From: a virus
IMG/VR virus record: IMGVR_UViG_3300049489_000321
Span: 64,001-128,000 of that record
DNA: 64,000 nucleotides
Reading direction: 5' to 3' (one strand)
Made by a program: the position numbers and the translations under genes
The notes under the pieces: generated by a model
Seen by the model: only the letters and a program-made list of their open reading frames with translations
Told to the model about the DNA's origin: nothing
Databases searched by the model: none
Part shown: piece after piece, positions 1-64,000 of the stretch
How the letters are laid out: each line of letters starts with the position of its first letter
Position numbering within the stretch: the stretch's first letter is position 1

Positions 1-2
1 AG

Positions 3-734
3 CGCGTATCGCTCCCAGCTCCTGAAAATGGTCGCGTTGGTATGAACGTTAGCTCGGTGATGACGCAGGCCGGCGTGATGGAACTCAACCCATCCGTCTT
101 CCTACGTGAACTACCCTCACCTCCTTCGGCGGCTACTAGTTCTAATGCCCCAGCGCAGCCAGCGTCAATTGCTGGTGTTGCGGCGGCTACTGGTACGGGT
201 AACTTCACTAAGGGTGCCCCATCCGGTACTGTTTACTACGGCTATGCGGTTACTTCATGTAACCGTTTCGGTGAATCTGCGCCTCGCTTCATTGCAGCTA
301 ACAACGTCGAAATGACGCAAGCTAACGCGGAGGCTCTAGAGTCTATTGCTCTTACGATCACCAACGCGGCTTCAGTTGGAACTTTCCCACCTGAGTACTT
401 CCGTATATACCGTACTAACGCTCTGCCGACCGACACACTAACCTCAGACGTTGCCGACTATAGTCTTGTGATGCAGGTTCCTGCTGATTCACAGGCTAAC
501 AGCGGCGTCACTGCGGCTTCTGACGTTAACTTCCTACTACCATTTACCAGCATTGCGTACATGGGTGAAATGACTGAACAGGTTCTAACCTTCCGTCAGT
601 TACTACCCCTAATGCGTATGGATCTAGCGGTTACTTCACCAAGCTACCGTTGGATGATTCTAATGTACGGAACTCCAATTCTGTTCGCGAATCGCAAGTG
701 GCTACGTATTATCAACGTAGGTCGCCTAGAATAG
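3..734 (+). CDS. Major capsid protein, C-terminal part (5' end outside window), SPO1/phage K type
   Basis: Frame open from base 3. C-terminus FRQLLPLMRMDLA...MILMYGTPILFANRKWLRIINV resembles the Herelleviridae capsid C-terminus (LLPMMKLPLA..LWYGALALRAPKKW.RIKNV). Followed by a strong terminator. Confidence 0.85.
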   Translation, partial: RVSLPAPENGRVGMNVSSVMTQAGVMELNPSVFLRELPSPPSAATSSNAPAQPASIAGVAAATGTGNFTKGAPSGTVYYGYAVTSCNRFGESAPRFIAANNVEMTQANAEALESIALTITNAASVGTFPPEYFRIYRTNALPTDTLTSDVADYSLVMQVPADSQANSGVTAASDVNFLLPFTSIAYMGEMTEQVLTFRQLLPLMRMDLAVTSPSYRWMILMYGTPILFANRKWLRIINVGRLE

Positions 735-760
735 TCTAAAAGACTAGCTTAGACTAAATA

Positions 761-797
761 GCCTCCTAGAGCGGCCAACTGCTCTAGGGGGTTTTTA
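761..797 (+). terminator. Rho-independent terminator after capsid gene
   Basis: Stem CCTCCTAGAGCGG / CTGCTCTAGGGGG followed by TTTTT. Confidence 0.85.
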
Positions 798-813
798 GTA
801 TGTTTTTAACGGT

Positions 814-841
814 TTGTATAAACAAACATCCGTGATATAAT
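814..841 (+). promoter_or_regulatory. Putative sigma70-like promoter
   Basis: TTGTAT-16 nt-TATAAT downstream of the terminator. Confidence 0.5.
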
Positions 842-908
842 GCTAGATACTGTGTAGGTATTTGCTTAATAGGCATTGTCTACTGGTGTGGTTGTTTAGG
901 AGTTAAGA

Positions 909-1466
909 TTGTCAATTGGAAAGACTGCTCAAGAGGTTTTACGTATTTTAGCAAATAATGCTATGAAAGAACCTTCTGGCAAGAAACTGAAAACTAGGAG
1001 ACCCAAAATGTTAAAAGCTTTTTCACGAAGACTAGCAAATAAAACTGTTGTTATTAAGAATACAGTGTTTGCATTTGATAAAAACGGAAATACTGTAGTT
1101 AAAGACACGGGAAATAGTGAAGAAGATTTTAAAACCCTCATTCGCGTATACAACGCAGTAGACGTAAGTGAAAGAAATTACAAAGAAGCTAAAGAAGTTG
1201 AAAAGACCGCCGAAAAACCAAAGATACTTGAAGCAGTGTCGATTCAACCACCAGAACCTGTTGCGGTGATCACAGTAGAGGAGTCCGTAGTTGAGCAAGA
1301 AACCTCCGATTCCAACAAACAAGAGGACACCTATACCGTTGAACAAGCGACAGGGACTGAAGTCGAGCCAAAGGAATTTGTCGAAACCGAATCAACCGCA
1401 GGAGACACTGTTCCTGCAAAGAAAAAGAGAAGATCTAAGAAAAAGTCTACAGAGACAAAGGAGTAA
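909..1466 (+). CDS. Hypothetical protein following the capsid gene (second in-frame ATG start at 1008)
   Basis: AGGAG before TTG909 and before ATG1008. MLKAFSRRLANKTV..FAFDKNG domain followed by an acidic/basic low-complexity tail. Confidence 0.6.
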   Translation: MSIGKTAQEVLRILANNAMKEPSGKKLKTRRPKMLKAFSRRLANKTVVIKNTVFAFDKNGNTVVKDTGNSEEDFKTLIRVYNAVDVSERNYKEAKEVEKTAEKPKILEAVSIQPPEPVAVITVEESVVEQETSDSNKQEDTYTVEQATGTEVEPKEFVETESTAGDTVPAKKKRRSKKKSTETKE

Positions 1467-1471
1467 AGTAA

Positions 1472-1705
1472 ATGGCTAAAACACGTAAAATTATTGATGA
1501 TTTAGGATCAGAGCAGGTAAAACTACTTCAGGAGCAAGTGAACCGCCTAACGGCTGTTGTTGATGCTCTTTCTGCTGCTGCTGTAACTGCTGCTGGGGAC
1601 GGAGATGCTCTAGCGGTTGCTATTGCTGCACTAGACGTAAGTGACCTAGAAACACTGACTAGCAAACCAACCCTACCTGCTGGTCCTCGTATTCCAACAG
1701 TCTAA
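1472..1705 (+). CDS. Small Ala-rich helical protein, possibly virion-associated
   Basis: Strong RBS AAGGAG; helical/coiled-coil composition; located in head module. Confidence 0.6.
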   Translation: MAKTRKIIDDLGSEQVKLLQEQVNRLTAVVDALSAAAVTAAGDGDALAVAIAALDVSDLETLTSKPTLPAGPRIPTV

Positions 1706-1745
1706 ATCACTCGTACGACAAATGTCGTACATTTAGGATACAACT

Positions 1746-2138
1746 ATGTCTCGCAAAACCACCCGTGTCGTTACTGGCAATAAGGGAAAAATAACGCTTG
1801 TAACCAATGCACAGCCGTCTAGTGCTCCGGTTTTAATAGAAGACGGAGTTCAGCTTTCTGGGTATAATCCTGCTCCTGTTCGTTGGTTGCTTAAAATAAA
1901 AGCCTCGTCAGCCGAAGCACCCGCTACGGTTGAAGGAGCTTACATATACATATGGGACGATGGTGTTTGGCTTAAATTTATTAAATTAAACGATGGGAAT
2001 GACATAGTTGTAGGAGCGCAAGGATACGCGGAAATAATCGAGTATCCTGGCGTAGTCAACGCTGCGTCTTTTGCCTGTGATAACGTAGACAACAATATAG
2101 ACGTTATCATGTGTCCATTGTTGGAAATAGATATTTAA
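1746..2138 (+). CDS. Hypothetical beta-rich virion protein
   Basis: ORF with RBS (AGGA); located in head module. Confidence 0.5.
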   Translation: MSRKTTRVVTGNKGKITLVTNAQPSSAPVLIEDGVQLSGYNPAPVRWLLKIKASSAEAPATVEGAYIYIWDDGVWLKFIKLNDGNDIVVGAQGYAEIIEYPGVVNAASFACDNVDNNIDVIMCPLLEIDI

Positions 2139-2731
2139 TGCAACAAGTCTATCAGAACACACTATCTACGGTTATAGTTTATCTGGTGGATTCATCAAAT
2201 GAACCAGCTACTGGTCTTGCTTTTGGTGATGTATCTGTTGATTTAAAAACAAATTCTTCTTTAGTATTTGTTAGTAAACCACTAGCAATAGATACTTGGA
2301 TAGAAGTTGGATTCGGCGTGTACATGTTGTATTTGAGCGCTGAAGAACTGGAAGAAGTTGGTTCTTTGGTCGTTAAAGCCAGTGCTGTAGGAGTTCAACA
2401 GTTTGTTGAAATAATGCAAGTACTACCTTCTTCTGCCTTACCAGACATCTCTGTAGATACGTGTGCCATAACCGGGTACGTTTATGGAGTAGATGGTAAT
2501 CCCGTAGAAGGAGCATCTGTTACAGCCAGGGTACTGGGATTTCCAGCTACTTTTGACGACGTAGCTACGCTGGCTGACATAACGGTTACGGTTACTACTG
2601 ACGAAAACGGTGGTTTCTCTATATCCCTTGTTAGAAATGCTTTAGTAGATATATCTATTGTAAAAGCAAACTATCGAAGACAGCTTACCGTTCCTGACGC
2701 TTCTTCGGCGGTTCTGTTTGGCATTCCATAA
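2138..2731 (+). CDS. Virion protein with Ig-like / carboxypeptidase-regulatory-like domains
   Basis: TAATG coupling at 2138. Motif ITGYVYGVDGNPVEGASV...TTDENGGFSISL is typical of transthyretin-like beta-sandwich domains. Confidence 0.6.
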   Translation: MQQVYQNTLSTVIVYLVDSSNEPATGLAFGDVSVDLKTNSSLVFVSKPLAIDTWIEVGFGVYMLYLSAEELEEVGSLVVKASAVGVQQFVEIMQVLPSSALPDISVDTCAITGYVYGVDGNPVEGASVTARVLGFPATFDDVATLADITVTVTTDENGGFSISLVRNALVDISIVKANYRRQLTVPDASSAVLFGIP

Positions 2732-4158
2732 TGGCCTCACCTACTGAAATAACTATAGATTCAGACAATGACGAATACTCGCGGTTTGAGTCTGATAGAA
2801 AAATACTAGGTTATACGGTATCGGTAACGGGTACTTCGTTAACCAACGAACTCATTACTATTGAGCTTGTAAAGGCACGCAGGAACAGAGACGTTGTTGT
2901 TGCGTATAATACTCTTTCTTTAACCGAAGATACCGACGGTGTTTACAACGGCTCATTTGATTTAACAAAAGTTGTAGATATTCAAGAAATTTCAAAGGTT
3001 AGACGTGGAGAATATTTTCTTCGCGCTACCTCTGTTTCTGATGAAGACGTGGTTGGTGAAAGTTCTGATTTTAAAATAAGCTTAATTACTGTAAATAGAT
3101 TAAAGAACGACTATTTATTTGGAATTGATCTAAGAGCTGAGATGCTAGGTCCCCTTGAGCAGCCTAAAGTAATTACAGGTGTTACTATATTTGAAGTTTC
3201 AAAGGATCATACACAGGACTGGATTACTCTTGGTTACACGATAGCTAGTGATGGAGGCGGCGGATTCATTCGTACGCTGTCGTGGTGCGGTGGACCTCAA
3301 GTAAAGATTGTTTCTGGAACTCATAACTATGTATTGCGCAAAGGCAATTCTGCTGATTGGATTAGGGTTAAAGTAAGTTCGGTATTAGATCTTCCGTCAA
3401 GTTCGACAGTTGAGGACATTTTAATAACATCAAAAGAATTTGACGATAATAAATTTAGAACCATTATAGATCAATCTATATCCTGGCTTGAGGATATGGA
3501 GTTGTTTATTTTTCTAGAACCTACACTAGTTACGACGCAGCCAGATTTAGGAGTGGTGCCTAATGAAAGTAGCATACCAGTATTTGTTGGTGCTGACTGG
3601 GATGAGGTAGTTAACGCAGTCACCTATAAAGCTCCTTCTTCTGGACATTGGATAAATTTTCAGCTTCCGTATAAACCGTTAATTAGGTTTAATTCTTTAT
3701 ACGGAATTGTGTCGAGCGCTCGCGTATTAGACATGAATCTTGAGTGGGTAAAGACGCACGAACGGTCAGGGTTTGTTGAGCTAATGCCGTTTAACCAATC
3801 AAGCGCTTTTAACTTCTTAGGTCTTTCGTGGGTACAATCTATTAGAGGCGCGATAGATTTACCGAACTTTTGGAATTTTGAGGCGTTATGTGGTTTTCGT
3901 GATTTACCGCCTATTTTATTAGAAATTATTGCAAAAAAAGCTGCTATAGATATTCTAACGTTTGTTGGAACAGCGAAAAGAGCCGGTATCGCCAGCCAGT
4001 CCATCTCTCGTGATGGCGTGTCTGAAAGCGTGTCGTACACAGCGTCAGCAACGTCTACTATCTATTCTGCTACTATAGGTGAGTATAAAAAGTTTATAGA
4101 AGAGAACATAAGACACTTTAAGGGCGCTTTTAGTGGTGTTCGTATGACTGTTGTATAG
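2731..4158 (+). CDS. Head-tail adaptor/neck protein with N-terminal extension
   Basis: C-terminal GIASQSISRDGVSESVSYTASA..YSATI.EY motif resembles SPO1/K-type neck proteins; position between capsid and sheath. Confidence 0.65.
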   Translation: MASPTEITIDSDNDEYSRFESDRKILGYTVSVTGTSLTNELITIELVKARRNRDVVVAYNTLSLTEDTDGVYNGSFDLTKVVDIQEISKVRRGEYFLRATSVSDEDVVGESSDFKISLITVNRLKNDYLFGIDLRAEMLGPLEQPKVITGVTIFEVSKDHTQDWITLGYTIASDGGGGFIRTLSWCGGPQVKIVSGTHNYVLRKGNSADWIRVKVSSVLDLPSSSTVEDILITSKEFDDNKFRTIIDQSISWLEDMELFIFLEPTLVTTQPDLGVVPNESSIPVFVGADWDEVVNAVTYKAPSSGHWINFQLPYKPLIRFNSLYGIVSSARVLDMNLEWVKTHERSGFVELMPFNQSSAFNFLGLSWVQSIRGAIDLPNFWNFEALCGFRDLPPILLEIIAKKAAIDILTFVGTAKRAGIASQSISRDGVSESVSYTASATSTIYSATIGEYKKFIEENIRHFKGAFSGVRMTVV

Positions 4159-4166
4159 GAGTACGT

Positions 4167-4496
4167 ATGTCTAGCAATAACGGGAATGGTATGCATTACG
4201 TTGTTTTCAGCGAAAAAGAAGAAATGACTGCTGAGGACCGCATTGAGAACGCTGTAGAAATTACTAAGAGAGTAAAAAGAGACAAAAATAATGACTGGAA
4301 AGCTTTAGCGGCTATTGTTGGAATATTTTTAACTTTTGGTGGAATAGTTTGGACAGGAGCTACGATGATGGCTAATAAAGCAAACAGCGCAGACGTAGTA
4401 AACCTAGATAGAACACTCTCGGAACTTAAAGTCGTTATTGAAAACATGAATAAGCAAATAGGCGAGATTAAAGACGAGATTAAAGGACGTAAGTAG
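4167..4496 (+). CDS. Single-TM plus coiled-coil membrane protein (holin-like?)
   Basis: Hydrophobic ALAAIVGIFLTFGGIVWTG followed by heptad repeats; RBS AGGAG. Confidence 0.55.
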   Translation: MSSNNGNGMHYVVFSEKEEMTAEDRIENAVEITKRVKRDKNNDWKALAAIVGIFLTFGGIVWTGATMMANKANSADVVNLDRTLSELKVVIENMNKQIGEIKDEIKGRK

Positions 4497-4505
4497 AATA
4501 AAGCT

Positions 4506-5327
4506 ATGCCCGGTTCAAATAAAGGTCTTGGAGTTAAATTTACTCCTGGGTTACAGTCCGGGTTTATTAGTGAACGTGGAACAGAAATGATCCATGAGAT
4601 TTCTATTAAATGTACTTGTCTAGTTGGAGATATTTACGCTAAACAAACAAACGAAGGTAGAGACGGAAGACAAACGCCTTTTTGCGATCGTTGTGGTGGA
4701 TCCGGTTGGCTATATAGATCTCCTGTTTTACTAACCGGATTGGTTACAAACGTACGGTATCAAAAGAATTTAATAGAGTCTGGGTTTTTAACCCCAGGAG
4801 ACTTGACTTTTAGTCCTATGCCAACGGCTACGTCTACTGGCGGCGCATGCGCCGGTACTTCTGGCAGGCGCGTTGGTTCGTTCGATAAGCTAACGGCTAC
4901 CTGGCCAGAGCCTATAGACGATGGACACGTGCTTGTAAGAGGGGCTGGTACCAAGGCTAAGGCTGAGGGTATTACTACTTACTTGGCGGACAACGAAGAT
5001 CGTCTATGGTACGAACCAGCAGGGGCTATATGGTGCGAAGACGAAAACGGCGTTGTGTATACAGAAGACTCAGATTTTGAACTAGGGCCTGGTAAGGTTA
5101 TTAGGTGGACAGGAAATTCTCCTATCATTGGAACAAGATTTACTATAAAATATAATGCCTATTTTGAATGGATAGCGTTTCAACCACCCACAGAGCGGAT
5201 AGATTATCGTGGAGAGAATTTAGGCGAGTTAGTTTATTTACGAAAGAAACACGCTATGATGGTTAACGATAGTCCGTTCGCTACCAGCGAAGACAAAGAG
5301 AGTCTCCAGTCCAGGGTTAGGTGTTAA
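4506..5327 (+). CDS. Head closure/neck protein with CxC...CxxCxGxG motif
   Basis: KCTC...FCDRCGGSGWLY as in SPO1/K-type neck proteins; position. Confidence 0.6.
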   Translation: MPGSNKGLGVKFTPGLQSGFISERGTEMIHEISIKCTCLVGDIYAKQTNEGRDGRQTPFCDRCGGSGWLYRSPVLLTGLVTNVRYQKNLIESGFLTPGDLTFSPMPTATSTGGACAGTSGRRVGSFDKLTATWPEPIDDGHVLVRGAGTKAKAEGITTYLADNEDRLWYEPAGAIWCEDENGVVYTEDSDFELGPGKVIRWTGNSPIIGTRFTIKYNAYFEWIAFQPPTERIDYRGENLGELVYLRKKHAMMVNDSPFATSEDKESLQSRVRC

Positions 5328-5819
5328 ATGAACATAAAAACACCAACTATTTATATAAAAAGTGTAGGTCCTGAGGCTACGTTTGCTCATTTAGGCGAAG
5401 AGTTTGAGCGCGTCATAAATGAAGGTCTAGAGATTCTTGCTGAAGAAATTGAGTGGGAAATAAGAAGAAAAGCTGCTGGCGAGCTTAACGAGTCCAGGCA
5501 AGCGTATTTAGATGGCTTATCTGTGTTGTATACTGGTGGTAAGATTGAGGTTGTGGTTGACGGAGGACTTGCTGTGGCGGTAGAAAGCGGTTCTAAACCA
5601 CACGATATTAGCGCCGGTAGTCGATTTCAAAAGACGGTGTGGTTTAAACCGCCTAATAGGCATTTCCGCAACGTGTCAGGAAAGCCCACAGTCACCGGTA
5701 AAAACTGGATTCACCCTGGTATAAAGGCGCATGATTTCATAGGTAAAGTTGCCGATGACGTTGAAAATAGATTAGCTGGTGATATTTTTGATGAAGTTAT
5801 ACAAAGGATTAAAGTCTAA
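5328..5819 (+). CDS. Neck/tail-completion protein (HK97 gp10-like)
   Basis: VESGSKPHDI...HFRNVS...WIHPG motifs; position. Confidence 0.6.
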   Translation: MNIKTPTIYIKSVGPEATFAHLGEEFERVINEGLEILAEEIEWEIRRKAAGELNESRQAYLDGLSVLYTGGKIEVVVDGGLAVAVESGSKPHDISAGSRFQKTVWFKPPNRHFRNVSGKPTVTGKNWIHPGIKAHDFIGKVADDVENRLAGDIFDEVIQRIKV

Positions 5820-6833
5820 GTGTCTGTAATTCCTGAAATAATATTACAGACTATTATAAATAGAGGCATTAGAATGCTTCGTGAAGACACTAGATTTGTT
5901 GATCAATTGTTCAATAACAACAGTCAAAAAGACAAAGCTAGAATACGTAGTTTTGTAAAGAATAATACATTTGATTTAGCCATTAACTACCCTCGCACAG
6001 AACTGGCGTTACCAGCCATTGTTATTTTGCTTAAAAATGAATCAGAATCACAGGCTTATTTAGGCGATACCATGGGGTATGAACTGCCTGAGGAAATGTC
6101 TTATGACGATGAAATTGAAGATGTTTTGGGTGGAGAAAACACTGTTTCTAGTTCTGTGGGAAACGGTGGTATAGTCTATGGTCCGTTTTATATTTTAAGC
6201 GCTACAAACAACACTATTAAAGTCAGTGATAAGACGTTTGTTGTTGATGATTTCGTAGGAAAAGCGTATACTTTGAGAGTAGTTGGAGGCACAGGATCTG
6301 GCCAAGTAAGAAACATTACCGCTAACAGTAACAACTCAATTATGGTTGCAAGTAATTGGACTGTTAATCCTGATAACACTTCGATACTAGAAATACACAG
6401 ACCAGATCCAGACATTATAGGCGAACCGGACAAGCTGTACCCAAGAAGAAACGCGCCTAAGTTTCTAGAAAGAAAAGGAAGTTTATATACAAACAATTAC
6501 CAGCTTCAAGTTATAGCTGGATCTCAAGAAGATACGATTTATTTGTATACAATAGTAAAATCAATTATGACGCTTTCACGAACATTTTTAGAAAAACAAG
6601 GAATAATCAATCTTAAGATGAGTGGTTCTGACTTTTCGAACCGTCCTGATTATGTTCCTACTGTGGCGTACATGCGCACACTATCTATGCAGTTTGATGC
6701 CCCGTTTGAGGTATACGAACAAGAGTCAGAAGTAGCTACTAATTTCGTTATTTCTCTATACGATGAAGAAGACACTGAGGTGTCTCATATTGAATTAGAT
6801 GTTTCAACAGAACCAACTATTTCAGGACCATAA
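5820..6833 (+). CDS. Tail terminator/completion protein with inserted beta domain
   Basis: NYPR...PAIVILL..ESESQAYLG N-terminal motif and YMRTLSMQF C-terminal motif; position just before sheath. Confidence 0.6.
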   Translation: MSVIPEIILQTIINRGIRMLREDTRFVDQLFNNNSQKDKARIRSFVKNNTFDLAINYPRTELALPAIVILLKNESESQAYLGDTMGYELPEEMSYDDEIEDVLGGENTVSSSVGNGGIVYGPFYILSATNNTIKVSDKTFVVDDFVGKAYTLRVVGGTGSGQVRNITANSNNSIMVASNWTVNPDNTSILEIHRPDPDIIGEPDKLYPRRNAPKFLERKGSLYTNNYQLQVIAGSQEDTIYLYTIVKSIMTLSRTFLEKQGIINLKMSGSDFSNRPDYVPTVAYMRTLSMQFDAPFEVYEQESEVATNFVISLYDEEDTEVSHIELDVSTEPTISGP

Positions 6834-6979
6834 TGTCAGACTATTTAATAACATTTGATAGATACTTTATAATGCTAAACAAACCCGCTCATCATAAGCG
6901 TGGCATGAAAGCTTATTTGAAAAGTATAAAAGGCAAAAGAACTAAAGAAGAATGGGATAACCTTTTTAAAGGATACTAA
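6833..6979 (+). CDS. 48-aa protein preceding sheath (not in ORF track)
   Basis: TAATG-coupled ORF MSDYLITFDRYFIMLNKPAHHKRGMKAYLKSIKGKRTKEEWDNLFKGY fills the gap exactly. Confidence 0.6.
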   Translation: MSDYLITFDRYFIMLNKPAHHKRGMKAYLKSIKGKRTKEEWDNLFKGY

Positions 6980-6990
6980 AGGAGATTTAG

Positions 6991-9354
6991 ATGGCTAGAT
7001 CGTTTACATTTAATGGAAAAACTCGCTTAACACCTGGTGCTATAAGTAGAGTTACAACAAATAGTTTAACTGGAAGCGGCGGTACTAACGGCATAGTTTC
7101 ACTAATAGGTGAGGCGGACGGAGGAACGCCAGGAGAAGTACTTACCTTCGATGATCCAGACGAAGCTATCGAGCATTTCGGTTCAGGACCGCTAGCCGAC
7201 GCTGCTAGAATAGTTTTTGATCCATCTGCTGACCCAAGAGTCCCTGGTGGTGCTTTTAGAATCCTTTGTTATAAAGTAAACGCTGCAACACAAGCCAGCA
7301 CCACTCTTCCTTCTGAACAGGTTCTTCTAGGTACTACTCTTGATGGCGACTGCACTTCTACTGTTCTTAACTGGACAGGAGCACCTGTTTTAGCGGTAGA
7401 TTCCCGCATTGGTTCTTGGGTTATGGTGAATGGCGAAAAGCGCAGGATCGTATCGAACACTGCCGACAGCATTACTGTTTCACAGGCTTTCTCTACCACT
7501 CCTGCGTTAAACGACAACTTCTATGTTTTGTCAAACGCGCTAGAGATTACATCAATTGACTACGGCGCGCACACCAATCTTATCCGTGCCGAAGTAGAGC
7601 CTGGCGACGGAGATAACACCAGTGTAGTTACTATTAGTTACGACGAATCTACTGAACAATCAGGTGATTTAGGCGGTAACGCTGTTCTAGAGGTAATGTA
7701 CCTAGGCGGACCAGTACCTGATCAGGGAGATACTGGCCCTGCCGCGCAGGATGTTGTGGTTACGGCTGCGACTACTTCTACCGTATCCGCGACTTTTGTT
7801 GATGCTCCCGAACCTAACCAATACGATGGTTACGTTATTGAATTTGAAAGCGGACTTCGTAGATTAATTGCTAGCCACAATACCAGCACTTCCGCAGTGT
7901 TTACTCTTGATGGGGACACTCCTTTAACTGCTGGTGAAGCTGTAGCTGTAGTTGGCGAAACCATGACTATCCGCGCTGTAACTGCTGCAACTGCCTCAAT
8001 AGTCGGTAGCGGCGGCGTAGCAACAGGTTTTGAGACTGCAATTACGATGGAACCTGTTTCTGTTGCCGATGATCTTGATTTAGATTTTCTCCCAGATGAA
8101 ACATTAGCCGCCTTTATCACGCGCGTAAATGCTGGCGGAAAGTATCTGCTTGCGGCAGGTGAAGGTATTAATGCTAACACTACTTTAATGAAGGAGATGG
8201 ATTTTGGTACTCGCGCTACTGCTGTAGACGTTAGATTTGATCACACAATTGAATATGACGATAGAGGTACCTTCCGTGCTGATCTACAAGCCGTCGTTGA
8301 CTGGATTAACGATAACTCTTCAATCGTTACTTGCGAACGCCATGCAGTTGAAGGGTCGGAGTTACCCGCGTATACTGGTGGATCCGCGTCTATAGTTGAT
8401 GACGTTGCTACCTATTTAATTGGCGGTACTCGTGGTTCTTCAACCAACTCTGATTGGCAAGATGGTTTTGACGCCCTTCTAGAAGTACGGCACCAGCACT
8501 GCGCGCCTTTAATTAGCTATGATTTAGCTGATGATGGGCTGGGTTCAACTGCTACGTTTGCCTCCGTTGCCGCACAGGCCGCTTCTTTCGCGGATGCTGC
8601 TAATAGCGGTATGAATGCCGGTGCCGGTGAACTAGGTGTTTACCTTGGTATGGATGGTACTAAGACCGAACTTCTTGCTTTAACCAACGTCACTAATAAT
8701 CCGAACGTCCACGTTACAGGACAGAAGATGACTGTACTCGATCCCACAGGAACACTAGCGGAGAAGCCGGAATGGTCTGCGGCTGCTAACGCGGCTGGTA
8801 TGCGCGCCGGTATGCCCGATGTAGGCGAGTCACTTACCTTCAAGAAGGCCAAGTGCGTAGGAATTTCAAATGATCCAAGCTGGAGGACCAAGAGCGACAC
8901 GGATCGTAATGCGTTAGTTGAGGGCGGTGTCATGTTCCTAGAAGCGGCTCCAAATGGTGGTTTCCGCTGGGTTCGTGACTTAACTTCATACATTAGCGAT
9001 GACGACAACAATAACTACATTGATGGCGCTGTTCGTGACGCTACGCGTTACATAACATATGACCTTCGTTCTAGCGTCGAAGAACGCTTCACAGGCGAGG
9101 CGAGAGCGGCTACTGTTTCGTCAATCAGATCGTTCGTTTCAGAGAAATTGGACATATACTATAAGGCTGGAATTTTGGTTGACTCAAACGATCCAGAAGA
9201 TCCAAATAGCACCACAGTTATTCCTGGTTGGAGACGCCTAAAGGTTTCTATCGTCGGAAACACTGCAAATATTAAGGCTGAAGTATTTGTTATCAATTCT
9301 GTTGTATTCGAGGGAATTGATATTTCTGTACAAGTCCCGCAACTTGTTGGATAA
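6991..9354 (+). CDS. Contractile tail sheath protein
   Basis: 787 aa. N-terminal TPGA.SRV...LIGEADGGTPG...FGSGPL and C-terminal AGMRAG..VGESLTFK...DLTSY...SSVEERFTG sheath motifs; RBS AAGGAG. Confidence 0.9.
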   Translation: MARSFTFNGKTRLTPGAISRVTTNSLTGSGGTNGIVSLIGEADGGTPGEVLTFDDPDEAIEHFGSGPLADAARIVFDPSADPRVPGGAFRILCYKVNAATQASTTLPSEQVLLGTTLDGDCTSTVLNWTGAPVLAVDSRIGSWVMVNGEKRRIVSNTADSITVSQAFSTTPALNDNFYVLSNALEITSIDYGAHTNLIRAEVEPGDGDNTSVVTISYDESTEQSGDLGGNAVLEVMYLGGPVPDQGDTGPAAQDVVVTAATTSTVSATFVDAPEPNQYDGYVIEFESGLRRLIASHNTSTSAVFTLDGDTPLTAGEAVAVVGETMTIRAVTAATASIVGSGGVATGFETAITMEPVSVADDLDLDFLPDETLAAFITRVNAGGKYLLAAGEGINANTTLMKEMDFGTRATAVDVRFDHTIEYDDRGTFRADLQAVVDWINDNSSIVTCERHAVEGSELPAYTGGSASIVDDVATYLIGGTRGSSTNSDWQDGFDALLEVRHQHCAPLISYDLADDGLGSTATFASVAAQAASFADAANSGMNAGAGELGVYLGMDGTKTELLALTNVTNNPNVHVTGQKMTVLDPTGTLAEKPEWSAAANAAGMRAGMPDVGESLTFKKAKCVGISNDPSWRTKSDTDRNALVEGGVMFLEAAPNGGFRWVRDLTSYISDDDNNNYIDGAVRDATRYITYDLRSSVEERFTGEARAATVSSIRSFVSEKLDIYYKAGILVDSNDPEDPNSTTVIPGWRRLKVSIVGNTANIKAEVFVINSVVFEGIDISVQVPQLVG

Positions 9355-9378
9355 GCGTATAAACAAGGAGCGTAATCT

Positions 9379-9837
9379 GTGACAAAGTTACTTGATCCAT
9401 ACTTAGGGATGTTACCTCCTGAGGTTAGGAGAGTACTAGAAAACGACATAGGAGTAAGTGACACAGAACTCAAAGCTTCAATCGAAGAACTTGCAACAAT
9501 AGTTGCTGGCCTTGTAGAAGATGACAACAACGAAGACGCAGATCACGCCGCACTTCGGCAGTTGATACATTTTATAGACAACGGACCCGCAGAGGGCTTC
9601 GCTTCTGCGTATAGAGAAAACACAGGTGGAGCATTTCCTAGTTCTGTAATTTGGTGGACATCACCTGCTAAAGTATCAAAAATAGTTGAGAAAAACATAA
9701 CGTATACAGGAGCATTTCCAACGTCTTTTGAATGGAAGATGTACGACACAGACGGATCAACCGTACTTGCCGTCGTAACAGATACTATAACTTATAGTGG
9801 TGCTTTTGAGTCAAGTAGAACTAGAACAATAGGATAA
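9379..9837 (+). CDS. Hypothetical virion accessory protein
   Basis: GTG start with AAGGAG. Repeated TY(T/S)GAF motif. N-terminal helix resembles those of 12458 and 13958. Confidence 0.6.
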   Translation: MTKLLDPYLGMLPPEVRRVLENDIGVSDTELKASIEELATIVAGLVEDDNNEDADHAALRQLIHFIDNGPAEGFASAYRENTGGAFPSSVIWWTSPAKVSKIVEKNITYTGAFPTSFEWKMYDTDGSTVLAVVTDTITYSGAFESSRTRTIG

Positions 9838-9840
9838 ACA

Positions 9841-11298
9841 ATGAGCGACACCAATCCAGTATCAGTGTTACATGACTCTGACGGCGTTCCTATGGCTGTT
9901 GAGGATGGAGGAACCATACCTGCAGACACTAAGGCACTGTTGCTTGCTGGCAATGATGGCGGTACAGCTAATGTGGTTAAGGTAGATGCTGGCGGAAGCG
10001 TGGCGGTAGATGGATCCGGTGTTACACAACCTATCTCGGCGGTCGATCTTCCTCTACCTACAGGCGCTTCAACAGAAGCTACTTTAGCAGCTATTAAAGC
10101 TAAGACAGACAATATAGACGTTGCGCTAAGTACTCGTGCTGTTACCGGTCTTACAGACGCAGAATTACGTTCTTCTCCGGTAGACGTATACGGTCCACTA
10201 ACAGATGTTGAATTAAGAGCAACTCCTGTTGATGTGCTGGGTCCTTTAACAGACGCAGAACTAAGAGCCTCCGCAGTACCTGTGTCTGCAAGTTCGCTTC
10301 CGTTGCCCTCTGGAGCAGCGACAGCCGCTTTACAAACCCAGCCAGGCATAGACATCGGTGATGTTACTGTAAACAATGCTGCTGGGGTAGACGCGGTTAA
10401 TGTACAAGACGGTGGTAATAGTATAACCGTAGACGCACCAGTCGGAACACCAGTAGCAGTTAGGTTGAGTGACGGAAGTGCGTTTTATGACGGAACCAAA
10501 ACAGGACAGCTTCCTTCCGCACTAGTAGGTTCTAGACTAGATGTCAATGCTGGTGCCTGGCTAGGTTCTACTTCACCAACTGTAGGTCAAAAAACAAGCG
10601 CAGACTCAATACCGGTTGTTATATCGTCAGATCAGACCGGTGTTCAAGTACAAGGCACCGCTGCAAATGCCGCCGCTGCATCCGGCAATCCAATACAGGT
10701 TGGAGGCGTGGACTCTTCTGGAAACATACGTAGAGTTCTTACACAGATAGACGGATCTGTTCGTACTAAGGCGACAAATCACGCAACGTTTGCGGTTACA
10801 GCCAGCGATGCTGTGCTTGGTAACAATAAATCAATGATTTCCATAGTTAACGGAGTAGGGTCTACTGTGCTACTAAGATTAAGAGAAGTGTATCTAGTAA
10901 ACACACAAACTGCTAACGTTTCTGGAGTCATAGCTACTCTTGCACTGAGAAGAATAACAGGACACTCTGCCGGTACATCATTGACTCCGCTTCCGCACGA
11001 CACCGCTGATTCTCTAAACGTTAACGTTACTGCTATAACAGGGTCAACCGTAGCAGGAGAGGCGGCTGGGTTTTTAAAACGATGGGCTTTCAGTTCAGAC
11101 GAGTGGGGTTCTGGCGCGGCAGACGTAGAATCTTCTGCGCAAAATAATCAAACGTTGTTTCCTATACTTAACACAACCAACACCTCAATACGACCAGTTA
11201 CACTGCGTGCTGGTGAAGGAATTACCATTAAATGCGAAACGAATACAACAGCAGGACAGTTTGACGTGTTTGTTTTGTTTACACAGGAAAGTGAATAG
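9841..11298 (+). CDS. Fibre-like virion protein with 16-aa tandem repeats
   Basis: Three G(P)LTD(A/V)ELR..PV repeats, two LPLP(T/S)GA.T.A motifs, and a C-terminal beta-sandwich. Confidence 0.6.
   Translation: MSDTNPVSVLHDSDGVPMAVEDGGTIPADTKALLLAGNDGGTANVVKVDAGGSVAVDGSGVTQPISAVDLPLPTGASTEATLAAIKAKTDNIDVALSTRAVTGLTDAELRSSPVDVYGPLTDVELRATPVDVLGPLTDAELRASAVPVSASSLPLPSGAATAALQTQPGIDIGDVTVNNAAGVDAVNVQDGGNSITVDAPVGTPVAVRLSDGSAFYDGTKTGQLPSALVGSRLDVNAGAWLGSTSPTVGQKTSADSIPVVISSDQTGVQVQGTAANAAAASGNPIQVGGVDSSGNIRRVLTQIDGSVRTKATNHATFAVTASDAVLGNNKSMISIVNGVGSTVLLRLREVYLVNTQTANVSGVIATLALRRITGHSAGTSLTPLPHDTADSLNVNVTAITGSTVAGEAAGFLKRWAFSSDEWGSGAADVESSAQNNQTLFPILNTTNTSIRPVTLRAGEGITIKCETNTTAGQFDVFVLFTQESE
10147..10287 (+). 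repeat. Three imperfect ~48-bp coding tandem repeats
   Basis: GGTC..ACAGA(C/T)G..GAA(T/C)TA.G. units encoding LTDAELR/LTDVELR. Confidence 0.8.
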
Positions 11299-11300
11299 TT

Positions 11301-12176
11301 ATGGGCGCTCCAAAGACTTCTGACGGAAAACCGGTAGTTTCTATATTCCCCACAGAGGGATCAAGAAAAACACTAGTATCACACAATTGGTGTGATAAAA
11401 CTACGTGGTATCAAGAATCAACTAGGGTTGTAGACGAAATTCCAGACGCATTGACTCCTGGCGTTACTTATCAACTAGACAACCAGTTTGTGATAGACAC
11501 GTACCATGGAAAGCTATGGGCAGAAGATGATTTGCTTGATGCTGACGGCAACAGCTACAGGGTTTTAGTAGAGGTAGATTCTGGTTCTGGTTTTGAATCT
11601 AAAGAAGAAAGAGATCCACACGTTGGATCAGGTGGTGATTTCACGCTAGATTACGATACCGGTACCATTACATTTGACCCACCCATAGGGTTGACGGATG
11701 ATGTACGCGTAACTTACCACTATGCCGGTTCTTCTGTATTTACGATAAAACCTACTGAGGGCAAAGTACTGCTATTAAAAAGCGCAGAAGTACAATTCTC
11801 GACTGATGTGAATATGTTAGACACTGTTAAGTTTGTGGCTTATGGATACGTTGATGTATTTGCTCCTCAATTATCTTCTGCCAACGGAGGTCCAATACCA
11901 ACTGGAACCAAAATTCCAGTAAACACAACTACTTATAAGACTATGTATGATTTTCAAGCGGAATCTAACGGTGCCATGCCTACGATGCCAACGTTAGGCG
12001 GATCTGGTTGGAGAGGAATACAGCATAGTTTTGTTGTGTTTTCTTGGAACTACGCAGCTCTTTTAGCTTTGTATAGCAACTATGGAATGGAAGTTCGTAT
12101 ATATCTAGAACATGATGATGCTTTTACCGGAGAATTCGCAACAGCTACGGTTTATGCGTTAACTGAGGACGCGTAG
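11301..12176 (+). CDS. Hypothetical virion protein
   Basis: Contains GDFTLDYDTGTITFDPP..DDVRVTYHY, a common beta-module of phage structural proteins. Confidence 0.6.
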   Translation: MGAPKTSDGKPVVSIFPTEGSRKTLVSHNWCDKTTWYQESTRVVDEIPDALTPGVTYQLDNQFVIDTYHGKLWAEDDLLDADGNSYRVLVEVDSGSGFESKEERDPHVGSGGDFTLDYDTGTITFDPPIGLTDDVRVTYHYAGSSVFTIKPTEGKVLLLKSAEVQFSTDVNMLDTVKFVAYGYVDVFAPQLSSANGGPIPTGTKIPVNTTTYKTMYDFQAESNGAMPTMPTLGGSGWRGIQHSFVVFSWNYAALLALYSNYGMEVRIYLEHDDAFTGEFATATVYALTEDA

Positions 12177-12184
12177 TAACAACG

Positions 12185-12409
12185 ATGAGCCAAACATTAG
12201 TAACTATTTTTATGATTGCGTCATTGATAATTATTTCTGGCGTTGATGTTTACTTAGCCAACGACAATGTTAAAGGAAATACATACTCAGCAAAGATACG
12301 TGCTTGGAGTAGAATTTTTCCACCTTTAAAAATAGGAATATGTGTGTTTTTTGGAATGTTACTTGCCCATTGGTATTGGACTGTGGTAGAATACGTCAAC
12401 TGTAAATAA
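12185..12409 (+). CDS. Small two-TM membrane protein (holin-like)
   Basis: Two hydrophobic segments, the second ending FFGMLLAHWYW. Confidence 0.55.
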   Translation: MSQTLVTIFMIASLIIISGVDVYLANDNVKGNTYSAKIRAWSRIFPPLKIGICVFFGMLLAHWYWTVVEYVNCK

Positions 12410-12420
12410 TTTATCAACAA

Positions 12421-12438
12421 TATATATATATATATATA
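12421..12438. repeat. (TA)9 microsatellite directly upstream of the RBS of 12458
   Basis: TATATATATATATATATA then GGAG, and an A8 run leading into the ATG. Confidence 0.9.
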
Positions 12439-12457
12439 GGAGAAACAGACAAAAAAA

Positions 12458-13753
12458 ATGGATATAACTCAATATTTTAGCGGTATGCCAGTAGAGGCTA
12501 AAAACGCTATACAAAAAGAGCTAGAAAGTACAGACGATGTATGGCCTGTGTTCGTTTTCCGTCCTGGAGACCCAGACGGAACTAGACAAAACGTTTATAC
12601 ATCGTGGACTGAGCTAATGTCTGCTTTAGACGCAACCCGCGAGAATGGCATACGGTATTTACAGTTTGACTTTGGATACACTGGCGGCACGTTTGACGTA
12701 CCTGCTGGAACTTGGGACTTTACTGATGTAAAGTGGACTGACACTATGCGGCGTGGTAACGGTGGGTTATTTGCCTTTACAGGCGGAATTTTCCTCGGTG
12801 ATGGCGTAATAATCGAAAACCTAGCATTTATAGAACTTCATGCCACAGACGTAATCTGCACCAGTGAGACAACGGTGCCTATGACATTTAACGAGACTTG
12901 GCATACTATATGTCTTGGCGGTTCGCAGACGTGGCTGTATTCGCTAACTTCTGTGCCGCTCATCCGTCTTGGTGCCACGTTTTGTCCGCCCATTACGGTG
13001 GAGAACCCAGAAGGCGCCTTCCCGCTGTACGAATCGTCGTTTCTAGGTACAGCAGGTTTGACGACGCTAGGATCATTGTACGCAGGGTACGACTACGGCA
13101 CACCTACCGTAGACCTGATGGGTCGTGGTGTTGGTTTAGTGTGTAACTGGGAACGCAACACATTCGTAAACTCGTGCCCATATCCTTCGGGAGCATACAT
13201 AGAGTCAATCAACTCTATCCCAAGTTTCGGCGCAGGTTCATTTGGTGACCCTTTTTCTGAAACTAATACGCAAGGAAATAACTACGATCTATCCGCTACT
13301 CTAGACGTGTCTATGGTCACAATCAGCGTAGCACGGTACGCCTACGCGTCAGGCTGGCAGACAGCTCCGGATCGCGGCATGCCGATCACACCTACACGTT
13401 GGCCGGACGGGTTCCACCCTCCGTACGGCGCTGTAACCAATTGTGATCCAACCACAGGACCGGTTGACGTGTACTTGGAGGGAGCTTATCCTAACTTCGG
13501 TTCTCAGTATCTAATAGCTGATTCAGTTGGAACATGTGGTGTTGGTAACGAGATCCGGATACATGCCAAACCTGGTGAGTTGATCAATGGAGTTAATCCG
13601 TACGTACTTGATACGCCATACGGGGCTGCCATGTTGGTGTCGGTTCCTGACGGTCCCGGTGCTTATGAGCCTGTAAAGGGAGACCCGGTTGGAACGTACC
13701 CAATTAAAAACACTATAATCGGACAATGGATTGTGCTTAAGGGAGGCGCGTAA
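12458..13753 (+). CDS. Paralogue A, 431-aa putative fibre/adhesin-like protein
   Basis: Colinear with 13958-15262. C-terminal CDPTTGPVDVYL..G..YLIADSVG..NEIRI..GELING..GQWIV resembles a beta domain common in phage fibre/decoration proteins. Confidence 0.65.
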   Translation: MDITQYFSGMPVEAKNAIQKELESTDDVWPVFVFRPGDPDGTRQNVYTSWTELMSALDATRENGIRYLQFDFGYTGGTFDVPAGTWDFTDVKWTDTMRRGNGGLFAFTGGIFLGDGVIIENLAFIELHATDVICTSETTVPMTFNETWHTICLGGSQTWLYSLTSVPLIRLGATFCPPITVENPEGAFPLYESSFLGTAGLTTLGSLYAGYDYGTPTVDLMGRGVGLVCNWERNTFVNSCPYPSGAYIESINSIPSFGAGSFGDPFSETNTQGNNYDLSATLDVSMVTISVARYAYASGWQTAPDRGMPITPTRWPDGFHPPYGAVTNCDPTTGPVDVYLEGAYPNFGSQYLIADSVGTCGVGNEIRIHAKPGELINGVNPYVLDTPYGAAMLVSVPDGPGAYEPVKGDPVGTYPIKNTIIGQWIVLKGGA

Positions 13754-13755
13754 TT

Positions 13756-13905
13756 ATGCCTACAATTAAGGAAAATATTACGGCTGCTGTTGTTGCGTTA
13801 AATACTGCAAAACGCACACATGGACAAGACAGTAAAGAAGCTAATGAAGCGCGCCTAGTATTGACTAATTTAATAAAACAAGCTAGAGAAGCGACTGAGA
13901 ACTAG
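13756..13905 (+). CDS. 49-aa helical-hairpin microprotein, copy 1 (not in ORF track)
   Basis: MPTIKENITAAVVALNTAKRTHGQDSKEANEARLVLTNLIKQAREATEN; RBS GGAGG; homologous to 15265 and 15650. Confidence 0.8.
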   Translation: MPTIKENITAAVVALNTAKRTHGQDSKEANEARLVLTNLIKQAREATEN

Positions 13906-13957
13906 TGTATTTGTATCATTATATACAATAAATATACAACAAAGGATAAACAAACAA

Positions 13958-15262
13958 ATGGATATATCTCAATATTTTAGTGGAATGCCCGATGAAATTA
14001 AAAACGCATTTCAAGCAGAACTAGACAGCGCAGACACCTTGTGGTCTGTGTTCGTCTTCCGTCCTAGCGATCCAGGCGGTCAGCGCCAGAACGTGTACAC
14101 TTCTTGGACTGACCTAATGGCTGCTCTAGACGAGACACGCGAGAACGGCATTCGCCACCTTCAGTGGGACCTGTCTTTCCACGACAACTCATTCGATATT
14201 CCACCCGGTACGTGGAACTTCACTGATGTTAAATGGACTGACACCATGCGTAAGGGCAGAGGCGGTCTGTTCAATGCGACCCAGAGCATATTTGCTGGTG
14301 ACGATGTAATCATTGAAAATTTGTCGTATGTAGAGTTTGACGGATCTGAATTAGTCTGTACCAGTGAAACAACGGTTCCAATGACGTTCAGTCAGGATTG
14401 GCACCAGCTTTGGATAGGTGGCTGTTCAGGACAAATGTACTCGGTTTCATCTAAGCCACTCATTCGTCTTGGTGCCACGCTATGTCCTCCTATTTCGGAA
14501 GAAGATCCAGGTGGTGCATTCTTCCTCTACGAGTCAGCGATTATGGGCACTACTGGATTATCAACGTTTGGTAGCGTGTATTCGGGATACGACTTTACAA
14601 CTCCCGCTGTGGACTTAATGGGACGAGGCATTGGTCTCGTGTGTAACTGGGAGCGTAATATGTTCATGAATTCATGCACATATGCTTCTGGTGCGTACAT
14701 TGAGGCGTATATGACAGTGCCTAGCTTTGGCGCTGGATCGTTTGGTCCTCTGCCCACCGACGACTTTAAGTCGGGCAACGACCACAACTACGCTTCTACC
14801 TTGGATGTGTCGTTAGTTACGTTTAACCTCTCACGGTACTGCTACGCGGCTGGGTTCTCTACTCGACCTGACCTAGCTACCCCGGTTAATCCAACCAAGT
14901 GGCCTTTACCAAACGGATTTCACGTCGGGTACGGATCAGTAACTAACTGTGATACTACGGATGGTCCGCTAGACGTGTTTCTCCCGCTTGCTAATCCCAA
15001 CTTCGGTGCTCAGGTGCTGATTGTTGACTCGGTTGGCGCTGCTGGTGTTGGTAATGAGATCATTATTCACGCTAGAGCCGGTGAAACGATTAACGGCGCC
15101 GCGACGTACACCATTGACACTGCGCGAGGATCTGTTATGTTGGTGTCTGTTGCTGAAGGCGAAGCTGGTATCTACGAACCGTTGGCGTGGGGCGAGGGTG
15201 GAACCTACCCCGTCAAGAACCCCATCGTAGGACAGTGGATTATTGCATCAAAGGTAGTTTAA
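13958..15262 (+). CDS. Paralogue B, 434-aa putative fibre/adhesin-like protein
   Basis: 44 of the first 60 aa identical to paralogue A; colinear over the full length. Confidence 0.65.
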   Translation: MDISQYFSGMPDEIKNAFQAELDSADTLWSVFVFRPSDPGGQRQNVYTSWTDLMAALDETRENGIRHLQWDLSFHDNSFDIPPGTWNFTDVKWTDTMRKGRGGLFNATQSIFAGDDVIIENLSYVEFDGSELVCTSETTVPMTFSQDWHQLWIGGCSGQMYSVSSKPLIRLGATLCPPISEEDPGGAFFLYESAIMGTTGLSTFGSVYSGYDFTTPAVDLMGRGIGLVCNWERNMFMNSCTYASGAYIEAYMTVPSFGAGSFGPLPTDDFKSGNDHNYASTLDVSLVTFNLSRYCYAAGFSTRPDLATPVNPTKWPLPNGFHVGYGSVTNCDTTDGPLDVFLPLANPNFGAQVLIVDSVGAAGVGNEIIIHARAGETINGAATYTIDTARGSVMLVSVAEGEAGIYEPLAWGEGGTYPVKNPIVGQWIIASKVV

Positions 15263-15264
15263 TC

Positions 15265-15414
15265 ATGGCACTTAAAGAAGACATACAAGCAGCTACTGCT
15301 GCTCTGAGAGCGGCTAAGCAGGCTCACGGGCACGATAGTCCTGAGGCGGTTGCAGCGAGACTTGCGTTAGCTGCTCTAATTCAACAAGCCAAGGAAATAA
15401 AGAATGAGCAGTAA
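15265..15414 (+). CDS. 49-aa helical-hairpin microprotein, copy 2
   Basis: MALKEDIQAATAALRAAKQAHGHDSPEAVAARLALAALIQQAKEIKNEQ; true start ATG15265 rather than 15187. Confidence 0.8.
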   Translation: MALKEDIQAATAALRAAKQAHGHDSPEAVAARLALAALIQQAKEIKNEQ

Positions 15415-15580
15415 ACCGTTAGACGATCGTTCTATGACCGCTTTTCGTGAATTTGTAGAAGCGCAAAAGATGTACGGTGCGCAGAGCCGACCGGCGTTGT
15501 TAGCTTTAAAAAAACTACGTAAAGCAATAGGAACGCATAAAGAACCGCCACCAGGCATGATTCAAGTCGGCGGCGTATAG
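15404..15580 (+). CDS. 58-aa small protein, possibly a divergent member of the microprotein family
   Basis: MSSKPLDDRSMTAFREFVEAQKMYGAQSRPALLALKKLRKAIG...; A.K.YG..S..A..A register matches; RBS AAGGA. Confidence 0.6.
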   Translation: MSSKPLDDRSMTAFREFVEAQKMYGAQSRPALLALKKLRKAIGTHKEPPPGMIQVGGV

Positions 15581-15649
15581 AAATTGCGTAGTGTTATTGG
15601 TTTCTTATTTTATTAAAATAATAAAAAAGAATCGGAGATTAAACTAAAA

Positions 15650-15799
15650 ATGAGCATTCCTAGTAAAGAAGAAGTTGAAGCAGCTGTTGCTGCACTTAGA
15701 TCTGCTAAGCAGGAGCATGGACACGACAGTCAGCAGGCCGCCGCTGCCAGAGCAGCGCTCGCTGCATTATTGCAGAGTGCGTCTGATAGACGCCAATAG
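15650..15799 (+). CDS. 49-aa helical-hairpin microprotein, copy 3 (not in ORF track)
   Basis: MSIPSKEEVEAAVAALRSAKQEHGHDSQQAAAARAALAALLQSASDRRQ; RBS GGAG. Confidence 0.8.
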   Translation: MSIPSKEEVEAAVAALRSAKQEHGHDSQQAAAARAALAALLQSASDRRQ

Positions 15800-15855
15800 T
15801 GTCTATAGTTTGATAGTTAAATAACTAACTCATCTACCAACGGTAGAAGAAGTCC

Positions 15856-15895
15856 AAGGGTCGCCTATAATAAAATAGGCGGCTCTTGTTTTTTT
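15856..15895 (+). terminator. Rho-independent terminator closing the sheath plus accessory cassette
   Basis: CAAGGGTCGCCTAT / ATAGGCGGCTCTTG stem followed by a T-run. Confidence 0.85.
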
Positions 15896-15896
15896 A

Positions 15897-15925
15897 TTGA
15901 CAATAGTTGTATATTTTGGTATATT
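15897..15925 (+). promoter_or_regulatory. Sigma70-like promoter upstream of tail tube
   Basis: TTGACA-17 nt-TATATT with TG extension. Confidence 0.7.
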
Positions 15926-15991
15926 AATGGATAGCAAACACCAATAGGTGGCTTAGACTGGCTTTTAGGCGTTTCTAAGATGCGATTATTT

Positions 15992-16029
15992 AAGGCGATT
16001 TGGATATTCCAAGTCGCTTTTTTGTTTTT
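15992..16029 (+). terminator. Terminator-like hairpin in tail tube leader
   Basis: AAGGCGATTTGGA-TAT-TCCAAGTCGCTTT then TTTGTTTTT. Confidence 0.75.
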
Positions 16030-16080
16030 AAATGTACGTTGTTTGTTGTTACCAAATAAGTTAAGGAGAAAACAAAGACA

Positions 16081-16506
16081 ATGGCTGCTCAGACATTTAG
16101 TGGCGCTCGCGCCAGAGTACTGATTGATGGCAAAATCATTGGCTTCTGTGGCGGGTTATCCGGTTCAGAAAGCATTGATTATGAACCTGTAGACGTACTA
16201 AATCTATTAGAGGTAAAGGAATTTGTGCCGGTTGCGTATCGCGCGACACTATCAGCGCAGATGTTCCGTATTATTGGCAACTCTATCAAGAAGCAAGGTA
16301 TAATGCCTCGTGGTAACGACTTGGACATCCTAACAGCAGGCGACCTAACTGTCATGGTTGAAGACAAACTAAATCCAGGCCAGATTGCCGCGCAGTTTAC
16401 TGGTGTTAAATGCCAGGAGCATTCTTTCGATATTACTGCCAGAGGACTGGTGTCAGAGAACGTCAATTTCGTGGCGATTAGAGTGAAGGACGAGAGCGAA
16501 CTTTAA
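16081..16506 (+). CDS. Tail tube protein
   Basis: 141 aa; MAAQTFSGARA..IDGK.IG...GLVSENVNF.AI resembles SPO1/K-type tube proteins; RBS TAAGGAG. Confidence 0.85.
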   Translation: MAAQTFSGARARVLIDGKIIGFCGGLSGSESIDYEPVDVLNLLEVKEFVPVAYRATLSAQMFRIIGNSIKKQGIMPRGNDLDILTAGDLTVMVEDKLNPGQIAAQFTGVKCQEHSFDITARGLVSENVNFVAIRVKDESEL

Positions 16507-16595
16507 TAACAACTAGTTATGTGATATAGCTCGACGTAACAACAACGTTGACTTATCAGCTGTTTATAGATGAAATAGGAGATAATACTTAATAT

Positions 16596-17087
16596 ATGAA
16601 AATAAAAGGCAAGCTACATACTTTTAAAATTAACCATAAAAGCGACAATGGCGAAGACTACGAAGGTACATTCGCCTGTCGCAAACAGTCTATTATAGAT
16701 CACTCCAAGATATCTCGCCGAAAAAGCGAACTATCAGGAGGCATGTATACCGTTAAAGATGAAGACGGTAATCCTACCGGTCAGGGTATAGACGAAGAGA
16801 CCGAGACTATCAACCACATCATTGCTACGCTAGAACAGGTTTTAGTCCAGAAGCCAGATTGGTGGGACCTTACCGTATTAGATGACTACAAGCTTATAAC
16901 TTCGGTTTTTAGTGAGGTGCAGAAGTTTGAAGCGTCCTTTCGAGGACGACGAGGATCGGGCGATAGCGACACAGGACATCTATCAAGCAGCGAAGGAAGT
17001 AGCGAAGAAGAACGTGCGCAATCCAACGCTGCCAACAATGCTCCGAAGGTGGTGGACAAAAAAGTATCAACTTCCTTGGACGCATAG
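16596..17087 (+). CDS. Tail assembly chaperone (G-like)
   Basis: Position between tube and tape measure; LEQVLVQKPDWW...FEASFR motif. Confidence 0.75.
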   Translation: MKIKGKLHTFKINHKSDNGEDYEGTFACRKQSIIDHSKISRRKSELSGGMYTVKDEDGNPTGQGIDEETETINHIIATLEQVLVQKPDWWDLTVLDDYKLITSVFSEVQKFEASFRGRRGSGDSDTGHLSSSEGSSEEERAQSNAANNAPKVVDKKVSTSLDA

Positions 17088-17484
17088 TGCTTTTCAAGAA
17101 AGTAGTTTGTTTGAACTACTTGTAGAGCGTTACGAAGATCTGTTTGAAGCAGATCCAGAAGCTTTACGCGAAGCGTCAAAGAACGAAGACGGTGAACTAG
17201 TCTTTGAAGAAACTGGTGACGAACTAATTGACAAGTGGGAACGTGAGCTTGCTCTAGGACTTGACCCGGATCTGACAGAAGGTCTGTCTAAAGACATGGT
17301 TAAGAACCTAGAGAAAAATAGTGAAAAAGCTAAACGTGCTAGAGAGATAGCAGATGGAATCGATGATTCAAATATTCTTGATCAAGTTCTCGGAAGTGGT
17401 AAAGAGCTTGATATCCTCCGCGATAATATACTTGGCAACGGCAGGAATGTTTCTGCACCTTCTAGGGTAGGTAGACGTAGGTAA
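16942..17484 (+). CDS. Tail chaperone frameshift extension (T-like), probably reached by +1 frameshift at TCC TTT CGA (16935-16943)
   Basis: The +1 frame is open 16900-17484, has no RBS-led start, and abuts the tape measure ATG. Contains RRWW.KKY.LP and TGDELIDKWERE motifs. Confidence 0.65.
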   Translation, partial: EDDEDRAIATQDIYQAAKEVAKKNVRNPTLPTMLRRWWTKKYQLPWTHSAFQESSLFELLVERYEDLFEADPEALREASKNEDGELVFEETGDELIDKWERELALGLDPDLTEGLSKDMVKNLEKNSEKAKRAREIADGIDDSNILDQVLGSGKELDILRDNILGNGRNVSAPSRVGRRR

Positions 17485-19623
17485 ATGGCTAATAACGTTA
17501 AAATAACCACAGTATTTTCCGCAGACATAAAAGACGTAAAAGCATCTATTAAAGAAATTAATAGCCAAATGAAGGCTATTACAAAAGCGTCTACAGCACA
17601 CAATAAATCTAATGTTAAAGCACAAAAAGATCAGTTAAAAAATACACGATCTACTTATAAAGAACAGTTAAAGTTATTAGAAGCTTTTGATAAAAAACAG
17701 CAACAGATTACAAAAAAACAAAGTAATCACGCCGTTCAACAATATAAGAAGGAACTTAGAGAAAAACAAAGATTAGATAAGTCTTTTGGACGTAGTAAAG
17801 GATTATTCGGTACTGACGTTGGACGAGGCGTAAATAGAACAGACAATTCTTCTTTTGGTCGCGTAAATAGAGTGGGTGGTAACGTCGCTGGTGCAGTTGC
17901 CCGATCTGTAGCGGGCATAGCTTCTGGGTTGGCCGGCTTTTTGATGGGCGCGGCTATGGGTGGTTATCAAACCTTAAATGAATACAGAACTGCGCTGGGA
18001 CCAAACATAGGTTTAGGAAAAGGTTCTCGTGTTAAAGCTGGTATTTCAAAATCAGGTGGATCTAGACTAGGCTATTCTATGATAGAGTCTGCTCAACTGA
18101 ATCCAGCCATGGCAAGAGCTACAGGTGCTCTTGGTCCTAGAGAATTGATGCAAGGCGTTAGATCAACTGGCATGGAATCTGGCCAAGTAGCCGGAATATA
18201 CGGTTCTCTTCGTAGCGCTGGCACTAGCTTCGCAGGCGGCGAATTCAAAGGTCAATCAAAAGGTGGTAGAGAGTTTGCAAAAATAATTGCGGCTGGTATG
18301 GAGTCTGGTTTGGAAAAAGGGCGACTACCAGAATTTGCCGAGGGAGTAACTACTTTACTTGATCAACAAGCAGGACGCGCGTCTGGGGATGTGAGTGCGA
18401 CTAGTGTTTCTAGTATTTTAGCTGCTTTAGGAAAAACTGGATTATCTGGATTTCAAGGCTCTCGTGGTGCCGCTGTTACAGGTAAATTAGAACAAGCGTT
18501 TTTAAAGCCTGGTGGGGGCGAGTGGGGAGATAACTTTATTCGTATGGCTATGGGATTTGGTAAACCAGGTGGCAAAACGGGCTATTACGAATCAGAAAAA
18601 TCTCGCGAAAAAGCTTTAAGTGACCCACAAAACATGTCTAAACTTCTAGGTGAAGTTATTAGACAGTTCGGCAGTGGAAAAGAAGGCGCTTTAGGATTGC
18701 GGGAACTGACCGGTGTTTCGTTAGATCAGGCAGAGCAGCTTTTAAAGATTGAAAAAGACGGTGGTTTTACTAATGATAAGTTAGAAGAAATCAAAGGTGT
18801 AATGGACGCTGCTAAGCCGCTTGAAGAACAATCTTTAGCGGCTATGAAGGGTATTGGCGAAGGTATTCGCCATCTGGCAGGCAGAACCGATCACTTAATA
18901 GGAGTTGGTTCCAAAGTACAACAAGAAGTTGAATTGCTTGAAAAATGGCAATTCGAACTTCTCGACGCTTTGTTAGAAATTAAAAATACTCTTAAGAATC
19001 TATTTGAAGACATACATGAATGGCTGATGATTGACTCTTCTAAGGAAGCTAGAGAAAAACTTACCGCTCTTGATACTAAACGTAGAACCGATATTTCATT
19101 GCGTGGCGGCAAAACTCAAGCAGAGATTGAAAAAGACCAAGCAGCTATGCGCATGAAAGAACTAGAAGCTGGAATGAATTTGGCCAAATCTACACAAAAA
19201 GAAGATGTAGGAGGTACTTGGAAAGGCGTTGCTAAAGACGTATTAGCAGACACTTTTCTTCCTATGCTTGGCAATAGACTAATTCACGGCGGTAAGAACG
19301 TCAGCCCAGCAGATAAAGCCGGAATAAGTTTGGGATACACACAAAACGCAGATGCCGCAGCCACTGATTTGCTTTTTGGGATGTTAGGAAAAAAAGGAAT
19401 CAAGCGCGTTCCAGAAGAACTAGTTCCTTCTTATGCTAAAGCCGTTGAGGCGACTAGACTTAAGAGAGAAAATAAAACCGCAAAACCAGATCCAGAATAT
19501 CCTTCATTAGACGTAGAGGCTGCTAATGCACTTAGACACGATACTAGGGTATTTTTAAAAATTGATAATAACAGCGATTCTCGTAGTAAGCCACCTGTTG
19601 CACGAAGCCAAACGAAAAGATAA
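17485..19623 (+). CDS. Tape measure protein
   Basis: Helical/coiled-coil N-terminus, Gly/Ala-rich hydrophobic segment, position after chaperones. Confidence 0.75.
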   Translation: MANNVKITTVFSADIKDVKASIKEINSQMKAITKASTAHNKSNVKAQKDQLKNTRSTYKEQLKLLEAFDKKQQQITKKQSNHAVQQYKKELREKQRLDKSFGRSKGLFGTDVGRGVNRTDNSSFGRVNRVGGNVAGAVARSVAGIASGLAGFLMGAAMGGYQTLNEYRTALGPNIGLGKGSRVKAGISKSGGSRLGYSMIESAQLNPAMARATGALGPRELMQGVRSTGMESGQVAGIYGSLRSAGTSFAGGEFKGQSKGGREFAKIIAAGMESGLEKGRLPEFAEGVTTLLDQQAGRASGDVSATSVSSILAALGKTGLSGFQGSRGAAVTGKLEQAFLKPGGGEWGDNFIRMAMGFGKPGGKTGYYESEKSREKALSDPQNMSKLLGEVIRQFGSGKEGALGLRELTGVSLDQAEQLLKIEKDGGFTNDKLEEIKGVMDAAKPLEEQSLAAMKGIGEGIRHLAGRTDHLIGVGSKVQQEVELLEKWQFELLDALLEIKNTLKNLFEDIHEWLMIDSSKEAREKLTALDTKRRTDISLRGGKTQAEIEKDQAAMRMKELEAGMNLAKSTQKEDVGGTWKGVAKDVLADTFLPMLGNRLIHGGKNVSPADKAGISLGYTQNADAAATDLLFGMLGKKGIKRVPEELVPSYAKAVEATRLKRENKTAKPDPEYPSLDVEAANALRHDTRVFLKIDNNSDSRSKPPVARSQTKR

Positions 19624-22079
19624 TGTCTACCGTTAATATGAAGACGCGAGCAATCGCAGTGGTACATTCTCACGTTATAAAAGGAGATGATAACGGAATT
19701 ATTGATCTTTCTAACGACTTAATTGCTATTCAAACCAATAAAGCGTTAAAGGGCTCTGGCGGAATGTCTTTAACGTTAGTAGCGCGTAGGAATTATCTTA
19801 ACTTGATATATCCTAACGATGTAATAAATCTATATATAGATCCAGGTGATGGTAAACGTGGATTTGTAAGAACTTTTTTTGGCTATATAGATCGTATAGA
19901 GCGGTCGGTGTCTACCGACGACAAAGGAGCCACCTCCACAGTATTTAGAATAGCCTGTACAGACATGACCAAGGTTTTTGATAGAACCGACGTTTATTTC
20001 AATCCAAATTTGGCTAATCGTAAAGATTTCCTAGAAACACGCTTTGGACAATCGCAATTAGCTGGGCACGCGCTTAGAACAGCAGGTATATATGCGCACG
20101 GTTCTCCTGCTGATATGGTAGAAAATCTTGTTACCATGTTGTTGGGATTCGGCGCGCAGTGGATACTGCCTTCGTCTTATATAAACAACGCCAAAGGCTT
20201 GGATAGAAATAAAGAAAACCGTATAAATAGAACAAAAGCGCGAGTTCCTTCTACAGAGCAACAGTGGTTTACAGATCTTGGTGGAGTACCAAACAATGTT
20301 AGTAATTTGGATAAAGAAATAGAAGATCTTTTAAAGCAACAGGACGAGTTAATAAAAACAGACGATCTAGATGCTTTAGCTAAAGTTAATACAGCTTTGG
20401 CCAACAGACAGGCAATAGCGGATCTTTTGGAAGGTTCTCCGCAATTTAGAGCGTGGTTAACAGCGCAGTCGTCCGCAGTTAATCAAAAACCTACTATTTT
20501 AGATTTAATTGATCTTTCTTTTATAGAAGCTATGTCTATTGATGGGTGGATTGCGTCCACTTCTATTTGGCAAAAGCAAGGTAGTTTAGCTTCGTTGATG
20601 TATGGTTATTCCAATGAAGTGGTAAACGAGTTGTTCTTTGACTTAAGACCAGCGATGGTAGATGGCGGCGAAGGAATGTCAGACTCTTGTTTTGGAAAGA
20701 CATATTCATACGAATCAGACGAACTTAACATAAACCTAGAAGGTACTGACGGCTTTCCGGCTGCTGTGCCTGCTGTAAAATACGTGCCTGCTATCGTTAT
20801 GCGGGAATACCCGTATTCTACTAGCGAAGGAATAGACTTAACAAATTTGTTCATTTCAGATATAGGCGGTGTTTTTGAGTTTGTACCGTTTGGACCGGTT
20901 TTTGGAATGGGGGTGTCTACTGAACCTGGTGAACCAAAGCGTGTTGTGTATGACTACAATACGGTTCCTTATGTTAAAGAGAAAGGCGGATTATCGCCTA
21001 TATCTAACCAATTTACCTCTATATCTAAGCCGTTAAAACATTTAGATGTAATACCAATTACAAACCAAGACGTAAAAGAAGACAGTCTAGGCCGAAGTGA
21101 TAATGACGTTTTTAATCTTTTTGCATTGTACGCAGAAGACAGCTTACAACAACAATACAAATATTTACTACAAGACCTTTTTCCAATAGTGACGCCGGTT
21201 AGTATAGAACGTAATGGTTTGCGCGTAATGGAAATGTCTTCTATGTTCGCTAATTTCAGTGAAAGCAATAAAGTTGAAGGTAGTGGTATAGACACTGCGT
21301 CTATTAGACAAAATCTTGCTCGTTGGGCATTTCTTTTAGATCACTGGAATCAGCACAATAATGAGTATTTAAACGGCGACATGACGTTACGAGGTATGCC
21401 TGAAATTCGCGTAGGTATGCGCCTAGATCATGTAGATAGACACGAAAGTTATTATGTAGAAGAAGTAAGACACAACTGGAGCTATCCAGACGCGATGACC
21501 ACTACGGTAACCGTTAGCAGAGGACAGAGAAACGATCCTTTTCCTGCTTACATACCTCCACTAGTAACCAGAGATTTTGGTAAACCTAAAACTTTACAAG
21601 ACATCGAATACATTGCCTCTAAAGGTGGAGCCAAAATACCACTTGGAGACAACCTTGCAGATCAAGGATTTGTTTTAAGCGACGTTAGAGACGACGTTCA
21701 GTCGGTGACTAGTTTTGCGGGCGAATCCGTGGTAACTGAAAACGGAAACACAATATTAAGTGGAGGCGACCGAACAGATGCGGGACGCTTGTCTAAGTTT
21801 TTTCACGTCAACCCAGTACGCGCTACAGAAACTAGTGAACAAGGAACTCCTGTGGATAGAGCGTTTCATAATACAAATTATATAGATTCTCCTACTGAAA
21901 TTACTAACGGTGCGTATATACCTGCTTACCCAGCTGAGGCGCCCAGAACAGGATTTACTACATCAGAGAGCGCTGAAGTAGTAGCAATACGCGACATAGA
22001 CCCTGAGGAATGGAAGACTTTGGTTGAAGAACTGGGGGAAGAAGGCGCTAGAAACGCCCTAAACTTAACAGATGAATAA
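19623..22079 (+). CDS. Baseplate hub protein (gp27/gpD-like)
   Basis: IYPNDVINLYID..FFGYIDRI N-terminus and G.MTLRGMPEIRVG.RL...YYVEEVRH.W....TT.V.VSRG C-terminus. Confidence 0.7.
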   Translation: MSTVNMKTRAIAVVHSHVIKGDDNGIIDLSNDLIAIQTNKALKGSGGMSLTLVARRNYLNLIYPNDVINLYIDPGDGKRGFVRTFFGYIDRIERSVSTDDKGATSTVFRIACTDMTKVFDRTDVYFNPNLANRKDFLETRFGQSQLAGHALRTAGIYAHGSPADMVENLVTMLLGFGAQWILPSSYINNAKGLDRNKENRINRTKARVPSTEQQWFTDLGGVPNNVSNLDKEIEDLLKQQDELIKTDDLDALAKVNTALANRQAIADLLEGSPQFRAWLTAQSSAVNQKPTILDLIDLSFIEAMSIDGWIASTSIWQKQGSLASLMYGYSNEVVNELFFDLRPAMVDGGEGMSDSCFGKTYSYESDELNINLEGTDGFPAAVPAVKYVPAIVMREYPYSTSEGIDLTNLFISDIGGVFEFVPFGPVFGMGVSTEPGEPKRVVYDYNTVPYVKEKGGLSPISNQFTSISKPLKHLDVIPITNQDVKEDSLGRSDNDVFNLFALYAEDSLQQQYKYLLQDLFPIVTPVSIERNGLRVMEMSSMFANFSESNKVEGSGIDTASIRQNLARWAFLLDHWNQHNNEYLNGDMTLRGMPEIRVGMRLDHVDRHESYYVEEVRHNWSYPDAMTTTVTVSRGQRNDPFPAYIPPLVTRDFGKPKTLQDIEYIASKGGAKIPLGDNLADQGFVLSDVRDDVQSVTSFAGESVVTENGNTILSGGDRTDAGRLSKFFHVNPVRATETSEQGTPVDRAFHNTNYIDSPTEITNGAYIPAYPAEAPRTGFTTSESAEVVAIRDIDPEEWKTLVEELGEEGARNALNLTDE

Positions 22080-23250
22080 GCTATTAGACGGTACAGCTAT
22101 CCAGTCTGGTCACGCTAGAAATAGCGATGATTATTCTAATGAACGCCTATACTATCCTGTTCTTGGTATTGTTTTAACTGTTTATTCTTCTGATGATAAA
22201 CGCAACAAATCATCAGTCACTAAACACGATGGTAGAGGATCGCGTTGGGAAGCTGAGGTTTTAGTAATAAATGATGGAAGCGATACTTATTGGAAAGTAA
22301 AAGACGCTATCATTTTATCCTCTGGTGTTACTGGAATTGATGATTTTCACGAAGAACTACCAAGAGGGTGTTCACAGATGTTAGATGGTTCTGTGTATAA
22401 AAGTAATCTTGCTTCTATCGATCCAAACAAGCTTGACGGTGATCGCTGTCTAGTTTCGTTTGTTGGAGGTAGATTGTCACAACCAGTTATAACTAACTGG
22501 TTTCCACATCCTTCAAATACGTTTGATTCAAGCACGCAAGGATTGCGAGACAGCACGCTTACTCAAGGCAAGCGTTTTGCAAAGCGCTACTCAGGAACAG
22601 AACTAGTTGTAACTCCAAAAGGTTCTGTATTCTTAGACACTAATAACAGTGGTTCCACAGTGGTGGGTACTAGTGGAGGCGTAAAACGTAAGAAAACAGA
22701 TGTTGGTGGAGATGTTTGTTTAAGCGTTAAACCAGGAAGAAAATTAGAGGTTAATTTCAACCCATCTGTTCCTACACCAACAACAGAACCGGCATTATTT
22801 CAGCCTAATCCGTCAATTGGTGAATTTACAAGAAATGTTGACAAAACTACGGTTACTTTTGATGAAGATTTTGTTAATGCAGTAGCTGGTAAAGTGGTAC
22901 AATTGATAGGAAAACAAATACAAGACAGTATTTTGTTAGGTGAAACTCCTACTGATCACGCTGTTTTGGGAGAACATTTGTTGGCTACTTTTAACGCAAT
23001 GATTTCAGTATTTAACGCAAATGTAGCGGTGTTTAACTCTCATAAACATTTAGACAGCACTGGTTCACCTACTGGTTCGCCTATTTCGGCAGCTATTCCG
23101 AATCCAGGATTTATACCATTTCCAACGCCTGGAACTGCTGGTCCACCTAGTCTAGACACTAACCCAATGTATGTAGGTACTGGTACTGCACAAACCGATG
23201 GCAGTGAAATGCCTGAGTCGGATTTATCCGAGGTGGTTAAATTACAGTAA
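22072..23250 (+). CDS. Baseplate central spike (gpV/gp5-like)
   Basis: OB-fold-like GDRCLVSFVGG..QPVI and apex motif FNSHKH....PTGSP (HxH). Confidence 0.75.
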   Translation: MNKLLDGTAIQSGHARNSDDYSNERLYYPVLGIVLTVYSSDDKRNKSSVTKHDGRGSRWEAEVLVINDGSDTYWKVKDAIILSSGVTGIDDFHEELPRGCSQMLDGSVYKSNLASIDPNKLDGDRCLVSFVGGRLSQPVITNWFPHPSNTFDSSTQGLRDSTLTQGKRFAKRYSGTELVVTPKGSVFLDTNNSGSTVVGTSGGVKRKKTDVGGDVCLSVKPGRKLEVNFNPSVPTPTTEPALFQPNPSIGEFTRNVDKTTVTFDEDFVNAVAGKVVQLIGKQIQDSILLGETPTDHAVLGEHLLATFNAMISVFNANVAVFNSHKHLDSTGSPTGSPISAAIPNPGFIPFPTPGTAGPPSLDTNPMYVGTGTAQTDGSEMPESDLSEVVKLQ

Positions 23251-24974
23251 TGCGCGACACAATAACGCCTGACAGATCTAACTGGTTAGGCACAACAAAC
23301 AACAAAGATAAGAAGAGTTTCTACAGCCTTGCGCTTGTTGTAGATGGTACGCTTTCTAGTGATTTTAACAACATTCCTTTAGAATTTTTATTCAACACAG
23401 ATCCACAAGGCATAGATATTGAGGAACCTGCGGCGGTTCAAATTGTACCCACGCAGAATGGCGGACAGTTTGTTGAGAACCAAGGTACAATTTATAAAAA
23501 TATTAATATAAAAGGTACTACTGGTTTAAGACCTAACATAAATAAACCAGGTGGCTTCAGGGTTTCTCCATACACAGGAAAAGGCAAACCCGGCACTAAC
23601 GTGCCAGATAACGAACAGACTGGTTTTGATGATTTAGTAGCTTTGGTTAACTTTTTTAGAATCTATTCAGCCATTAAAAAAGACCCTATTAATGCTTATA
23701 AAGTTACGATGGTTTGGAAGAATGCCCGTGAGGGTGAGTACTATCGTGTAGAACCTATAAATTTCAAAACTTCCAGAGCTTCTAGTAGTCCTATGACCAC
23801 TATGTACGACATAACCCTTCGTACAGTTGCTGCTTTAGATTTTAAAGACAAAATAGATAAACCAGTAACTAAACTCGGGTTTACAGCTAGGCTCAAGGAT
23901 GCTACAAACGACATTGCTCGTGGATTCGCTACGTTGTCTGCAAAACAAGATACTTTAATATCTGTTGGAGCAAAGTTTGTCACCGACTTGTTGCAGCCAA
24001 TAAACGATTTATTGAATGCGCTGACGTTGTTTACTACCTCAGCTAGCAGGGTGCCTGAAATTCCGCGCTATATAGTGAGCAATCTTATTGATAACGTAAA
24101 TCGTGCTAAAATTGCTTGTGAAGATCTAGATCAAACTTACGAACAATTCAGCATAGTTGGCCCACAAAAGGCGGCTGCTAAGAACTTAAAAGACATAGCA
24201 GATGCGTTGATTAGAATATTTATAGAAGACGGTCTTTTCGGAGCAGAATCTGGGGATAAAGCCCAGCGTAAAATAAAACGCTATGAAAATACAGTAAATT
24301 CCAAAGGTACGATTTCAAGCGATTTATCGTCGCTAGGAAGCGGTGCCAGTCTTGCGGATATTAACATAGGCGAAGACATAAGAAAGGTAGCAAAACGTCT
24401 TGTAGGCGACTACAGCGCGTGGAAAGCCTTGGTCCTGCTCAATGATCTTAAGCCGCCATACATAAGTCCTACTGGCGATGGAGTAAGTGTTTTAAGACCA
24501 GGAAAAGACAGCATTCTGTATCCTTCTAGTACTGCCACAAGAAGTTCTTCTGTATCTAGAGATATTACTGCCAAAAGAGGATACGACGTACTCTACGGTA
24601 GAGACATTAAATTAACTAATAATCTTAATGGATTACGTACTATTTCTATTGATTCTAAAGGAGACATAGCGCGTGTTTCTGGTGTAGATAATGTGTCTCA
24701 AGCAATTGACATTAAATTCAACACAGAACAAGGAGAGCTTGGTGCTCATGAATCGTTTGGAATTAAGCTACCTATTGGGGTGCGTTCCAGTTCAGCGTTA
24801 TCATTGGCAGAATTTGACATAAATGCCAGAAGCACCCTGCTTTCTGACAGTAGAATCGCGGCAGTAAATAGGTTAGAATTAGAAGTGCAGGGAAATACAA
24901 CTCTTATAAAGGCAGACACCCAACTTATTGACGGTGGAGACACTCTATCACTAAGTTTGGATGTACGTAAATAA
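23250..24974 (+). CDS. Fused baseplate protein: tube-initiator-like + LysM-like + gp25/GPW-like
   Basis: N-terminal F.TDPQ.I.IEEP....VPTQNGG...I.IKGTTG; central GEDIRKVAKRLVGD...W..L..LNDLK.PYI; C-terminal GDIARVSG.DNV.QAI......QGEL..H..FG...DSRI. Confidence 0.65.
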   Translation: MRDTITPDRSNWLGTTNNKDKKSFYSLALVVDGTLSSDFNNIPLEFLFNTDPQGIDIEEPAAVQIVPTQNGGQFVENQGTIYKNINIKGTTGLRPNINKPGGFRVSPYTGKGKPGTNVPDNEQTGFDDLVALVNFFRIYSAIKKDPINAYKVTMVWKNAREGEYYRVEPINFKTSRASSSPMTTMYDITLRTVAALDFKDKIDKPVTKLGFTARLKDATNDIARGFATLSAKQDTLISVGAKFVTDLLQPINDLLNALTLFTTSASRVPEIPRYIVSNLIDNVNRAKIACEDLDQTYEQFSIVGPQKAAAKNLKDIADALIRIFIEDGLFGAESGDKAQRKIKRYENTVNSKGTISSDLSSLGSGASLADINIGEDIRKVAKRLVGDYSAWKALVLLNDLKPPYISPTGDGVSVLRPGKDSILYPSSTATRSSSVSRDITAKRGYDVLYGRDIKLTNNLNGLRTISIDSKGDIARVSGVDNVSQAIDIKFNTEQGELGAHESFGIKLPIGVRSSSALSLAEFDINARSTLLSDSRIAAVNRLELEVQGNTTLIKADTQLIDGGDTLSLSLDVRK

Positions 24975-24977
24975 ACC

Positions 24978-26810
24978 ATGGCATTTCAGCCCAAACAATT
25001 TGCAAACATACTAGAAACAATGATTAATTACATGCGTGCCAACACGGATGTAACTGATTACGAAATAGGATCTGTTGTTAGGTCAATCTTAGAAGCTTGT
25101 GCGCTTGAAGACGACGAAGCCTACTTTCAAATGGTTCAACTACTTGATTCATTTTCGATATTCACCGCTACCGGTGCTGACTTGGTGCGTCGCGTTGCGG
25201 ACTACGACGTGGTTCCTTTGCAACCAAACGCTTCTCTTGGGTACGTAACCATTAGAGATGAGCTACTGCCTACCTCTACTTTATCAATCGATAAACTAGC
25301 TGGATCTACTACTTTGCTTATCGAAGATTCTTCTGGGTTATCAACTAGCTATCCATACGACGTAAGGGTAGGTGAGGGAACTCTACAAGTAGAAGATGTT
25401 CAAGTTAGCAACAATAACACGCTTACTAACACATTAACAATTGCTCCACTAGTTAACAACCACAGCGCTGGAGAACGGGTATCTTTTGTTAGCGGTGCCG
25501 CCGACAAAACAATCACCGCAGGTCTACAAGTACAGTCACCAGCCGTTGGTAATGAGTCTGCTGTTGTGTTTTCTACTATTGAAAACGGTACTATAGTAAA
25601 CGGCAATTACTCTTCTACATCTATCAAAGCAAGAGCAGTTTTACCTGGTCTTGCCGGTAACGTAGGTTCTGGTCGTATAACACAGTTTACATCTAGTGCT
25701 CCGTTTAGCGGCGCCTCTGTAACCAATCTAGCCTCGTTTGGCGCAGGTAAGGGCGAAGAACTACCTGAAGAACTTCGATCTAGAGCACTAGGAAAGAAAC
25801 AAGCTGCGTCTAGAGGAACTCCTTTAGCTCTTAAAGAAGCCGTACGCGGCGTAACAGACGCTGTTACAAAACAAAGAGTTTCTACTTCAAATGTCTTAGA
25901 AGATTTTGAAAATGATGAAGTTATTGTTTATATAGACGACGGTACTGGATTTACACCGGATCAAGTCCAACTAGGAACTACCACCGTAGGCACAGCAGTA
26001 TTAGCTGGCGCAGGTACGGTAGAGATCGACGATGCAGTCGATTTCCCAGACGCCGGGTATATTGTTATAAGTCCTGAAAACTCGTCGCAAATAGAGCTGC
26101 TTGAATACGACGGCGTAGACAGAACAGTTTCACCAGCGGTGGTTTCCCTAATCGGAAGCACTGTTAACGCACATGATGTCGGTGATGAAGTAGTTTTGGT
26201 AGACGTATTAGATTTGTCTGCTGAAGAAGGTACTAATTACTACGAAACATCAGATTTACCGATAGTTAGAAATTCGTATAGATTGTGGATAGATAACGGG
26301 TCAGGATTGACACTTCAGACTGAAGATGTTGATTATATCTTAAAACGTGGACTAGGACGGATACAACTAATCGGAGACGGCACAGACGCGGGAGACGTAG
26401 TTGTAACTACATACACTTACTACACGGGATTAGTTGCTACGTGTCAAAAAATAATAAATGGCGATGAAACCGACGAAGTTAACTTTCCAGGTGTTTACAC
26501 CGCTGGAATTCCTCCTGTTGTAGAAACTCCTACAATTAGAAGAATAACTATTCGTTTACTAATAACTGCTATTGAAGGTAAAGATAAAGACGATTTACTT
26601 CCACTCGTAAGGACTGTCGTGGAAACATATATATCTAGCCTAGGTATCGGAAATGACGTTATTTTGTCTGAAATTATAAAAAGAGCCATGCGTGTTCCTG
26701 GTATGTATAACTGCAAGGTTATTACTCCAACATCAGACGTGGCTGTTTCTGAAAACGAACTGCCTGTTCCTTATGACACGCAAGGCGACTCTATCGTAAC
26801 TATTGTCTAA
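24978..26810 (+). CDS. Baseplate wedge protein (baseplate J/gp6-like)
   Basis: TDYEIGSVVRSILEA, G..GNV..G.I, G...E....LR.R..., and YISSLGIGNDVILSEI motifs. Confidence 0.85.
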   Translation: MAFQPKQFANILETMINYMRANTDVTDYEIGSVVRSILEACALEDDEAYFQMVQLLDSFSIFTATGADLVRRVADYDVVPLQPNASLGYVTIRDELLPTSTLSIDKLAGSTTLLIEDSSGLSTSYPYDVRVGEGTLQVEDVQVSNNNTLTNTLTIAPLVNNHSAGERVSFVSGAADKTITAGLQVQSPAVGNESAVVFSTIENGTIVNGNYSSTSIKARAVLPGLAGNVGSGRITQFTSSAPFSGASVTNLASFGAGKGEELPEELRSRALGKKQAASRGTPLALKEAVRGVTDAVTKQRVSTSNVLEDFENDEVIVYIDDGTGFTPDQVQLGTTTVGTAVLAGAGTVEIDDAVDFPDAGYIVISPENSSQIELLEYDGVDRTVSPAVVSLIGSTVNAHDVGDEVVLVDVLDLSAEEGTNYYETSDLPIVRNSYRLWIDNGSGLTLQTEDVDYILKRGLGRIQLIGDGTDAGDVVVTTYTYYTGLVATCQKIINGDETDEVNFPGVYTAGIPPVVETPTIRRITIRLLITAIEGKDKDDLLPLVRTVVETYISSLGIGNDVILSEIIKRAMRVPGMYNCKVITPTSDVAVSENELPVPYDTQGDSIVTIV

Positions 26811-26811
26811 T

Positions 26812-29259
26812 ATGGCCATTAAGATAAACCAGTCAGCTATAGCTGAAGCAAAAGATCAGTTGTTTTTGGACACTGCCGATGGGCAGCGCTTAAATAACGT
26901 TTCTTCTAATTTAGGGCTATTTAGACCGATCTTAGGTATAGGAAGCGACGCTGAATGGCGTGCTATTGTTAAAAAAATAGCACATAATCCTAAACTAATT
27001 CAACGCGTTTTTAGACACATTATAGAATGCTGCATAGGTCCTAGATTTACTCGCACCGCCAACTTGTCTGCACCCACTGAAGTAGGAGACAATGTTCTAT
27101 TTGTAAACAACGCAGAAGAATTAATACAGTTAGGAACATTGGTAATAGATTCTGGGCTTCCTACCGAAGAAACAATAACTTTTGATTTTGTAGACAGAAT
27201 AACGAACAAAGTCATATTAACAAGAGGACTTACCTACGCCCACCAGGTACTGTCAGATGGGTCTGGAGTTTTGGCTGAAGATAAGGCTGTTTCTTCTATA
27301 GAACTTCCTCTTTACGACTCTAGTTTGTTGCCGACCACTAACTACCCTTATCCGCTGCTGGTGGGATCAGGTACAGAGAACGAAGAGATGGTGTTGGTGT
27401 ACGACAACGACACCATTACTAATACGTTGACTATTTCTGCTTTAACAAAAGATCAGAGTGGATTTAAGAGTTCTTTTCTTCGTAGAGAACTTCTACTGGA
27501 AACGTTTGCTGGTCGAACATTTATACGTTTCGATGTTAGTGAATCTAGGTGTTTCCCATCGGAAGGATGGTTGCGTTTAGACGCGAATAGTGTTGATGAA
27601 GAAGTAGTGTATTTTACTAGCAACGACGTAGATAATGACGTTATATATTTAAAAACACCTCTTAAATTTTCCCATGTAGCCGGTACTTCTGTGGAACTTC
27701 TAAGACCGGGAGCTAGTGTTAAGTCTGCGTCTTTGACACAACCGGGTATAGGTTGGGAAATTTTTGACGCAACCAATAGAGATCTAAAAATATACATTCC
27801 TCCAACGTATAGAGAATACAGAATTCTAGACGTAACATATTTACACACTGCTTCTCCTGGAGCAGTGTCTACCACGCTTGACAGTAACGTCTCTATCGGC
27901 GACACGGTTATATCGCTTACAAGTATTGCTGGATTTCCTTCACTTGGTTTAGTACAAATAGATGGTAATGAAGTGGCTTTTTATTATGAACTAGACGAAG
28001 ATAACGCCACGATTACGTTAATAAACGGAACGCTATCTGCGTATTCGGCTGGCGATTCTGTAGACGTGTTGACCTACCCGTATTCCGGTTCTGATTTGGA
28101 AGATTCTAATGTATTTGATATATTAGGCGACATCATACTCAACGTATTCCCTGGTAAATATTTGTTTGACGCAATACAACAGTCTCCTAGCTCTGTTTTC
28201 ACAACGCTTGACGTAGCCGTACCTCCTCCGACCAGACTGCTATCAAGTCAACTTTCTGGATTTACAAACATAGAAGTTGAAGACGCTAGTATGTGGGGTA
28301 CTCCAATATTTTCTGCTAGAATAGGAAGCGGAACGGGGTCTCAAGAAGATTTGACTGTAACCGATGTTACTATAGCTAAAACTACTTCTGATCAATTAAA
28401 CGGAGCAGTTTCTATAGGTGGAACATCTTTGGTACTTGACAACACTAGCGGGTTCCCCGAATCCGGTGTTGTAAATATGGCTGGGTACAGAGTTATCATA
28501 GACGAAGGAACCGTAGATGAAGAAATTGTACGTATATTAGACAATGACGTAGGTACAAATACGTTTACTTGTGTTCCTTTAGTACTTAATCATGCGGACA
28601 ACGCTGTTGTGTCTCTTTTAAATGACACCGTGACGTTTTCCACAGGGTTAAATAACTCGCACGACGGTGACAGCGTGTCTCCCACAGTCGTTGGTGATTC
28701 TGTAGAAGTATTGACGGAGTTTCTAGAAGTCGTTTCAGTTGCAGGGTTTTCTAATTCAGGTAAGATAATAATAAACTACGGAAACGCTAGATCTCCTGTA
28801 AGAGCAGAGATTATTGCTGCAAGTCCAGGCAGCTATACCATAGCAGACAGCTCTGTGTTACCTGAAGTTTACCCTTACCAACTAGTTTTAGGGCAAGGTC
28901 TGTCTACTGAAGAATACGTGTTTGTAACCAATAACAACACAGGAACAGGTGTTTTAACGGTAACCGGCGATGTTAATACACATTTTGCTGGAGAATACAT
29001 AGAATTTAGAGTAGAATCACCGGAAGTAGTAAATTATCAAGATATCGATTCTGGTAAACTACAATTTATTCCACCGGTAGTGTTGAATAAACACGAAATA
29101 GGTGAACAAGTAATGGTAACTAATCAACCAAGTGAACCTAGCCTAGATGGGTTTGATTACCCATTCTATTTGCCACCAGACAGGTTTCTTTGCTTGACTT
29201 ACGCTTTTGGTTTAGTAAGAGGCGCTGGTATTCAAGTTTCTATTGTTAATGAACGGTAA
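26812..29259 (+). CDS. Baseplate wedge protein (gpI/gp7-like) with about 8 copies of an inserted repeat module
   Basis: LFLDTADG..L...SNLGL.R.....DAEWR N-terminus and LVRGAGIQV C-terminus typical of gpI-like proteins. Confidence 0.7.
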   Translation: MAIKINQSAIAEAKDQLFLDTADGQRLNNVSSNLGLFRPILGIGSDAEWRAIVKKIAHNPKLIQRVFRHIIECCIGPRFTRTANLSAPTEVGDNVLFVNNAEELIQLGTLVIDSGLPTEETITFDFVDRITNKVILTRGLTYAHQVLSDGSGVLAEDKAVSSIELPLYDSSLLPTTNYPYPLLVGSGTENEEMVLVYDNDTITNTLTISALTKDQSGFKSSFLRRELLLETFAGRTFIRFDVSESRCFPSEGWLRLDANSVDEEVVYFTSNDVDNDVIYLKTPLKFSHVAGTSVELLRPGASVKSASLTQPGIGWEIFDATNRDLKIYIPPTYREYRILDVTYLHTASPGAVSTTLDSNVSIGDTVISLTSIAGFPSLGLVQIDGNEVAFYYELDEDNATITLINGTLSAYSAGDSVDVLTYPYSGSDLEDSNVFDILGDIILNVFPGKYLFDAIQQSPSSVFTTLDVAVPPPTRLLSSQLSGFTNIEVEDASMWGTPIFSARIGSGTGSQEDLTVTDVTIAKTTSDQLNGAVSIGGTSLVLDNTSGFPESGVVNMAGYRVIIDEGTVDEEIVRILDNDVGTNTFTCVPLVLNHADNAVVSLLNDTVTFSTGLNNSHDGDSVSPTVVGDSVEVLTEFLEVVSVAGFSNSGKIIINYGNARSPVRAEIIAASPGSYTIADSSVLPEVYPYQLVLGQGLSTEEYVFVTNNNTGTGVLTVTGDVNTHFAGEYIEFRVESPEVVNYQDIDSGKLQFIPPVVLNKHEIGEQVMVTNQPSEPSLDGFDYPFYLPPDRFLCLTYAFGLVRGAGIQVSIVNER

Positions 29260-29267
29260 AGGTTATT

Positions 29268-31772
29268 ATGTCTAAGAAAAACAATTGGTTACCAAACGTA
29301 CGTGTAGATATAGTTGACATGAATCAAGCTTCTTGGGGCTACCTAGATTCTACTCAACAAGAATTATTAAATTCAGTTTTAAAAGACGATTATTCTCGTG
29401 TTTTAGATGGCTTTAGAATACAGATAGCAGATCAGGGAAGTTTCCCTGGCGTATTCACTGTATACAACGGTTCGTCCGTAGACCATGATGGTGTGTTTGT
29501 TTCTAACAAAGAAGATCTAGACGCACAACGTTCTTCTACTATAACCGCTGACGCTACGTACTACATAGAAATAGAGCATCTAGAAACTCCCAGTGACACC
29601 GACGTGCGTGGTGTGTGGGATCCGTCTTATGATAACGGATTAGACGATTCAGGTGATCAGCTACCACCTGGTAGAGAGTTTATACAAAATGTATCCACTA
29701 GAATTACAAAAGATTGGAAAATAGTAACTCCAATTTCTACGTCTGGTTTCGAGCTATCTACTAATCCTGATAGTACGAAGATTCCATTAGCTATACTGGT
29801 AGTTTCTGGCGGCGCAATCACAGGTGTAACCACTTCTCCAGCCAGAACCTGTTTACTAGAGTCCGTGTTAGCCGGTGCTACTACTTTGAAGATGGTTAAC
29901 ACAAAGTTAATGCCGGATTCGTTTACTGCTACGCTAGACATAGGTGGTCCTAATCAAGAAACGGTGTCAATCACTGCCAACGATCGTGTAAACAACCTGC
30001 TAACGGTTAGTGGCGGCGGCGTTGCCAACAACCAAGCCGCTGGTGTTAGGCTTGCGGTAGCCGGCGTGTCACCAGCACAATTTCTTGTTGAGCGTACGGC
30101 AACTCTGCCTTATCTAGAAGACACATCCGGAGACGCCAGATTACGTATATGGCAGGGCAATGAAGACCGTGGTTATGTTCTAGGACAAGATCCTTCCGTT
30201 ACTACAGGAAATTCAGATTCTCAGATTGCTAGTTTAAAAGATCGGGTAGATTTTCTTGCCGCTCAAATAAGAGAACTAAAGTTTGGTGCGCAACGCACTG
30301 ATGATCTAGGTAGAATAGCCCCACCAAATTCATATAACGCTTCTCCGAGGTATTTTGACAGCGTACCAGGACTAGTAGGTGCGAAAGCGTTTTCTATCAC
30401 CATTGGTGATGGAGTCACTCAATGGGGTGATTTTAACAGAACGTCTTACGCTAGCGATGATTTGTTATTAGCAGACGCCATTGCTGCTTTGCCCGCTGAT
30501 GGTGGAACTGTTTTTATTAAACAGGGTGTAGTTTTAGATAATTTTGCTGCTACCGTCGATGTTCCCGCAGATACTAAAGTATTGTTCAAATCAGAAAATT
30601 TTAGAAACACCTCCGTGGTAAACATTGATTGTACTGATGTTAGTCCTCTTTTTAATTGCTTAACCGCTAATACTACTGGATTTATTGGTTTCGAAAACAT
30701 AACCATAAACACAGACAACGCCGCAACATCGGTGGTTGTTCTAAGAGATAACTGGGATTTATATGTAAGCGGATCGGCAATTGTTGCTGATGGCGAAGGT
30801 TCTAACGCTGTTATAGACTACACGAATGTAACCACAACTACAGGAAGAACTACAATTCAACACAGTAGCTTTGATGTTACGTCTGACGGAACGACTACAA
30901 CCAACGGTAGAGCGTTTATTGATGCCGACAATTCACCGTTTAGTAATATAACGATATATGATTGTGATTTTGTATTTGAAAACACGCTTGGGTCTGGTTG
31001 CTTGGACACGTTAATTCAAAGTACAGAGTTGCGTGAAAACGTTAGACTCCTTAATTGCCACTTTGACATTACAGGAGACGATACCGTAGGTATTCGATTA
31101 GCAAGCAGTGTGGACTCTGGTGATACTTCAAGAGGAAGAGTAATACAAGGATGCTCTCACGTACGCAGTGGTTCCGATATCGCGTTTATTTCCTCTTCTC
31201 TGGTTACTTTAAACCGTATACATAACCACTATAGCTCGGTTGGAAGTACTACTGATAGAGTAGTTGCCGACACAGATTTTGCTGCTAATGTTGACGTTGC
31301 TGGTAATCTAACCATGGCTATTAACCAAGACATAGAAGTCAGCGGAACCGGGCTATATAAGCACGGTAGTAGATTAATGATGATTAGTCCTGTTGGCGGT
31401 TCACACAGTGGAGGAGGCACTGCAACCAGCTCCGCAGGTCAAATAACTTTAACTGACGCCACAGGTATTTGGTATGTTCCCCTTCATTTACAAGTTGGCT
31501 GGGAAGTAGAGTCTGTTTCTGTTTACCTAGAGCCTGCAGGGTCTAGTACTAAAACTCTTCGCGTCAGAAAAATAATAGAAGACGGAACAGCCACAAGTGC
31601 GGCGGTTAGAGTTTTGACTTCATCTACTGAGAGTGATTATCAAATAACACAAGGAGTTGGTACTGGTATACCGTTTATTGTAGAGGATGATGCTTCATAT
31701 TGTATTGCTTTTGAAGCAGGTGACAATGGTGATATAATTCGTATTATTAAAGTGGTTTATAATCAACCGTAA
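29268..31772 (+). CDS. Tail fibre/spike with probable beta-helix region
   Basis: N-terminal baseplate-attachment-like region; AIAALPADGGTVFIKQG start of a pectin-lyase-like beta-helix; FENITI/NITIYDCDF repeats. Confidence 0.7.
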   Translation: MSKKNNWLPNVRVDIVDMNQASWGYLDSTQQELLNSVLKDDYSRVLDGFRIQIADQGSFPGVFTVYNGSSVDHDGVFVSNKEDLDAQRSSTITADATYYIEIEHLETPSDTDVRGVWDPSYDNGLDDSGDQLPPGREFIQNVSTRITKDWKIVTPISTSGFELSTNPDSTKIPLAILVVSGGAITGVTTSPARTCLLESVLAGATTLKMVNTKLMPDSFTATLDIGGPNQETVSITANDRVNNLLTVSGGGVANNQAAGVRLAVAGVSPAQFLVERTATLPYLEDTSGDARLRIWQGNEDRGYVLGQDPSVTTGNSDSQIASLKDRVDFLAAQIRELKFGAQRTDDLGRIAPPNSYNASPRYFDSVPGLVGAKAFSITIGDGVTQWGDFNRTSYASDDLLLADAIAALPADGGTVFIKQGVVLDNFAATVDVPADTKVLFKSENFRNTSVVNIDCTDVSPLFNCLTANTTGFIGFENITINTDNAATSVVVLRDNWDLYVSGSAIVADGEGSNAVIDYTNVTTTTGRTTIQHSSFDVTSDGTTTTNGRAFIDADNSPFSNITIYDCDFVFENTLGSGCLDTLIQSTELRENVRLLNCHFDITGDDTVGIRLASSVDSGDTSRGRVIQGCSHVRSGSDIAFISSSLVTLNRIHNHYSSVGSTTDRVVADTDFAANVDVAGNLTMAINQDIEVSGTGLYKHGSRLMMISPVGGSHSGGGTATSSAGQITLTDATGIWYVPLHLQVGWEVESVSVYLEPAGSSTKTLRVRKIIEDGTATSAAVRVLTSSTESDYQITQGVGTGIPFIVEDDASYCIAFEAGDNGDIIRIIKVVYNQP

Positions 31773-31787
31773 TTAAAGGAGAAATAC

Positions 31788-32237
31788 ATGAGTAAGAAAT
31801 TTATAGGAATTTGTTCAACTGTTATTTTACTAGGAATGGGTCTATTTACGTTTAGCTATGCGCAAACAGATCCTGCTTCCATGGATATTGGCGGTCTTTT
31901 TGCGTTCATCCTAGAGAAGCTTAAGTTAAGTCAATGGCTTGCTGCGTTTGGCGCTGTTCTAGTTGGCGCTGTTTGGCTACTTCGTGGACTAATTGCTCCA
32001 AGAGTCAAGTGGTTTGGTAGCAAGTTGGGTGGTTGGGTACTCTCGTTCCTAACTGCTGTTGCTTTAGCTGCGGGAACGGCACTAATGGCGGGCGGATCAG
32101 TTTCTGTTGGTCTACTAATGTCTGCTGTTTCTGCTGCTTTTGTTGCTGCTGGAGGTTGGGAAGGTGTTTCCGATCTTCTTGCTGCTAAAGAAGCCGCCAA
32201 AGCCCCTGTTGCCGTAGCCAGAAGAACTAAGAAATAA
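31788..32237 (+). CDS. Multi-TM membrane protein (holin-like) with signal-like N-terminus
   Basis: 3-4 hydrophobic segments and a basic C-terminus; RBS AAGGAG. Confidence 0.6.
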   Translation: MSKKFIGICSTVILLGMGLFTFSYAQTDPASMDIGGLFAFILEKLKLSQWLAAFGAVLVGAVWLLRGLIAPRVKWFGSKLGGWVLSFLTAVALAAGTALMAGGSVSVGLLMSAVSAAFVAAGGWEGVSDLLAAKEAAKAPVAVARRTKK

Positions 32238-32258
32238 TAAGACTAGGAGATAAGGTAA

Positions 32259-33185
32259 ATGCTTCAAAAACTAGGCGCGGTATCGTACTGGTATCCAGGC
32301 GCAAAATGGGACTTGTTACTTGCGGAAGGCGACATTCAGGACATTTATCTTATCAATCCCAACTCTGGCCCAGGATACGGTACTTCGTTTGACGTAGGTA
32401 GTTCTAACCACGCTGCCTACTCAACGTACATAAACAAAGCCAGATCAGCCGGGCACATGGTTATTGCGTATGTAACCACTAATTACCACGATAAAAATGG
32501 CGTTCAAAGTGACGGTATAAAGAGAGATCCGCTTAATATAGCGAACGTATTTAAGGAAATAGACGTTTATTACACTCGTTTTCCGGGAATGATTGACGGG
32601 ATTTTCTTTGACGAGATGTCGCCTACTGGCGACGCCGTAGACATAGATTATTACACCAAGATTTTCAACTACATGCAGACTAAGCCTGGCAAACACTATG
32701 TAGTACAAAATCCAGGCGGTAACTTTCCTGAGGGCATGATTAACGTTGCAGATACGTTTATGTCGTTTGAAAATACCTATTCTTCGTACCTTACGTATAC
32801 TCCACCGACATGGCAAGCGAAGTACCCTGCTAACAAGTTTTGGCACGTAGCACACACTTGTCCTGCTACGGAAATGAAAAACGCTGTTGCTCTTTCTAGA
32901 AAGCGCAATGCAGGTAGATTCTATTGTACTGAACTAGTTATGCCAAATCCTTATTCTGCTCCAACGACATATTTGAAGGGCGAGGCAGCCGAACTTAGGG
33001 CACTTAATGCGTTGGAAAACCCAGTCGTTGTACCTGCGCCAGAACCTGTTCCTCCTGTCGTGACTATAGAGCCTGTAACGACTACTATGACAGTCCAGAT
33101 GCCGATTACGATAACTGTGGGAGTTTCGCCTACACCGGTGTCGGTAGAAATGGTTGTGCCTGTAACCATTACTATTACTAAGTAG
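32259..33185 (+). CDS. Spherulation-specific family 4 / GH135 glycoside hydrolase
   Basis: Family motifs INPNSGPG, (I/L)AYV.T.Y, IDGIFFDE, VVQNPG, ADTFMSFE, KFWHVAH, NPY...PTY; Pro/Val/Thr-rich C-tail. Confidence 0.85.
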   Translation: MLQKLGAVSYWYPGAKWDLLLAEGDIQDIYLINPNSGPGYGTSFDVGSSNHAAYSTYINKARSAGHMVIAYVTTNYHDKNGVQSDGIKRDPLNIANVFKEIDVYYTRFPGMIDGIFFDEMSPTGDAVDIDYYTKIFNYMQTKPGKHYVVQNPGGNFPEGMINVADTFMSFENTYSSYLTYTPPTWQAKYPANKFWHVAHTCPATEMKNAVALSRKRNAGRFYCTELVMPNPYSAPTTYLKGEAAELRALNALENPVVVPAPEPVPPVVTIEPVTTTMTVQMPITITVGVSPTPVSVEMVVPVTITITK

Positions 33186-33189
33186 ACAA

Positions 33190-34551
33190 GTGCCCGCTCT
33201 GATTACAAATTCTGGCGCGGCTTTAAAAACCGCAAGTACCACTGCGTCACCCACCATGCCTACTGGGCTGAGGATTGGTGACGTGTTGTTAATGCACGCC
33301 AATGTATCGAGCGGAACTATCACAATATCCAACAATGCTACAGGCTGGGAGGAATTGTCTCACTTAAGCCAAGCTCTTACCAACGTTGTCGAGAGCTACG
33401 TATGGGCCATTAGAGTTACTGATATAGGCATGCTAGGACCAGAGCTTACTCGTACAGGCGGTGACTACATGATTGCTAGGATATGGGTGGTTAGCAGTGT
33501 CAACGGTACCACAGCAACAGACGGTATTGTCGGATCCAGAAACACTTTGTCTGGTGGCAGTGTATTTACTTTGTCACACACAACGTTTAATACTACCGAG
33601 GATGACGCCACAATCGTGTATATAGGACAGACTGGTTTTGACGGCACGGGATCCGATATGTCTAATGACGTTGATGACTCTGCGTCTAACGTTCTAGGGG
33701 CAGCGGTGCTGGCATACGACGGAACCACAACCGGAAATGGCGGTGGCTACACGGTCGCACAAGGATACCTTCGCACTGCAGGAGCCACAGGTCAGCTTGA
33801 TTGGATGCACGGATCTGCAAAAAGTTGGTGTAAACACGCTTTCGCGTTTCAGGGCACGGTACAAAACGCGGTGGCACCTGTAATAACAGAAGTAACAATC
33901 GAAGGTGCGATAGATTACAACGATCCGATAGAAGTGGGTGCGGTGGATGACGTATCACTTTCGTCTGTAATAATAACTGCTACATACGGAGCAGACTACG
34001 TAGGAGGAGCGATTACGGAGACTGTGTACGACGGTACGGCATTTTCTACCGCGTTTTTGACAGACTCCACGGTTACAGGAACTTTGGTGGCTGGTCTGGA
34101 CTTTTATCTTGATCGAGATGGCGGGTGGCCGTCAGAGGATGTGGACATAAACGTAATAGCCGTTGATGCACAAGGTAACGTCGCTACCGATACGTTTACG
34201 TACACTACAAACTTTGTGCCTGTTCCGATTGATGCTGTACCACCTACGATAACTAACTTTGTACCACCAATCAACACTGATTTAGATAAAATGGAGCCAA
34301 TTCAGTTTGATGTACTTGATGATCTGGCATTAGGTAGGATATTATTAGAAATATCGTTTCTAGGAATAGACATGCCTGAGCCGATATACAATGGTAATGG
34401 GTTTACTGCTAATTACTCTAACGGAGAAAACAGTGTTACACCAATATCTGGTGGATTTAGATTTACGGTATTGCGTAACGGTGGGTGGCCTTCTACACAA
34501 ATAACGGTTACTCCATACGCACACGATACTAGTGGAAACGAGAACACATAA
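33190..34551 (+). CDS. Virion structural protein with two C-terminal Ig-like repeats
   Basis: MPTGLRIGDVLLM N-terminal domain; two copies of (A/P)P.IT...DD..L...E..Y.G..F...R.GGWPS....A.D..GN. Confidence 0.6.
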   Translation: MPALITNSGAALKTASTTASPTMPTGLRIGDVLLMHANVSSGTITISNNATGWEELSHLSQALTNVVESYVWAIRVTDIGMLGPELTRTGGDYMIARIWVVSSVNGTTATDGIVGSRNTLSGGSVFTLSHTTFNTTEDDATIVYIGQTGFDGTGSDMSNDVDDSASNVLGAAVLAYDGTTTGNGGGYTVAQGYLRTAGATGQLDWMHGSAKSWCKHAFAFQGTVQNAVAPVITEVTIEGAIDYNDPIEVGAVDDVSLSSVIITATYGADYVGGAITETVYDGTAFSTAFLTDSTVTGTLVAGLDFYLDRDGGWPSEDVDINVIAVDAQGNVATDTFTYTTNFVPVPIDAVPPTITNFVPPINTDLDKMEPIQFDVLDDLALGRILLEISFLGIDMPEPIYNGNGFTANYSNGENSVTPISGGFRFTVLRNGGWPSTQITVTPYAHDTSGNENT

Positions 34552-34554
34552 AAC

Positions 34555-35109
34555 ATGCCGGCACCAACGTCATATACTTGGGGAGTAGTACCGGGAGCAG
34601 ATCCGCCAGAGCCTCCTCCGCCTCCTACAGTACCCGAAGAAACTGATGCAACTGTATCTAGCGTAGTGGTCGTAGCGCATGACATGGTGCAAGTATTTTT
34701 TAATATTCCAATGTTATCCAATAGTGCTATGGCACTAAAGACAAACTATACCGTCATTCCACAAGGAGATGGGATCCCTGTAAACGTCGATAAAGTATTA
34801 GTACCAAAAGGAACCGTAGTAGACTACGTACAGCTTGTTATCACTGATTTTAGTATAGGTGAAGAATATTTGGTAGTAGCAGAAAACCTAACTACACCGC
34901 AAGGTAACCCTATTTCTGAATTTAATGCAGCGCCCTTTATTGGCCGCCGAACAAAAGTCGATGCCATGATGGACAACATGCCCGCTATTTATGATTTAAC
35001 GCCAACTTCGACGTTAAGAATGTTATTTAATGCAATCGGAATGATGGATGACTTGATCGGCGGCAGCAGGAATGATACTCTAGTTGGAAGCATAGATCCA
35101 GACGCGTAA
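34555..35109 (+). CDS. Virion protein with Ig-like domain
   Basis: Poly-Pro linker followed by V.F..PM......NY.V....GEEY.V....L....GNPI. Confidence 0.55.
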   Translation: MPAPTSYTWGVVPGADPPEPPPPPTVPEETDATVSSVVVVAHDMVQVFFNIPMLSNSAMALKTNYTVIPQGDGIPVNVDKVLVPKGTVVDYVQLVITDFSIGEEYLVVAENLTTPQGNPISEFNAAPFIGRRTKVDAMMDNMPAIYDLTPTSTLRMLFNAIGMMDDLIGGSRNDTLVGSIDPDA

Positions 35110-35110
35110 A

Positions 35111-35530
35111 ATGAGTGTTAAAGATTCAATAGTAGGATGGTTAGCTACGCTAAAAAGCAAAGCCAACTCGTCAAGTGCCATAAAGAAGTGGATTCTTTAT
35201 ATGGTTGTAGCTATTGTTGCATTTTTTGCACTTGCATGGTTGTCTAATAGAGCGTTTCGTCAGTGGCGTGAACTTGCTGAATTAAAGCATAAAATGGATG
35301 TTCTTAAAGAAGAGAAACACCAAGCTGAGGTAGCAAAGAAAAGCGCGCAAATTAAAGAAAAGATCGATGAACTTGACGTTTCCATTCAGCGTAAGCAAGC
35401 TGAAATTGATTTAGTTGACGATAGTATTAGAAGTTTAAATGAAAAATGGGAGTTAGAACGTGAAAAAATCACTGCACTCAATGACTGGGATAGCTTGGAT
35501 CAGTACGTTCGTGATACTGAGTCTAAGTAG
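35111..35530 (+). CDS. i-spanin-like protein (TM plus coiled coil)
   Basis: WILYMVVAIVAFFALAWL followed by a long heptad region. Confidence 0.55.
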   Translation: MSVKDSIVGWLATLKSKANSSSAIKKWILYMVVAIVAFFALAWLSNRAFRQWRELAELKHKMDVLKEEKHQAEVAKKSAQIKEKIDELDVSIQRKQAEIDLVDDSIRSLNEKWELEREKITALNDWDSLDQYVRDTESK

Positions 35531-35918
35531 TGCTGCACTAGCTAATCCTTTCCCGCCAAGTCAGCGGAAAAACTTTGATGGTCAAACGTATCAGTGTTTT
35601 GACTTTGAAGGCTATAAATCTTTAGTCATTACGCACCAAGAGTTAGAGAAAACTATAGACGAAGTTGATCTGCTTGAAGAAAAAAACCAACTACTTACAG
35701 ATCAAGTAGTTAATCTACAAGAGATCCGTAAGCTAAACGAAGAAAAGATCGAACTTTTCCAGACGGAAAACGAACGCCTGTACAAGCTGTGGCAAGAAGA
35801 AAATAAGAAACGACATTTGGCTGAAGAACGTCCTACGTTTAACTGGTTGGCGTGGACCGCCGCAGGTACATTTGCCACTAGTACGCTGGTTCTATCTTTG
35901 GTACTGATCGCTAATTAA
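35460..35918 (+). CDS. Spanin-partner-like protein: signal peptide, coiled coil, C-terminal TM
   Basis: Overlaps the previous gene; ..VILSLSSAALA|NPF; C-terminal WLAWTAAGTFATSTLVLSLVLIAN. Confidence 0.5.
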   Translation: MKKSLHSMTGIAWISTFVILSLSSAALANPFPPSQRKNFDGQTYQCFDFEGYKSLVITHQELEKTIDEVDLLEEKNQLLTDQVVNLQEIRKLNEEKIELFQTENERLYKLWQEENKKRHLAEERPTFNWLAWTAAGTFATSTLVLSLVLIAN

Positions 35919-35919
35919 C

Positions 35920-36354
35920 ATGGGATACGTTTTGGAGCTAAAGAGCCCCAAAACTGGGGATTCCGCGATCTTTATTAAATTAAAGGAGGTCTACCCAGAA
36001 TGCCTGCATTTGATTTCAGATGAAGAACAGCTGCATCCTTTGATATGTCTTAAGAGTACTTGCCACAGAAATTTTAATTGCATGAGTACCCTAGCTAATA
36101 GGGTAAAATATATATTTGATACATTCGTTAATGCTAGATTGTTGTTTCTTTACTTTAGCTACAGGGATTTTCCTAACAAACAGCGCGCTGGTATATTTAC
36201 TAAAGAACTAGACGAACCAAGATATATTACGTTTAATTTACATGCGTGGGAAAAGGTTAAGTCTTTGTCTACTATCTACGAATGGTCTTTACCTGATTCT
36301 GTGTTTTTGGCTAGTTCGGCTAATTTAGTGCAAATTGGTAAAAAGAATGGGTAA
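35920..36354 (+). CDS. Hypothetical protein
   Basis: Packed ORF on the coding strand. Confidence 0.5.
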   Translation: MGYVLELKSPKTGDSAIFIKLKEVYPECLHLISDEEQLHPLICLKSTCHRNFNCMSTLANRVKYIFDTFVNARLLFLYFSYRDFPNKQRAGIFTKELDEPRYITFNLHAWEKVKSLSTIYEWSLPDSVFLASSANLVQIGKKNG

Positions 36355-37768
36355 ATGCAAAATAACCATTAAAAATAATGTAGCGTACATTACTGGTGAC
36401 TACGACACAGAAGTTGTAAAGAACGTAACTAGCTACCCTGTTGCGGGTGCTTTTTTTTCTCCGTTATTTAAGCGTAAGCTGTGGGATGGGCGTAGCCACA
36501 CTTTTAGCAAGAAAACAAAGTCCTTTCCCTTCGGCCTAACAAACGTCGTTGTAGAGGCGCTTAACGGCGTAGGTACGGAGGTAGAGGTGGTTGACGAGAC
36601 GGAGTGGCCGGAAGTATCTAACAACGGCTTCGATCTACACACCATTGAGTTTGGTAAGGGAAGATACGACTACCAATTAGAGGCTGCAAAAACGTTTGTA
36701 GAAAAGCGTCGTGGAATACTTAAGATAGCGACCAATGGGGGCAAAAGCGCAATCGCCGCTGCTATTACGCACCATCTTAATATTCCTACACTTTTCATCG
36801 TTCCCGGTATTGATCTTTTATACCAAACGAGAGCTATGTTTGCGAAATATTTAGACGTTGACGTAGAAACGCTTGGAATAATTGGTGATGGTAACTGTGT
36901 TTACGGAGACTGGATTACTTTCGCAGTAATAGATAGCTTAGCGTCTAAGGTAGATAACGAAGACGAAGAATTCCTTAAAATTAAGGACACTTGGCAACTG
37001 TTGTTCACTGACGAAGCACATACCAGTGCCAGCGAAACCGCGTTTTCTACTTTATCAAAGATTCCGGCACCTTATCGTTGTGGAATATCTGGTACCCCGT
37101 ATTCAAGGTCAGATGGAGCTAGTCTTCGCCTTACAGGACAAACTGGCGACATTATTTATGAAATAAAGAACAAAACACTAGTAGAACGCGGGATATCTGT
37201 ACAGCCTCACCTACACATACTTACACATAAAGAACCTATACTTCCTAAAGGCTCGGCATGGGCTACCGTATTAGATAGAGGTATTGTAAACAACGAATCT
37301 TTAAATAGAAAGTTAGTTTATTACGCACACGAACACATTAAAGAAGGTGCGCAATGCATATTCATGGTAGACAAAATCGCACAAGGTAATAATATACTTA
37401 GGATTATCAATAGTTTAAAACCAGATTACGAATGCTTCTTTATGAGAGGCGACTTGTCTTCGGATGAGCGCAAGCAGTGTTTAGCAGACTTCTCTTCTGG
37501 TAAAATACGCGTAATTATAGGTACTAGCGTTATGTCTACTGGTATCGATTTGTCGAACATAGACATGGTAGTGCTCTGCGGCGGAGGAAAAGCCACTATT
37601 CCCCAGCTACAAAGGATAGGGCGCGGACTACGCTCAGGCAGAGGTAGAGATAAGTGTATAATTGTGGATTTTATGAGTTTTTCACATAAACACCTTATTA
37701 AACACTCACAAGCACGCTTAAAAACATATAAAGAAGAAGATTGCTTTAATATAAGTGTCGTTGATTAG
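36347..37768 (+). CDS. uvsW: SF2 DNA helicase (UvsW-like)
   Basis: YDYQ Q-motif, ATNGGKS Walker A, DEAH, SGTP, QRIGRGLR. Confidence 0.9.
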   Translation: MGKCKITIKNNVAYITGDYDTEVVKNVTSYPVAGAFFSPLFKRKLWDGRSHTFSKKTKSFPFGLTNVVVEALNGVGTEVEVVDETEWPEVSNNGFDLHTIEFGKGRYDYQLEAAKTFVEKRRGILKIATNGGKSAIAAAITHHLNIPTLFIVPGIDLLYQTRAMFAKYLDVDVETLGIIGDGNCVYGDWITFAVIDSLASKVDNEDEEFLKIKDTWQLLFTDEAHTSASETAFSTLSKIPAPYRCGISGTPYSRSDGASLRLTGQTGDIIYEIKNKTLVERGISVQPHLHILTHKEPILPKGSAWATVLDRGIVNNESLNRKLVYYAHEHIKEGAQCIFMVDKIAQGNNILRIINSLKPDYECFFMRGDLSSDERKQCLADFSSGKIRVIIGTSVMSTGIDLSNIDMVVLCGGGKATIPQLQRIGRGLRSGRGRDKCIIVDFMSFSHKHLIKHSQARLKTYKEEDCFNISVVD

Positions 37769-37777
37769 TGGTATAAT
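37769..37777 (+). promoter_or_regulatory. Extended -10 element
   Basis: TGGTATAAT just before the J-domain gene; no good -35. Confidence 0.4.
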
Positions 37778-37785
37778 TGTAATGA

Positions 37786-38217
37786 GTGGTACTAAAACTC
37801 ATAAAGAAAGACAACTGGGTTAAGTTCAAGCCCTGTTCAAGTTCATTTTCGAACCTGATCCGATCCGCTATTAAGCCGGTTAGCTATCGAAAGTTTGAAA
37901 ATGAAACAGGCTATTGGTTTGTGCATAAAGATCAGTTGTTGTCACTAATTGGATTGTCAAAGAAGTTTTACGAATCAGTAGACACTTCAGAAACTCCAGC
38001 GGAGTGGTTGATGGTTAAGAACGAAAAACAAACAGAAATCGATTCTCCGTATTCTAAATTATTTTTAACACACAAAGCACCGATAGAACTAGTAAAATTA
38101 GTTTACGAAAAATTGGTTACTACGTACCATCCTGATCATAATGAAGGTGTTGGAGATTCAGAAAGATTGCAAGAAGTAATCAAAGCTTACAGAGAAATTT
38201 GCAGGTCGAAACTGTAG
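37786..38217 (+). CDS. J-domain-containing protein
   Basis: C-terminal SPY..L.L...AP.ELVK..Y..L...YHPD......RLQEV.KAY..I. Confidence 0.75.
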   Translation: MVLKLIKKDNWVKFKPCSSSFSNLIRSAIKPVSYRKFENETGYWFVHKDQLLSLIGLSKKFYESVDTSETPAEWLMVKNEKQTEIDSPYSKLFLTHKAPIELVKLVYEKLVTTYHPDHNEGVGDSERLQEVIKAYREICRSKL

Positions 38218-38266
38218 TCTGATCTTGACCAAAACGCTCATTGGGAGTAAACTAGTTAGTACAAAT

Positions 38267-38291
38267 CGCCAAGGAAAGCCTTGGCGTTTTT
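38267..38291 (+). terminator. Rho-independent terminator-like hairpin
   Basis: CGCCAAGG-AAAG-CCTTGGCG-TTTTT. Confidence 0.75.
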
Positions 38292-38298
38292 CTTATTT

Positions 38299-38925
38299 AT
38301 GCCAAAAATTTCTGCAAAACAACGAACAACAACAAACCAACAAAAAGCCAAAGAAGTAGTAAACACTAAATCAGTAAAACAATTTTCAGAAGAAGAACTT
38401 AAAGCAAACGAAATGGCACAGGTGTATGAAAAAGCACTTGGCATTTATAAGAACAAGCCTGCCCTTAGATATTTAAAAGGTTTTGTAAGACAAGACACAA
38501 CGTCGTTTAAGACGTGGTTGCGCGCTGCAACTTTTGCGGAAGAATTAGAAGTAGACTATCCGACGTACATAACCGCACAGTTTTACTACATCGATAAATG
38601 GTACAGTCGTGCGCCTAAAGTACATGAGATAGCTAGTTTTAAAAGTAATAATAACGCCAAGCACAGAGTCATGCTATACGTTGCAGAGCGTACTCATGAT
38701 AGGTATGTGGTAGGACCTGTTGATGGGCGACGATCAGAGTCTGTTGTAGTTGACACTGGTGCGTCGGAGCGCAATCTAAGAGATTTAGCACGTAATTTTA
38801 AAAAGTCTGAAGAAGAGATTTTGCGCGTGTTTGGTAAGCCGGGCGTTCGTGAGATCTATTTCGACTATAATTGGTTGCAAAGCAACGTGATATTTAAGAA
38901 ACTAACAGAATTGGGAGAACTATAG
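38299..38925 (+). CDS. Hypothetical protein (start uncertain)
   Basis: ORF upstream of RNR; TTG38281 lies inside the terminator hairpin, so ATG38299 or later is more likely. Confidence 0.55.
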   Translation: MPKISAKQRTTTNQQKAKEVVNTKSVKQFSEEELKANEMAQVYEKALGIYKNKPALRYLKGFVRQDTTSFKTWLRAATFAEELEVDYPTYITAQFYYIDKWYSRAPKVHEIASFKSNNNAKHRVMLYVAERTHDRYVVGPVDGRRSESVVVDTGASERNLRDLARNFKKSEEEILRVFGKPGVREIYFDYNWLQSNVIFKKLTELGEL

Positions 38926-38928
38926 ACC

Positions 38929-40686
38929 GTGTACACACCAGAAGGATTTGCGTTAGAGATATTTAAAAAAAGATACACGATTCACGAAGAAGAGACGTGG
39001 GAAGAAGCGTGTGATCGTGTTGCTTCCCACGTAGCTTCAGCGGAAGACGGCTCTAACATACCTAAATATAAGAATATGTTTGCTGATATTCTTAAGTTTA
39101 ATCTATTCATGCCTGGTGGTCGTATTTGGTACGGATCAGGTCGGTCAAAAGGACAGCTTTTAAACTGCTTTGTTGTACCCACAAAAGATAGTCGTGAGGG
39201 ATGGGGTAAGACAGTAAGCGACATGATTGTCATTTCTGGCACTGGTGGTGGTGTAGGTATGAATTTTTCCCCAGTTCGTCCACGTGGTTCTAAGATTGCT
39301 GGAACAGGCGGATTTGCCACAGGCGCGGTTAGCCTAATGTCCGTTGTAAACTCTGCTGGCGAAGAAATCAAGGGTGGTGGCGGAAGACGTACCGCGTTGA
39401 TGTTTTGTTTAAATCTTACCCATGGAGATATTGAAGAATTTTTAGACAAGAAGCTAGACCTTCAACAACTTAATAACGCTAACGTTTCTGTAGTGTTCGA
39501 CCAGAATCCAGAAGATTTCTTTAATAAAGTTAAGAATGACGAAAACATTCAACTTAACTTTAATGGTCACGTGGTAAGAGAAATACCAGCAAAACGTCTT
39601 TGGTACAAGATTGTAGAAAACGCGTTGAAGAGTGGAGAACCAGGATTGCTTAATGGGTATTTTGCCAATAAGATGAGTAATATATGGTACTACAAACCTC
39701 TTATTTCTACTAACCCGTGTGGTGAAATTTGGATGCCGGAATACGATTGTTGTTGTCTAGGCGCGCTAGTTCTACCTAGATTCCTTCAAGGACGTGATAT
39801 TCCTGGTGATAAACTCTCTGTTGATTGGCAATTACTAAAGGATACTGTACACAGTTCAGTACGTTTTCTTGACGACGTATTAACTGTAAATAATTACCCA
39901 TTACCCGAGATTTCAGAAACTTGTAAGACTTTGCGTCGTATTGGTTTAGGAATCATGGGATTACACGACATGCTGCTGATGCTGGGGCACAAGTACAACA
40001 GCCCAGCGGCTTTAGAATTTGTCAACAAGTTGATGAATTTTATTAAAAATGCTGCTTACGAAGCTTCTATAGAATTAGCGAAAGAAAAGGGACCATTCCT
40101 TAAATTTGATAAGGAATTGTTTATGAAGTCAGGTTTTGTCAAAACTCTAAAACCTACGGTTAGGGATAATATTAAGCTTCATGGTATTCGTAACTGCGCC
40201 TTGTTGACGTTGGCACCGACCGGTACCACTGCGATGACTTGCGGGGTAACATCAGGAATTGAGCCGATGTTTGCCGCCGCTTACGAAAGACGTTGGTGGA
40301 ACGGAGATAAACGCGAAATGGAAGTAGTCGTACATCCGTTATTTAAGCAATTTGTTGAAAGTGGAAAGGATGTTTCACATTTCCAGGGCTCTCATGATTT
40401 AAATATGCGAGATCATTTTGAGATGCAACGAGTGTGTCAGAAACACATCGATAACGCAGTGAGTAAGACAATTAACCTGGTGCAAGGCACGTCTGTAGAA
40501 GAGTTGTCTGAATTATACATGGAATACTTGCCAGAACTTAAGGGAGTCACAGTGTATCCTGAAGGTAGTCGAGAAAATCAGCCTTTGACGCCACTACCGC
40601 TTGAAGAAGCCATGCAGCACGCGTCTGCTGCCAGAGGTGAAGCAACGTCGCAGGATTCATGCAAAAGCGGAGTATGTGACGTATAG
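38929..40686 (+). CDS. nrdJ: Ribonucleotide reductase, class II (adenosylcobalamin-dependent), compact form
   Basis: FMPGGR, NCFV, GGGVG, TNPCGEI, CCLG, RRIGLG.MG, APTGT, SKTIN, C-terminal CxxxxC. No ATP-cone and no beta subunit gene in the window. Confidence 0.85.
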   Translation: MYTPEGFALEIFKKRYTIHEEETWEEACDRVASHVASAEDGSNIPKYKNMFADILKFNLFMPGGRIWYGSGRSKGQLLNCFVVPTKDSREGWGKTVSDMIVISGTGGGVGMNFSPVRPRGSKIAGTGGFATGAVSLMSVVNSAGEEIKGGGGRRTALMFCLNLTHGDIEEFLDKKLDLQQLNNANVSVVFDQNPEDFFNKVKNDENIQLNFNGHVVREIPAKRLWYKIVENALKSGEPGLLNGYFANKMSNIWYYKPLISTNPCGEIWMPEYDCCCLGALVLPRFLQGRDIPGDKLSVDWQLLKDTVHSSVRFLDDVLTVNNYPLPEISETCKTLRRIGLGIMGLHDMLLMLGHKYNSPAALEFVNKLMNFIKNAAYEASIELAKEKGPFLKFDKELFMKSGFVKTLKPTVRDNIKLHGIRNCALLTLAPTGTTAMTCGVTSGIEPMFAAAYERRWWNGDKREMEVVVHPLFKQFVESGKDVSHFQGSHDLNMRDHFEMQRVCQKHIDNAVSKTINLVQGTSVEELSELYMEYLPELKGVTVYPEGSRENQPLTPLPLEEAMQHASAARGEATSQDSCKSGVCDV

Positions 40687-40716
40687 TATTGCGCTGGTGG
40701 TGCGTGTGATGTATAG
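40687..40716 (+). pseudogene. In-frame second copy of the RNR C-terminal tail (YCAGGACDV*)
   Basis: TAT TGC GCT GGT GGT GCG TGT GAT GTA TAG directly follows TGC AAA AGC GGA GTA TGT GAC GTA TAG. Confidence 0.7.
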
Positions 40717-40742
40717 TACTTGATTACTGTTAATAGGTTTCT

Positions 40743-41195
40743 GTGTCATCTAAGTTCCTTTTTGATAATAAACTGCCTCAAAGATTTTGGGATAAAGTCT
40801 TTCCTGAACCCAATACGGGTTGTTGGTTGTGGTCTGCGGGCGTAGACAGCAAGGGATATGGACAAGTAGTTTTGTGCGGCAAGATCCATTTGTCGCATAG
40901 ACTATTGTATAAAACACTTGTAGGTGACCCTGGTAAATTGTTTTGTTGTCATAAGTGTGATCAGCCACTGTGTGTCAACCCAGATCATTTGTTTTTGGGA
41001 ACGCAAAAAGACAATATGCTGGATATGGTACAGAAAAATAGGCATGGCGGAAAGAACAAGACACATTGTCCACAAGGGCATGAATACACGGAAGAAAATA
41101 CAAGATATTCAACTTATAAATACAAAGTAAGATACTGTAGGGAATGTAAAAAGATAAAAGCACTCGCCAGATACTACGCCAAGAGGAGTAATTAA
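40743..41195 (+). CDS. Free-standing HNH homing endonuclease
   Basis: RFW.KV...GCWLW....GYG...SHR...CHKCDQPLCVNPDHL.LGTQKDNMLD, plus KTHCPQGH..RYCREC zinc module. Confidence 0.9.
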   Translation: MSSKFLFDNKLPQRFWDKVFPEPNTGCWLWSAGVDSKGYGQVVLCGKIHLSHRLLYKTLVGDPGKLFCCHKCDQPLCVNPDHLFLGTQKDNMLDMVQKNRHGGKNKTHCPQGHEYTEENTRYSTYKYKVRYCRECKKIKALARYYAKRSN

Positions 41196-42664
41196 TGGCA
41201 AAGTTTTTATTTGATCGAGAGTTCCAGTGCAAGATAATAAAATTAATGCACCAAGATTTTTCTTTTTTAACACTGGCAACAAGTGTAGTAGAAGCTAGTT
41301 TTTTCGAAGATAAAGTATTAATAAGATTTTTTCAAATAATATGCGAGTATTACAAAGAGTACGGTAAATGTACCACAAAAACTGCCATTATTAACGAGAT
41401 CGAAAAAGATTACGCCTCTGGTCGAATAAAAGATGAGTTAATACTCAAATTTAAAGAACTATACGATGAATTAGAAGAACCCGTAACAGATGCTGAGTAT
41501 ATAAAAGACGAAGTAATACGTTTTTGTAGGAGACAGGCGACTCGCAAAGCAATGCTAGAGTGTGCTAGTCTTACGGATTCTGAAGATGAATCGGTTTGGG
41601 ATAAAATTTACTCAAAAATAGGCGAAGCGGTGCGTGTCGGCACGGATGCCAATGACCAAGGTCTCCATTACTTTAGAGACTATGACGACCGTATCAAACA
41701 GCGCGAGGCAGGCGATGATAGAATCATTATTCCAACAGGAATGCCCGATATTGACGGATTCTTGAAGGGTGGACCACGTTCTGGTCAAATAGGCTTCTTC
41801 ATGGCAGGTTCAAGCGTAGGTAAGAGTCTTGCTTTGTCTCATGTAGGTAAAAGAGCCGTTACCGGTGGGTTTAAGGTAGTTCATTACACCTTAGAGCTTT
41901 CTGCGTTAGAAATTGCAGATAGATATGATGCTTGTCTAGCGCACGTACCGTTTCAGAGCCTAATAGGCAACTCAACCAAAATTTCTAGCGAACTTGGTAA
42001 GATGCACGATAAATATGGAGATTCTTTGGTAATTAAGGAATATCCAACCAAGTCAGCTTCGGTAGCTACGATAGAATCACATTTAATTAATTTAATAAAC
42101 AGTGGTTTTAAACCACATATGATCATAGTAGACTATCTTGACCTACTAAAACCTACTACCAATTATAACGATTTATACGCAGATCTTGGTTCGATTACTG
42201 GTGAGTTGAGGGGCTTAGGAGCTAAGTATAATTGTGTCGTATGGACCGCTACACAAACCAACCGTTCTGGCTATGCTATGGAAATTGTGGATATGGAACA
42301 AGTTGGCGACAGCTTACAAAAGATGATGATTGCGGATATAGTATTAGCCATTTGTATGAATAAAGAAGAAAGAGCTAATAATAGAGCACGCATATTCATA
42401 GCTAAGAACCGCAACGGACCAGCAAAAATTGAACGTCCAATAGCCACGGATTACGAACGCATGCGTTTCTACGATTACGTAGGCTCACAAAACTTGAAAG
42501 ACATAGCAGACAATATGCAAACTGATGAGAAAGAAAAGACTAAGAAGAAAAAACCTGTCAAACTAGGAAATGCTCCTGGGTTACCCGCGCCAGCTACTAA
42601 ATCTGCTCCACGACGTGTTCCTTTAAAGAACGTAAATTTTCCAATTGACGAAAGTGATACATAA
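41195..42664 (+). CDS. dnaB: Replicative DNA helicase (DnaB/T4 gp41-like)
   Basis: AGSSVGKS Walker A, YTLE, IIVDYLDLL, WTATQTNR, AKNRNGP. Confidence 0.9.
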   Translation: MAKFLFDREFQCKIIKLMHQDFSFLTLATSVVEASFFEDKVLIRFFQIICEYYKEYGKCTTKTAIINEIEKDYASGRIKDELILKFKELYDELEEPVTDAEYIKDEVIRFCRRQATRKAMLECASLTDSEDESVWDKIYSKIGEAVRVGTDANDQGLHYFRDYDDRIKQREAGDDRIIIPTGMPDIDGFLKGGPRSGQIGFFMAGSSVGKSLALSHVGKRAVTGGFKVVHYTLELSALEIADRYDACLAHVPFQSLIGNSTKISSELGKMHDKYGDSLVIKEYPTKSASVATIESHLINLINSGFKPHMIIVDYLDLLKPTTNYNDLYADLGSITGELRGLGAKYNCVVWTATQTNRSGYAMEIVDMEQVGDSLQKMMIADIVLAICMNKEERANNRARIFIAKNRNGPAKIERPIATDYERMRFYDYVGSQNLKDIADNMQTDEKEKTKKKKPVKLGNAPGLPAPATKSAPRRVPLKNVNFPIDESDT

Positions 42665-43249
42665 ATGAGTTCTGCAGGACGTACAAAAGGTGTAAGGAAA
42701 AAACTAGACTTTTACCAGACACCATCTTGGCTGACGGAATCCATTCTTCCGTACCTTAAACCACATTTACCTGAATGCACGTACATGCTAGAGCCTGGTT
42801 ATGGAGATGGAGCCATAGCGCGTGTGGTTGAACAGAGTTGGCCTAATTGTGATGTTACTGGAATTGATTTAGAGAAACGCACCGACAACAACAAAGTTAT
42901 TATCGCAGATTATCTTACTTATAATTTCGGTGATACGCGCTACAACCTGATATTGGGTAATCCGCCGTACAATCTAGCGCAGGAGTTTGTAAATAGATCA
43001 CTGCAAATTGCTGATGTGGTTTGTCTTCTAATGCGCGTAAACTTCCTTGGATCGCAAAAGAGAGCGGAATGGTGGCGTGATAAGTTACCAAGTATATATG
43101 TGACTCCAAGACGACCGCCGTTTTCTACCAATAAAAACGGTAAGATCGGAACAGATTCTACCGAATATGCGTGGTACGTATGGGGATTGCCAGATCAGGG
43201 AACGGTTCATATTCTAGAAACAGAAGATAAAAAACATAGGAGTAAGTAG
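42665..43249 (+). CDS. DNA amino-methyltransferase (N6-adenine type)
   Basis: DFYQTP, LEPGYGDGAI (motif I), GNPPY (motif IV), TDSTEYAWYVW. Confidence 0.85.
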   Translation: MSSAGRTKGVRKKLDFYQTPSWLTESILPYLKPHLPECTYMLEPGYGDGAIARVVEQSWPNCDVTGIDLEKRTDNNKVIIADYLTYNFGDTRYNLILGNPPYNLAQEFVNRSLQIADVVCLLMRVNFLGSQKRAEWWRDKLPSIYVTPRRPPFSTNKNGKIGTDSTEYAWYVWGLPDQGTVHILETEDKKHRSK

Positions 43250-43250
43250 T

Positions 43251-43553
43251 ATGCCTTGGAAAATGGTTGATGCAATATGCTTAAGCGCTGAATGCGGTGA
43301 AGAATTCGAGTTCTTAACAGCAGATCCTGAGGAAGTCATAGAGTGCCCGAGATGCGAGCATAGTGCCGCTAGGAAAGTCAGCGCACCAATGCTAGGGCTT
43401 ATATGTAACGACCCTGAGAGACGTAAGGAAGCACTTAAGAAGAGAAGCGCGGATCATACCGCGTCAGAGCAGCGTAAGGGTAACATGATGTCTCCAAAGG
43501 ACTTAAAAGACGGCAAGCCACCTATTATTGGTAGAAGACGTAAAAAATTTTAG
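43251..43553 (+). CDS. FmdB-like zinc-ribbon protein
   Basis: MP.....C...ECG..FE.......CPRC....ARKVSAP. Confidence 0.7.
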   Translation: MPWKMVDAICLSAECGEEFEFLTADPEEVIECPRCEHSAARKVSAPMLGLICNDPERRKEALKKRSADHTASEQRKGNMMSPKDLKDGKPPIIGRRRKKF

Positions 43554-43582
43554 TGTCATAGTTAAACGGTACAATTTGTAAC

Positions 43583-45826
43583 ATGTATCCTGGTAAAGAA
43601 TATATCGGACATGCCGGTGGAATCTACCGTCTTGTCCAAAACATGAAGCAATTTGAGTGGTTTTACGAACGTGCTCGTAAACAACCTAAACTAGCGGTTG
43701 ATACAGAAACCAGCGGTGTTAGCTGGGTTATCGATCATGTTGCTGGGATGGTCATAGGCTGGGGGCCTGATAACAACTATTATTTGCCAATAGACCACAT
43801 CGACAGCGATACAGGCGACAGGATACCCGATCAGTTGAGTTGGTTAGATATCTTCCAACAGATGAAAATTCTGTTGGAAAATCCTGACATTGTGATTTAT
43901 ACACACAACTGGAAATTCGATAACCACATGTTAATGAATCTTGGAATACACGTAACATGTTTATTCCACGATAGTCTTATATCTTCGTTTTTACTTGACG
44001 AAAACGTTAGTCACAAGTTAAAAGACTTGTCCAAGTTGTACGTACACGAAGAAGCTGACTACTATGAAGATCGAATAGATAAGTGGCGTCATGAAGAAGC
44101 CAAACGACGACGCTCAGCCTTAAACGCAATGATATCTGCACGGGCGAAGACATACAAAACGGACTTAAACTACATGTCTTCGGTAACCAAGGAAGCAGTA
44201 GATATCATAGGCTACTATCCTGATGAACACGGAGTTTACCCGGTTGATTTAAAGCGTAAGTTAACAACCACCATAACTAGGTTGTTAAAAACACGCGCTG
44301 CAACAGAATTTGAAGGTCATTGGTATAATAAGAATCAAAAAGACGACATAAGCTACGACTGTATTCCTCTAGACGAAATAGCTCCATATGCCTGCGCAGA
44401 CACTCACTATACTTGGATAATTAACGAACTACTAATTCCTATTATTGTGGAAGACGAAGCTTTATTTAGTCTATACATAGAGGAAACCACTTTGTGTAGG
44501 AATCTATGTGAAATAGAACGTGTTGGGTGTCCCATCGACAAGGAGTACCTAGAGTCATGCGGACCAGAGCTAGAGGCTGAGGCGGGTCGCCTTGAGAAGC
44601 GTATTTACGAGCAGATTGGTTATGAATTTAACATCAATTCTCCCGATCAGTTGATTAAAGCACTACTAGACGCTGGCTGCGAGTTAACCAAAATAACTAA
44701 GGGATCTAAGGAGAAGGTAGAAAAGACAGGTAACATTGATTTTGCTAAACTAGCGTCTGATTCCGAAGTATTGGAGAGCCTGGCAGCCGAGCATCAATTT
44801 GCTAAAGACATTCAAGATTATAGACGTGCCAAGAAGATTAAGGGTACCTATGTAGACGGTATTCTCGGTAAGCTAGACAAGCGCAATCGAGTACACAGTA
44901 CGATAGGACAGTTGAAGAAGACCGGTCGTATGGGTTCTTCGGATCCTAACTTAACTAACATTGACAACAAAGATACCCGTATTCGTAGAGCGTTTACCGC
45001 TCCACCAGACACCGACGATTTGTTGGTGTTTATGGACTTTTCTCAGATTGAACTTCGTTTAACGGCGCACGAGAGTCAAGATCCAGAACTTCTTGCTTGC
45101 TATCCCATGGTAGGAAAAGGTAAAGATGTTCACTCGTTAACTTGCGCAGAAGTAATCATGGGCATGGATTACGATGAATTTCTCGCAAACATGAAAGACG
45201 ACACTGGCCATGACTCAAACAACATTATTTGTGAGTGCAACCAATGTGTTTACGACTTTAAAAGAAAGATTGCAAAGCGAGTCAACTTTGGTATTATCTA
45301 TGGCGCTGGACAGTATGCAATACAGCGACAGGTATCAACTCCTCAGCGTTACGTATCTGCTCTAGAATGTAAGCACTATATTACGGGATATCTAGAAAAG
45401 TATTACGGTGTTAAGCAGTGGATGGATAGGACCGGTCGTCAACTTAGGCGAGACGGCTACGTACAGGACGCCTTTGGTAGATACCGCCGTTTACCAGACA
45501 TTCTTGTAACGACTGATACAGGTTATCAACATAGAATGATTAGGCAAGGAATCAATTTTCTAATTCAGGGTCTTGCCGCAGACATCTTTAAGGCTTCTAT
45601 TAACAGAATTAAGAAAGTTATAAGAAATACTGATATTAAATTGATTAACTTAGTGCATGACGAACTTCAATTTATTTGGCCTAGGAAAGAATTACACATG
45701 ATACCGGAAGTTAAGAAGTGTATGGAAACGTGGGATTTTAGTGTTCCAATTGTTGCAGATGTGTCGTATTCCGAAACTAACTGGGCTTCCAAATCTAAGG
45801 GAGATGTAATGGAGTTAGCAGCGTAA
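43583..45826 (+). CDS. polA: DNA polymerase, family A, with 3'-5' exonuclease
   Basis: DTET, HNWKFD, YACAD exonuclease motifs; TGR.SS.DPNL, DFSQIELR, AKRVNFGIIYG, IQG.AADI, VHDEL. Confidence 0.95.
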   Translation: MYPGKEYIGHAGGIYRLVQNMKQFEWFYERARKQPKLAVDTETSGVSWVIDHVAGMVIGWGPDNNYYLPIDHIDSDTGDRIPDQLSWLDIFQQMKILLENPDIVIYTHNWKFDNHMLMNLGIHVTCLFHDSLISSFLLDENVSHKLKDLSKLYVHEEADYYEDRIDKWRHEEAKRRRSALNAMISARAKTYKTDLNYMSSVTKEAVDIIGYYPDEHGVYPVDLKRKLTTTITRLLKTRAATEFEGHWYNKNQKDDISYDCIPLDEIAPYACADTHYTWIINELLIPIIVEDEALFSLYIEETTLCRNLCEIERVGCPIDKEYLESCGPELEAEAGRLEKRIYEQIGYEFNINSPDQLIKALLDAGCELTKITKGSKEKVEKTGNIDFAKLASDSEVLESLAAEHQFAKDIQDYRRAKKIKGTYVDGILGKLDKRNRVHSTIGQLKKTGRMGSSDPNLTNIDNKDTRIRRAFTAPPDTDDLLVFMDFSQIELRLTAHESQDPELLACYPMVGKGKDVHSLTCAEVIMGMDYDEFLANMKDDTGHDSNNIICECNQCVYDFKRKIAKRVNFGIIYGAGQYAIQRQVSTPQRYVSALECKHYITGYLEKYYGVKQWMDRTGRQLRRDGYVQDAFGRYRRLPDILVTTDTGYQHRMIRQGINFLIQGLAADIFKASINRIKKVIRNTDIKLINLVHDELQFIWPRKELHMIPEVKKCMETWDFSVPIVADVSYSETNWASKSKGDVMELAA

Positions 45827-46647
45827 TGTATTCTTGTAGAATAGAGAAGGATTCGGTAAACGAAAAAGGTAATCGTTTAACTACGTTTGTTTGTACATAT
45901 CCTCGTTTCGTCCACTCAGAAATGATGACGCATCGTATGTTCTCTAGAAACAGCTCTAGTAGCAGAGCTATTCCAATTGAGAAATTAATCCAACAAGTTA
46001 TAGATGATCCTGTTATGCCCGTAGAATGGGGTAAGAACCAAAAGGGAATGCAGGCTAGAGAAGAAATATCCGACACTGCCAAAAAAGCAGCAGAACAAGG
46101 ATGGCTAGGTGGAAGAGACGAGGCTGTGGCTACTGCTCGTTATTTGTCTAATCTAGGTGTACACAAACAATTAGTTAACCGTGTGCTTGAACCGTGGATG
46201 TGGATTACCGTAATTATCAGTGCCACAGAGTACGAAAATTTCTTTAAACTTCGTTGTCACGAAGACGCACAGCCTGAAGTTAAGCGCATTGCTGACATGA
46301 TGTGTAGTGCGTACGAAGCCAATACTCCTGTAGAATTGGAATTTGGACAATGGCATCTACCGTTTATAAATGACCACGAACTTAGTCATTACAGTGAACG
46401 AGAATTGTGTTTGCTAAGTACTGCAAGAAGTGCTAGAGTTTCGTACCTAACTCACGACGGAGCACACGATCCTGTTCGTGATTTTGAATTAGCAAGTTCT
46501 CTTATGGACAACAAACACTGGTCTCCTACCGAACACCCAGCCATGGCTAATCCTGGTTCAATGTATGGTAATTTCAACGGATTTACACAGTTTAGAAAAA
46601 CATTCCCAGATGAATCAGGGAAGTGTCAGAGCCCAGTGCTACAATAA
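45826..46647 (+). CDS. thyX: Flavin-dependent thymidylate synthase
   Basis: THRMFSRNSSSSRA, FFKLR...AQPE, H.SP.EH. Confidence 0.9.
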   Translation: MYSCRIEKDSVNEKGNRLTTFVCTYPRFVHSEMMTHRMFSRNSSSSRAIPIEKLIQQVIDDPVMPVEWGKNQKGMQAREEISDTAKKAAEQGWLGGRDEAVATARYLSNLGVHKQLVNRVLEPWMWITVIISATEYENFFKLRCHEDAQPEVKRIADMMCSAYEANTPVELEFGQWHLPFINDHELSHYSERELCLLSTARSARVSYLTHDGAHDPVRDFELASSLMDNKHWSPTEHPAMANPGSMYGNFNGFTQFRKTFPDESGKCQSPVLQ

Positions 46648-46657
46648 GGACTATTAA

Positions 46658-47188
46658 ATGCAAAATTTAGACAATTTAGAATTTACTATTAAAATAAATG
46701 GTAAAGATTATGAAAACGATGCGATTGATTCGTTAAGGGTAGACAGAACTAACCTAGATGAAGAGTTCGCTACACAGCATGTGAAGTTTGCTTATTATTC
46801 TACGCTTCATGAAATGGCGAAGGACAAGGTAAACCGATTAAAAATGGCAATTGAAACTGTATACGCGCAATTGGATCATGAAAAAAGGTCTGCGGCAACA
46901 AAACTACAGGAGGTAAATCCCAAGTTTAAATATACAGAGACGATGTGTGAAAACGAGATCAAAACAGATCCTCGTTATTTATCTAAACAAAACGAATACT
47001 TAGATGCCCAACAATTGTCTGGTATGCTAGGCGCGCTTAGAGACGCGTTTTTACAGCGAAAAGACATGTTAATCAGCCTTGGAGCTAACGCTAGAAACGG
47101 TAGCGCTGATTTACGTATAATGGGTGATAGAGCAAAATACGAAACACAAACTAAAGCGACGAGTCGTCGCAAACCCAAAGAAGACTAA
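46658..47188 (+). CDS. Recombination mediator, UvsY-like helical protein
   Basis: Coiled coil with DAFLQRKDMLISLGA..R motif, next to SSB and RecA. Confidence 0.6.
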   Translation: MQNLDNLEFTIKINGKDYENDAIDSLRVDRTNLDEEFATQHVKFAYYSTLHEMAKDKVNRLKMAIETVYAQLDHEKRSAATKLQEVNPKFKYTETMCENEIKTDPRYLSKQNEYLDAQQLSGMLGALRDAFLQRKDMLISLGANARNGSADLRIMGDRAKYETQTKATSRRKPKED

Positions 47189-47224
47189 CTTAGTCAAATA
47201 AAGAAAGAAAAGGAAAATAAACAT

Positions 47225-48379
47225 ATGGCGATCAATTTCGACAAAATCAAAAACAAGCAGACCGAGGAAGCGTCCAAAGGGCGCAAGAGTTACGAGTATG
47301 TACAGAGATTTAAGCTAAAGACCGGCGAGAATCGTATACGTCTCATGCCTCCGTGGACTGATGAAGGCGTTAACGCCGACCAGTTTTGGGTGGAAACCTA
47401 CACTCACTGGAACGTAGGCCAGGGTGGATACGATGAAGAGAACGGACGCCGTTTTACGTGCCCGGTTAAGACTCCAAACGGTCCCGGTGGTGCCTGTGAG
47501 GTGTGTGACCTAGCGGCTACACTTCGCGCCTCAGATGACCCAGCGGATCAAGAGTTAAGCAAGCTACTATATGCTAAGCGCTCTTTTATTTCCAATGTTA
47601 TCAACCTCAAAGATCCGGTTATCAAGGATGCCGACGTTGAGGCGTGGCAGGAAGCGCAGAAGGAAGGCAGCGAAGAAGAGTGTCCCTTTGAAGTCGGAGA
47701 TACCAAGGTTCAAATGTGGAGCTACCCAGCTTCTATCTATAAGGACCTATTGGATGTATTCAGTGATGGACTAGACATTACGGATATGGAAAACGGTAAT
47801 GAGGTAATTGTTACCAAGGAAGGTAGTGGTCTAAGCACGCGTTATCGCGTACGTATTAATCCCAAGTCTAGTGCTGTTAAATTCCAAGGTGATGCTACCA
47901 AGCTGACTTACAACCTAGACAACCAGATCCGCTTCCCAGAGCCTGGTGACATGGTGCGCGCACTAAACGGCGAGACTTCACGTCCTGTCCTACCAGCCGC
48001 GAAGGCCAGCATTCCTTCCCTACCCCCAAAGAAGGCTGCCAAGGCGGTTAAAACCGCTCCTGCGGCACAGGTAGAGGAAACGTCAGACGACGAGGACCCT
48101 GAACCAGCGGTTGAAGCGTCTGTTGACGACCCGCCAGCTTGTTTCAAGGATTCTTCCGTACACAGCGCCACTGATCCACAGTGTGTGGGAGGCGTAGATG
48201 AAGATGGTAACGAGTATGATGCGTGCCCTCATTTTGAACCCTGCAAGGAAGCGGTTCAGGCACAGACGACTACTATTCGTAGATCAGCCAGGACACCCGT
48301 TACCAAGCCAAAGACTACTATTAAGCCTAAATCAGCTATTGAAGACATGGAGAAGCGTCTAAAAGACGCGTTACGCTAA
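47225..48379 (+). CDS. Single-stranded DNA-binding protein (gp32-like)
   Basis: G.NRIR.MPP, HW, CP...CEVC, D...G..V..TKEG.GL.TRY.V. Confidence 0.75.
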   Translation: MAINFDKIKNKQTEEASKGRKSYEYVQRFKLKTGENRIRLMPPWTDEGVNADQFWVETYTHWNVGQGGYDEENGRRFTCPVKTPNGPGGACEVCDLAATLRASDDPADQELSKLLYAKRSFISNVINLKDPVIKDADVEAWQEAQKEGSEEECPFEVGDTKVQMWSYPASIYKDLLDVFSDGLDITDMENGNEVIVTKEGSGLSTRYRVRINPKSSAVKFQGDATKLTYNLDNQIRFPEPGDMVRALNGETSRPVLPAAKASIPSLPPKKAAKAVKTAPAAQVEETSDDEDPEPAVEASVDDPPACFKDSSVHSATDPQCVGGVDEDGNEYDACPHFEPCKEAVQAQTTTIRRSARTPVTKPKTTIKPKSAIEDMEKRLKDALR

Positions 48380-48510
48380 TGGTAACCGTGATTCAAATTA
48401 CCCTTGGTATCTACGGCGCTGTTTGGCTAGGCTGGATTCTTGCCAATGCGTTATGTAAGCCTAAGCTACATGATCTAAAATTGGAGGATAACGATGGCTC
48501 GGAAGGTTAA
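48379..48510 (+). CDS. 43-aa single-TM protein (not in ORF track)
   Basis: TAATG-coupled MVTVIQITLGIYGAVWLGWILANALCKPKL... Confidence 0.5.
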   Translation: MVTVIQITLGIYGAVWLGWILANALCKPKLHDLKLEDNDGSEG

Positions 48511-49591
48511 GCTAGAAATAGTTGAAGGTGAAGCGTCTATTGACGATATTCTTGCTGAAATTCAAGAATCATTAAACGACGAGTTTGGCAAAGACTCCGC
48601 TCAGCGTTTAAACGATGAGTCTGCTCTTTCCAACGTATCCACGTGGTGCAGTACCGGCTCTATTATTGTAGACGCCGTTATTGCTGGTGGTCGTACGTTA
48701 CCGTGTTCCATTATTCCATTTGGTCGTCAAGTAGAGATTGCAGGACTTCCTGGCTCTGGTAAAACTACTCTTTGCGCCCAGATTGCAGCACAAACCCAGA
48801 AATTGGGTGGAATAGTAGTTATGGTAGATACAGAAGAACGCGTGGATTCTGACTATTGGACTGCGCTAGGCGTAGATTGCAGTAAAATCATCAATCTACA
48901 CGGTAAGACGTTAGAAGACGTTTTCACCAAGCAGGCACACTGTATTCAGCTTATGCAGGAAAAAGCCCCTGGAATTCCGTTACTTATGATATGGGACTCT
49001 GTTGGAGCTACGTCCAGTGACTCAGTAGCTATGCCCAATAAAGATCAAAGCTTTATGGAGGCGGCTGAAAAGAACATGGGACGCGATGCTAAGGTTATTG
49101 GTGCTGGTATGAAGGTAATCAATAAATTAGTAGCTGAGAGCAAGTGCTGTTATTTATACACCAATCACGTATACAATAAGGTCGGTGTAGTGTACGGAGC
49201 CAAGACAACAACGCCAGGTGGCGAAAAGCTAAAGTTCTTTGCTACCTTACGTTTAGAACTAACCCGTGGACAAACCATTCGTGAAGAAGACGAGTTTGGT
49301 AATGAATATGACGCTGGTTGTCACGTTTGGGTTAAATCTAACAAAAATAGCATGGCCCCTAGACTTATGAAGAAAGAGGCTATTATTATTGGTGGCAAGG
49401 GGTTTAGCAATGAACACTCTGTGTTTGAAGCTGCCAAGACTTTAAAACTAATTGAAACTAAAGGTGCGTGGTCATCTTGGGTAGCGTCCAACGGAGAAGT
49501 CAAGTTTCAGGGGCTGCAAGGTTTCTTTGACCACGTAGTTACTCACCCTGATTATCAAGTTCTTGTTGACGCTGTAGTCGCTTCGCTGTAG
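48494..49591 (+). CDS. recA: RecA/UvsX recombinase
   Basis: STGS...D, GLPGSGKTT, DTE, WDSV, TTPGG..LKF.A..RL. Confidence 0.95.
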   Translation: MARKVKLEIVEGEASIDDILAEIQESLNDEFGKDSAQRLNDESALSNVSTWCSTGSIIVDAVIAGGRTLPCSIIPFGRQVEIAGLPGSGKTTLCAQIAAQTQKLGGIVVMVDTEERVDSDYWTALGVDCSKIINLHGKTLEDVFTKQAHCIQLMQEKAPGIPLLMIWDSVGATSSDSVAMPNKDQSFMEAAEKNMGRDAKVIGAGMKVINKLVAESKCCYLYTNHVYNKVGVVYGAKTTTPGGEKLKFFATLRLELTRGQTIREEDEFGNEYDAGCHVWVKSNKNSMAPRLMKKEAIIIGGKGFSNEHSVFEAAKTLKLIETKGAWSSWVASNGEVKFQGLQGFFDHVVTHPDYQVLVDAVVASL

Positions 49592-49600
49592 TGTATACCT

Positions 49601-49626
49601 AGTTAGCCACGATTTTGTGGCTAACT
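49601..49626. terminator. Perfect 10-bp hairpin after recA
   Basis: AGTTAGCCAC-GATTTT-GTGGCTAACT; no clear U-tract on the + strand. Confidence 0.5.
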
Positions 49627-49651
49627 GGTTAAAAACATTGAAAGGTTGAAA

Positions 49652-50125
49652 ATGCGTAACTGTCTACTGTTTCTATTTTTTGTTGTTGCGTGTACTTCGT
49701 CAAATGATTTGGTTTCTCAAGATGTTAAGGTAGAGGAGTCTCCGTGTAGTGTTGACAATGTTTGTCGCCTACCTAATGGACAGCCTGGAATCGCTATCTG
49801 TCACCTGCCACCAGGCAACGAGGATAATCCTCTAAGTCTGTGTGTAGGACAGCCGTCTGTCGCTGCAGGTCACTTTAAGAACCACGAAGGAGACTACTGC
49901 GGTGCCTGCGAACTTCCACAGGAAGATTATGGTGACGATGACGTTGGTGACGACGAACAGTGCCCAGAAGGCGTCGATGGTTGCTGGTACTGCGCAAACT
50001 GCGAGTGTGTGAATTTCTGCGAAACGCCGGACGCGGGACTAACCGATCCAGGCTGCACTGACCCGAACGGATGTGAGGAACTACCTCCGGTCGAGTGTAC
50101 AGATCCAAACGGCTGCGAGGTCTAA
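49652..50125 (+). CDS. Cys/Asp-rich lipoprotein
   Basis: MRNCLLFLFFVVAC lipobox; ICHLPPGN..N...LCV...H...H.GDY.G.C domain; PDAG; two CTDPNGCE repeats. Confidence 0.7.
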   Translation: MRNCLLFLFFVVACTSSNDLVSQDVKVEESPCSVDNVCRLPNGQPGIAICHLPPGNEDNPLSLCVGQPSVAAGHFKNHEGDYCGACELPQEDYGDDDVGDDEQCPEGVDGCWYCANCECVNFCETPDAGLTDPGCTDPNGCEELPPVECTDPNGCEV

Positions 50126-50584
50126 ATGTCTATTGATCATGAGGAAGACGAGGAAGATGCTGGTCTTCCTCATGATTTAACTAAACCTTCGTGGGTCGAT
50201 GTATCTAGTTGGAATTTAAGTACAACTTGGTGCTTTGGCCCACAAGGACACCCTGCGTCGATGCGTGTTCATTTGGACGCATTTAAAGATAATGGATGGA
50301 AATTTTATCTATATGCAAACGGTCCTTTACACCGTTACGGTTTTGGTGATTTGCAAGAATTTAATGGAACTGATTATTTAATCAAATTACTTGTTTATGG
50401 TAGATCGATAGACGAGCGATTTGGGTGTGCATGGGATTGGTGGCGATGTGCGGACAAGACTTGTACAGGGTATAAGTCTGACGCTCCTCCACCTTACCGT
50501 CGCTGTATTGATTGTGAAAACACAAGTAAACAAGCGGAAATAGATACTAAAGAGTGGCTTGAAAACAATCCACCACCTACATAG
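50126..50584 (+). CDS. Hypothetical protein with C-terminal Cys cluster
   Basis: Packed ORF; CADKTC...CIDC. Confidence 0.5.
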   Translation: MSIDHEEDEEDAGLPHDLTKPSWVDVSSWNLSTTWCFGPQGHPASMRVHLDAFKDNGWKFYLYANGPLHRYGFGDLQEFNGTDYLIKLLVYGRSIDERFGCAWDWWRCADKTCTGYKSDAPPPYRRCIDCENTSKQAEIDTKEWLENNPPPT

Positions 50585-50591
50585 GAGATTT

Positions 50592-51059
50592 ATGCATATT
50601 AAAGACTTTACTGTCAAACAACTTATGGTTCATGTAAACCAAGCCGCTAAACAAAAGGGCTGGTGGGATGGATGGGAAGACCTTTCTGAAGAACAGAGGT
50701 TTGACAAAGCGGCAGGCAAACTTCTTTTGGTACACGCCGAAGTGTCGGAAGCTGCAGAAGAAATGCGCAACATTAATCAGTTACGTGAGATGGAATTCGA
50801 TTTGTCCGACATCTACTACATGGATGATGTTAGGGCGGATGTTTCTTCTCATTTTGTAGGAAAAGAATACGATGACGATGGTGTTATTGTTAGAGAATGG
50901 TACAACAAGCCAGAAGGACTAGCTGTAGAATTGGCGGATGTAGTTATTAGAGTATTTGACCTTGCTGAGCAGCTTAATCTGCCTCTGGATAGAGCAATTC
51001 AGGAAAAGATTACGTTCAACAATACCAGAAGTCGCAAGCACGGCGGAAAGGCGTTTTAA
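50592..51059 (+). CDS. MazG-like nucleotide pyrophosphohydrolase
   Basis: LVHAEVSEAAEE...KPEG...ELADVVIR.FDL...K..FN..R..KHG; RBS AGGAG before ATG50592. Confidence 0.8.
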   Translation: MHIKDFTVKQLMVHVNQAAKQKGWWDGWEDLSEEQRFDKAAGKLLLVHAEVSEAAEEMRNINQLREMEFDLSDIYYMDDVRADVSSHFVGKEYDDDGVIVREWYNKPEGLAVELADVVIRVFDLAEQLNLPLDRAIQEKITFNNTRSRKHGGKAF

Positions 51060-51139
51060 TGAACTGGCCAGAAACTGTTGTTGCTTGTGTGGCTATTGTC
51101 TGTGGTGCGTATCTATTTAGGGATTTTTTCGTACTATGA
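51059..51139 (+). CDS. 26-aa hydrophobic peptide
   Basis: TAATG and ATGA coupling at both ends; MNWPETVVACVAIVCGAYLFRDFFVL. Confidence 0.45.
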   Translation: MNWPETVVACVAIVCGAYLFRDFFVL

Positions 51140-51390
51140 AGGTAAGACTAACTAGGATTATCGGTGGATCTAAGCTTCGTACTGATTCTGTAGACGGAGA
51201 GGCTACTTATCCTCCAATGGTAGGGCGCTGTTTTGAAATGTCTGGACAAGGACTAGATTTCGGAACTAGACTAGTAAGCACTTCACCAGTAGTAGAGGTA
51301 AGTGGTGACGGTAAGTTTACTACTGAATCTGGCTCTGTTTATCATATAGAACTGCTAGAAAGACCTGGAGATGTCAAACTTACCAATTAA
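51136..51390 (+). CDS. Hypothetical phage protein
   Basis: TSPV.EV....F.TESGSVY motif seen in small phage proteins. Confidence 0.6.
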   Translation: MKVRLTRIIGGSKLRTDSVDGEATYPPMVGRCFEMSGQGLDFGTRLVSTSPVVEVSGDGKFTTESGSVYHIELLERPGDVKLTN

Positions 51391-51709
51391 TCCGTGTCAT
51401 GGGTGTTCTCACGATATGTGGGATCATCCAAACGATAGCGGTTGCAATGCGTGGCATTATTCAAATGGTATGAGTACAATACCGGATACACACTGGATCC
51501 AAGATCAGCTTGACTGGTTAGACGGTAAGGCTGAAACTGACAATATTAGACTGCGTAAAGAACGCGATCACTATCGTGAGTTGTATTTGACCGCCAAAGT
51601 ATGTAGTTGTGAACAGTTGATTAAGCAATTTATAAAACACGGTAAATGTCTTGAAAGTTCGTGTGAAATGCACGAATGGAGATTAGTGAATCTTTTCATT
51701 GGTCCATAA
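51371..51709 (+). CDS. Hypothetical Cys/His-rich protein
   Basis: CHGCSH...H....C; RBS GGAG. Confidence 0.55.
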   Translation: MSNLPINPCHGCSHDMWDHPNDSGCNAWHYSNGMSTIPDTHWIQDQLDWLDGKAETDNIRLRKERDHYRELYLTAKVCSCEQLIKQFIKHGKCLESSCEMHEWRLVNLFIGP

Positions 51710-52752
51710 TGGCAAGAATAATAGTATTTAGTGACCTACACCTACACCCGTTCCGCCCATATAGCGAGTTAGATGAGCACGGGATGAATTCTCGACTTAT
51801 GCACGGTGTGTCGTGTATTGATCAAGTACGTGAATACGCTGACAAAGTAGACGCTAAGATGGTGCTTTTTGGTGGTGATTTTTGGCATGTAAGGCGTAAC
51901 ATAGACACCGCCGCCCTAAACGAAGGTCTGAACGCTGTTGCAAAGTTTTCGCAACCAGTAAAGATCATTCACGGAAACCATGATCAGGCGAATTCTTCCG
52001 GTAGCATACACGCTGCTAACCCGTTCAAATACCTTAGTAATGTACAAGTTATAGACAAGCCAGGCTGGATTGAATGTGACGGTGTTGATATACTAGGAAT
52101 TCCTTACACAGAGAATAAGGACGACGTTAAGCAACTATGTAGGTTAAAAGCTCCGAATAAAGACAGTGTAAAGATCTTATTAGCACATCTTGGCATTCAA
52201 GGTGCTTCTGTGGGCGCTGATTTCGTGTATAACAACGAGGCTGACTGTGAGCTTAAGGATTTAAACTCAAAATCATTTGATTACGGATTTCTTGGGCACT
52301 ATCACCTGCATCAGCAACTAGCTAAGAATATTTGCTATGTCGGTGCCCCTCTTCAACATAATTGGGGTGATAAGTTTCAAAAGCGCGGCTTTGTAGAGTA
52401 CGACACAGAAACTAAAAAGATTAAGCACATAGAGTGCGTAGCTCCTAAGTTTGTGGAAATGGACGACGTAGAAGGATGGGAAGCTGTTGTTGATCCTGGC
52501 AACTACGTCCGCTTGATTAGTGATAAAGAGTATTCTGCCGATGAACGAGAAGACATTAGGCAGAGGATTGGCGCTCGTACTTTCGAAGTGTCTACCTACA
52601 CGACCGCACCAGAAATCACTGCTAGAAGTACTTTGACTCCTAACGAATCCTACGATAAGATTATCGAGAAATATATAGAAAGTAAAGGAACTGACCTAGA
52701 TCTTGGTGTTCTAGCTGAAATGGGTCGGTCTATCCTTCAAGAAGTTTTGTGA
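51709..52752 (+). CDS. Mre11/SbcD/gp47-like nuclease
   Basis: SDLH, GGDFWH, GNHD, AH, GHYH, YVGAP metallophosphoesterase motifs. Confidence 0.9.
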   Translation: MARIIVFSDLHLHPFRPYSELDEHGMNSRLMHGVSCIDQVREYADKVDAKMVLFGGDFWHVRRNIDTAALNEGLNAVAKFSQPVKIIHGNHDQANSSGSIHAANPFKYLSNVQVIDKPGWIECDGVDILGIPYTENKDDVKQLCRLKAPNKDSVKILLAHLGIQGASVGADFVYNNEADCELKDLNSKSFDYGFLGHYHLHQQLAKNICYVGAPLQHNWGDKFQKRGFVEYDTETKKIKHIECVAPKFVEMDDVEGWEAVVDPGNYVRLISDKEYSADEREDIRQRIGARTFEVSTYTTAPEITARSTLTPNESYDKIIEKYIESKGTDLDLGVLAEMGRSILQEVL

Positions 52753-54689
52753 AATTTGAACTACTGAAAATTACTAATTTTCTCAGCTACAGAGCCCAAA
52801 ATCGAATATATCTAGATAACGTTGGGTTGGTTGGCATATTCGGTGTAAACACTGATAATTCCTTTGGTTCTAATGGAAGTGGCAAATCGTCCCTATTAGA
52901 AGCTATAGTTTGGGCTATTTGGGGTGAGACGCTTCGTGGTCTGAAAGGCGACGAAGTTATCAATAAGGACGAAGGCTGTAATTGCGAGGTAGAACTCCAC
53001 CTAACGGAAGGAGACACCTCGTATAAGCTCGTCAGAACGCGAGGGACGAAGGGATCGAAACGACCTAACGACCTTACGTTGATGCGTTGTAAAGCTCCTA
53101 CGCGCGGCTACATCGACTGTAGTGCCGGTATCATGTCTGACACCCAAAAGCTGGTGGACGACATCGTAGGAATGGATTTTAACACCTTTACCCAGTCTGT
53201 GTTTATTACGGATAAAACACAGTCTTTTTGCACGCTAACCGACGCTAAGCAGAAGGAATTACTAGAAGATATCCTTCAAATAGGCGTTTTATCAGAAGCA
53301 CGGAAGGTGGCAAAGAACAGAATTATAAGTGTTGAGAAAGAAATTGCCGATATCGAAGGCGAAGCGCGACAGTATAGAACTTTAATACAAAACGCTGTAA
53401 TTAATAAGAAATCCCTAACTGACAAGTCCGAAAACTGGCTTGTGTCTCAGAACACAAAGATAGATAAGCTAAAGCTAGAGATTAAACAAAAAACTGAGTA
53501 TATAAAGAAAAACGAACATCTTAACGAGATGCTGGTGAAGTCCACTAAGCAACTAGAAAACAATTCTTCAGGTAGCGAAGAATTGTATAATGAAATCAAA
53601 GAGCTTGAAAAAGAAGTATATAAAATCAAAGCTCGTACTGAACAGCATAGAAACGAAATAAGACTTAAGTCCAAGGAAATAGAAGTAACTTCTAAGGCTA
53701 TTCGTAAAGACTGCGAAAGCGTCTCTAGATTAGCCGGTACGGTTTGTACGAACTGTAAACAAAGCGTAGATACAGACGTAGCTCAAGCTCAACTTGAAGG
53801 ATGGAATGTCCAACTACTTGCGTTATCTGAAAAATACGACAAGTTACAGGAATTATTAGAACAGTTAAATGAAGCTGAGGTAGTGGACCTTGAAGAAGTT
53901 ACCAACGATTTGACACAAAAGAATAAGGAATATAGCGACAAGAAGTCTGAAAACAGTAGACTAGCTTCACAGATTCAAGTTCTTCAAAGAGACTTGTCGG
54001 TGATGAACAACGTCGCAAATGAGATAGAACGCCTCAATAGTTCTATAGAAACGATTAAATCAGAAGAAAATCCATATATTCAGCTAATTACTGAAGTAGA
54101 CGCTTCTGTGGAAGGCTGCGAAGACAAGATCGCAGCGTTATCAGCAGTAGTTGAGGAAAAGCAGAAAAAGCTCAAATATCTTCATTTCTGGGACCATGGA
54201 TTTTCCAATGCTGGTATAAAATCCTACATGATGGATAATGTCATTCCGTTTTTAAATGAGCGTGCGCAAAGGTACGCTGATATCATGAGCGGCGGTAGTT
54301 TGCGTATTAAATTCAATACACAGACTACTAATAAAGGTGGAGATACTAAAGACAAGTTTTCTGTTGATGTCATTAACGCTAGAGGCGGCGAACTATATAA
54401 AGGAAACAGTAGCGGTGAACGACGCAGAGCCGATTTAGCGATAAGTTGGGCGTTAGCAGACCTTGCTGGTTCTAGAGCCTTAAAGCCCATGCAGTTACTA
54501 GCCTTAGACGAACCGTTTGAGAACCTAGATGCAGAAGGAGTAGAGTCTGCCTTCAGATTATTAAACAGTGCCGTATCAGAACGTGGTAGTATCTTAGTTA
54601 TAACACATAATCAAGAATTGAAAGATATGTTTGCAAAGTACTGGACTGTTGAAAAACGCAATGGAGCCAGTTGGATAAAGGAAAATTAA
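52749..54689 (+). CDS. Rad50/SbcC/gp46-like ATPase
   Basis: NFLSY, NGSGKSS, CTNC zinc hook, SSGE signature, LDEPF, ITH. Confidence 0.92.
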   Translation: MKFELLKITNFLSYRAQNRIYLDNVGLVGIFGVNTDNSFGSNGSGKSSLLEAIVWAIWGETLRGLKGDEVINKDEGCNCEVELHLTEGDTSYKLVRTRGTKGSKRPNDLTLMRCKAPTRGYIDCSAGIMSDTQKLVDDIVGMDFNTFTQSVFITDKTQSFCTLTDAKQKELLEDILQIGVLSEARKVAKNRIISVEKEIADIEGEARQYRTLIQNAVINKKSLTDKSENWLVSQNTKIDKLKLEIKQKTEYIKKNEHLNEMLVKSTKQLENNSSGSEELYNEIKELEKEVYKIKARTEQHRNEIRLKSKEIEVTSKAIRKDCESVSRLAGTVCTNCKQSVDTDVAQAQLEGWNVQLLALSEKYDKLQELLEQLNEAEVVDLEEVTNDLTQKNKEYSDKKSENSRLASQIQVLQRDLSVMNNVANEIERLNSSIETIKSEENPYIQLITEVDASVEGCEDKIAALSAVVEEKQKKLKYLHFWDHGFSNAGIKSYMMDNVIPFLNERAQRYADIMSGGSLRIKFNTQTTNKGGDTKDKFSVDVINARGGELYKGNSSGERRRADLAISWALADLAGSRALKPMQLLALDEPFENLDAEGVESAFRLLNSAVSERGSILVITHNQELKDMFAKYWTVEKRNGASWIKEN

Positions 54690-54700
54690 GGAGATGTTTA

Positions 54701-55147
54701 ATGGAAAATAATAGCGATGACGACTACATGTTAGAAGATCAAACAGAATCACTAAGCAGCTTTTTAGCAGGAATGACGGAAGGTCAGAAGATGTATGATT
54801 TAACCGTGCTATACCTTCTTAAGTCGTCAAAGAGGTTCATTGATTTTGTTAATGAGAACTTTGACGTTCAACACAATATTGATAAGGAAACTAAGGCTGT
54901 AGATATTCGTGTGGTTGAAAAGCCTTTCACTCAACCACCTTTCAAGATCTCGGATGAAGCAGCCGCTAGAGTGTCTGCTATGTTAGGACGTAAGTACGAC
55001 GTAGAGAATCCTGGTCGTTGTATGATGGACGTGTTAGCTATTATCAACGGTAAGGACGTGTCAGAGCCTTCTCTGATTGCTACAGAAGCAGACATTGAAG
55101 CTGAGCTTGCTGCGAGCCGCGTTGCTTCTAAACTAATTAAGGGTTAA
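54701..55147 (+). CDS. Hypothetical protein
   Basis: RBS AGGGAG; packed ORF. Confidence 0.6.
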   Translation: MENNSDDDYMLEDQTESLSSFLAGMTEGQKMYDLTVLYLLKSSKRFIDFVNENFDVQHNIDKETKAVDIRVVEKPFTQPPFKISDEAAARVSAMLGRKYDVENPGRCMMDVLAIINGKDVSEPSLIATEADIEAELAASRVASKLIKG

Positions 55148-55354
55148 ATGTCTTTAATTACGGACGAAGATAGAGAACGCATTAAATCTCTTACTAAACG
55201 TTGGAGCTTTAATGCGGTTATGATGAAGTTTGATGAGTACCAGCCTTTTGAAAACATCAAAGACGCGAAATTACACATGTTAATTAGTATCTGGCAAATG
55301 TCGTATGAATCTTTGTGTGAATACTTAGACATTGATCCGGTAACCGGTGAGTGA
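55148..55354 (+). CDS. Hypothetical protein
   Basis: Packed ORF. Confidence 0.5.
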   Translation: MSLITDEDRERIKSLTKRWSFNAVMMKFDEYQPFENIKDAKLHMLISIWQMSYESLCEYLDIDPVTGE

Positions 55355-55790
55355 GCTAACCGTTTATTGTGATGGTTCCGTAACAAAGTCCCGCTACGGC
55401 GATGCCGTGTCGGCGTGGTGTGTGTTTGACGAAAACAACTACGAAATAGCGTGTAACGCTAGATTCGTCCGCAGAGGTACGATAGACGCCACAGTCAACG
55501 TAGCGGAGCATTCAGCGGTACAGTTGGCTTTATATAACTGTAGAAGCCTTATTCGTCCTGGCATTACTATTAAGATAAACGTACGTACTGATAGTGATCT
55601 TGTAGTAAAACAAATAAACGGCAAATACCGTTGTTTGAACAAAACGTTACAGCCGCTGTTGCAGGATACTCTTGAATTGATTAAAGAATTCAAGAGTATG
55701 GGTATCAAGATATCTGTCGAATGGATACCAAGAGAGTTGAATAAAAGAGCGGATTTCTTATCTAAGTCATTGTACCCAAAGGAAAAATGA
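55347..55790 (+). CDS. Ribonuclease HI-like protein
   Basis: YCDGS, T.N.AE..A, TDSDLVVKQING.Y, WIPRELNKRAD.L. Confidence 0.85.
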   Translation: MSELTVYCDGSVTKSRYGDAVSAWCVFDENNYEIACNARFVRRGTIDATVNVAEHSAVQLALYNCRSLIRPGITIKINVRTDSDLVVKQINGKYRCLNKTLQPLLQDTLELIKEFKSMGIKISVEWIPRELNKRADFLSKSLYPKEK

Positions 55791-56056
55791 ACTTCAAACG
55801 ACTACATATTGAAGCAATAGCAGACGCCATAAAACACTCACAAATTGCCTCAAATCCTAGCTTTTTACTAAAAGGTTGCCAAAGGCTATTGCAGGAAGTA
55901 CGTGATTTACTTGAATTTACACAGTATGTGGCTGATTTTGCTTGCTTTTGTGATAAATTAGAAGATAATAAAGAGTGCAGCAGTTGTTTAGCCGAAAGAG
56001 TGTTATCTGGAAATGACAAAAAACCCGACAAGAGTAGCGGCCGGCAAGAAAAGTAA
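55787..56056 (+). CDS. Hypothetical protein
   Basis: ATGA coupling; CFC...CSSC. Confidence 0.5.
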   Translation: MNFKRLHIEAIADAIKHSQIASNPSFLLKGCQRLLQEVRDLLEFTQYVADFACFCDKLEDNKECSSCLAERVLSGNDKKPDKSSGRQEK

Positions 56057-56573
56057 AAATAAGGGTGCTAGTTTCGAAAGAAAGATAGCTACTCGTTTAC
56101 AAGAGTACTGGCGACAAGTTCGTCCTGAGTGTAGCTTTAAGAGGACACCAGGATCTGGCGGATGGGCTAGAGCTAACTCTACCTCCTTCAATGCCAGTGG
56201 AGACATCATTTGCGATGACAAGTCGTTTCCTTGGTGTGTAGAGCTTAAGCACTATAAGAATTTTTCATTAGATGTCCTTTTGTCAAACGATGCTGCCCCT
56301 ATATTAGAGTGGTGGAAGCAAGCAGTTGATGAGACTCCACCAGGAAGTTTTCCGCTCGTAATATGTAAGCGTAATTCTGTGGAAGAAATGGTTATTTTTG
56401 ATTACTTATTATTTCCGACAGCGGACAAGTCTGTAGCTGAGTTGATTTATGGATTTAATCACTACAAGTTCGTAAGACCAGGAGTCAACTCATTGATAAT
56501 GATGACACTAAACGATTTTCTTCGTATTCCGCCAACTGAAATAGATTGTCGAGTTAACAATGGACACATGTAA
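56013..56573 (+). CDS. Holliday junction resolvase, PD-(D/E)XK type
   Basis: KGASFER.IA, RTPGSGG, GDI, VELK, WWKQA..E. Confidence 0.85.
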   Translation: MTKNPTRVAAGKKSKNKGASFERKIATRLQEYWRQVRPECSFKRTPGSGGWARANSTSFNASGDIICDDKSFPWCVELKHYKNFSLDVLLSNDAAPILEWWKQAVDETPPGSFPLVICKRNSVEEMVIFDYLLFPTADKSVAELIYGFNHYKFVRPGVNSLIMMTLNDFLRIPPTEIDCRVNNGHM

Positions 56574-56636
56574 GACATGTAACCAGATACTTTTGAAGTG
56601 TACCTGTCAAAAAAAGGATTTAAATAAAACTTTTAA

Positions 56637-57248
56637 ATGCAATTTGAATCTCCGAACCTAAGAATCTCATTAAACAAACTAGATTTTGGGCGCTGGTCTA
56701 ATCAGCTAAGCAGCGTCAGAGACAACGATCAGATTCTATCCGTCTCTCAAACAAAGGGAGACAACGTGTATTGTCCTAACGGGCACGAATTGCATAGTTG
56801 GGACTATCTTGAAGGTAAAAATACTTTAGATTTTCCTAGTGCTACCTATGACCTTGTTTATCTTTGGAAGGTTCTAGAACACAGAGATTGGGATGCCCAA
56901 AAAGCGCTAGTTAGAGAATCGCTTAGAGTAGTTAAGCCGGGCGGCAAAGTGTTTGCCTTATCCGTAGCGTGTAACGACCAAGAAGAGGTATTCCTTTTTT
57001 TACAAAAACACGGTTTTGATACAAAACAGTTTGAACAAACGAGGCTAAGCAACCGATGTATAGCACAACTGGGTCCACACGGAGCAGCCTTCTTCCAGTC
57101 CCATATTATAATTCCTAATAGAAAAAGGTTCGTTAGTTATCTGGCGGAACAGGGATTCACTGCTACGTTAGAGCAGATGTGGCATGTAAGAGATAACTTC
57201 GGAATAAATCGGTTACACGTGGGGTTGTGTTGGGTGCGTGATGTCTAA
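56637..57248 (+). CDS. Class I SAM methyltransferase-like protein with degenerate motif I
   Basis: LDFPSATYDLV...VLEH...ESLRVVKPGGKV. Confidence 0.6.
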   Translation: MQFESPNLRISLNKLDFGRWSNQLSSVRDNDQILSVSQTKGDNVYCPNGHELHSWDYLEGKNTLDFPSATYDLVYLWKVLEHRDWDAQKALVRESLRVVKPGGKVFALSVACNDQEEVFLFLQKHGFDTKQFEQTRLSNRCIAQLGPHGAAFFQSHIIIPNRKRFVSYLAEQGFTATLEQMWHVRDNFGINRLHVGLCWVRDV

Positions 57249-59088
57249 AAACACCGATAAAACTTCCGATAAAAAGGATAAGAAAAAACCCGTGCCTGGC
57301 AAGCCTAGACAAGCTCCTGCTATTGTCGAAGGCATAAAGCCTTTGGACACGGCTTCCTTACTCAGAGCCGCTGGAGACGAAGAACTACGCATCCTTCAGT
57401 CCAAGAGCTTAGCTGTATGGGCGCAAACCGCTGGACTTAAGGTAGACGGACACTTATTTTCGTTTGACGAACACCGTTACTTACTTCCTATTTACTTGGA
57501 TCGTTCACCTGAGATGGTGTGGCAGAAGGCCGCTCAGCTAGGTGCTACGGTTTATCTACTTTTAAAACTACTTCATTACTGTCGTTACAAGACCGTCAAG
57601 ACCGCTCTGTATTTTCCTACCTCAGACGGCGTAGAAACGCTTTCTAAGGACCGTTTAGGACCATTACTGCGGTCTAACGAGGAGTTGTTTAGAAACGTCT
57701 CTGACGGTAAAGACGGAGGCGTAGATACACTAGGTCTTAAGCACATACGTAATATTAACGACGAAATAAGTTCACTATACATGTTGTTCATGGGTGGTAG
57801 GGCGTCTAAGGACTCTGTTCCTCTAGACGTTCTTGCGTTTGACGAGGTGCGTCTAGTCGAAGAACGCGACATCGACCAGTGTATGGAGAGAATCAGCCAC
57901 AGCACAGTAAAAAATAGAACGTTTATGAGCACTTCTGGTCTTCCATCCAGAGATATTAACAAGCGGTTTATCCACGGTACTCAACTTACCTGGCACAGTA
58001 AGTGTAATTGCACTGATGGTGTCGTTTTAGCAGATAATTGGCCGGATTGCATAGTTGAGCGAAAAGGTGAGGTATTTTACCGTTGTCCAAAATGTAAATA
58101 CATCATTACAGATCCACAAAACGGTTGTTATGTAGCACACAACCCAAGGGGTGACTATCCAAGCTACTCCGTTTCTCAGCTAGAGTCTAAGTTTATCAGC
58201 GCTAAGGACATTTGGACGTTCTACAAGAGAACAACAAATATGCAGGAGTTTTACAATGCTAAGCTTGGTAGACCTTATATTGACGAGAAGGCGCGTCCCA
58301 TTACTGAAGACGTGTTCAATTCTTGCATAAATCCTGATATTAACTGGGCTGTTCATGACCGAGGAAACAAGGCTGTTAGGGCCATGGGCGTAGACCAGCA
58401 CAGCGGTAACTGCTATGCAACCATCTTAGAAAAAGGCAAAGACGGTAAAAAGAAGATTGTCCATTTCGAGATAATTGAGAGTGATAACCCTCGTTATTGG
58501 AAGACAAATAAGGTAACTGGTGCGGTTGGTCCTACCTCTCCGTTTGGAAGGTTGTACGAGATGATGCACGAATTTAACGTAGGTATTTGCGTAGTAGACG
58601 CTATGCCTAACGCTAATGAGGCACAAGAATTTGCACGTAGCTTTCCTGGCAAGGTCTTCATTGCCTGGTACCGAGACACCGGAGCCGACCTAGTATTGTG
58701 GCAGGATAAGACAGTTACCAAGGAAGCAATTCGTAAGGGTTCCAGGGAGTTACGCCTAAAATGGCAAGTAACAATCAACAGATTCATGGCCTTGGATTAT
58801 GCTTTACGTATGTTTGCTGAGGGTGTGTTGCAACTTCCGCCGCCTGGTAAACTACTTCAGGTAGTTAGAAGTGAAGAATCTGGTATGTTTGAGACCGAAG
58901 CTATTATAGAGCGCTTCAAAAAACACGTATGTAGCGTAGTTAAACAGGAAAAAGTGCTTAATGACGAAACCGGCAAATTTAAGATGGAATTTGTCTATTT
59001 ATCCGGCGACCCACATTCCCTTCATTCGTACAGCTACGCTAATATTGCGTTAGAAAGAGTTAAGAATAATTCCATGTGGGTGTTATAA
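57241..59088 (+). CDS. Terminase large subunit (lambda gpA-like)
   Basis: QKAAQLGAT, YFPT, AFDEV, C.C...CPKC zinc motif, FYN.KLG.PY, MGVDQ nuclease motif, DPH. Confidence 0.85.
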   Translation: MSKNTDKTSDKKDKKKPVPGKPRQAPAIVEGIKPLDTASLLRAAGDEELRILQSKSLAVWAQTAGLKVDGHLFSFDEHRYLLPIYLDRSPEMVWQKAAQLGATVYLLLKLLHYCRYKTVKTALYFPTSDGVETLSKDRLGPLLRSNEELFRNVSDGKDGGVDTLGLKHIRNINDEISSLYMLFMGGRASKDSVPLDVLAFDEVRLVEERDIDQCMERISHSTVKNRTFMSTSGLPSRDINKRFIHGTQLTWHSKCNCTDGVVLADNWPDCIVERKGEVFYRCPKCKYIITDPQNGCYVAHNPRGDYPSYSVSQLESKFISAKDIWTFYKRTTNMQEFYNAKLGRPYIDEKARPITEDVFNSCINPDINWAVHDRGNKAVRAMGVDQHSGNCYATILEKGKDGKKKIVHFEIIESDNPRYWKTNKVTGAVGPTSPFGRLYEMMHEFNVGICVVDAMPNANEAQEFARSFPGKVFIAWYRDTGADLVLWQDKTVTKEAIRKGSRELRLKWQVTINRFMALDYALRMFAEGVLQLPPPGKLLQVVRSEESGMFETEAIIERFKKHVCSVVKQEKVLNDETGKFKMEFVYLSGDPHSLHSYSYANIALERVKNNSMWVL

Positions 59089-59096
59089 TAGGACAA

Positions 59097-59762
59097 ATGT
59101 CTGACGACGACGTAATTACTGCTTTGGAAAAGAAGCTAGAAGAAGGTCTAGAAATAGACGAGCAAACTATTATTGATCCTGATGATCGGCGTATGGTGGC
59201 GTATAAGCTACGTCTTAGAGGCCATAATTTTAAAGACATAGGTATAATGCTTAATGTGACTCCTGCGACTGCAAGCAAGTACGTGGATTCTGCCGCTAAG
59301 GCCACTAAACTAAGCATAGATAACTACGATCCAAAGCAGCACGTAGCGGAAATGGCACAATCATTAGAAGACATTATCCATACTGGGTGGGACATAGTGA
59401 ACAACACTGCCGATCCAGAGGTTAAATTAAAAGCACTACAAGAAGTTAGAAAAGCTATAAACGACAAGCAAAAAGCAGTAATGAACGCTGGTTTGATTAG
59501 TGGAGCGGCTCCCACCACTAATAATACGTTGAATTTCAATCTAATGGGAGATTGGACTGAGGACAACATAGACAACGCAATCGCGGCTGTTTTAGGACTA
59601 AGACTAACGACTCCTTTAAAACCGCCTCAGCCTGATTTAGAAGAGGTTGTTGAAGAATCTGCTGTAACTAAAGTTATTGATATTGCTGATGTTGTCGAAG
59701 TGATACCTGTTAAAGTGTCTACTGATGTTGAAGACGAAGATGAAGACGAATATGAGGATTAG
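59097..59762 (+). CDS. HTH protein, possibly terminase small subunit
   Basis: AYKLRLRGHNFKDIGIMLNVTPATASKYV helix-turn-helix, helical oligomer region, acidic tail; adjacent to terL. Confidence 0.55.
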   Translation: MSDDDVITALEKKLEEGLEIDEQTIIDPDDRRMVAYKLRLRGHNFKDIGIMLNVTPATASKYVDSAAKATKLSIDNYDPKQHVAEMAQSLEDIIHTGWDIVNNTADPEVKLKALQEVRKAINDKQKAVMNAGLISGAAPTTNNTLNFNLMGDWTEDNIDNAIAAVLGLRLTTPLKPPQPDLEEVVEESAVTKVIDIADVVEVIPVKVSTDVEDEDEDEYED

Positions 59763-59765
59763 CTT

Positions 59766-59942
59766 ATGGATGATAAAAACGACGGCCGTATATGGTTAAA
59801 TTGTAGATCTTGTAAAAAAGAATTTTATCTAGCTGAAAAAGAGATTAATTTCTTAAAAGAACGTAATTGGGCTTTACCAGCGCGTTGCTTTGGGTGTAGA
59901 CAGTTTGAGAAGGCCCTAAAAGAACGCGACAAGCAAGGCTAG
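59766..59942 (+). CDS. 58-aa zinc-ribbon protein, zf-trcl-like (not in ORF track)
   Basis: LNCRSCKKEFYL...E..FL.ER....PARCFGCR. Confidence 0.7.
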   Translation: MDDKNDGRIWLNCRSCKKEFYLAEKEINFLKERNWALPARCFGCRQFEKALKERDKQG

Positions 59943-59956
59943 TATAGATTTGTCAT

Positions 59957-60595
59957 ATGATAAGTGCTAACACAGATTTAATAGTCATTTTAGTTATTGG
60001 TCGTATAGGTGCAGGGAAATCGACTTTTTGTCGATTAGCTCAAGAAGAATTTGGTGCGCACGTTATCTCTATGGCGGATCCGCTAAAAGAGTTAACTAAG
60101 AATGTATTTGATTTTACTCATGATCAAGTTTATGGTGATTTTACTTCTAAAGAAACGATAGATCCTAGATACGGCGTCTCTCCTAGACATATGCTTCAAA
60201 AACTTGGAGAGCAAGCCAGAGCTTGTATATCAGAAGATGTATGGGTTAATGCTGTTTGGAAACGTATTATAGATATAGATAGACACGGTTATAAAGAAGG
60301 AAAGAGATCATTGGTTGTGGTAGATAGTGTTCGGCACTACAACGAAGTAGAATCCTTTGAAAGACTTCAAAATAGAGGTGCATTAGATCTACAGGTCGTA
60401 AAACTGGTGCCTCTCAATCATGGGCGAGAGTACGGTACCATAGACGCTCACACATCGGAAGCGGCTGTGGACGAAATTCCTAACCATAGCATAAATGCTG
60501 TTTTTGCAAATGACCATGCCATAGGCATAGATGTGTTCCACCATAGCATAAGATCTTGGCTTTTAAGAACCTTGGCGGTGTGGAACCATGCGTAA
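59957..60595 (+). CDS. Deoxynucleoside monophosphate kinase
   Basis: GRIGAGKST P-loop, MADPLKE, SPR..LQ.LG...R, VWV, D.VR..NE, H.SE. Confidence 0.85.
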   Translation: MISANTDLIVILVIGRIGAGKSTFCRLAQEEFGAHVISMADPLKELTKNVFDFTHDQVYGDFTSKETIDPRYGVSPRHMLQKLGEQARACISEDVWVNAVWKRIIDIDRHGYKEGKRSLVVVDSVRHYNEVESFERLQNRGALDLQVVKLVPLNHGREYGTIDAHTSEAAVDEIPNHSINAVFANDHAIGIDVFHHSIRSWLLRTLAVWNHA

Positions 60596-61010
60596 GATGG
60601 TGTTGGGATTTATGCTTGACCATAAGCATGAATTCGTCGCTATGATTAGAAAGCCAAATTCTACAAAATGGAATGGAATTGGTGGAAAAGTGGAAGATAA
60701 CGAATCTTTCCACAACGCCATGGTTAGGGAGTGTAAAGAAGAGACTGGTTTGGATATTCCTTTCTGGATGTACGCTGGTAAGATGTATAAACTCGGTACA
60801 ATGCTTGATATTCACGTTTTTGTAACCGCTACTGACGACGTGTTCAAGGTATTAAGCCAAGAAGAAGGCGTAGTACACTACCAAAGCGTAACCAGTGTTA
60901 TAGACAACACGTTAGAAACAACAGATCATACTCCTGATTTACTTAAAAGAAGTTTAGCTTGTTTTTATTTTGCGCGCCGAATCCCGTTTGACATATTTGT
61001 GGACTGGTAG
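60588..61010 (+). CDS. NUDIX hydrolase
   Basis: GGKVEDNESFHNAMVRECKEETGL Nudix box. Confidence 0.9.
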   Translation: MRKMVLGFMLDHKHEFVAMIRKPNSTKWNGIGGKVEDNESFHNAMVRECKEETGLDIPFWMYAGKMYKLGTMLDIHVFVTATDDVFKVLSQEEGVVHYQSVTSVIDNTLETTDHTPDLLKRSLACFYFARRIPFDIFVDW

Positions 61011-61014
61011 TAGT

Positions 61015-61311
61015 GTGAGCGAGTACCCAGACAGATTTTGTGGTCACTGTGGACGCAAGATGCTGTTGCTGTATCAGTTTTATTATTGTCCAAAGTGTGA
61101 TCCACCAAGATCAGGTAAAAGTGACTGGGACGACGACGAAGTTACTCCGGTAATATCATTTGATTTGAAATGGGAAGAAGACGAAGACGAATATGATTGG
61201 CTACCTCTTAAATCGCCAAAACCCACTCTTCCCTTAGTTGCGTGTACGACGTGCGGAACTGTAGGATACGCAGGCAGTATGTGTGTGAATTGCGGATTAT
61301 TTAGACCATGA
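61015..61311 (+). CDS. Double zinc-ribbon protein
   Basis: CGHCG..CPKC and CTTCG..CVNCG. Confidence 0.55.
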   Translation: MSEYPDRFCGHCGRKMLLLYQFYYCPKCDPPRSGKSDWDDDEVTPVISFDLKWEEDEDEYDWLPLKSPKPTLPLVACTTCGTVGYAGSMCVNCGLFRP

Positions 61312-61508
61312 AAAATTTTCCAATAAGTGATAGGCTTCAAGAAGCTATAAGAAATCTTGCCATTATTGCTATGGAAGAAAACTATAGAATCCTAAAAGGA
61401 ATTCAATTAGTAAAAGGATACCATGGACTTAGGGATCAAGACAGTTTGTATGATGAAATCGAGCTATATGTAGATACTGGGATTGTTAAAATAATGCTTG
61501 AATATTAA
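61308..61508 (+). CDS. Hypothetical protein
   Basis: ATGA coupling. Confidence 0.45.
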   Translation: MKNFPISDRLQEAIRNLAIIAMEENYRILKGIQLVKGYHGLRDQDSLYDEIELYVDTGIVKIMLEY

Positions 61509-61538
61509 TCCAATAATTTTGTAGATGATTCTTGATAT

Positions 61539-62090
61539 ATGAAACCTGCCGCTGCAAAGAAGCATTCTCTCGATCTTCACGATTCTGTTGATCTTGTTGA
61601 CACTATTGTCAGCAACACCGACCGTCTGACTGCAATTCAGGCCGATATTGCAGAAGCTAGGGCTGTCCTGGACGAACAGGTGTCGTCTATGCGTAGGCTT
61701 GCTTCCTATAGCGGCGTACTGATTGGTACGGTCAACGTCCGTGGAAGTAATCGATCTGTAAGCTATACTTTTTCTAATCACCTGACCCGCACCTCTGTTA
61801 CGGCAGAGGACAAGATCCGCGCGGATCTTGGCGAGCACTATGAAACCCTTTTCACCCGTGAGAAGACGGTTAAGGTTCGTGAAGGTGCGATGGACACTCT
61901 TAGAGAGCTACTTGGTGACAGGTTTAACGACCTTTGCGAAGTGACGGAGACCATCGTTCCTAAGCCGGAATTCCGTCAAAACGTTCACGAAATTCGTCAA
62001 ACCCTTGACCCTACCTCTCCTGTTAGGGAAAAGCTGGATACTTACGAGGTTTCGTTCACTGCGAAGCCAAGCATGAAGGTAGGAGGTTAG
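61539..62090 (+). CDS. Hypothetical protein (coiled-coil N-terminus)
   Basis: Clear codon bias and higher GC than neighbours. Confidence 0.65.
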   Translation: MKPAAAKKHSLDLHDSVDLVDTIVSNTDRLTAIQADIAEARAVLDEQVSSMRRLASYSGVLIGTVNVRGSNRSVSYTFSNHLTRTSVTAEDKIRADLGEHYETLFTREKTVKVREGAMDTLRELLGDRFNDLCEVTETIVPKPEFRQNVHEIRQTLDPTSPVREKLDTYEVSFTAKPSMKVGG

Positions 62091-62255
62091 GTGTCTTTTT
62101 TCAAAAAGTCTTGTTGGGCTTGTAAGGGAAACGGATGCGTATTGAACTACGCAGGAATTCCTATTGAGTGTCCTATTTGTGACGATCCTGGTAGTCCGTA
62201 CTACGGCTTTTCGAAGAAGCAGTATGTAAAGCGTCAGAAGGAGGCATTTGGATAA
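62091..62255 (+). CDS. 54-aa zinc-finger protein (not in ORF track)
   Basis: RBS AGGAGG; CWACKGNG...CPIC; TAATG coupling to next gene. Confidence 0.6.
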   Translation: MSFFKKSCWACKGNGCVLNYAGIPIECPICDDPGSPYYGFSKKQYVKRQKEAFG

Positions 62256-62497
62256 TGCTGTACCACAAGAAATTGCCTCTTGATTGGAAGATTATAGAGT
62301 ATGTTGATGATAAAGAAGTCCGTGCTTTTACATACGATTCAGAATTGAATATAGTGGAGTTTTTCTCTGCTTATTATTCCGATGGTTATTGGAGGATGTG
62401 GCAAGATGTAGGTTTTTCGTTGTACTGTGAAGAACTGGATAATTTTATTCGTACTGTGAACAAGGAACGACAATTAAATGGCAAAGACTCCCTTTAG
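62255..62497 (+). CDS. Hypothetical protein
   Basis: RBS AAGGAGG; coupled to neighbours. Confidence 0.55.
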   Translation: MLYHKKLPLDWKIIEYVDDKEVRAFTYDSELNIVEFFSAYYSDGYWRMWQDVGFSLYCEELDNFIRTVNKERQLNGKDSL

Positions 62498-62924
62498 AAT
62501 GCGTAATAAGCCGGTTAAGCCAGTGCGTAAAACACTGAAACACGGAGAATCTCTGTGGCGTGGTCGCTATTCTTTGTCTGAGCTTCTTGAAAAGGCTAAC
62601 GCATACAACGCTAGCTATGATTTCTGTTTTCTAGAATTTGATGAGGGTAGTTACGGAGACGGTCCTTCTATGTCCATGGAAATTAATTGCTCGGAATCAG
62701 ACGACAATTTTCAGCGTCGTATGGACGAATATCATAAGAATCTAGAAAACTACAATGAATGGGCAAAAAAGAACGCTACTGAAATAGCTAAGCGTGAAGA
62801 AGAAGATAGATTAAAAGAAGAACAGAAGCGTCAAAACGCCATTGTAGAGACAGAGAAGCAACGCCTAGCACAGATTAAGAAGCTTGAGAACGAACTTAAA
62901 AAACTAAAGGACGAAAATGTATAA
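62478..62924 (+). CDS. Hypothetical protein with charged coiled-coil C-terminus
   Basis: Packed ORF. Confidence 0.6.
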   Translation: MAKTPFRMRNKPVKPVRKTLKHGESLWRGRYSLSELLEKANAYNASYDFCFLEFDEGSYGDGPSMSMEINCSESDDNFQRRMDEYHKNLENYNEWAKKNATEIAKREEEDRLKEEQKRQNAIVETEKQRLAQIKKLENELKKLKDENV

Positions 62925-63132
62925 GAAAGAAGTTGAAATACCACCGCCTGAGAAACCTACTGAATGGTGGGTTCCTGTTGTTGGTATTGGTATTATAATT
63001 GCCTTGGTCGTAGTAGGTATTTGGACAGTATCTGTTGTATTTAATGGATTCAAGTGGCATTATACAGAAGACTACGATACCGGCGAACATATTAGGCACA
63101 AACCGCATTGGTCTTTGAATCCCGAGTGGTAA
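62917..63132 (+). CDS. Single-TM membrane protein
   Basis: WWVPVVGIGIIIALVVVGIWTVSVVF. Confidence 0.6.
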   Translation: MYKKEVEIPPPEKPTEWWVPVVGIGIIIALVVVGIWTVSVVFNGFKWHYTEDYDTGEHIRHKPHWSLNPEW

Positions 63133-63133
63133 C

Positions 63134-63388
63134 ATGGACATAGACCAACGATTACGCACATTAATGATGGAAGTAGGTTGCTGCGGAACTGACTGCACGG
63201 AAACGTGGAAGTTAGTTCGATCAGTTTTAGCTATTGGCGAAGAACTTGGACGCGAAGAAACAAAACAAGAAATCATGAATTTGGTATTGGATAAAACGGT
63301 AAAAACAACTGTTGATCCAAAAAGAGATTTAATAGATCCTGTGTACGTGTTAAACGATTTATTTAGACTGATAAAAGAAGATATCTAA
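63134..63388 (+). CDS. Hypothetical protein
   Basis: Packed ORF. Confidence 0.5.
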   Translation: MDIDQRLRTLMMEVGCCGTDCTETWKLVRSVLAIGEELGREETKQEIMNLVLDKTVKTTVDPKRDLIDPVYVLNDLFRLIKEDI

Positions 63389-63390
63389 AT

Positions 63391-63708
63391 ATGATTACAC
63401 TGTTTTTTATGATGATTGCGATGCTGTTTGTAGGAGCAATGATTTGCGATGCCCAAAAGCATAGTTGTTGTTACGACGGTCCTTGTGTGTCTACCCTAGA
63501 CTGTGATATCTGTGGTTGTGAGATTACGTGTCAAGAGGAAGACGGTACGTGGCAACCAGATAAGGACGTTATTTGTGACGAATGTGGTGCGTCATATATC
63601 CTAAATGTTGACGAAGATAGCGAAGACGTTTGGCTAAATCTAAACCAAACAGGTTACGAACGAGTTGTTGAGTTGGAGAAAACCATTAGAAAGTTTGCTA
63701 ACAAATGA
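63391..63708 (+). CDS. TM/signal-anchored zinc-ribbon protein
   Basis: Hydrophobic N-terminus; CDICG...CDECG. Confidence 0.55.
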   Translation: MITLFFMMIAMLFVGAMICDAQKHSCCYDGPCVSTLDCDICGCEITCQEEDGTWQPDKDVICDECGASYILNVDEDSEDVWLNLNQTGYERVVELEKTIRKFANK

Positions 63709-64000
63709 AAAATAGCTGGAAAACAGAAACCAAAGCACTCATAGAAATGGGTGCTAAAATGATTGCCGTAGATCTAGGCCAATCCGCTTTAGACGAAGTG
63801 GAGAACCTATCTGCGGCTTTGTCGGTTGCGGAGGAGCACGTTACAGAGCTTAAAGCAATGCCCCGCTGGGCTCTGTCCGAGAAGCCACACAACCTGTCGA
63901 TGGCAGAGATGACTGCGCTGGTGAAGCGCGAGCGAGAAAAAGGTGCCACCGACGAGCGCGCTCGCATCGTGGCGTGGTTGCGCGCCAAAAAGTACGGACC
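63705..64000 (+). CDS. Hypothetical protein, truncated by window end
   Basis: ATGA-coupled ORF MKNSWKTETKAL...ERARIVAWLRAKKYG, open to the end of the window. Confidence 0.55.
   Translation, partial: MKNSWKTETKALIEMGAKMIAVDLGQSALDEVENLSAALSVAEEHVTELKAMPRWALSEKPHNLSMAEMTALVKREREKGATDERARIVAWLRAKKYG

Follow-up and report, generated by a model that had tools for sequence, protein, structure and literature searches.

Gene content of the sheath-tube locus

The window, a stretch of 64,000 nucleotides of viral DNA, carries a block of 6.7 kb between the genes for the tail sheath and the tail tube. The same gap measures 0.5 to 1.9 kb in 29 relatives, and the whole 6.7-kb block is an insertion. Its G+C content is raised. 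The features of the locus are as follows.

6991..9354, +, tail sheath gene, left flank of the insertion
9379..9837, +, p152, first gene of the inserted block
9841..12409, +, three cassette genes for proteins of 485, 291, and 74 aa, no family match
12458..13753, +, L431 (431 aa), probable tailspike-like receptor-binding protein, copy 1: N-terminal peptide, aa 1 to 25; predicted beta-helix, about aa 27 to 290; gp9/gp10 XD1-like C-terminal domain, about aa 295 to 431
13756..13905, +, m49a, 49-aa helical-hairpin protein, start 2 nt past the L431 stop
13958..15262, +, L434 (434 aa), probable tailspike-like receptor-binding protein, copy 2, L431-like architecture
15265..15414, +, m49b, 49-aa helical-hairpin protein, start 2 nt past the L434 stop
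15404..15580, +, m58, 58-aa ORF, possible gene
15650..15799, +, m49c, third 49-aa helical-hairpin protein, with no accompanying large gene
15855..15888, +, intrinsic terminator, 14-bp stem and T run (z of -5.35), closing the cassette transcript
15897..15925, +, near-consensus sigma-70-type promoter (TTGACA-17-TATATT), restarting transcription for the tube gene
16081..16506, +, tail tube gene, right flank of the insertion

The promoter at 15897..15925 marks the right border of the cassette. Since a strong terminator lies right after m49c and this promoter precedes the tube gene, the cassette genes can be placed in the late structural transcript. As for the genes upstream of L431, short fiber-like repeats are found in the 485-aa protein and two hydrophobic segments in the 74-aa protein.

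The first 25 or so residues of p152 are the N-terminal peptide of L431 and L434, and the remainder of p152 is unrelated to them. Genes in the sheath-tube gap of relatives encode the same peptide. In this phage lineage it is a mark of the proteins encoded here, and it would probably attach them to the virion. In three relatives (L007, L011, and L028), the gap also contains DnaJ-domain ORFs, which score 30 to 41 bits (cutoff, 27.8) and match only model positions of about 14 to 52, the hairpin part of the domain. The J-domain (Hsp70 co-chaperone) gene of L028 lies 4 nt after the gene for a protein with the N-terminal peptide.

Fold and relatives of the large proteins

L431 and L434 are colinear paralogues of 431 and 434 aa, as the earlier note had described; they are 62% identical over 429 aa, with a pN of 0.24 between their genes. 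A profile search with the large family returned 249 representative relatives, all of them modular fiber-like proteins with Ig-like, collagen-like, or short-peptide N termini. Collagen-like and Ig-like N termini are typical of fibers. The collagen-like N termini of distant relatives suggest that the large proteins could be trimeric.

The AlphaFold2 model of the large protein had a pLDDT of 77 and showed a right-handed beta-helix from about residue 27 to residue 290, most of it with a pLDDT of >90. When residues 27 to 290 were searched with VIA-align, tailspikes and pectate-lyase-fold enzymes were matched (CBA120 TSP1 and TSP3, the cyanophage Pam1 tailspike, pectate lyases, and pectin methylesterases) with Z scores of 8 to 11, which are moderate values for a fold that is itself predicted. 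The region from about residue 295 to residue 431 gave Z scores of 12 to 13 to the XD1 domain of CBA120 TSP4, T4 gp9, T4 gp10, and a baseplate protein of Klebsiella phage KP1, with a root mean square deviation of 2.0 to 2.4 Å over about 100 residues. Both Foldseek and the ESM Atlas agreed with VIA-align on these folds, and the ESM Atlas neighbors were PF12708/PF13229 phage proteins. Against the PDB, the profile of the large family matched residues 57 to 149 of T4 gp10 (E value of 3e-7) and residues 100 to 178 of TSP4 (3e-4); it also matched gp34. The single L431 and L434 sequences reached no Pfam cutoff, and no Pfam enzyme family was matched by the large proteins.

The body of the large protein is thus modeled as a right-handed beta-helix of the tailspike or pectate-lyase fold and would form the body of a tailspike. 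Tailspikes usually have such a helix as the body that binds or cleaves polysaccharides. The C-terminal beta-sandwich can be assigned, by fold and profile similarity, to the T4 gp9/gp10 XD1 fold (PF07880 type). L431 and L434 are very probably receptor-binding tail proteins. Their description in the earlier note as alternative fibers or adhesins is supported by the beta-helix and XD1 models, the gp10 profile match, and the fiber-like relatives.

Three copies of a 49-residue hairpin protein

Each large gene is followed by a gene for a 49-aa protein (49-mer) after a stop-to-start gap of exactly 2 nt, and both of these small genes start at ATG. Shine-Dalgarno-like sequences are found within the large-gene ends, GGGAGG for m49a (in L431) and AAGGTAG. 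The program-made ORF list had m49b starting at GTG 15187; this start is wrong, and the true one is ATG 15265, which is supported by the homologue P0008, opening with an identical MALKEDIQ. It had been claimed that each paralogue is followed within 2 nt by a small ORF that was missed or mis-started in the list, and that three ORFs of exactly 49 aa share a consensus with an HG.DS turn. Both claims hold: m49a, m49b, and m49c are 45 to 62% identical in pairs, with the invariant pattern K-E..AA..AL..AK..HG.DS..A..AR..L.

According to AlphaFold2, the 49-mer consists of a helix (residues 4 to 22), a turn (23 to 26), and a second helix (27 to 48), with a mean pLDDT of 94. Cysteines and aromatic residues are absent, and four invariant alanines (A11, A18, A29, and A32) lie on the helix faces. 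Between the copies, pN was 0.27 to 0.40 and pS was 0.64 to 0.79, which gives a pN/pS of about 0.35 to 0.5 with synonymous sites saturated. The 49-mers are under purifying selection. The pN between m49a and m49b (0.29) is close to that between L431 and L434, which fits the duplication of both genes as one unit.

A 49-mer profile was run against 5.8 billion proteins and found P0008 (E value of 6e-16), P0159 (1.5e-12), and P0160 (4.6e-10) outside this genome; P0002 and P0004 are further homologues. Gene calls for homologues also come from independent assemblies. Conservation at the protein level extends over 39 to 71% G+C, the hairpin pattern being kept at 52% nucleotide identity. The 49-mers are real genes, as had been argued from their sequences: pN is below pS, the homologues have E values of 1e-10 to 1e-16, and the hairpin is modeled with confidence. 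The strict family is tiny; even very large databases contain only a handful of its members. Searches of Pfam, PHROGs, PDB sequences, and the ESM Atlas returned no described family for the 49-mers, which by sequence appear to match none, and the statement that this pairing belongs to no described system appears to be right. Conservation falls mostly on small residues of the core and on the turn, and it could thus reflect the fold alone. Unrelated proteins also contain the HG.DS hairpin motif; therefore, similarity at the level of the motif carries little weight.

The earlier note had counted the ORF m58 as the fourth copy. Six aligned positions are common to m58 and the 49-mers, but a profile of the three did not find it in the 147-kb genome at an E value of ≤10, and hhalign gave a probability of 0.1% against them. 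With few motif positions and no statistical relationship, it is not supported as a copy, and of the three to four copies in the earlier note, three stand. m58 has an AAGGAA ribosome-binding site (RBS) and an 11-nt overlap with the m49b stop, and it may be a gene in its own right.

Possible roles of the hairpin proteins and comparison with known systems

We propose that the locus holds a tandemly duplicated two-gene unit, made of a tailspike-like receptor-binding protein and a 49-residue helical-hairpin accessory protein. The unit lies within the inserted block of fiber-like genes, and the phage is an uncultured one with a contractile tail. The 49-mer would be made from the late transcript that it shares with the large gene, in a manner coupled to that gene, and would most likely act in trans as a dedicated folding or trimerization helper for the large protein. 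Other fiber genes have a Tfa- or gp38-type chaperone at the position of the 49-mer, and in its general character the 49-mer is similar to T4 gp57A. Both the binding of the small protein to the large one and the chaperone role are inferred from the gene arrangement alone. We lean toward the view that hairpin and large protein work together in some way; the narrower role of an assembly helper that is not retained in the virion is proposed tentatively. The explanation as a whole, a duplicated spike and hairpin-helper unit in an inserted block, is offered with somewhat less than even confidence.

The gene order recurs in the one independent genomic context that was examined. The unrelated metagenome contig L001 (65 to 70% GC) encodes a 53-aa homologue of the 49-mers (motif AHGPTS) upstream of a large gene with 51% identity and 53 nt downstream of an ORF ending in ..DGYGNWIVV, the C-terminal signature of the large family. 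The co-occurrence that the earlier note had proposed to test with a 49-mer profile was found in this large-micro-large order, and its idea of dedicated partners is supported as far as arrangement goes (2-nt coupling, co-duplication, and the L001 case). Since the L001 large protein lacks the N-terminal peptide, the 49-mer goes with the beta-helix/XD1 body and not with the peptide. In proteobacterial prophages, XD1-bearing fiber genes are followed by larger ORFs (100 to 300 aa), not by 49-mers; some of these ORFs look, by eye, like tail-fiber assembly proteins. The small genes m58 and m49c are not paired with a large one, which is odd for a strictly one-to-one chaperone. No chaperone requirement is known for the XD1 fold, and sequence searches linked the 49-mers to none of gp57A, Tfa, gp38, and J-domains.

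A structural partner kept on the assembled spike, namely, a cap, plug, or small adaptor on the XD1-like domain or the trimer axis, would also fit this synteny, the coupling, and the co-duplication. Three hairpins could, for example, form a six-helix bundle there instead of acting as a transient chaperone. Coupling implies near-stoichiometric synthesis, and the alanine-rich helix faces are well suited to close packing of helices within a larger bundle. However, the surplus copies m49c and m58 again come without a large gene, and no comparable small helical tailspike cap stood among the matches of the fold searches. We regard a structural partner as unlikely.

About equally unlikely are hairpins that travel with the spike genes as independent host-directed effectors, such as an Aqs1-like inhibitor or a protein that mimics the CP12 N-terminal hairpin. 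Pfam CP12 was the top match for two of the three 49-mers and was listed for all three (13 to 19 bits, model positions 1 to 45), and the nearest hairpins in Foldseek included CP12 chains (6gfo and 5nmu) as well as Aqs1 (6v7w), an anti-quorum-sensing protein of phage origin. Phage accessory or anti-host genes commonly come in several paralogous copies, as do the small genes here, two of which lack a large gene, and the block itself is an accessory insertion whose G+C content is raised. However, the CP12 scores (13.4, 19.2, and 19.3 bits) lie below the family cutoff of 22.7, every Foldseek E value was >0.4, a reciprocal PDB profile search returned no CP12 at an E value of ≤10, and the CP12 model weakly matched in 8 of 14 control genomes. 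The 49-mers also lack cysteines, the AWD_VEEL core, and the C-terminal GAPDH-binding half, and the large-micro-large order in the unrelated high-GC contig argues for a link with the large gene.

A decayed J-domain (helix II, loop, and helix III) that descends from the J-domain genes of relatives at this locus and still recruits host Hsp70 to the spike is very improbable. The DnaJ-domain ORFs of L007, L011, and L028 share the locus and match over the hairpin part only, and that of L028 directly follows the gene of an N-peptide protein. Such an origin is nevertheless largely refuted: the HPD tripeptide is absent, the turn being HG(H/Q)DS, Pfam gave no DnaJ match at an E value of ≤10, and hhalign gave a probability of 0.2% for the 49-mer against the J-domain alignments of the locus. 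Just as improbable is that the small ORFs are untranslated and resemble each other as duplicated noncoding spacer DNA, given their protein-level conservation across such different G+C contents, a pN far below pS, RBS-like sequences with conserved start positions, a confidently predicted fold, and gene calls in independent assemblies.

Receptor-binding proteins set the host range of phages, and many of them cannot be produced or swapped without helper proteins. If the helper explanation is true, no simpler pair of this type is known than a spike with its accompanying 49-residue helper, and the pair would be easily tested by coexpression. The N-terminal peptide, common to all proteins encoded at the sheath-tube locus in this lineage, suggests a simple rule by which new spikes dock. 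Such a rule would help in understanding this uncultured phage group and in laboratory retargeting studies of it; generality is limited by the handful of 49-mers in the databases. A bolder and rather doubtful extension is that receptor-binding proteins ending in an XD1-like domain have in the 49-mer a trans-acting partner of a new, minimal class, which would be a six-helix cap or else a dedicated spike chaperone smaller than any other, within a plug-in system in which the lineage-specific 25-residue peptide docks interchangeable spikes from distant phages at a sheath-tube hot spot.

Several known systems resemble parts of this arrangement. CP12 is defined by N- and C-terminal cysteine pairs, an AWD_VEEL core, and a C-terminal GAPDH-binding end. 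Its N-terminal hairpin (PF02672; 6gfo) is the best Pfam look-alike of the 49-mers and one of the best in Foldseek, with two helices, an equal length, and a G-x-(D/T)-S turn in common. In contrast to CP12, the 49-mer ends after the hairpin, matches below the cutoff over positions 1 to 45 of 70, and has A-A-R-(L/A)-x-L in helix 2 instead of A-W-D-x-V-E-E-L, and there is no sign here of carbon fixation by the host. Membership in CP12 was rejected on the cutoff, cysteine pairs, core motif, and C-terminal half. The J-domain proteins of the three relatives, which have a chaperone-linked role, are likewise small and hairpin centered and follow an N-peptide gene at the same locus, but the 49-mers share neither the HPD motif nor any profile similarity with them.

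In lambda Stf-Tfa, P2 H-G, Mu S-U, and T4 gp37-gp38, as here, a receptor-binding gene is followed by a coupled small gene, and the two are duplicated or exchanged as a unit. m49a and m49b lie directly downstream in the same way, and the 49-mers showed no Pfam or PHROG homology to Tfa or gp38. Those chaperones have 150 to 260 residues and are beta-rich or mixed, unlike a 49-residue hairpin, and extra copies without a fiber gene are found only on the side of the 49-mers. T4 gp57A is a 79-residue chaperone without aromatics, cysteines, or prolines that is needed for the trimerization of gp12, gp34, and gp37 (PMC3004832). The 49-mer is likewise very small, all-helical, free of aromatics and cysteines, phage encoded, and associated with presumably trimeric beta-structured fiber proteins. 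It is shorter than gp57A, and it matched no Pfam or PHROG family with a gp57A annotation at an E value of ≤10. Its gene directly follows that of the presumed client and shares in the duplication, in contrast to gp57A, which comes from one unlinked gene and serves several fibers.

Another close system is that of the XD1 proteins CBA120 TSP4, T4 gp10, and T4 gp9 and the beta-helix tailspikes of branched receptor-binding complexes (PMC8825819). The XD1-like domain of L431 and L434 follows the beta-helix at the C terminus, whereas it belongs to the N-terminal anchor region in TSP4-type proteins. No XD2 or XD3 docking domains were detected in L431 and L434, which seem to attach through the short N-terminal peptide instead, and their genes lie between sheath and tube, not in the baseplate module. 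In common with these known proteins, the two proteins have about 130 C-terminal residues in the XD1 fold (the gp9 middle domain or gp10 D1) and a predicted beta-helix body, and several alternative spikes are encoded side by side.

The duplicated gene pair and the 49-codon genes

The window contains two copies of a unit in which a large gene is followed by a small one, and further small ORFs:

12458-13753, + strand: L431, an ORF of 431 aa
13756-13905, + strand: m49a, a 49-codon ORF opened by ATG
13958-15262, + strand: L434, an ORF of 434 aa
15265-15414, + strand: m49b, a 49-codon ORF opened by ATG
15404-15580, + strand: m58, a 58-codon ORF with an 11-nt overlap with the m49b stop
15650-15799, + strand: m49c, the third 49-codon ORF

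L431 and L434 are 62% identical over their full length. As claimed in the earlier note, a small ORF lies close behind each large gene: the gap from stop to ATG is exactly 2 nt in both units, and a purine-rich ribosome-binding sequence for m49a and m49b is found within the final codons of the preceding large gene. The note was also right about a mis-start in the ORF track, as the mechanical list opens m49b at an upstream GTG; we placed the start at 15265 because an outside homologue opens with the same MALKEDIQ. The pN values were similar for the large genes (0.24) and for m49a and m49b (0.29). Together with the 2-nt spacing, this similar divergence fits a joint duplication of the large and the small gene. 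The AT-rich leaders before both large genes (12410-12457 and 13906-13957) are alike, each with a TATATA run, AGGAG/AAGGA and an A-rich spacer; therefore, the leader belongs to the duplicated unit.

The three 49-mers are pairwise 45 to 62% identical and have in common K-E..AA..AL..AK..HG.DS..A..AR..L. Three to four copies had been proposed. Three were retained and the fourth, m58, was dropped despite the six positions, the only ones, that align with the 49-mers, because a profile of the three sequences did not find it in a search of the 147-kb genome and its hhalign probability against the 49-mer alignment was 0.1%.

Nonsynonymous differences between the 49-mer copies ranged from 0.27 to 0.40, versus 0.64 to 0.79 for synonymous sites, which are saturated. 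When 5.8 billion proteins were searched with the profile, the copies of the window genome and three outside clusters only were found (P0008, 48 aa, E 6e-16; P0159, 53 aa, E 1.5e-12; P0160, 53 aa, E 4.6e-10). The hairpin gene of L001, a metagenomic locus carrying one of the outside types, has a G+C content of 71%, versus 39 to 53% for the window copies; thus, the protein pattern was kept despite very different codon usage. AlphaFold2 predicted a helix from residue 4 to 22, a four-residue turn and a second helix from 27 to 48, with a mean pLDDT of 94. The low nonsynonymous change, the outside homologues and the confident fold bear out the proposal that the 49-aa ORFs are real, selected genes, encoding a predicted two-helix hairpin.

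Predicted fold of the large proteins

The large proteins have very few close relatives (two, with identities of 86% and 51%), and an exhaustive profile search gave 249 representative relatives. The family is modular, with conserved blocks at about 28-100 and 320-400, a variable middle and N termini that consist of Ig-like domains, collagen-like Gly-X-Y runs or a short peptide. In eight distant relatives (P0040, P0052, P0058, P0062, P0078, P0096, P0099 and P0129), the protein starts with a conserved MAD(I/F)(S/N)KRG.DCDDCEGERGERGKRG collagen-like segment, an alternative N-terminal attachment module on the same beta-helix/XD1 body.

A profile made from 46 family members matched residues 57-149 of T4 gp10 (E 3e-7), as well as the N terminus of the T4 long-fibre protein gp34 and CBA120 tailspike 4 (TSP4). 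The AlphaFold2 model (pLDDT 77) consists of two short N-terminal helices, a right-handed beta-helix (about 27-290), a poorly predicted linker and a beta-sandwich (about 295-431). In this model, the beta-sandwich superposes on CBA120 TSP4 79-179, T4 gp9 67-166, T4 gp10 35-149 and a baseplate protein of Klebsiella phage KP1 (Z 12-13, rmsd of about 2 A over about 100 residues), and the beta-helix matches tailspikes and pectate-lyase-fold enzymes with Z 8-11. Independently, the ESM Atlas neighbours were pectate-lyase-like phage proteins and gp9. The matching sandwich in TSP4 is the domain XD1, which is not the trimer-docking domain and whose fold occurs in glycan-binding modules too (PMC8825819). 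Because of the beta-helix and the XD1-like sandwich, L431 and L434 are predicted to be tailspike-like receptor-binding proteins with an unusual domain order, the XD1-like domain being last. The idea that the large protein is a fibre or adhesin is thus upheld by the predicted folds and the profile matches, and L431 and L434 count as new proteins of the tailspike type.

Neither the large nor the small proteins had a relative in 50,697 cultured phage genomes by DNA and protein searches, in which a distant 1231-aa homologue merely touched a Prochlorococcus phage fibre protein. Nothing was found in IMG/VR with the family alignment, single distant homologues or back-translated motifs of both proteins, and the one scan of metagenomes yielded L001 as its only locus. 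The 401 Actinomycetota genomes searched had no relative of the large proteins; among 401 Pseudomonadota genomes, 11 encoded fibre proteins of prophages that share the XD1-like domain only, and no 49-mer-like ORF followed these fibre genes in the 11 genomes.

The sheath-tube cassette and its N-terminal peptide

The window covers bases 64001-128000 of an IMG/VR virus record that is 147.5 kb long and about 86% complete. Both gene pairs lie in a 6.7-kb stretch between the sheath and tube genes, and other + strand genes of the window encode a tail assembly chaperone, a protein of tape-measure size and baseplate proteins. The landmarks of this region are as follows:

6991-9354, + strand: tail sheath gene (PHROG tail sheath, E 5e-42)
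9841-11298: cassette gene for a 485-residue protein
12185-12409: gene for a 74-residue protein that has two hydrophobic stretches, directly before L431 and inside the fibre-like cassette
16081-16506, + strand: tail tube gene, right of the cassette

Relatives were gathered from IMG/VR through the tube protein (55 to 67% identity, n=29). Wherever the retrieved stretch has both genes, the sheath-tube gap is 0.5 to 1.9 kb, and homologues of the cassette genes were found in none of the 29 loci. The large-protein family was absent from all five whole related genomes, two of which are at least 96% complete. The G+C content of the cassette is 0.46-0.49, versus 0.40-0.42 for the remaining window (block taken as 8001-16000), and the closest outside relatives of the cassette genes come from DNA of 65 to 70% G+C, which fits an origin of the block in a distant phage. 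These comparisons mark the cassette as inserted DNA at a sheath-tube hot-spot. A strong terminator (z -5.35) lies 3' of m49c, and a near-consensus promoter precedes the tube gene, where transcription is predicted to restart.

The 485-residue protein carries the repeated short motifs LTD(A/V)ELR..PVDV.. and LPLP(T/S)GA(S/A)T, which suggest a fibre shaft; it had no match in Pfam, PHROGs or the PDB. The 74-residue protein, which matched no family, may be membrane-bound, with superinfection exclusion as one possible role. PDB sequence searches with the other cassette proteins returned nothing.

Three window proteins, L431, L434 and p152 (the product of the first gene of the block), start with a peptide of about 25 residues, (F/Y/L)-x-x-x-(L/M)-(S/P)-P-E-h-x-x-x-L-x-x-x-(L/I)-x-x-x-D, placed before unrelated payloads. 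Five relatives whose tube proteins are 63 to 67% identical have one or two peptide-bearing gap proteins each, with differing remainders, and three relatives have small J-domain genes in the same gap:

9379-9450, 12458-12535 and 13958-14035: peptide in p152, L431 and L434
L005:8222-8605, L005:8605-9117, L006:9205-9777, L010:9357-9737, L011:6754-7296 and L028:9056-9433: peptide-bearing gap proteins in relatives
L007:7327-7584, L011:6357-6743 and L028:9437-9766: J-domain genes in relatives

The peptide model had no other match in the window or the 29 loci (about 0.5 Mb of related DNA), and the peptide is also present on P0014, P0131 and P0136, distant L431 relatives found through the protein body. 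It seems to be an attachment tag peculiar to this lineage, to which varied payloads can be joined, and it probably serves to dock plug-in tail proteins. A docking peptide at this hot-spot is a more general lead than the hairpin family, which is very small and so of limited reach. The J-domain ORFs scored 30 to 41 bits on Pfam DnaJ (cut-off 27.8), matching the helix II-HPD-helix III part only, and that of L028 lies 4 nt behind the gene of the N-peptide protein.

The hairpin, its partner and known systems

L001 (1.9 kb, 65 to 70% G+C) is the one outside context that was read for a hairpin gene, a single independent case. In order, it contains the end of an ORF with the C-terminal signature of the large family (..DGYGNWIVV), a gap of 53 nt, a gene for a 53-aa homologue of the hairpin, which has a GAGGAG of its own, and a large gene whose product is 51% identical to L431 and has an Ig-like N terminus in place of the short peptide. 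The hairpin gene is absent from relatives having the peptide but not the L431 body. Therefore, the hairpin accompanies the beta-helix/XD1 body rather than the docking peptide. The suggestion that the microproteins are dedicated partners is supported at the level of gene arrangement (2-nt coupling, co-duplication and the order in L001), and linkage to the spike is plausible from these few cases.

By sequence comparison, the hairpin family appears undescribed. In Pfam, CP12 ranked first for two of the 49-mers and was listed for all three, at 13 to 19 bits (cut-off 22.7) over model positions 1-45 only. Foldseek placed CP12 chains among the nearest hairpins (E >0.4), together with the phage protein Aqs1, the metal sensor CnrX and bromodomain helices. 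The 49-mers are not CP12, because they are without cysteine, the AWD_VEEL core and the C-terminal half, and a reciprocal search of the PDB with the profile did not return CP12. They are not J-domains either: they are without HPD and show no profile similarity to the gap J-domain ORFs, to which the analogy is positional only. No PHROG was matched, and ESM Atlas gave no usable hit.

A relaxed back-translated hairpin motif scanned over 185,579 species genomes gave 73 loci in bacterial genomes, none adjoining a large-protein homologue or spike gene; the same scan gave four loci in IMG/VR. Fifty of the 73 encode an unrelated secreted, His-rich, Cys-stapled hairpin family, and the rest are TPR-like or coiled-coil. 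Therefore, the helix-HG.DS-helix turn recurs as a structural motif and does not mark a family. The hhalign probability of 83% against the secreted family is circular, as these loci had been selected by the motif. These secreted proteins (about 108 residues, mainly from Acidobacteriota MAGs; L038-L110, e.g., L041:5242-5571 and L051:4423-4743) have a signal peptide, a hairpin bracketed by two Cys (C..R..KADH.LHEA..HHG(W/Y)DS.QA..AR.EL.EAR..CW), a WWD motif and a His/Asp-rich tail; they match no Pfam family and look like periplasmic metal-binding hairpins. The borderline P0161 (E 0.5) and its look-alike in L114 were treated as unrelated; they adjoin a primase gene and bear an extra C-terminal motif, PPL..(A/E)..K...(L/I)..LL, in addition to the HG.DS hairpin:

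L114:1778-2164, - strand: HG.DS hairpin gene on a 127-kb viral contig (IMG/VR)

It sits immediately 5' of a gene for a primase-polymerase-like protein, with a ribbon-helix-helix gene nearby, a context unlike that of the 49-mers.

The best-supported reading of the arrangement is that one late transcript would provide a receptor-binding protein and its dedicated small helper. A helper fits poorly with the two small genes that lack a matching large gene, and with conserved hairpin positions that are mostly core and turn. Alternatively, the hairpin may be a persistent structural part of the spike, such as a cap or adaptor, or it may be an unrelated host-directed protein. As for the helper, a chaperone module is generally required by trimeric fibres; it may be part of the fibre chain itself or a distinct protein, often encoded just downstream. 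Behind the prophage XD1-like fibres, the same position holds larger ORFs of 100 to 300 aa, in contrast to the 49-mers here, and by eye some of them look like tail-fibre assembly proteins. T4 gp57A, a very small helical protein with no aromatic residues or cysteines, serves beta-structured fibres and offers a precedent that a tiny helical protein can act as their chaperone (PMC3004832).
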